Shown: positions 1 through 18,392 of the stretch, one piece after another
Numbering within the stretch: the stretch's first letter is position 1
Layout: the number at the start of each line of letters is the position of its first letter
Assembly: GCA_031416315.1 (NCBI GenBank)
Contig: JANOTL010000175.1
Span: forward strand, 1 to 18,392
Direction of reading: 5' to 3'
Length of the DNA: 18,392 nt
Origin: Pseudomonadota bacterium
GTDB lineage: Bacteria; Bdellovibrionota_B; Oligoflexia; Oligoflexales; CAIYRB01
Program-made: the position numbers and the translations under genes
The notes under the pieces: generated by a model
Told to the model about the DNA's origin: nothing
Databases searched by the model: none
The model's input: only the letters and a program-made list of their open reading frames with translations

Positions 1-2
1 AC

Positions 3-797
3 GAGCGCTTCGAGCTCGTGAACCACGACATCGTGCATCCCTATTACGCGGAAGTTGACCTGATCCTGAATTTCGCCTCGCCGGCGAGCCCGATCCACTA
101 TCAATACAACCCGATCAAGACGATCAAGACCAACATCGTCGGCACGCTCAACATGCTGGGCCTGGCGAAACGGACGCGGGCGCGCTTCGTCCAGGCCTCC
201 ACGTCCGAAGTGTACGGCGATCCCTTGGTTCATCCGCAGCCGGAGAGCTACTGGGGCAACGTCAACCCGATCGGCATCCGCAGCTGCTACGACGAAGGCA
301 AACGCGTCGGCGAGACTCTTTGCTTCGACTACCACCGCGCTCACGACGTCGACATCCGCGTCGTCCGCATCTTCAACACCTACGGCCCGCGCATGGCGGT
401 CGACGACGGCCGCGTCGTCTCGAACTTCGTCGTGCAGGCGCTCAAGGACGAAGACCTCACGGTCTACGGCGAAGGCCAGCAGACGCGCAGCTTCTGCTTC
501 GTCGACGACCTGGTCGACGGCATCACGCGCTTCTCCCGCACCGAGGGCACCACAGGTCCGATGAATCTCGGCAACGACGGCGAGTTCACCGTCCTCGAGC
601 TGGCCAAAGAGACGATCCGCCAGGTCGGCAGCAAGTCGAAGATCGTCTACAAGGACCTCCCCGCCGATGACCCGAAGACGCGCCGTCCGGACCTGACCCT
701 GGCGAAAAAGCTCCTGCCGGGCTGGAATCCGAACGTGAAGCTCGCCGACGGCCTGGCGAAGACCATCGCTTACTTCCGCACGGCGCTCGCAAAGTGA
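3..797 (+). CDS. uxs: UDP-glucuronic acid decarboxylase (UDP-xylose synthase family, extended SDR), 5'-truncated
   Basis: Motifs [34 protein letters not shown] (YxxxK), [18 protein letters not shown]. The frame is open to the window edge (ERFELVNHD), so the N-terminal Rossmann motif lies outside the window. Confidence 0.93.
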
Positions 798-1381
798 GCC
801 GAGCGCTCGCCGCGCTCGCCCTCGCGTGCCACCTCGCCTCTTGCAGCGAGGATGGCGGCACGACTTGGACCCAAACGATTCCGGAAGGCTCCTACGCGGT
901 CTCCGGCCCCGTTTGCGCCTCCTCGAACAAGCGGCCACGCTACCCCGCGCAAAACTATCAAGCCGCGCTCTACGATTTTGACGACCTCACCGCGCGCCGC
1001 GTCACCATCGGCCCAGGCGCGAATTTCACCGAAATCTACGCGGACCCGGATTGCACTCTGACCGTCACGCGCCTCCTATATCGCAATGCGCAAGGGGAGC
1101 TGACGACGCGCGCGGGCAAGGCGCACGCCTTCGAGCCCGCCGGTTGCACTCTTGGCGTTCGGTTTCGCGACTACGTCTATCCGATCGGCAAATCGTACTC
1201 GCCGGTCTTCGAGGACGGGGCGGGTCGCGACCCGTCTTTGGCTTGGTACCTCTTCGAGACGAGCGCCGATCGCAAGGCCTTCACGCTCGTCACCGACACC
1301 GTCGAGCCGGTCGCGACCGCGTGGGGCCAATACGGATGTGAGCCTGCCGACCAGCTCCGTAAGATCCTGACAAAGCTGTAG
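794..1381 (+). CDS. Hypothetical lipoprotein
   Basis: GTGA overlap with the uxs stop; signal peptide [17 protein letters not shown] with lipobox LASC; host-like codon usage. Confidence 0.75.
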
Positions 1382-1405
1382 TTTCCGCGTTTTGCAATGG
1401 CTTGG

Positions 1406-1433
1406 TCAAGTTCGCTGGCAGCACAGCCGATAC
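1406..1433 (+). promoter_or_regulatory. Putative sigma28 (FliA)-type promoter
   Basis: TCAA(G) at 1406, 16 nt spacer, GCCGATAC at 1426-1433; 10 nt upstream of ATG 1444. Confidence 0.5.
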
Positions 1434-1443
1434 GCTCTCATCT

Positions 1444-2484
1444 ATGCGCTTCCACGTCACCAAAATCATCGCCGCCTCGCTGTTCCTCGCCTCGCTGCAA
1501 GGCTGCGGCGCCGCCTCGTTCGGCGGCGCGGACGAGAAGAAAAATACCGCGAGCAAAGACAAGAGCACCGCGGGCACGGACGACGAGGACGTCCTCTCGG
1601 GCGAGCCTGCGCAAGTATCCGGCGCCTTCCTGACCTGCGAGATCACCGAAGACGACGAGGCCAAGTCGGAGGTCGGCCTAGGCTGCGCCATGAAGAAGCC
1701 TGACGGCAAGAAGGCCTCGATGGACGGGATCGAGCTCGAGGCGAACGTCGTCGACGCGAAGGGCAAGAAGACGAAAGTGGCGCTTTTCCCCGAGCCGGAA
1801 GCGTCGGACTACAACCTCAGGGCGCGGGTTCCGCGCGAAGCGATCGAGAACGGCGACTTCGAGCTTGTCGGCAAGCAAGGCGGCAAAGCGAAGATGAGGC
1901 GTAAAGCCGTCATGAAGCAGATGAAAAAAAGCCTCCAAAAGAACGCTGACGCGGACATCGCGACGGACGGCGCCAGTGAAAAGCCTTATAACGGTACGCC
2001 GGCGTCGCAGGGCGAGATCTCGAGCGGCAACGCCGTATTGACCGAAGCCTTCGGGTCCCTGTGCGGCCAGGACGGCGAGCTCGGCGACGCCGTCAAAAGA
2101 GTCGCCATGACCTATTCTGAAGAGACGTTTTCTAGCCCCCATTCCATTTGCTTCAACGCCTTTATCAACCCCGCAAAAACCGCGAAAGCCATCTCCGGCT
2201 TCGGCGAGCCCGCGTTCGTCCACTCGATCGCCGGCGGCAAGTGTTTCCTCGTCAGCACCGGCAGCGCGATCCAGATCCTTCAAGCCTCCGAGAACCCTGA
2301 CTTGACGGAAGACGCTCTGATGCAGTTCGCCTCGAAGCGCATCTGCACGGCGGCGGCTGATGGCGGCACCGGAGGTACCGGAGGCGGCGGCGCCTCTGGC
2401 GGCGCGGACGCTCCCGCCGAGGACGAGGAGCTCTCGCTTGAGGATCTCGTCAAAGGCATCCTCAGTAGCTCCGGCTCCGGCTGA
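1444..2484 (+). CDS. Hypothetical lipoprotein with Cys-containing domains and a Gly/acidic tail
   Basis: Start ATG 1444 gives MRFHVTKIIAASLFLASLQGC (lipobox LQGC), a low-complexity linker, EPAQVSGAFLTC and several further Cys. Confidence 0.8.
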   Translation: MRFHVTKIIAASLFLASLQGCGAASFGGADEKKNTASKDKSTAGTDDEDVLSGEPAQVSGAFLTCEITEDDEAKSEVGLGCAMKKPDGKKASMDGIELEANVVDAKGKKTKVALFPEPEASDYNLRARVPREAIENGDFELVGKQGGKAKMRRKAVMKQMKKSLQKNADADIATDGASEKPYNGTPASQGEISSGNAVLTEAFGSLCGQDGELGDAVKRVAMTYSEETFSSPHSICFNAFINPAKTAKAISGFGEPAFVHSIAGGKCFLVSTGSAIQILQASENPDLTEDALMQFASKRICTAAADGGTGGTGGGGASGGADAPAEDEELSLEDLVKGILSSSGSG

Positions 2485-2494
2485 TCCACCCGAC

Positions 2495-2528
2495 AAAAAA
2501 AACCCGCGACCAAAGTCGCGGGCTTTCT
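2495..2528. terminator. Intrinsic terminator between convergent genes, strongest for the minus-strand OMP gene
   Basis: A8 (2495-2502), stem CCCGCGAC 2503-2510, loop CAAA, GTCGCGGG 2515-2522, then CTTTCT. Confidence 0.85.
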
Positions 2529-2547
2529 CCGTTCGTCGCCGAGGCGA

Positions 2548-3552
2548 TTAGAACTTCATGTCGCCACGAACCAGCACGCTCAGCGTGTTGACTGCGTACT
2601 CGTTCTTGTTCGTCGTGTTCTCGTCTGCGCCGAACTCGTAGCCGACGCCGCCGCCGACCGAGGCTTGCTTGTTGATCGTGTAGTCAGCCGCCGCGCCGAG
2701 GTCGACGGTGCCGATCGTGCCGCTGTCGAGTTCTTCTTTTTTCTTGTAGGTCGCCATGTTGTACCCGACGTCGCCTTCGAGCTTCACGGCGTCGAGCGCG
2801 AACTCGGCGGTGGCCGTGAGGGACGTGAGGTCCTTGACGGTGTCGTCGCTGACGTCCGCTTGCATGCGGTTGCCGACGATGGCGCCGAACGCCATGGTCT
2901 TGTCGACCGCGTAACGGCCGTGGAGCGTGACTTCGGCGGGGGTATCGGACTCGGGCGCCACTTCGATGCCGTCTTTTTTGACCGCGTCCTTCGTGCCCTT
3001 GGTCGTGTACGTCACGCCGGCTTCCATCTGCTCGTTGGCGAAGAGCACGCCCGGACGAACGGTCATCCAGTCTTGCTTGATCTCTTCGGCGCCGTCGACT
3101 TTGATCTTCGTCGTCTCGGAGTTGACGTCGATCGCGAGACCCAGAGCAACCGGGCCGGCGACGTAGGCGAAGGTCGGCGAGAGGCTGACCACAGACCCTT
3201 CGGCTTTCGCGTTCAGGGCGCCCGTCTTGGTCTCGGCGTCGAAGGTCACGTAATCGGCGACGAGGCCGGCGCGGAGACCGATGGCTTGGATGTTGTAGAT
3301 GCCGGCCGCGAACAGGCGGGTGCCCGTGACGTCGCTCGTCGTCTTGTCGCCGGTCGTCGGCTTTACTTCGTCCGTCGCCGAGAGGAAGCCGAGGGCGAAG
3401 TCGGTTTTCAGAGCGTCGGTTTGGTACAGCTGGGCCGGGGAAACCATGGGCGTGCTGGTCAGGTGGTTGTCGAACGCCGCGTCTGCCGCAACCGCAGTAC
3501 CCGTGACCGCGCTCATCGCAAACCCAGCTACCAGCATCATCTTCGTAGACAT
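2548..3552 (-). CDS. Outer-membrane beta-barrel protein (porin-like)
   Basis: Start ATG 3552 with RBS AAAGGGAG; signal peptide MSTKMMLVAGFAMSAVTGTAVAA; alternating amphipathic beta-strands; C-terminal VLVRGDMKF ending in Phe (Bam signal). Confidence 0.85.
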   Translation of the reverse strand: MSTKMMLVAGFAMSAVTGTAVAADAAFDNHLTSTPMVSPAQLYQTDALKTDFALGFLSATDEVKPTTGDKTTSDVTGTRLFAAGIYNIQAIGLRAGLVADYVTFDAETKTGALNAKAEGSVVSLSPTFAYVAGPVALGLAIDVNSETTKIKVDGAEEIKQDWMTVRPGVLFANEQMEAGVTYTTKGTKDAVKKDGIEVAPESDTPAEVTLHGRYAVDKTMAFGAIVGNRMQADVSDDTVKDLTSLTATAEFALDAVKLEGDVGYNMATYKKKEELDSGTIGTVDLGAAADYTINKQASVGGGVGYEFGADENTTNKNEYAVNTLSVLVRGDMKF

Positions 3553-3599
3553 CGAGCATTCTCCCTTTAGAAAGAACGGAAACATTCTTGGACTCATGA

Positions 3600-3627
3600 A
3601 ATATAGACTTCCGATCGGATTTGTAAA
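3600..3627 (-). promoter_or_regulatory. Putative sigma70 promoter for the OMP gene
   Basis: Minus strand TTTACA-N16-TATATT; the spacer contains the palindrome TCCGATCGGA (3610-3619). Confidence 0.45.
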
Positions 3628-3740
3628 CGGAAGAGTCGGCCGTATTGGCTCTCGTCCGTCTCTCCGGCGCAGCACAGTAATACGCTGTAAGGACTAAATA
3701 AACACCGTTTTCGTCCCCTCCTCGACCAAAGCCGGGCGGG

Positions 3741-3768
3741 TCAACGGGTCCCGGGCTTCCGCCGATGA
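3741..3768 (+). promoter_or_regulatory. Putative sigma28 (FliA)-type promoter
   Basis: TCAA-N16-GCCGATGA, same geometry as 1406-1433, ending 7 nt before the GTG start at 3776. Confidence 0.45.
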
Positions 3769-3775
3769 GGCCAGG

Positions 3776-4978
3776 GTGAAGCTCCATTTCGTCACTCGCC
3801 ACCGCATGCTCCTCGTCGTCGCCGGGATGACGTTTGCTTGGCTTTTCGTCTCCTGGGTGGTCCTGCTAGCCGAGCGCGACGCCGAATCCGCGCAGATCAC
3901 CACCCTCGGCAAGGCGCTCTGGTGGGGCGTCGTCACCTTCATGACCGTCGGCTACGGCGACTTGACGCCGATCACGCCCCTCGGTCGCTCGCTGGCCGTC
4001 ATCCTGATGTTCGCCGGCGTCTTCACGATCGGCATCATCAGCGCCAAGATCTCGACCTATTTCATCTCGCAGATCCTCATGGAGGGGCGTGGCAAAATGG
4101 ACCAATCCAAAATCAAGAATCACTTCGTCGTCTGCGGGTGGAAGGACGACATGGCGGACCTGATCCGTCACGTTCTCCTCCTCAACCCGACGCTGACGCC
4201 GGAGAAGATCGTCGTCGTCGCCAACAAGACGCAGGAGCAGATCCTCGCCTTCAAGGCGGCCGACCCGAAGCTGAAGGAGTTGAACTTCATCCTCGGCGAG
4301 CATTTCCAGCAGGCAACGCTGGAGCGCGCCGCTCCGCAGGTCGCACGCAAGATCTTGATCTTGGCCGACACCTCGCAAGGCCCCGACATGCGCAAACCCA
4401 ACTCCATGGAGGCGGACGCGCGCACCATCATGTGCTCGATCGCCCTGTCCAACATCGCCAAAGGCACGATGGTCGCGGCCGAGATCCTCGATCCGACGCT
4501 CGACAACTATCTGAAGATGGCCGGCGTCGGCGAGATCATCTACTCCCGCGAATGCAGCCGCCTGCTCCTCGGCAGCGCTTCCGGCTCGACCGGCATCGCG
4601 AACGTCTACCACGACCTGATCGACCCGCGCAGCGGCGCCCACATCGCGACTCGGGACATCCCCGAGCGCTTCGAGGGCAAAACTTACGCCGAGTTCCGCG
4701 TTGAATTCCAAAAAGGCGCCCCGGACCTCCTCCTTCTTGGCATCCTCGAGAACACCGGCAACCCACACTCCATTAAAGAGAAGGCTTTCGCAGAAGCGCA
4801 GCGCACACCGAGCGTCCCGCGCCTGATCGAGAACCTCCAGAGCGTAAAGACCTTGCGCTGCAACAATCCCGTCTTCCACCCGTCCGCCGAGTTCGTCATC
4901 AGCAAGGGCTCGGCGGCGATCATCCTCGAGCCGAAGGTGAAGACCGCGGCCCGCGTGAAGGACAACGTCGCCGCATGA
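3776..4978 (+). CDS. Potassium channel, 2TM pore plus RCK/TrkA-N regulatory domain
   Basis: TM helix, pore helix ALWWGVVTFMTVGYGD (K+ filter), TPLGRSLA plus TM2, then RCK motifs HFVVCGW, LERAA and DARTIM. Confidence 0.92.
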   Translation: MKLHFVTRHRMLLVVAGMTFAWLFVSWVVLLAERDAESAQITTLGKALWWGVVTFMTVGYGDLTPITPLGRSLAVILMFAGVFTIGIISAKISTYFISQILMEGRGKMDQSKIKNHFVVCGWKDDMADLIRHVLLLNPTLTPEKIVVVANKTQEQILAFKAADPKLKELNFILGEHFQQATLERAAPQVARKILILADTSQGPDMRKPNSMEADARTIMCSIALSNIAKGTMVAAEILDPTLDNYLKMAGVGEIIYSRECSRLLLGSASGSTGIANVYHDLIDPRSGAHIATRDIPERFEGKTYAEFRVEFQKGAPDLLLLGILENTGNPHSIKEKAFAEAQRTPSVPRLIENLQSVKTLRCNNPVFHPSAEFVISKGSAAIILEPKVKTAARVKDNVAA

Positions 4979-5505
4979 GCCTCACGAAGCGCCAAGCCAC
5001 CGCCTCCGACTCGGTGATCGCCACTCGCATCAAATGGCTCGCAGGCGTGCGTCTCTTCGAGGGCGTCGCCATCCTCCCCGGCGCGCTGGAGCATATCGCG
5101 CCCAAACTCGACGAGCGCCGCTACGCCAAAGGCACCGCGATCCTGAAGGAAGGGGAGGAGGGCACCGACGCTTTCATCCTCACGTCGGGCCGGATCAAGG
5201 TCTTGAAGTCGATCGGGACGGGGGAGAGCTTCCCCGTGGCCATCCTGGATGCCGGAGACCATCCCTTCTTCGGGGAGGCGGCGCTGCTCCAGGCCGACCA
5301 GCGCTCGGCCACCATCCTGGCCGAGACCGACTGCGTCTGCCTCATCTTCCACAAGGACCGCTTCGACCAGTTCTGCCGGGAGCATCCTGCCTGGTCTCTG
5401 CCCATGGTCCTGAAGATCGCCCGTGTCGTCCTGGATCGCCTCCATAAGACCAACACGGACATGATCCTCCTCTATAATGCCCTTCTACGCGAGGTTAAGG
5501 GGTAA
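4975..5505 (+). CDS. Stand-alone cyclic nucleotide-binding domain protein
   Basis: ATGA overlap with the channel stop; GTAILKEGEEG, FILTSGRIKV, phosphate-binding cassette FFGEAALL...RSATILA; no HTH follows. Confidence 0.9.
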   Translation: MSLTKRQATASDSVIATRIKWLAGVRLFEGVAILPGALEHIAPKLDERRYAKGTAILKEGEEGTDAFILTSGRIKVLKSIGTGESFPVAILDAGDHPFFGEAALLQADQRSATILAETDCVCLIFHKDRFDQFCREHPAWSLPMVLKIARVVLDRLHKTNTDMILLYNALLREVKG

Positions 5506-5538
5506 TATAGTCGCTCCCCTCGGAGCACCCACGCCCCT

Positions 5539-6291
5539 ATGCCCAAATCCCCGCAAGCGTCGATCGACGCCTTCGACTTTCCCGAGGGCCGTGTTCTCGC
5601 GCGCAAATATCAGGTCGTCTCCAAGCTCGGCCAGGGCTGGGAAGGCGAGGTGTATCTGATCCGCGAGCAGGTCACCGGCATCGAGCGCGCCGCGAAGTTC
5701 TTTTTCCCGCAGCGCAACGTCGGCGACAAAGCGATCAACTTTTACGCGCGAAAACTGCACAAGCTGCGCGCTTGTCCGGCCTTGATCCAGTACCACACGC
5801 TGGAGAAGATCCAGCACAAGGGCATCGACGTCTCGTTCCTGATCTCCGACTTCGTCGAAGGCGAGATGCTCCGCGAGTTCATCAAGGATCAGCCGGGCCA
5901 CCGCCTCGATGTTTTTCAGGGGCTGCATCTTCTGCATGCCCTCTCGACCGCCATCGCCGGGATCCACCGGCTCTACGACTACCACGGCGACCTCCACAGC
6001 GGGAACATCATGGTCCGCCGGGTCGGGCTCGGCTTCCAGGTAAAGCTCCTCGACTTTTTCCACTGGGGAAGCCCGAACAAGACGCACATCCGCGACGACG
6101 TCGTCGACGTGATCCGCATCTTCTACGACGCTATCGGCGGCAAGGCGCGCTACGCCAAGCACCCGTCCGAGATCAAAGGCATCATTCTCGGCTTGAAGAA
6201 GTCTCTGATCTTGAAGAAGTTCAGAACCATCGGCGATTTGATCGCGCACCTCGAGGGCCTGAGTTGGGATCCACCGCACACCTTGCACTGA
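5539..6291 (+). CDS. Compact protein kinase-domain protein (Ser/Thr kinase-like)
   Basis: Gly loop LGQGWEGEVY, AAK (beta3 Lys), catalytic loop HGDLHSGN, LLDF. Confidence 0.85.
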   Translation: MPKSPQASIDAFDFPEGRVLARKYQVVSKLGQGWEGEVYLIREQVTGIERAAKFFFPQRNVGDKAINFYARKLHKLRACPALIQYHTLEKIQHKGIDVSFLISDFVEGEMLREFIKDQPGHRLDVFQGLHLLHALSTAIAGIHRLYDYHGDLHSGNIMVRRVGLGFQVKLLDFFHWGSPNKTHIRDDVVDVIRIFYDAIGGKARYAKHPSEIKGIILGLKKSLILKKFRTIGDLIAHLEGLSWDPPHTLH

Positions 6292-6764
6292 AGTTCGGCG
6301 TCCTTCTCTTCACGCTCCTGGCCACGCCGGCCGTCGCCGACCCGCAGATCCTCAAGGGCCTGCCGAAGGGCGGCAGCTTCAACGTCGTGATCGAGCCGCT
6401 CGACCCCGAGGCGAAGAAGACCGGCCTGAACGCGGCGAGCCTGGCGAAAGTGATCCAGGCCCGTGTCGCGAAGAAGGGCTTGAAGTACAACCCTGGCTCC
6501 GAGTACCAGCTCTTCGCGCGGATCGTCGTCCTACCGAGCTACTCCGTGACCAACGAGGTCCTCGGCTACGGCGCGCATACCGAGCTCTCGTTTCGCGAGA
6601 AGGCGAATTTGAAGCGCGACAAGGCTTTCGAGTTCTACGCGCCCACTTGGTTCAAGGGCAACGTCACCGTCTCGAATCCGAAGGCCTTCGTCGGCGACGT
6701 CGTCAACGCGTTGGCCGCGTTGACCGACCAGTTCGTCACGGACTACGTCTCAGTCAACAAATGA
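6264..6764 (+). CDS. Hypothetical exported protein (start uncertain: TTG 6264 or CTG 6288)
   Basis: 3' part of the 5772-6764 ORF; signal peptide KFGVLLFTLLATPAVA|D; host-like codon usage. The upstream part of that ORF overlaps the kinase out of frame. Confidence 0.72.
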   Translation: MGSTAHLALKFGVLLFTLLATPAVADPQILKGLPKGGSFNVVIEPLDPEAKKTGLNAASLAKVIQARVAKKGLKYNPGSEYQLFARIVVLPSYSVTNEVLGYGAHTELSFREKANLKRDKAFEFYAPTWFKGNVTVSNPKAFVGDVVNALAALTDQFVTDYVSVNK

Positions 6765-6778
6765 CAGGCCGGACACGA

Positions 6779-6902
6779 CGTCGCTCCCGACAGTTTCAGA
6801 CGCACCTATGTCTCGCGGGACACACCCAAGATCCCCGCCCCTAATCGTAACTTACTGAATTTTAACAATATATCCGATCTCCGCGCCGGCACTGGGCTTG
6901 CT
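6779..6902 (+). promoter_or_regulatory. Sigma54 promoter with putative IHF site and two enhancer (UAS) palindromes
   Basis: CCGGCACTGGGCTTGCT at 6886-6902 (GG-N10-GC); AT-rich TAACTTACTGAAT ~6848-6860; CGTC-N6-GACA at 6779-6792 and TGTC-N6-GACA at 6809-6822. Confidence 0.7.
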
Positions 6903-6929
6903 TCATGATTGGCGGAGGTTCCCCCACCC

Positions 6930-8342
6930 ATGCCTACGCCGCGTCTTTTTGCGCTCTGCCTGATGGCCGCCCTGAGTGAGCCCGCCCTCGCCGGCCCCTT
7001 CGCGATGTCCGGTCAGACCACGGCCAAATCCGTCGACGTCACCTACCGTCAGTCGACCGTCCCGACCGCCTCCGGCACGACGCGAGCCTCCAACTCGACG
7101 AGCGACGTCACCGAATCGACGAGCGTCGCGACGTACCGCAATTCGACCAAGCCTTCGGCGCAGTCCTCTTCCCGCGCGAGCGACGCGACCACCGATTCGA
7201 GCCAGGCTTCCTCCGAGAACTCCACCGACGCCTCCTCGCGCTCGAGCCGCTACACCACGAAGAACACCACGGCTCCGAGCTCCGAATATTCCGCCGAGTC
7301 GAGCAAAGCCACGAGCGACGTCTCGGATGCCACGACCAAAGGCACGACGAACGCGACAAACTCGACCACGAAGCAAACGCTGACCGTCTCCAAGTACACC
7401 ACCGCGGTCACGGGCGATTCGGTCAACGCCACCTACCAGAATTCGACGAAACCCTCCGAGCAGTCGACGACGCGCGCCAGCAAAGCGACGAGCAACGGCA
7501 CGACCGCGGCCACGAATCAAACCATCGCCACGACCAAGTGGACGACCGAGACCACGTACGCCAACACGACGAAGCCTTTGATCAACGGCACGACGGCCGG
7601 CACCAACGCCACGACCGTCGTCACCAACGCGACCAGCGCCGCGACCCGCGCCACTAGCGCGCAGACCGAAGCCTCCGTCGCGGCGACGCACGCCAGCTCG
7701 ACGAAGCCCTCGATCGCGTCTTCGGCGGAGACGACCGACTCGTCGAGCGGCGCGACGACCCGCGGCACCAAAAGCTCGAGTGACGCAACCGACACGTCCG
7801 TGCTCGCGACCTACAATCACTCGACGAAGCCGACGGGCGAATCCATCCGCAACACCTCGAACGCCACCTCCGACGTCACCACCGCCGCCAGCAAGAACAC
7901 GACCGAGGTCAGCTACAAGAACTCCACGAAGCCGACGGCCGAGTCCGCGACCAACACGAGCGAAGGCACGTCGAACGCCACGGGGCGCACGGCGCGGATC
8001 ACCCCGAACATGGCGAAGGTCACGGCCGACATGAGCACCGACACCTCGAAGAGCTCGGGCAACGTCGGCGTGTCCACGAGCAAGGCGCTCGACGCCTCCC
8101 TCGAAGGCACCACCAAGTTGACCTCCTTCGACGATTCGGTTGCGCTCGACCCCGAAACCGCCGACTCTTTGATCAAGGAGTCGTACGCGGCTTCAGGCTC
8201 GACCCTCGCGCGATTCGCCGGCCTGCTCGGCGTCGCTCCCGAGCGCCTCGCCGCCACGGTCGTCCGCGTCGCCCCCGAGAAGCCGACCCGCGCCGAGCTC
8301 GTGCGACTGATGCAGAAAGTGGTCCCTGCCCTCCGGAGCTGA
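6930..8342 (+). CDS. Secreted Ser/Thr-rich repeat protein with a small helical C-terminal domain (possibly DUF3015-like)
   Basis: RBS GGAGG at 6914-6918; signal peptide MPTPRLFALCLMAALSEPALA; about 370 aa of S/T/A-rich sequence with recurring TYxNSTKP; globular C-terminus ADSLIKESYAASGSTLARFAGLLGV. Confidence 0.85.
   Translation: MPTPRLFALCLMAALSEPALAGPFAMSGQTTAKSVDVTYRQSTVPTASGTTRASNSTSDVTESTSVATYRNSTKPSAQSSSRASDATTDSSQASSENSTDASSRSSRYTTKNTTAPSSEYSAESSKATSDVSDATTKGTTNATNSTTKQTLTVSKYTTAVTGDSVNATYQNSTKPSEQSTTRASKATSNGTTAATNQTIATTKWTTETTYANTTKPLINGTTAGTNATTVVTNATSAATRATSAQTEASVAATHASSTKPSIASSAETTDSSSGATTRGTKSSSDATDTSVLATYNHSTKPTGESIRNTSNATSDVTTAASKNTTEVSYKNSTKPTAESATNTSEGTSNATGRTARITPNMAKVTADMSTDTSKSSGNVGVSTSKALDASLEGTTKLTSFDDSVALDPETADSLIKESYAASGSTLARFAGLLGVAPERLAATVVRVAPEKPTRAELVRLMQKVVPALRS
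7041..7935 (+). repeat. Eight degenerate in-frame TYxNSTKP coding repeats
   Basis: Units start at 7041, 7131, 7254, 7431, 7554, 7686, 7809 and 7911 (spacings 30, 41, 59, 41, 44, 41, 34 codons). Confidence 0.8.
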
Positions 8343-8348
8343 ATCGCA

Positions 8349-10868
8349 ATGAAATGGTTGTTCCTCGCCCTCCTCAACCTCGCGCTCACCGCGCAGGCGC
8401 AGGGCGCGGGAAGCCTCCGCGACTTCGGGGTCGAGCTCGCCAATCGCGCCGACGTCGCCCCCTGGACCAAGGCGGAGGAAGCCGCCATCCTCGCCCTCCT
8501 GCGCTCGTTTCCGAAAGAGCTGCAGCACCTCGGCCGCATCCGCGTCCTAAAGGCGCCGATCGGCAGCAAGCGCCCCCTTCGGGATCACCTCGCCCCCGCG
8601 ATCCTCTACTGGCAGCTGGAGTTAGACGCGAAATCGCCGTCGCTCCTGGACCTCAAGCGCACTTTCGTCCATCACTGGCTCCACGTCTTCGACGCACAAG
8701 AGCACGTCTCGTCCTCCGCAGCCTGGCGCTCCCTCTCGGGCTGGCGTCGCCGCGAGTACTTCGGCGTCGAGATCCCGCTCCTCATGCGCGAAGCGGAGAA
8801 TCAGGATCTGCGCGCTTTCGCCTCGGAGACCGGCCTCGACAGCCCCGAAGAGGACTTCGCCACCTTCGGCGAGGAGTTCTTCGTCACACCGGACACCGCG
8901 ATCGAGGATTCGATCGCCTGCCGCACTCCCGACAAGTACGGCTTCTTCCGCCGCCAGTTCCCCGACTACAAGCCCTACCTCGACCAACCGCACATCAAGT
9001 GCCGCGGCTCGGGCGAAGGCTTCCTCGACGACCTCGTCTTCCTCGACCCCGTCACCGCCAGCCCGGTCCCGATGGGGCCGATCGACGCCAAGACCGTGCG
9101 CGGCTTCGAGCTGCTCTACGCCACTCCCGGCGTCGGCGACGCGAGCGAGATCGCCGGTCACCTCGTCCTCCGCATCAAGCTCGCGAACAATCCCGAGGCC
9201 GACCGGCTGGGCATCGAGAACCCCCGCGACCTGGTCGTCAGCTTCCTCGCCGACACCGAGCCGGCGAAAAGCGAAGGCGCGCCGAACGCGCAGGCTTCGG
9301 CGTCCGGGGAATGCCAGGAAGGCTTTTTCAACCTCGGCGCCGAGGGCAAGGCCGACTTCGACGCGATGCAGTCCGTGTTTCAGGCCCTGAAGGGGTTGAG
9401 CGGCGGTTTTCTGACGACGTTCGACCGGCAAACGCTGCAGCAAACGGTGAAATCCTACACCGTCGACCAAGACCGCAACCTCCTACGCTACGAGCTGAAG
9501 CTCGACGAGAAGCAGAAAGCCCGCCTCCTCGACCGCCTCTACCTCGCGAAGAAGAGCTACAAGGCCAAGTACTACTTCTTCGACCGCAATTGCGCCTCGA
9601 TCCTCGTGCAGCTCATTGGCGACGGCATCGGCGATCGCGACGTCGCCGAGTTCGATCCTTTCGTCGTGCCGCCGAACGCGCTCGTCGCGCTCATGATTCG
9701 TAAGGGCCTCGCCGCGCAGAGTCACCCTGCGTTCTATAGCTACCGGAAAAAGGGGCAACTCGCACAAGAGCTCCTCCGCACCGAGCTCGACGCCCTCAAG
9801 CTTAAGGATCCGCAGCGCGTCTGGCCGGATGCCGACGAGCTCCTCTCCCGTGACGAGGTCGAGCGCATGAGAGGCTACAAGGCGCTCGGCGCGCTCGCGA
9901 TCAATCACGCGGAGCTCTCCGGCCCCATCTACAAGCTCGGCTCGCTCGGCCAGGACGCAGAGCTCGTCCACCAGGAAAAGAGTCAGCGCTGCGAGCGGTA
10001 CACCTCCGAGGCGACGGCGGCGATCCGCAGCTTCCAACGCGAGGTCTTGAAACGCCGGCCCAAAGTCGCGCAGAGCTTCGCCGTCGACACCAACAAGGCC
10101 GTTGCCGAGCTCTACCAAGGCAACGAAGACGCCGCGGCGCGCGCCGGCTCCTCGCACACGAACCTCTCGAGCGTCACCGTCGGCGGCGGCGTCTCCGATG
10201 GCGAGCGCGTCGTCTCGCTCGGCAGCGCGCTCCACAAGCAGGACATGGGCTCACGCACCCGCCAATCGATGCAACGCGCAACCGCCGTCACGCTCGGCGA
10301 GGCACGGCTCGACTTCGGGCGCGACGGCCTTCGCGCTTGGCGCGTCACGGGTCTTTCCATCCGCAAATTCAAGGAGCGCCTCGACGAGGTCCCCAACTTC
10401 TTCGATCCGTACGGCACGTTCGGCTTGGGACTGCAGGTGTTGGACCTCGAAGGCCGTCCTTACGCACGCGAAAGTTTCGGGACCCTCGCCGGCGGGGAAA
10501 TCTCGTTCAACCTCGCGTCCTCGCGATTTCATGAGCATTACCTGTACGTCGCGGCCGGCGCGGCACTCGACGCCGACGCGAAAGACGGCGCGACGACGCC
10601 GCGCGCTGCGCTTCCCTTGCGTGTCGAGGCCCTGTGGACCTTTGACGCGGTCCGCCGCTTCCAGCTGCGCTCCAGCGCGGAATGGCGGCCCTCCTATTAT
10701 GCCGGGACTCTGCGCCGAGAGTTTTCGTACCGCGGCAGCCTTGACTACCTGGTAGGTGAGCCACACCTTGGTAGGCTGACCGAAAGCACCGAGCTGGTGC
10801 TACGACTGTCGGTCGAGCGAGGGAGGACGTATAATTGGCTACTGACCCTCGAGCTCAACCGCTGGTGA
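8349..10868 (+). CDS. DUF4105 / Lnb N-terminal-domain protein with an N-terminal zincin-like domain and a C-terminal beta-barrel-like region
   Basis: Signal peptide; HHWLH...SPEEDFA...EEFF; LLYA...AGHLVLRI (His271); YELKL...YYFFDRNCA (Cys415); beta-strand-rich C-terminus ending in LELNRW. Confidence 0.82.
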   Translation: MKWLFLALLNLALTAQAQGAGSLRDFGVELANRADVAPWTKAEEAAILALLRSFPKELQHLGRIRVLKAPIGSKRPLRDHLAPAILYWQLELDAKSPSLLDLKRTFVHHWLHVFDAQEHVSSSAAWRSLSGWRRREYFGVEIPLLMREAENQDLRAFASETGLDSPEEDFATFGEEFFVTPDTAIEDSIACRTPDKYGFFRRQFPDYKPYLDQPHIKCRGSGEGFLDDLVFLDPVTASPVPMGPIDAKTVRGFELLYATPGVGDASEIAGHLVLRIKLANNPEADRLGIENPRDLVVSFLADTEPAKSEGAPNAQASASGECQEGFFNLGAEGKADFDAMQSVFQALKGLSGGFLTTFDRQTLQQTVKSYTVDQDRNLLRYELKLDEKQKARLLDRLYLAKKSYKAKYYFFDRNCASILVQLIGDGIGDRDVAEFDPFVVPPNALVALMIRKGLAAQSHPAFYSYRKKGQLAQELLRTELDALKLKDPQRVWPDADELLSRDEVERMRGYKALGALAINHAELSGPIYKLGSLGQDAELVHQEKSQRCERYTSEATAAIRSFQREVLKRRPKVAQSFAVDTNKAVAELYQGNEDAAARAGSSHTNLSSVTVGGGVSDGERVVSLGSALHKQDMGSRTRQSMQRATAVTLGEARLDFGRDGLRAWRVTGLSIRKFKERLDEVPNFFDPYGTFGLGLQVLDLEGRPYARESFGTLAGGEISFNLASSRFHEHYLYVAAGAALDADAKDGATTPRAALPLRVEALWTFDAVRRFQLRSSAEWRPSYYAGTLRREFSYRGSLDYLVGEPHLGRLTESTELVLRLSVERGRTYNWLLTLELNRW

Positions 10869-11716
10869 TCGTTCACGTGTCCAGTCAATCCGACATCGAT
10901 GCCGAGCTCGCCCGTCGCGAGGAGGCCCGCCTCCGGAACCTCCCCCAGGTGAAGGACCAGACCGACCCGGACTATGTTCCGGTCATCGAGGACTTCGTCC
11001 CTTCGGCCGCGCGGTCCAAAGGCCACCTCTGGCGTCTCCCGAGCACTTGGAGCTCCCGCTCGGCCGTCGCCTGCTTCGTTCTCTTCGTCGCCTTCTCGAT
11101 CCGCCACTGGCTCGTTCCCTCGTCTGAGACCTGGTGGGCGAGCGGCACCCAGGTCTTCCAGAACGGCGAATGGTGGCGCACCTTCACGGCGCTGTTCACC
11201 CATTCCGACATGGGACACCTGCTCTCGAACGCGCCGCTTTTTCTGATCTTCGGCTGGTTCCTGCGCGCTTTCTTCGGCTGGCTCGCCTTTCCGCTCGCGA
11301 GCTTCGCGGTCGGCATCCTGAGCAACGTCGCCACGCTCGCCACGTATCCGGCGCAGACGCACCTCCTCGGCGCCTCCGGCATGCTCTACGGCATGGTCGC
11401 CCTCTGGCTCGTCTTCTACTGCAAGTTCGCGACGGAGTATCCGTTCCACATCCGCATGCTGCGCGCCGTCGGCGTGTCGATTTTATTGCTCTTCCCGACG
11501 ACCTACCAAAAGAACGTGAGCTACATGGCCCACTTCGCCGGATTCTTGATCGGCGGAGGCGTCGGATTCGCGCTGCTGCCTTTCATCCGGCCGCGCAGCG
11601 CGCTCGAGGATCGACATCCGGAATCACGCGTGCACGCCACCATTTCGGACGAGACCGTTCCGTCGCTCCACGCCCCAAGTCGGACACGCGTGCCGGGAAT
11701 TCCGCGCCGCGATTGA
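10865..11716 (+). CDS. Rhomboid family intramembrane serine protease
   Basis: GTGA overlap with the upstream stop; EWWRTFTALFTH..MGHLLSN, catalytic GASG, SYMAHFAGFLIG; multiple TM helices. Confidence 0.92.
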   Translation: MIVHVSSQSDIDAELARREEARLRNLPQVKDQTDPDYVPVIEDFVPSAARSKGHLWRLPSTWSSRSAVACFVLFVAFSIRHWLVPSSETWWASGTQVFQNGEWWRTFTALFTHSDMGHLLSNAPLFLIFGWFLRAFFGWLAFPLASFAVGILSNVATLATYPAQTHLLGASGMLYGMVALWLVFYCKFATEYPFHIRMLRAVGVSILLLFPTTYQKNVSYMAHFAGFLIGGGVGFALLPFIRPRSALEDRHPESRVHATISDETVPSLHAPSRTRVPGIPRRD

Positions 11717-11740
11717 GGCGCTTTATGCTATCTTGAGGCG
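11713..11740 (+). promoter_or_regulatory. Extended -10 promoter (TGnTATCTT) between TTGAGGCG direct repeats; likely leaderless mntA transcript
   Basis: TG 11726-27, TATCTT 11729-34, ATG at 11741; TTGAGGCG at 11713-20 and 11733-40. Confidence 0.45.
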
Positions 11741-12148
11741 ATGGAACAAGTTCGACTGAACGAACTGGCCTTCCTCCTCAAAGACCGTGCCGATGCTGGC
11801 GCGGTCTACGTGTTTGGCTCGTTCGCGACCGGACGATTCCGCGATGACAGTGACCTCGACCTTGCATTTATGACCCGTCGCGATGTCGATCGAGACGAGC
11901 TCTTTACGCTTCAAGCGGAGCTCGCGGCGATCGCCGGTCGTGAGGTTGACCTCGTAAAGTTCTCGGATGCTCCAGAACCGCTCCAGGCGGAGATTCTTCG
12001 TCAAGGCATTCTCGTTGCGTCATGGGATGAAAATCTACGCGCGACACAAGCAATGCAGGCGATGAGTCGCTATCAGCGCCTAAACGAAGAACGGCGTCCA
12101 TCACTTGACCTTCGACTAGGGAAAGACGGATGGAAACGCCTATCCTGA
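11741..12148 (+). CDS. mntA: Type VII TA antitoxin, MntA-like minimal nucleotidyltransferase
   Basis: VYVFGSFATGRFRDDSDLDLA (GS-X10-DXD), EVDLV, 135 aa, overlapping a downstream HEPN gene. Confidence 0.9.
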   Translation: MEQVRLNELAFLLKDRADAGAVYVFGSFATGRFRDDSDLDLAFMTRRDVDRDELFTLQAELAAIAGREVDLVKFSDAPEPLQAEILRQGILVASWDENLRATQAMQAMSRYQRLNEERRPSLDLRLGKDGWKRLS

Positions 12149-13527
12149 AGATCGACGCCCTGCGTCGCTGCATCCGACGCGTGCGGGAAGTCGCCGCGAG
12201 AGACCCTTCGATCACGAGTCTCGACGTTCAGGAAATCATCGTCCTGAACTTGCAGCGAGCCTGTGAGCAAGCCATCGATCTCGCAAATTTTGTTTGCGCT
12301 TTCGAGAAGCTCGACATCCCGAGGACCTCCGCGGAGGTTTTCACGATTTTGGAGCAAGCCTCGATCTTGGCGCCGCTTTTGGCGCTTTCCATGCGCAGAA
12401 TGGTTGGCTTCAGAACCGTGGCTGTTCATGAGTATCGGCGCCTGGATCCGGCGATTGTCCGATCGATCGTGACGACAAAGCTGGAAGATTTCGAGTTTTT
12501 CGTCGCGGCGGTCGGCAAGCGACTGAAAATCGCGACCGACGATCGTCCAAAAGACGTCCATGCCGCCTCAAATCGAATCGCCAGCCTGACCGTGATTCGC
12601 ATCGACCTCGAAGGAGATCACCTAGGGGACGACTTCACGGTCTCCTTTGCGATTGGCGACTCGCGGGAGTCGATGCCATGCCAGATAATTTCGGGTCAGT
12701 CTCAAACGTTCCGTCGAACCCTCGCGCACTTTTCGATCGACGATCTCTCGCGACCTCTGAAAATAAAGCTATCAACTGTCGAGAAGGACCCCATCGTCGA
12801 CGATCTCGGCGAGTCCAGTTTGGACGTTTCGCAGTCGGGCGAGGGGTGGGAGAATCAGATCTTGATCGCCGAGATCCAAGTTCAAGGCAAAGGCCGCGGA
12901 GAATCTCGCAAACGCGCAAAGATGACCGTCGTTTCTGAGTTGAATGTCACGGCTGGGCGCCTGTTCGTCGACGACATTTCGCCCGATGGTTGGCTCATCG
13001 CCCAGCTGGACGGCGGCTCTCAGGTGATTTTGCCTCACAGTCTTGAAATTGAGTGTTCGCGTCAGGAAGCGGGTCGCGAACTGTTCAAAATTCTCGAGGG
13101 CGCCCACCTCGGCAGACTCGCCAGTGCCGCACTCGGCGCGGGAAACTTGAGCCACTTCGTCCTCAATATGCCCCGAATGGCGCCAGCACGTCTTTCGTAC
13201 GCAAGGCAGGACAACCGCATGCACATCGAAGGCCTGGGCGACTTTGCGACGAGGCCGAATGAGTCAAATCCAGTTCCGGTCGGAACCTATCCGATCTGCA
13301 TCCCTGATTTGCCGCACGCTCGGGTCAGACAGTATTTGAGGCAGGCGCCCCACGCAAAATTGTGGTTTCGAATCGGAATGGAGGGTGATCGTTACATCCA
13401 CCCTGGTACCGTGACGCAAGGCTGCATCACGGTTTCGCAGATTGACTCTTGGGAGCAGATCTATCACCACCTTATCTACTCCCGTTCCGGCGACCAGCAA
13501 ACGGTCGGCACGTTAGAAGTGACATGA
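12130..13527 (+). CDS. hepT: HepT/DUF86 HEPN ribonuclease toxin fused to a beta-sandwich-like region and an L,D-transpeptidase/Tlde1-like domain
   Basis: aa 1-~135: LNLQRACEQAIDLA, GFRTVAVHEY (R95-X4-H100-X-Y102). The uninterrupted frame continues to GTYPICIPD, WFRIG and YIHPGTVTQGCITV (H424, C432). Confidence 0.85.
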   Translation: METPILKIDALRRCIRRVREVAARDPSITSLDVQEIIVLNLQRACEQAIDLANFVCAFEKLDIPRTSAEVFTILEQASILAPLLALSMRRMVGFRTVAVHEYRRLDPAIVRSIVTTKLEDFEFFVAAVGKRLKIATDDRPKDVHAASNRIASLTVIRIDLEGDHLGDDFTVSFAIGDSRESMPCQIISGQSQTFRRTLAHFSIDDLSRPLKIKLSTVEKDPIVDDLGESSLDVSQSGEGWENQILIAEIQVQGKGRGESRKRAKMTVVSELNVTAGRLFVDDISPDGWLIAQLDGGSQVILPHSLEIECSRQEAGRELFKILEGAHLGRLASAALGAGNLSHFVLNMPRMAPARLSYARQDNRMHIEGLGDFATRPNESNPVPVGTYPICIPDLPHARVRQYLRQAPHAKLWFRIGMEGDRYIHPGTVTQGCITVSQIDSWEQIYHHLIYSRSGDQQTVGTLEVT

Positions 13528-14042
13528 GCATGCGGACTTTGCTGCTCTCGATAGTCTTGGCGGCGGGGACGTTCTTCGGCCTGTTGACGAGCTCGCCGAT
13601 GGCATTGCAACGCTACGGCCGTAAGCTTTTCGTTGGAATGCATGTCGAGCCATTCGACGAACCGACGAAGGAAGGCGCCTTCAACGTTTATTTCGTCGAC
13701 ACGGCTGAACATTCAGAATACGGCATGGATCCGAAGAGCCTCTCCCAAACCCGAGTCGTCAATGAGCAAGGTGGCCACCTCCACATCCTTGAGTTCAAAG
13801 GCACCGAGTCTTTTGGAATTCTGATCGTTCACGATGGTGTCCGTTTTCTGCCCGCGGAAGCCCTTATGGTCGTGACCGACGACCGCAACGTCGTCACGGC
13901 GATTTTTCGCAACGTCTCCATCGCAGATGTCCGCCTCGCAGGCGAAGCAGCAAAGGGCGAAAAGAGGGCGGTCGATCGCGTGCGCCGTGGGCTAGCTAAA
14001 GCTCAAGCTAAGTTCGACTGGTTCCTCGACGCGGCCCTTTAG
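13524..14042 (+). CDS. Membrane-anchored/exported hypothetical protein, candidate partner or immunity protein
   Basis: ATGA overlap with the hepT-fusion stop; hydrophobic N-terminus MSMRTLLLSIVLAAGTFFGLL; same low-GC codon style as the island. Confidence 0.75.
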   Translation: MSMRTLLLSIVLAAGTFFGLLTSSPMALQRYGRKLFVGMHVEPFDEPTKEGAFNVYFVDTAEHSEYGMDPKSLSQTRVVNEQGGHLHILEFKGTESFGILIVHDGVRFLPAEALMVVTDDRNVVTAIFRNVSIADVRLAGEAAKGEKRAVDRVRRGLAKAQAKFDWFLDAAL

Positions 14043-17000
14043 AGACTTCCGGCGGTCAGCTAAGGCCTCGTTCCCTGAACGCTTCGACCTTTCGAGTGAG
14101 CGCGGCGCGAACGCGCGTTTGACGTGGCCGCCCTCGAGGTCGACGACCAGATCGGCGTCCTCGACGGTCCCCAGGCGGTGCGCGATGACGAGCACCGTCT
14201 TATCGACGCAGGCATGGCGAATCGTCGTCTGGATCAAGGCGTCCGTCTCGACGTCGACGCTCGCGGTCGCTTCGTCCATGACGATGATCTTCGCATCGAC
14301 GAGAAGCGCGCGGGCCAGGCAAAGCAGCTGGCGCTGTCCCTGACTGAAGTTGTGCCCGTTTTCCTTCACGTCGGCGTCGAGCCCGTTCGGCAGCCCGGCG
14401 ATGAACTCCTTCAAGTGCGCGCGCTCGAGCGCCTGCCAGAGCGACGCGTCGTCATGCTGGCCGAACCGGTCGAGGTTCTCGCGCAGCTTGCCGCGAAACA
14501 GCGTCGGATCCTGCGGAATGATCGCGACCGCTCGGCGAAGCCGCTTCAAAGGCACGCCGGCGATGTCGCGCCCGTCGATCCGGATGGTGCCCTCGCGGAT
14601 TTCCATCACGCGGAAAAGCGCCTGAAAGATGGTGCTTTTCCCCGAGCCGGTGCGGCCTACCAAGCCCGCCTTCGAGCCGCCGGGAATCGTGAACGTGACG
14701 CCCTTCAGCACGTCGGGAAGGTGCTCCGCGTAGCGCGCGACGACGCCGTCGAAGGTGATCGTGCCCGCCGTCGGCCAAACTTCGTCCGCCGTCACCGAAG
14801 GCACGGACGTGCGGATGTCGGGCTCCTGTGGAATTTGCCCGTAGTTCTTCAGACGCTCGACCGAGGTCATCTTCGACTCCGCGTCGGCGAAACTTCGCAC
14901 GCCCCAGTTCAAGGACTCCCAGAACCGCAGCGAATAGATCAGCACGAGACCGGCAAGGCCAGCCGGAAGCGCTCCTTGCTGGGACGCGAGCACGACGCCG
15001 GTCGCCGTCGCGATCGAGACCGCAGCGCCGATCATCGGCACCCGCACCGAGAACCATCGGTTCAAGAGCACGAGCCCGTGGAAGTCGCGTTGGCTCGCCG
15101 CCGTGACCGCGTAGAACCCCTCGGTGAAGTACGCTCCCTTGTGCGCGCCGCGGATCACCGCCAGACCGCTCAAAGTCTCTTTGAAATGGGCAAATCGCGG
15201 CGACCGCGACACCGAGAAGATTCGCTGCGCCTCGCGCGCGCAGACGCGGTACCGCCGCTGCAACCGGATGAAGAGGAAGATCACGGGTACGATCGCCACG
15301 ATCGTGATCGGCAGCGCGCCGACTAAGACCGCCGTCGCGCCCGCCGTGACGAAAGTCGCCCGAACCGTATGCTCGAACGACCAAGGCAAGTTGCGCTCGA
15401 CCGCATCGACGTCACGAGAAAAGCGGTTGAGGACGCGACCCACGGGCGTCGAGTCGAAGAAGCGGATCGGCGCGCCCATCACCGCGCGCAGCGCGTCGTC
15501 GTGGAGATGCCGGCCGGCCGCGACGGCGCGCAAGTTCCAGATCAGCTTCTGCAAGCCTTGCACGGCCAGAGCCGCCAGGCCCAATGCGCCGAAGATGTAG
15601 AGATTGCGCCAGCCCTCGGCCTGCGTCGCCGTCGTCACCCGCTCCGTCCATTGGGCCAGCCACGTATTCTGCAGAATCGGCAGCACCGTCAGCGCCACCG
15701 TCGCGACGAAGAGGAGCGGCAGCATCGTCAGCCGCGATTGCCGCGAGCGGCCGCCGAGCGCTTTGATATATTCCCAATAAATATGAGCCTTTACGGCGCC
15801 TCTTTCCCGGTCCTCTTCGGACGTGATGCGCGCCTCGCCGCCGGTCGGAGCCGCCTCCGATGCGGCCGCGACGCCGTCGTCCTTCAACGCCTCTCCGGCG
15901 CCCCGCGTCGCCCCGTGCTCGGCGACGAACTGCGCAAATCGCGGCTCTTGCGCCACAAGCTCCTGGTAACGCCCCGACGCCACGATCGCCCCGTTCTCGA
16001 GGAAGACGACCTGATCGAACCGATCGAGATGCTCGAGTCGATGCGTGACGACGACGCGCGTCGACCCCTTCCAGACGCCGAAAAGGAGATGATCGACGAG
16101 GTGAGTCTCCGTCGCATGGTCGACCGCCGACAGAGGGTCGTCCAGCAGGATCAATCCGGGCCGCGCCATCGCTGCACGCGCCAGGGCGACACGTTGCTTT
16201 TGTCCGCCGGAAAGGTTGACGCCGTGCTCGCCGATCTCCGTCTTGATCCCAGCCGGAAGGCGCGCTAAATCCGGCTCGAGCGCGGTGGCGAAGACGACGG
16301 CGTCGAGGCCGAGGTCGGGCTCTCCGAAGAGCAGGTTGTCGCGCAAAGTCCCGTTCCGGACGAACGCTTCCTGCGGCACGAACGCGGTCCGCGGCGCCAT
16401 GCCCTCCGGCAGCCCCGGAAATCCGACGCGTCCGCCGGTGATCGGCAGCTCACCGAGCGCCGCGAGCAGCATGCTCGTCTTGCCGGATCCGACCGGCCCG
16501 ACGATTGCCACGCTCGAGCCGGCGGGAATCGAGACGCGCACGTTCGTCAACACGTCGCGCTCCGCGTCGTCGAAACGCGCCGTCACGTCCGCCAGCTCCA
16601 GGCCGATCGCCCCGCCGGCCGGCGCGACCGGCCGCTCGTCGAGCGGCAAGGTCGGCAGCTTCAGATAGGTGAGGATCCGGCCCGCGCTGACGCGTGCATT
16701 CACCGACTCGGAGATGTAGCGCGTGATGTTGCCGAACGGGTGCTCCAGCATCGCGAACAGCGACAGACAGGGGAAAACCGTCGCCGCGTCGAGCTGCCCG
16801 CCCATCCACAGCCGCGTGCCGAAGGCCGCAAGGCAAACGAAGGTGTTCGCGCCGACGTAGATCAGTAAGGATCCGGCGTCGGTCTTCATCAGGCGCCGTC
16901 GCGCCTCGATCTCTTTGCCGCGCACTTTCTCGATCTCGCCGAGGATCTCGTCCTGCCAGGCGAAGAACTTGACGATGCGAATCCCAGCGAGCATTTGCGA

Positions 17001-17762
17001 GATCTGCGACACGCGCTCGTCCCGATGCTTCATGATCTCGTCGTCGAGCTTAGTGAAGCGCTTCGCCAGCCGCTTCGTCAGCGGCGACATGACCACCAGG
17101 ACCGCGACGCCCGACAGAGCGGCGAGCCCCAAATAATGGAAGAGGAGGCCGGTCACCGCGAGAATCATCAGCGCGGCCCACGTAGCCTCGACCACGATCC
17201 AAGGGAACTCCGCCACGGAGTCCGAGTCGGTGCCGAGGTGGTTCACGGCGTCGCCGAGCGGGGTCTTCAGGCGCGCGGCCCGCGTCATTCGCAGCGAATG
17301 CCGATAAATGAGCGTGTTGAGGGCGTTGGCCACGATCTGATTCGCACCGATGGCGACGTAGAAGAAGTTCTGGAGGCCCACCCCTTCCACGACGGTCACG
17401 AACGCGAGGCCCAAGGCCAGCGCGATCCCCGTGACGAGGCTCGCGTCCGCGCCGAGCGCCACGTGCGAGATCAGCTTCCCGACCAGCACCGGCGAAGCGA
17501 GCCCTGCAAGGCCGACGATGAGCAACACCAAGGCCATCAGCCCAACTTCGCGCGGGATGGCCCGCATGAGCGCGAACAAGAACTTCGTCGTCGTGTCGGT
17601 CGGTAGGCTGAAGAACGCCGGCTTGACCGAGCGCGGCGACAGACGGTCGGGGAGGGGAGGGAAGTCTTCGGATTCCAAGATCTTCGTCTGACCGAGGCGC
17701 ACCAAGGGCGCGACGTGGCGGTAGAAAACGAAGCTCAAGCTGGCACGGATGCGCAGCGGCAT
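13992..17762 (-). CDS. Full-length ABCC/MRP-like ABC exporter (TMD-NBD-TMD-NBD)
   Basis: NBD1 GPVGSGKT, LSGGQ, LLDDPLSAVD; NBD2 GRTGSGKS, NFSQGQRQL, MDEATASVD; FFDSTPVGRVLNRFSRD; EEDRERGAV; RBS GAGG upstream. Confidence 0.95.
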   Translation of the reverse strand: MPLRIRASLSFVFYRHVAPLVRLGQTKILESEDFPPLPDRLSPRSVKPAFFSLPTDTTTKFLFALMRAIPREVGLMALVLLIVGLAGLASPVLVGKLISHVALGADASLVTGIALALGLAFVTVVEGVGLQNFFYVAIGANQIVANALNTLIYRHSLRMTRAARLKTPLGDAVNHLGTDSDSVAEFPWIVVEATWAALMILAVTGLLFHYLGLAALSGVAVLVVMSPLTKRLAKRFTKLDDEIMKHRDERVSQISQMLAGIRIVKFFAWQDEILGEIEKVRGKEIEARRRLMKTDAGSLLIYVGANTFVCLAAFGTRLWMGGQLDAATVFPCLSLFAMLEHPFGNITRYISESVNARVSAGRILTYLKLPTLPLDERPVAPAGGAIGLELADVTARFDDAERDVLTNVRVSIPAGSSVAIVGPVGSGKTSMLLAALGELPITGGRVGFPGLPEGMAPRTAFVPQEAFVRNGTLRDNLLFGEPDLGLDAVVFATALEPDLARLPAGIKTEIGEHGVNLSGGQKQRVALARAAMARPGLILLDDPLSAVDHATETHLVDHLLFGVWKGSTRVVVTHRLEHLDRFDQVVFLENGAIVASGRYQELVAQEPRFAQFVAEHGATRGAGEALKDDGVAAASEAAPTGGEARITSEEDRERGAVKAHIYWEYIKALGGRSRQSRLTMLPLLFVATVALTVLPILQNTWLAQWTERVTTATQAEGWRNLYIFGALGLAALAVQGLQKLIWNLRAVAAGRHLHDDALRAVMGAPIRFFDSTPVGRVLNRFSRDVDAVERNLPWSFEHTVRATFVTAGATAVLVGALPITIVAIVPVIFLFIRLQRRYRVCAREAQRIFSVSRSPRFAHFKETLSGLAVIRGAHKGAYFTEGFYAVTAASQRDFHGLVLLNRWFSVRVPMIGAAVSIATATGVVLASQQGALPAGLAGLVLIYSLRFWESLNWGVRSFADAESKMTSVERLKNYGQIPQEPDIRTSVPSVTADEVWPTAGTITFDGVVARYAEHLPDVLKGVTFTIPGGSKAGLVGRTGSGKSTIFQALFRVMEIREGTIRIDGRDIAGVPLKRLRRAVAIIPQDPTLFRGKLRENLDRFGQHDDASLWQALERAHLKEFIAGLPNGLDADVKENGHNFSQGQRQLLCLARALLVDAKIIVMDEATASVDVETDALIQTTIRHACVDKTVLVIAHRLGTVEDADLVVDLEGGHVKRAFAPRSLERSKRSGNEALADRRKSLKGRVEEPVELSLSFS

Positions 17763-17857
17763 GCAGCGACCTCTAAAGGTAAAACGCGGACGTGTTTTTG
17801 GTTGCGATCGAGGCGCGGTGCTGAGGCCAGTCTAGCGGATGAGCCGAGGGATGAGAC

Positions 17858-17908
17858 TCAGGCGACGCGCATCGTCGAGGAGACGGCGGTTTTGATCGAG
17901 AGGAACAT
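17858..17908 (-). CDS. Putative leader peptide MFLSIKTAVSSTMRVA (16 aa) upstream of the ABC exporter
   Basis: AGGAGG (17916-17921, minus strand) 7 nt before ATG 17908; TGA at 17858-17860, 95 nt upstream of the ABC start. Confidence 0.6.
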   Translation of the reverse strand: MFLSIKTAVSSTMRVA

Positions 17909-17953
17909 CGAGAATCCTCCTATGCCAGAGTCATGAGACTATCGAGGAAGCCG

Positions 17954-17983
17954 AATCTAATTCAAGTGCGACTCCCGCGTCAA
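17954..17983 (-). promoter_or_regulatory. Putative sigma70 promoter for the leader/ABC transcript
   Basis: Minus strand TTGACG-N18-TAGATT. Confidence 0.45.
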
Positions 17984-18033
17984 ATAAAGCGTCGATCAGG
18001 TAAGATGTCCGCAGCTTGTGGAGATCCGCCGCC

Positions 18034-18392
18034 ATGCTCGTCACGACTTTCCTGCTCACCGCGTTCGTTCTGCAAGGCCCGGCCAAAGCGTTCGTCTCGA
18101 CGATCGGGGAGAAGTGCCTCGCCGAGCGCGACGCTTCGATCACCGTCGAAGGCAACGTCGTCACGATCCACGGCGAAGGCGCCGCCTGCGCCGAGGAAAT
18201 CGAGGAAATCGCCCGCAACTGGGAGATCTTCGCCGCGACCGACGCCATCGTCACGGTCACCGGCTCGCCCGAGGCGCTGGTGATGGAGCGCGAGAAGCTC
18301 GAAGCCAAGTTCGGCAAGTCGCCGAACCCGCGACTCCGCTTCTTGAGCGAGGCGCAAACTTGCCGTTGTTTGGTCATCGCCGGGAAGCTCTC
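18034..18392 (+). CDS. Hypothetical exported protein, 3'-truncated (alternative start TTG 18016)
   Basis: Not in the ORF track because it has no stop. MLVTTFLLTAFVLQGPAKA|FVSTIGEKC... is open to the window end, with GGAG upstream and host-like codons. Confidence 0.7.
   Translation, partial: MLVTTFLLTAFVLQGPAKAFVSTIGEKCLAERDASITVEGNVVTIHGEGAACAEEIEEIARNWEIFAATDAIVTVTGSPEALVMEREKLEAKFGKSPNPRLRFLSEAQTCRCLVIAGKL

Follow-up and report, generated by a model that had tools for sequence, protein, structure and literature searches.

A HepT-type RNase domain fused to an extension of L,D-transpeptidase fold, encoded between mntA and a candidate immunity gene

Toxins of toxin-antitoxin (TA) systems act in the cytoplasm of the cell that makes them, whereas effector-immunity pairs act on neighbours. 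In the type VII TA system, MntA AMPylates a tyrosine of HepT and thereby neutralises the toxicity of this RNase (PMC7641770). HEPN RNases must dimerise, and fused TA systems are able to act as sensors (PMC13000451). On the effector side, the Tlde1/Tae5 effector-immunity pairs and the Tox-LD-peptidase polymorphic toxins have been described (10.1101/2020.02.18.954545; PMC9638812; PMC3482391), and a layout consisting of a DUF4157 N-terminus and a C-terminal tip has been tied to toxins (PMC8213781). The locus reported here lies in a stretch of 18,392 nucleotides (the window) and carries a conserved gene which unites the TA and effector-immunity kinds, with both presumed antidote genes in place.

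This gene is a conserved, real fusion of HepT with an extension of L,D-peptidase fold (Table 1). A first-pass annotation of the window had described an MntA gene overlapping a HEPN gene of 465 aa, itself ATGA-coupled to an envelope-targeted gene of 172 aa, and this layout is borne out: the mntA and fusion ORFs overlap by 19 nt, the fusion is one open frame (12130-13527), and its stop shares ATGA with the start of the partner, the product of which has a hydrophobic N-terminus. The GC content of the three cassette genes is 55-57%, against 65% for the genome. An identical fusion protein is listed by NCBI and by Logan, two sources that possibly draw on common reads; these two listings and nine other intact full-length fusions indicate that the fusion is neither due to chance nor to an assembly slip. 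No repeats flank the cassette, and neither a sigma-70 promoter nor a convincing terminator was found. A clean empty site is not available: 11 relatives lack the cassette in the 1.5 kb around the rhomboid gene, but all 11 lack the ABC gene at that place as well.

Table 1. Coordinates of the cassette genes and of the domains of the fusion in the window
Feature	Position	Strand	Remarks
mntA, type VII TA antitoxin (nucleotidyltransferase)	11741..12148	+	135 aa, GSX10DXD intact
Fusion gene, HepT - C2 - small beta domain - L,D-peptidase fold	12130..13527	+	465 aa, single ORF
HepT RNase domain, aa 1-131	12130..12522	+	NF047751; R95, H100, AMP-acceptor Y102, Thr96
Flexible linker, aa 132-148	12523..12573	+	pLDDT <50 at 140-145
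C2 domain, aa 149-274	12574..12951	+	fold matches (Foldseek, Z-scored comparison)
Small all-beta domain, aa 275-345	12952..13164	+	six short strands in model
L,D-transpeptidase-fold catalytic domain, aa 346-465	13165..13527	+	H424, T429, C432
172-aa partner, N-terminal hydrophobic anchor and peroxiredoxin-like fold	13524..14042	+	candidate immunity protein

The fusion is no singleton: ten intact copies of 442-469 aa are known, the window's included, of which nine are 461-469 aa long, and their identity to the window's copy is 39-49%. Among the ten, mean identity is 0.63 for HepT, 0.48 for the peptidase domain and 0.17 for the linker, the length of which is kept and the sequence not. Both catalytic sets (R95/H100/Y102 and H424/C432) are retained in 10/10 copies, in which W412, W441 and the acidic residues of the C2 domain are invariant as well. 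In a quick tree of 59 rows, a single branch (SH-aLRT 96) unites the extensions of five intact fusions, of a broken copy (G001) and of two relatives without HepT; the HepT halves of the fusions likewise form one branch (11/11, SH-aLRT 99) in a quick tree with a small outgroup of 15 other HEPN domains. Full gene context is known at two fusion loci, that of the window and that of G001, where the copy is broken and the order is the same: mntA, fusion, partner. HepT is broken or lost repeatedly among the relatives (G001, P0155/P0157 with P0154, P0006/P0158). When genome and metagenome contigs were scanned, the fusion alignment brought up no relatives and the extension alignment 7, 20 and 2 loci; among the ORFs listed for these loci, HepT was seen at the G001 locus alone. 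Distribution is patchy (5/131 genomes), none of the phage records gave a match, and two plasmids did. In the main texts of the literature searched, nothing relevant to this architecture was found; a supplementary table (e.g. that of PMC3482391 or PMC3710099) may list it.

The upstream protein scores 99.3 bits against NF047752 (cut-off 60) and matches PF18765 with an E of 8e-21; its motif, G26-S27-x10-D38-x-D40, can be read directly in the sequence, and PADLOC recognises it through PDC-S09 as a generic nucleotidyltransferase. NF047751 places HepT at aa 7-124 of the fusion (118.7 bits, cut-off 60), and the model of this part superposes on 5yep_B with a Z of 20.3 and an rmsd of 2.0 over 131 aligned residues. 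The RX4HXY site of the window's copy reads R95-T-V-A-V-H100-E-Y102. Y102, to which the first-pass annotation had drawn attention, is thus present and, with R95 and H100, is invariant in all ten intact fusions. Residue 96 is Thr in the window's copy and Asn in the 25 other HEPN domains compared, i.e. Asn is found in nine of the ten intact fusions and in 25/26 domains; the presence of RT in place of RN may mean that the window's RNase is weakened.

The AlphaFold model of the fusion (pLDDT 91.9) has four domains. Residues 350-465 match nine L,D-peptidase entries with Z from 9.5 to 11.0, headed by Pgp2 (6xj7, 11.0), 4xvo (10.9) and Csd6 (4xzz, 10.7); Tlde1a is absent among the best 50 structure matches listed for the fusion model. 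H424, G431 and C432 are invariant in the 94 aligned proteins, and the H-x7-C spacing holds for all 133 motif matches among 153 proteins, with Ser (108) or Thr (25) two residues before GC. The suggestion that the C-terminal domain is YkuD/Tlde1-like is therefore upheld by an L,D-transpeptidase fold with invariant His and Cys; the motif, HPGTVTQGCITV, is present from aa 424, and 30 aa follow it, so that the extension does not strictly end in it as had been stated. Of the conditions that the first-pass annotation had set for its own refutation, none that could be judged from sequence and structure came about: the fusion has homologues, and the C-terminal domain is of L,D-transpeptidase fold. In profile searches, the window's fusion (P0001) matches neither YkuD (PF03734) nor Tlde1 (PF10908) in Pfam, P0107 and P0142 exceed the YkuD cut-off, and the Tlde1 profile gives a weak match in 8/94 relatives, the best at 7e-4. 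Pfam at relaxed E gave nothing for extension or partner, PDB-sequence profile searches with alignments A4, A5 and A6 nothing credible, and a viral fold library unnamed or weak matches only.

The C2 domain has a Foldseek E of about 2e-5 to C2 domains and compares with myoferlin C2A at a Z of 10.7 (rmsd 3.1, 118 aligned residues). Five acidic residues, D163, D168, E218, D220 and D225, are invariant in 10/10 fusions, and are less well kept in the wider family (D163 in 34/51, D168 in 35/51). They are placed like the Ca2+ ligands in loops 1 and 3 of C2 domains and may serve in Ca2+ binding. The C2 domain predates the fusion and is also present in stand-alone effectors that lack an RNase. For the small beta domain, in which G287-W288 and E323 are conserved, no fold match appeared among those listed for the fusion model; 'SH3-like' is a putative label for aa 275-345.

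The extension belongs to a free-standing family with homologues in 420 clusters at E<=0.001, and in 12 of 41 proteins scanned it forms the C-terminal tip of a DUF4157/eCIS_core protein. At 17/21 loci the start of an ORF encoding a hydrophobic N-terminus lies at -3 to +71 nt from the stop of the extension, which agrees with the earlier view that the downstream envelope gene of the window stands where an immunity gene would. BLAST leaves these ORFs in six or more unlinked groups; variable as immunity genes are, they point to an effector-immunity pattern. A hydrophobic N-terminus is found in only 4/150 relatives; three relatives have signal-peptide-like N-termini, which suggests that the domain is able to work outside the cytoplasm. 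A HepT-free paralogue in the same genome has an AbiEi/AbiEii pair upstream and two tandem copies of the partner downstream. In G011, the gene pair upstream was considered as 'MqsR/MqsA-like' and rejected, for lack of a TA match in Pfam, NCBIfam and PADLOC.

The model of the partner (pLDDT 73) is closest to BcpB (5epf; Z 9.7, rmsd 4.2, 114 aligned residues), and the best 14 structure matches listed are all peroxiredoxins (Z 7.3-9.7), the best Foldseek E being 1e-3. Its 172 aa contain no cysteine, so that peroxidase chemistry is not expected of the window's copy; several paralogues retain a CxxxC-like pair. The partner falls in no Pfam family, hence neither in Imm16 nor in Imm57. A complex prediction with aa 275-465 scored 0.00, the partner's own fold being uncertain, and weighs neither for nor against an interaction. 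The C2 domain, the peroxiredoxin fold, the stand-alone paralogue of the same genome, the repeated loss of HepT and Thr96 all lie outside the first-pass annotation.

At this stage we lean, with slightly less than even confidence, towards the capture of an antibacterial cell-wall effector-immunity pair by a type VII TA module, with the RNase at work in the producing cell itself and the peptidase, as predicted, on cell walls outside the cytoplasm. MntA would AMPylate Y102 and keep the RNase off, as the motifs present here and the activity reported in PMC7641770 suggest. Should mntA be lost or fail, the RNase would arrest or kill the cell, and the three-gene island would in this way be stabilised. 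Since no signal peptide was found in the fusion, peptidoglycan would be within reach only on lysis or by another route. At extracellular or periplasmic levels of Ca2+, the protein would attach to membranes through its C2 domain, and the domain bearing H424 and C432, to judge from its fold and residues, would shorten or cleave peptide stems in the manner of Tlde1, Csd6 and Pgp2. The membrane-anchored, cysteine-less partner, in view of its position and fold, would bind the effector and protect the producer and its kin. This reading gives no reason for having one fused gene over two adjacent genes. A bolder reading, possible and rather doubtful, is that one polypeptide kills in two compartments and is held by two antidotes of different chemistry: covalent AMPylation would restrain a cytoplasmic RNase, a peroxiredoxin without cysteine would restrain a cell-wall peptidase, and the C2 domain, by binding Ca2+, would switch between the two. 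Stress or phage damage would turn on suicide, and lysis would free a wall-attacking weapon.

A rival is a two-stage suicide or anti-phage response, in which an influx of Ca2+ or damage to the membrane would draw in the C2 domain and unleash or cluster the HEPN RNase, and in which the peptidase would get to the cell's own wall via the damaged membrane and hasten lysis, the partner buffering leaks. The first-pass annotation had named a sensor role of the extension in anti-phage defence as its alternative. That the C2 acids are better kept in the fusions than in the wider family would agree with this, as would the dimerisation need of HEPN RNases and the sensor role of fused TA systems (PMC13000451), the export machine that was not found in the five carrier genomes, and the neighbours of stand-alone paralogues, which adjoin AbiE, a recombinase, a Schlafen-AlbA gene and an ATPase-nuclease gene. 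We nevertheless hold it to be unlikely, because the C2 domain predates the fusion and occurs in RNase-free effectors, and because a PADLOC 2.0 scan of four fusions (P0001, P0004, P0005 and P0008) gave no match.

Two toxic activities between two antidotes had been proposed from the start, and the fusion, the upstream MntA and the gene in immunity position are all there; what is not supported is that both activities are toxins of one delivered polypeptide. Such an exported toxin would damage the wall and then the RNA of its target, MntA and the partner being the two immunity proteins, and one antidote gene does stand on each side of the fusion, both active sites are retained in 10/10 copies, and the peptidase module does travel as a passenger of DUF4157 proteins. 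But no export route was found. In the five carrier genomes, which are 91-96% complete, VipB, Phage_GPD and PAAR gave no match (0/5, controls positive), nor did the sheath (0/5) or eCIS_core (0/5, in a search without positive control), and P0001 has no match to PF13699 (DUF4157). A gp19-like tube match is present in 5/5 carriers, in a gene among housekeeping-like genes; an eCIS route through it was rejected, since the gene stands alone and occurs in each of the 11 other family genomes, whether these are carriers or not. The two targets, moreover, belong to separate compartments, and no domain for translocation was identified. Finally, as AMPylation of Y102 in the N-terminal RNase is covalent (PMC7641770), the modification would leave with the protein and an exported fusion would probably carry a disabled RNase; the released RNase being already AMPylated, it is probably not a second warhead. 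We regard this possibility as quite improbable.

Still less credit goes to a frozen accident, in which a lost stop codon joined neighbours on a mobile island, HepT still serving as an addiction toxin whose tail is tolerated, and the fusion being idle. TA genes directly 5' of the unfused paralogue in the same genome, the unconserved linker sequence, the recurrent breaks in or beside HepT and the Thr96 of the window's copy are what one would expect; a dispensable tail, however, should have decayed, and at 39-49% identity H424, C432, W412, W441 and the C2 acids are kept in 10/10 copies, nine of the ten have nearly the same length, and the partner gene is retained. That the peptidase is no weapon and serves, during stress, to remodel the wall of the cell that makes it, the partner shielding its catalytic cysteine from oxidation, is very improbable, for although in fold it comes closest to L,D-peptidases of the housekeeping kind (Pgp2, Csd6, LdtMt) and several partner paralogues have a CxxxC-like pair, the window's partner is cysteine-free, unrelated envelope proteins take its place at other loci, and the enzyme lacks a signal peptide and is patchily distributed.

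For the capture of an effector-immunity pair by a TA module, the presence of the unfused state (an AbiE pair beside a free effector) in the same genome makes the step from neighbour to fusion directly testable. The reading with killing in two compartments, if true, would amount to a functional bridge between TA modules and polymorphic toxins. Three novelties hold even if the fusion turns out to be of little mechanistic interest: a family of about 420 clusters that carries no annotation and probably consists of cell-wall toxins of L,D-peptidase fold; a C2 domain in bacteria, its acidic loops conserved, in a slot normally held by trafficking domains; and a candidate immunity family built from a dead peroxiredoxin.

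Among known systems, HepT/MntA of Shewanella oneidensis (SO_3166/SO_3165; 5yep, 6m6u; PMC7641770) is like the window's cassette in gene order, overlap, motifs and fold. The usual toxin, however, is a single domain of about 130-140 aa, whereas here HepT is followed by 334 further residues that make up three more domains, giving a protein of 465 aa; coupled to it is an envelope gene, the third of the cassette, and Thr96 replaces Asn in the window's copy. FhepTA, a fused MNT-HEPN protein, is comparable in having a HepT-type RNase inside a fusion and control by AMPylation, but there it is the antitoxin that is fused (PMC13000451), while in the present locus MntA has a gene to itself and HepT is joined to what would be a second enzyme, for another compartment. 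With Tlde1/Tae5 (DUF2778, PF10908) and Tox-LD-peptidase, the extension shares the L,D-transpeptidase fold, the catalytic His and Cys, the S/T two residues before GC and the adjacent variable envelope gene; it differs in spacing (H-x7-C in the extension family, H121-C131 in Tlde1a), in the lack of a T6SS link, and in a partner that Pfam places in neither Imm16 nor Imm57. The DUF4157 (eCIS_core/PVC-metallopeptidase) toxins (PMC8213781) carry the same module of beta domain and peptidase as their C-terminal tip, but here C2 and HepT occupy the place of DUF4157, in a genome where an eCIS cluster was not found. The partner, lastly, has the fold of the BCP/PrxQ and Tpx peroxiredoxins (5epf, 9f5v) and departs from them by its membrane anchor and its lack of cysteine.

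The positions of the three-ORF layout that the first-pass annotation had described were borne out by ORF reading of the window, with the start of the 172-aa gene overlapping the stop codon of the fusion as ATGA. According to the available text of PMC7641770, GSX10DXD and RX4HXY are the signature motifs of type VII toxin-antitoxin (TA) systems. The GC content of the cassette is 55-57% versus 65% for the genome, and GC3 is 0.54-0.70 in the cassette genes versus 0.83-0.85 in the flanking genes. In none of 11 relatives does the cassette lie within 1.5 kb of the rhomboid gene that precedes it in the window. It has the look of an insertion of three genes, although neither a clean empty site nor a flanking repeat was found around it. 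Further upstream, before the Lnb_N-domain and rhomboid genes, lies a gene for a 477-aa protein rich in Ser, Thr and Ala, which begins with a signal-like segment and has YxNSTKP repeats in its interior. A 1650-bp contig encodes a 172-aa partner, P0185, 88% identical to that of the window; the cassette thus has a close relative elsewhere.

Coordinates of the features discussed
Feature	Location	Strand	Remarks
MntA	window 11741-12148	+	above NCBIfam cut-off for type VII TA; GSX10DXD motif
465-aa ORF, HepT part	window 12130-13527 (whole ORF)	+	above NCBIfam type VII TA cut-off; RX4HXY
172-aa partner	window 13524-14042
477-aa protein	window 6909-8342
Lnb_N-domain gene	window 8349-10868
Rhomboid gene	window 10835-11716
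Unfused paralogue, window's genome	L001 2178-6080 (G000:C125)		AbiEi, AbiEii, 321-aa C2-beta-peptidase gene, two tandem partner paralogues
Cassette in a relative (G001)	L014 5247-7482 (G001:C11)		mntA, broken fusion, partner; same three-gene arrangement as window
Deletion remnant	L018 4902-5503 (G002:C14)		last 24 codons of peptidase gene, then intact partner gene
Small gene pair	L015 5258-6204 (G011:C18)
gp19-like gene	G000:C222:21620-22108 (L056 13621-14109)

An AlphaFold2 model of the fusion, built from a 94-row alignment (pLDDT 91.9, pTM 0.71), was compared with known structures by VIA-align. Residues 1-131 match Shewanella oneidensis HepT (Z 20.3) and residues 146-274 match C2 domains (myoferlin C2A, Z 10.7), Foldseek concurring in both cases. 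The first-pass annotation had also proposed an L,D-transpeptidase-like C-terminal domain, and this held: residues 350-465 match the L,D-peptidases Pgp2 (Z 11.0, rmsd 2.4, 99 residues aligned), an M. smegmatis L,D-transpeptidase (Z 10.9) and Csd6 (Z 10.7), and H424, G431 and C432 are unchanged in 94/94 aligned relatives. For this last domain the ESM Atlas gave, as a lead only, YkuD, Tlde1 and DUF5675 clusters at 0.86-0.89. The beta domain at residues 275-345 had no fold match among the matches listed; we label it SH3-like provisionally. Five acidic residues of the C2 domain, whose spacing presumably fits a Ca2+-binding loop pattern, are retained in all ten fusions.

The same architecture had been proposed as something to be sought in other genomes, and it is no singleton: database searches returned nine more intact HepT fusions (P0004, P0005, P0008, P0160 and P0164-P0168), 39-49% identical to the window's protein. 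Nine of the ten intact fusions are 461-469 aa long, and all ten keep R95, H100, Y102, H424 and C432. The window's copy has Thr96 where the 25 other HEPN domains compared have Asn. Mean pairwise identity is 0.63 for HepT, 0.17 for the linker, 0.32 for C2, 0.41 for the small beta domain and 0.48 for the peptidase domain. A quick tree was built from 26 HEPN domains, 15 of which form a small outgroup (one solo HepT and 14 domains from MNT-HEPN fusions); the 11 domains of the HepT fusions (ten intact plus the broken G001 copy) lie on one side of a branch with SH-aLRT 99. A quick tree of 59 extensions, from which short relatives without C2 were omitted, clusters five intact fusions, the G001 copy and the HepT-less P0006 and P0016, the latter nearly identical to the G001 piece (SH-aLRT 96). 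A single origin followed by losses would be the simplest reading of these sequences; the fusion is conserved and old.

The module is carried by five of 131 genomes of the class, all in the window's family, and a closely similar locus comes from a record titled Oligoflexales. A recombinase fragment adjoins the unfused paralogue in the window's genome. The unfused gene with two partners recurs in three relatives, G011, G002 and G007, the G007 copy being frameshifted. In G001 a frameshift together with a deletion disrupts the fusion just past its RNase motif; in the cluster of P0005, going by protein records only, two records stop right after His100 and one begins after it; P0006 and P0158 are without HepT. 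The RNase part is thus the best conserved domain and yet repeatedly disabled, which would fit a costly, active toxin. The 24-aa remnant at L018 is identical to the end of P0006, and the intact partner gene behind it resembles an orphan immunity gene. At L015 the unfused effector is preceded by a pair of small genes that overlap each other; they resemble a toxin and zinc-ribbon antitoxin pair but matched no family library.

The model of the partner (pLDDT 73) resembles peroxiredoxins (BcpB, Z 9.7), and the window's partner has no cysteine. At 17 of 21 loci an ORF whose N-terminus is hydrophobic begins -3 to +71 nt from the toxin stop; in 11 of the 17 the overlap is four bases. For this count the most hydrophobic start was chosen by script; it includes near-copies of some loci and omits several others that were near-duplicate or cut. 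The four exceptions are an unclear locus, a contig end, a viral contig and a Bacillus plasmid. Partners of the 17 loci split into at least six groups without BLAST links between them. Two Flavobacteriales loci likewise have peroxiredoxin-like partners behind the module, their kinship with the window's partner being based on alignment and common fold, with no direct BLAST match. In Thiodictyon-type loci (L029, L033, L041, L045) the effector is unfused and its partner is a helical, unrelated lipoprotein; the adjoining gene is presumably an Rpn-like transposase.

Relatives of the extension number 420 at the 50% cluster level. Among 41 scanned, picked mostly for length, eCIS_core/DUF4157 lies upstream of the module in 12, a C70 peptidase accompanies it in one (P0059, in front of the module) and Amidase_3 in another (P0087), and two score above the YkuD cut-off. 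The module also occurs with DUF5675 and eCIS_core (P0116), behind a second Tlde1-looking domain (P0107) and in two tandem copies, the first of them without the Cys (P0111). In the available text of the sources, DUF4157 is N-terminal and toxins C-terminal (PMC8213781), Tox-LD-peptidase is listed with Imm16 and Imm57 (PMC3482391), and Tlde1 has periplasmic toxicity dependent on His and Cys and variable envelope immunity proteins (10.1101/2020.02.18.954545, PMC9638812). By analogy, the extension has the traits of a polymorphic toxin.

As to export, no segment of the fusion protein exceeds a hydrophobicity of 1.65 on a 19-residue scale. Among 150 relatives the N-terminus is hydrophobic in four and signal-like in three of these. 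VipB, Phage_GPD, sheath and PAAR were found in none of the five carrier genomes by searches whose positive controls worked, nor was eCIS_core, searched for without a positive control. The window's genome has a gene for a T4 gp19-like tube protein whose N-terminus includes a hydrophobic stretch, but this gene was rejected as a delivery tube, being solitary and family-wide: it sits among housekeeping-like genes, no sheath or spike was found in that genome, and matches occur in 11/11 other family genomes and 35/95 order genomes. It is possibly a domesticated tail-tube protein.

We tentatively favour a captured effector-immunity cassette, for which motifs, folds, conservation and gene order are observed, and every activity, the binding of a target by the partner and the route are inferred. 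MntA would keep the RNase silent inside the producer, where the RNase may enforce cassette retention or kill under stress; the peptidase would reach peptidoglycan only after lysis or via some other route, the C2 domain would dock on membranes at high Ca2+, and the partner, a dead peroxiredoxin, would shield self and kin. A suicide or defence system gated by Ca2+ seems unlikely. The main reading of the first-pass annotation, one delivered polypeptide with RNase and cell-wall toxicities and with MntA and the partner as two antidotes, we consider rather doubtful, because AMPylation is covalent, so that the RNase of any released protein should be disabled. That the fusion is a frozen accident is improbable, and housekeeping wall remodelling very improbable.

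For the DUF86 HEPN family, the available text of PMC3710099 lists MNT, methylases and a resolvase-like nuclease as fusion partners, and 'peptidoglycan' does not occur in its main text; PMC13000451, as far as its available text goes, covers MNT-HEPN fusions only. Nothing on a HepT and L,D-peptidase combination was found in the open-access literature, supplements not included. This fusion joining two known kinds is real, conserved and apparently undescribed. Known type VII HepT is single-domain and Tlde1 is T6SS-linked, whereas the window's protein is neither; by analogy, its halves each work like known kinds, but the whole is a strict member of neither.
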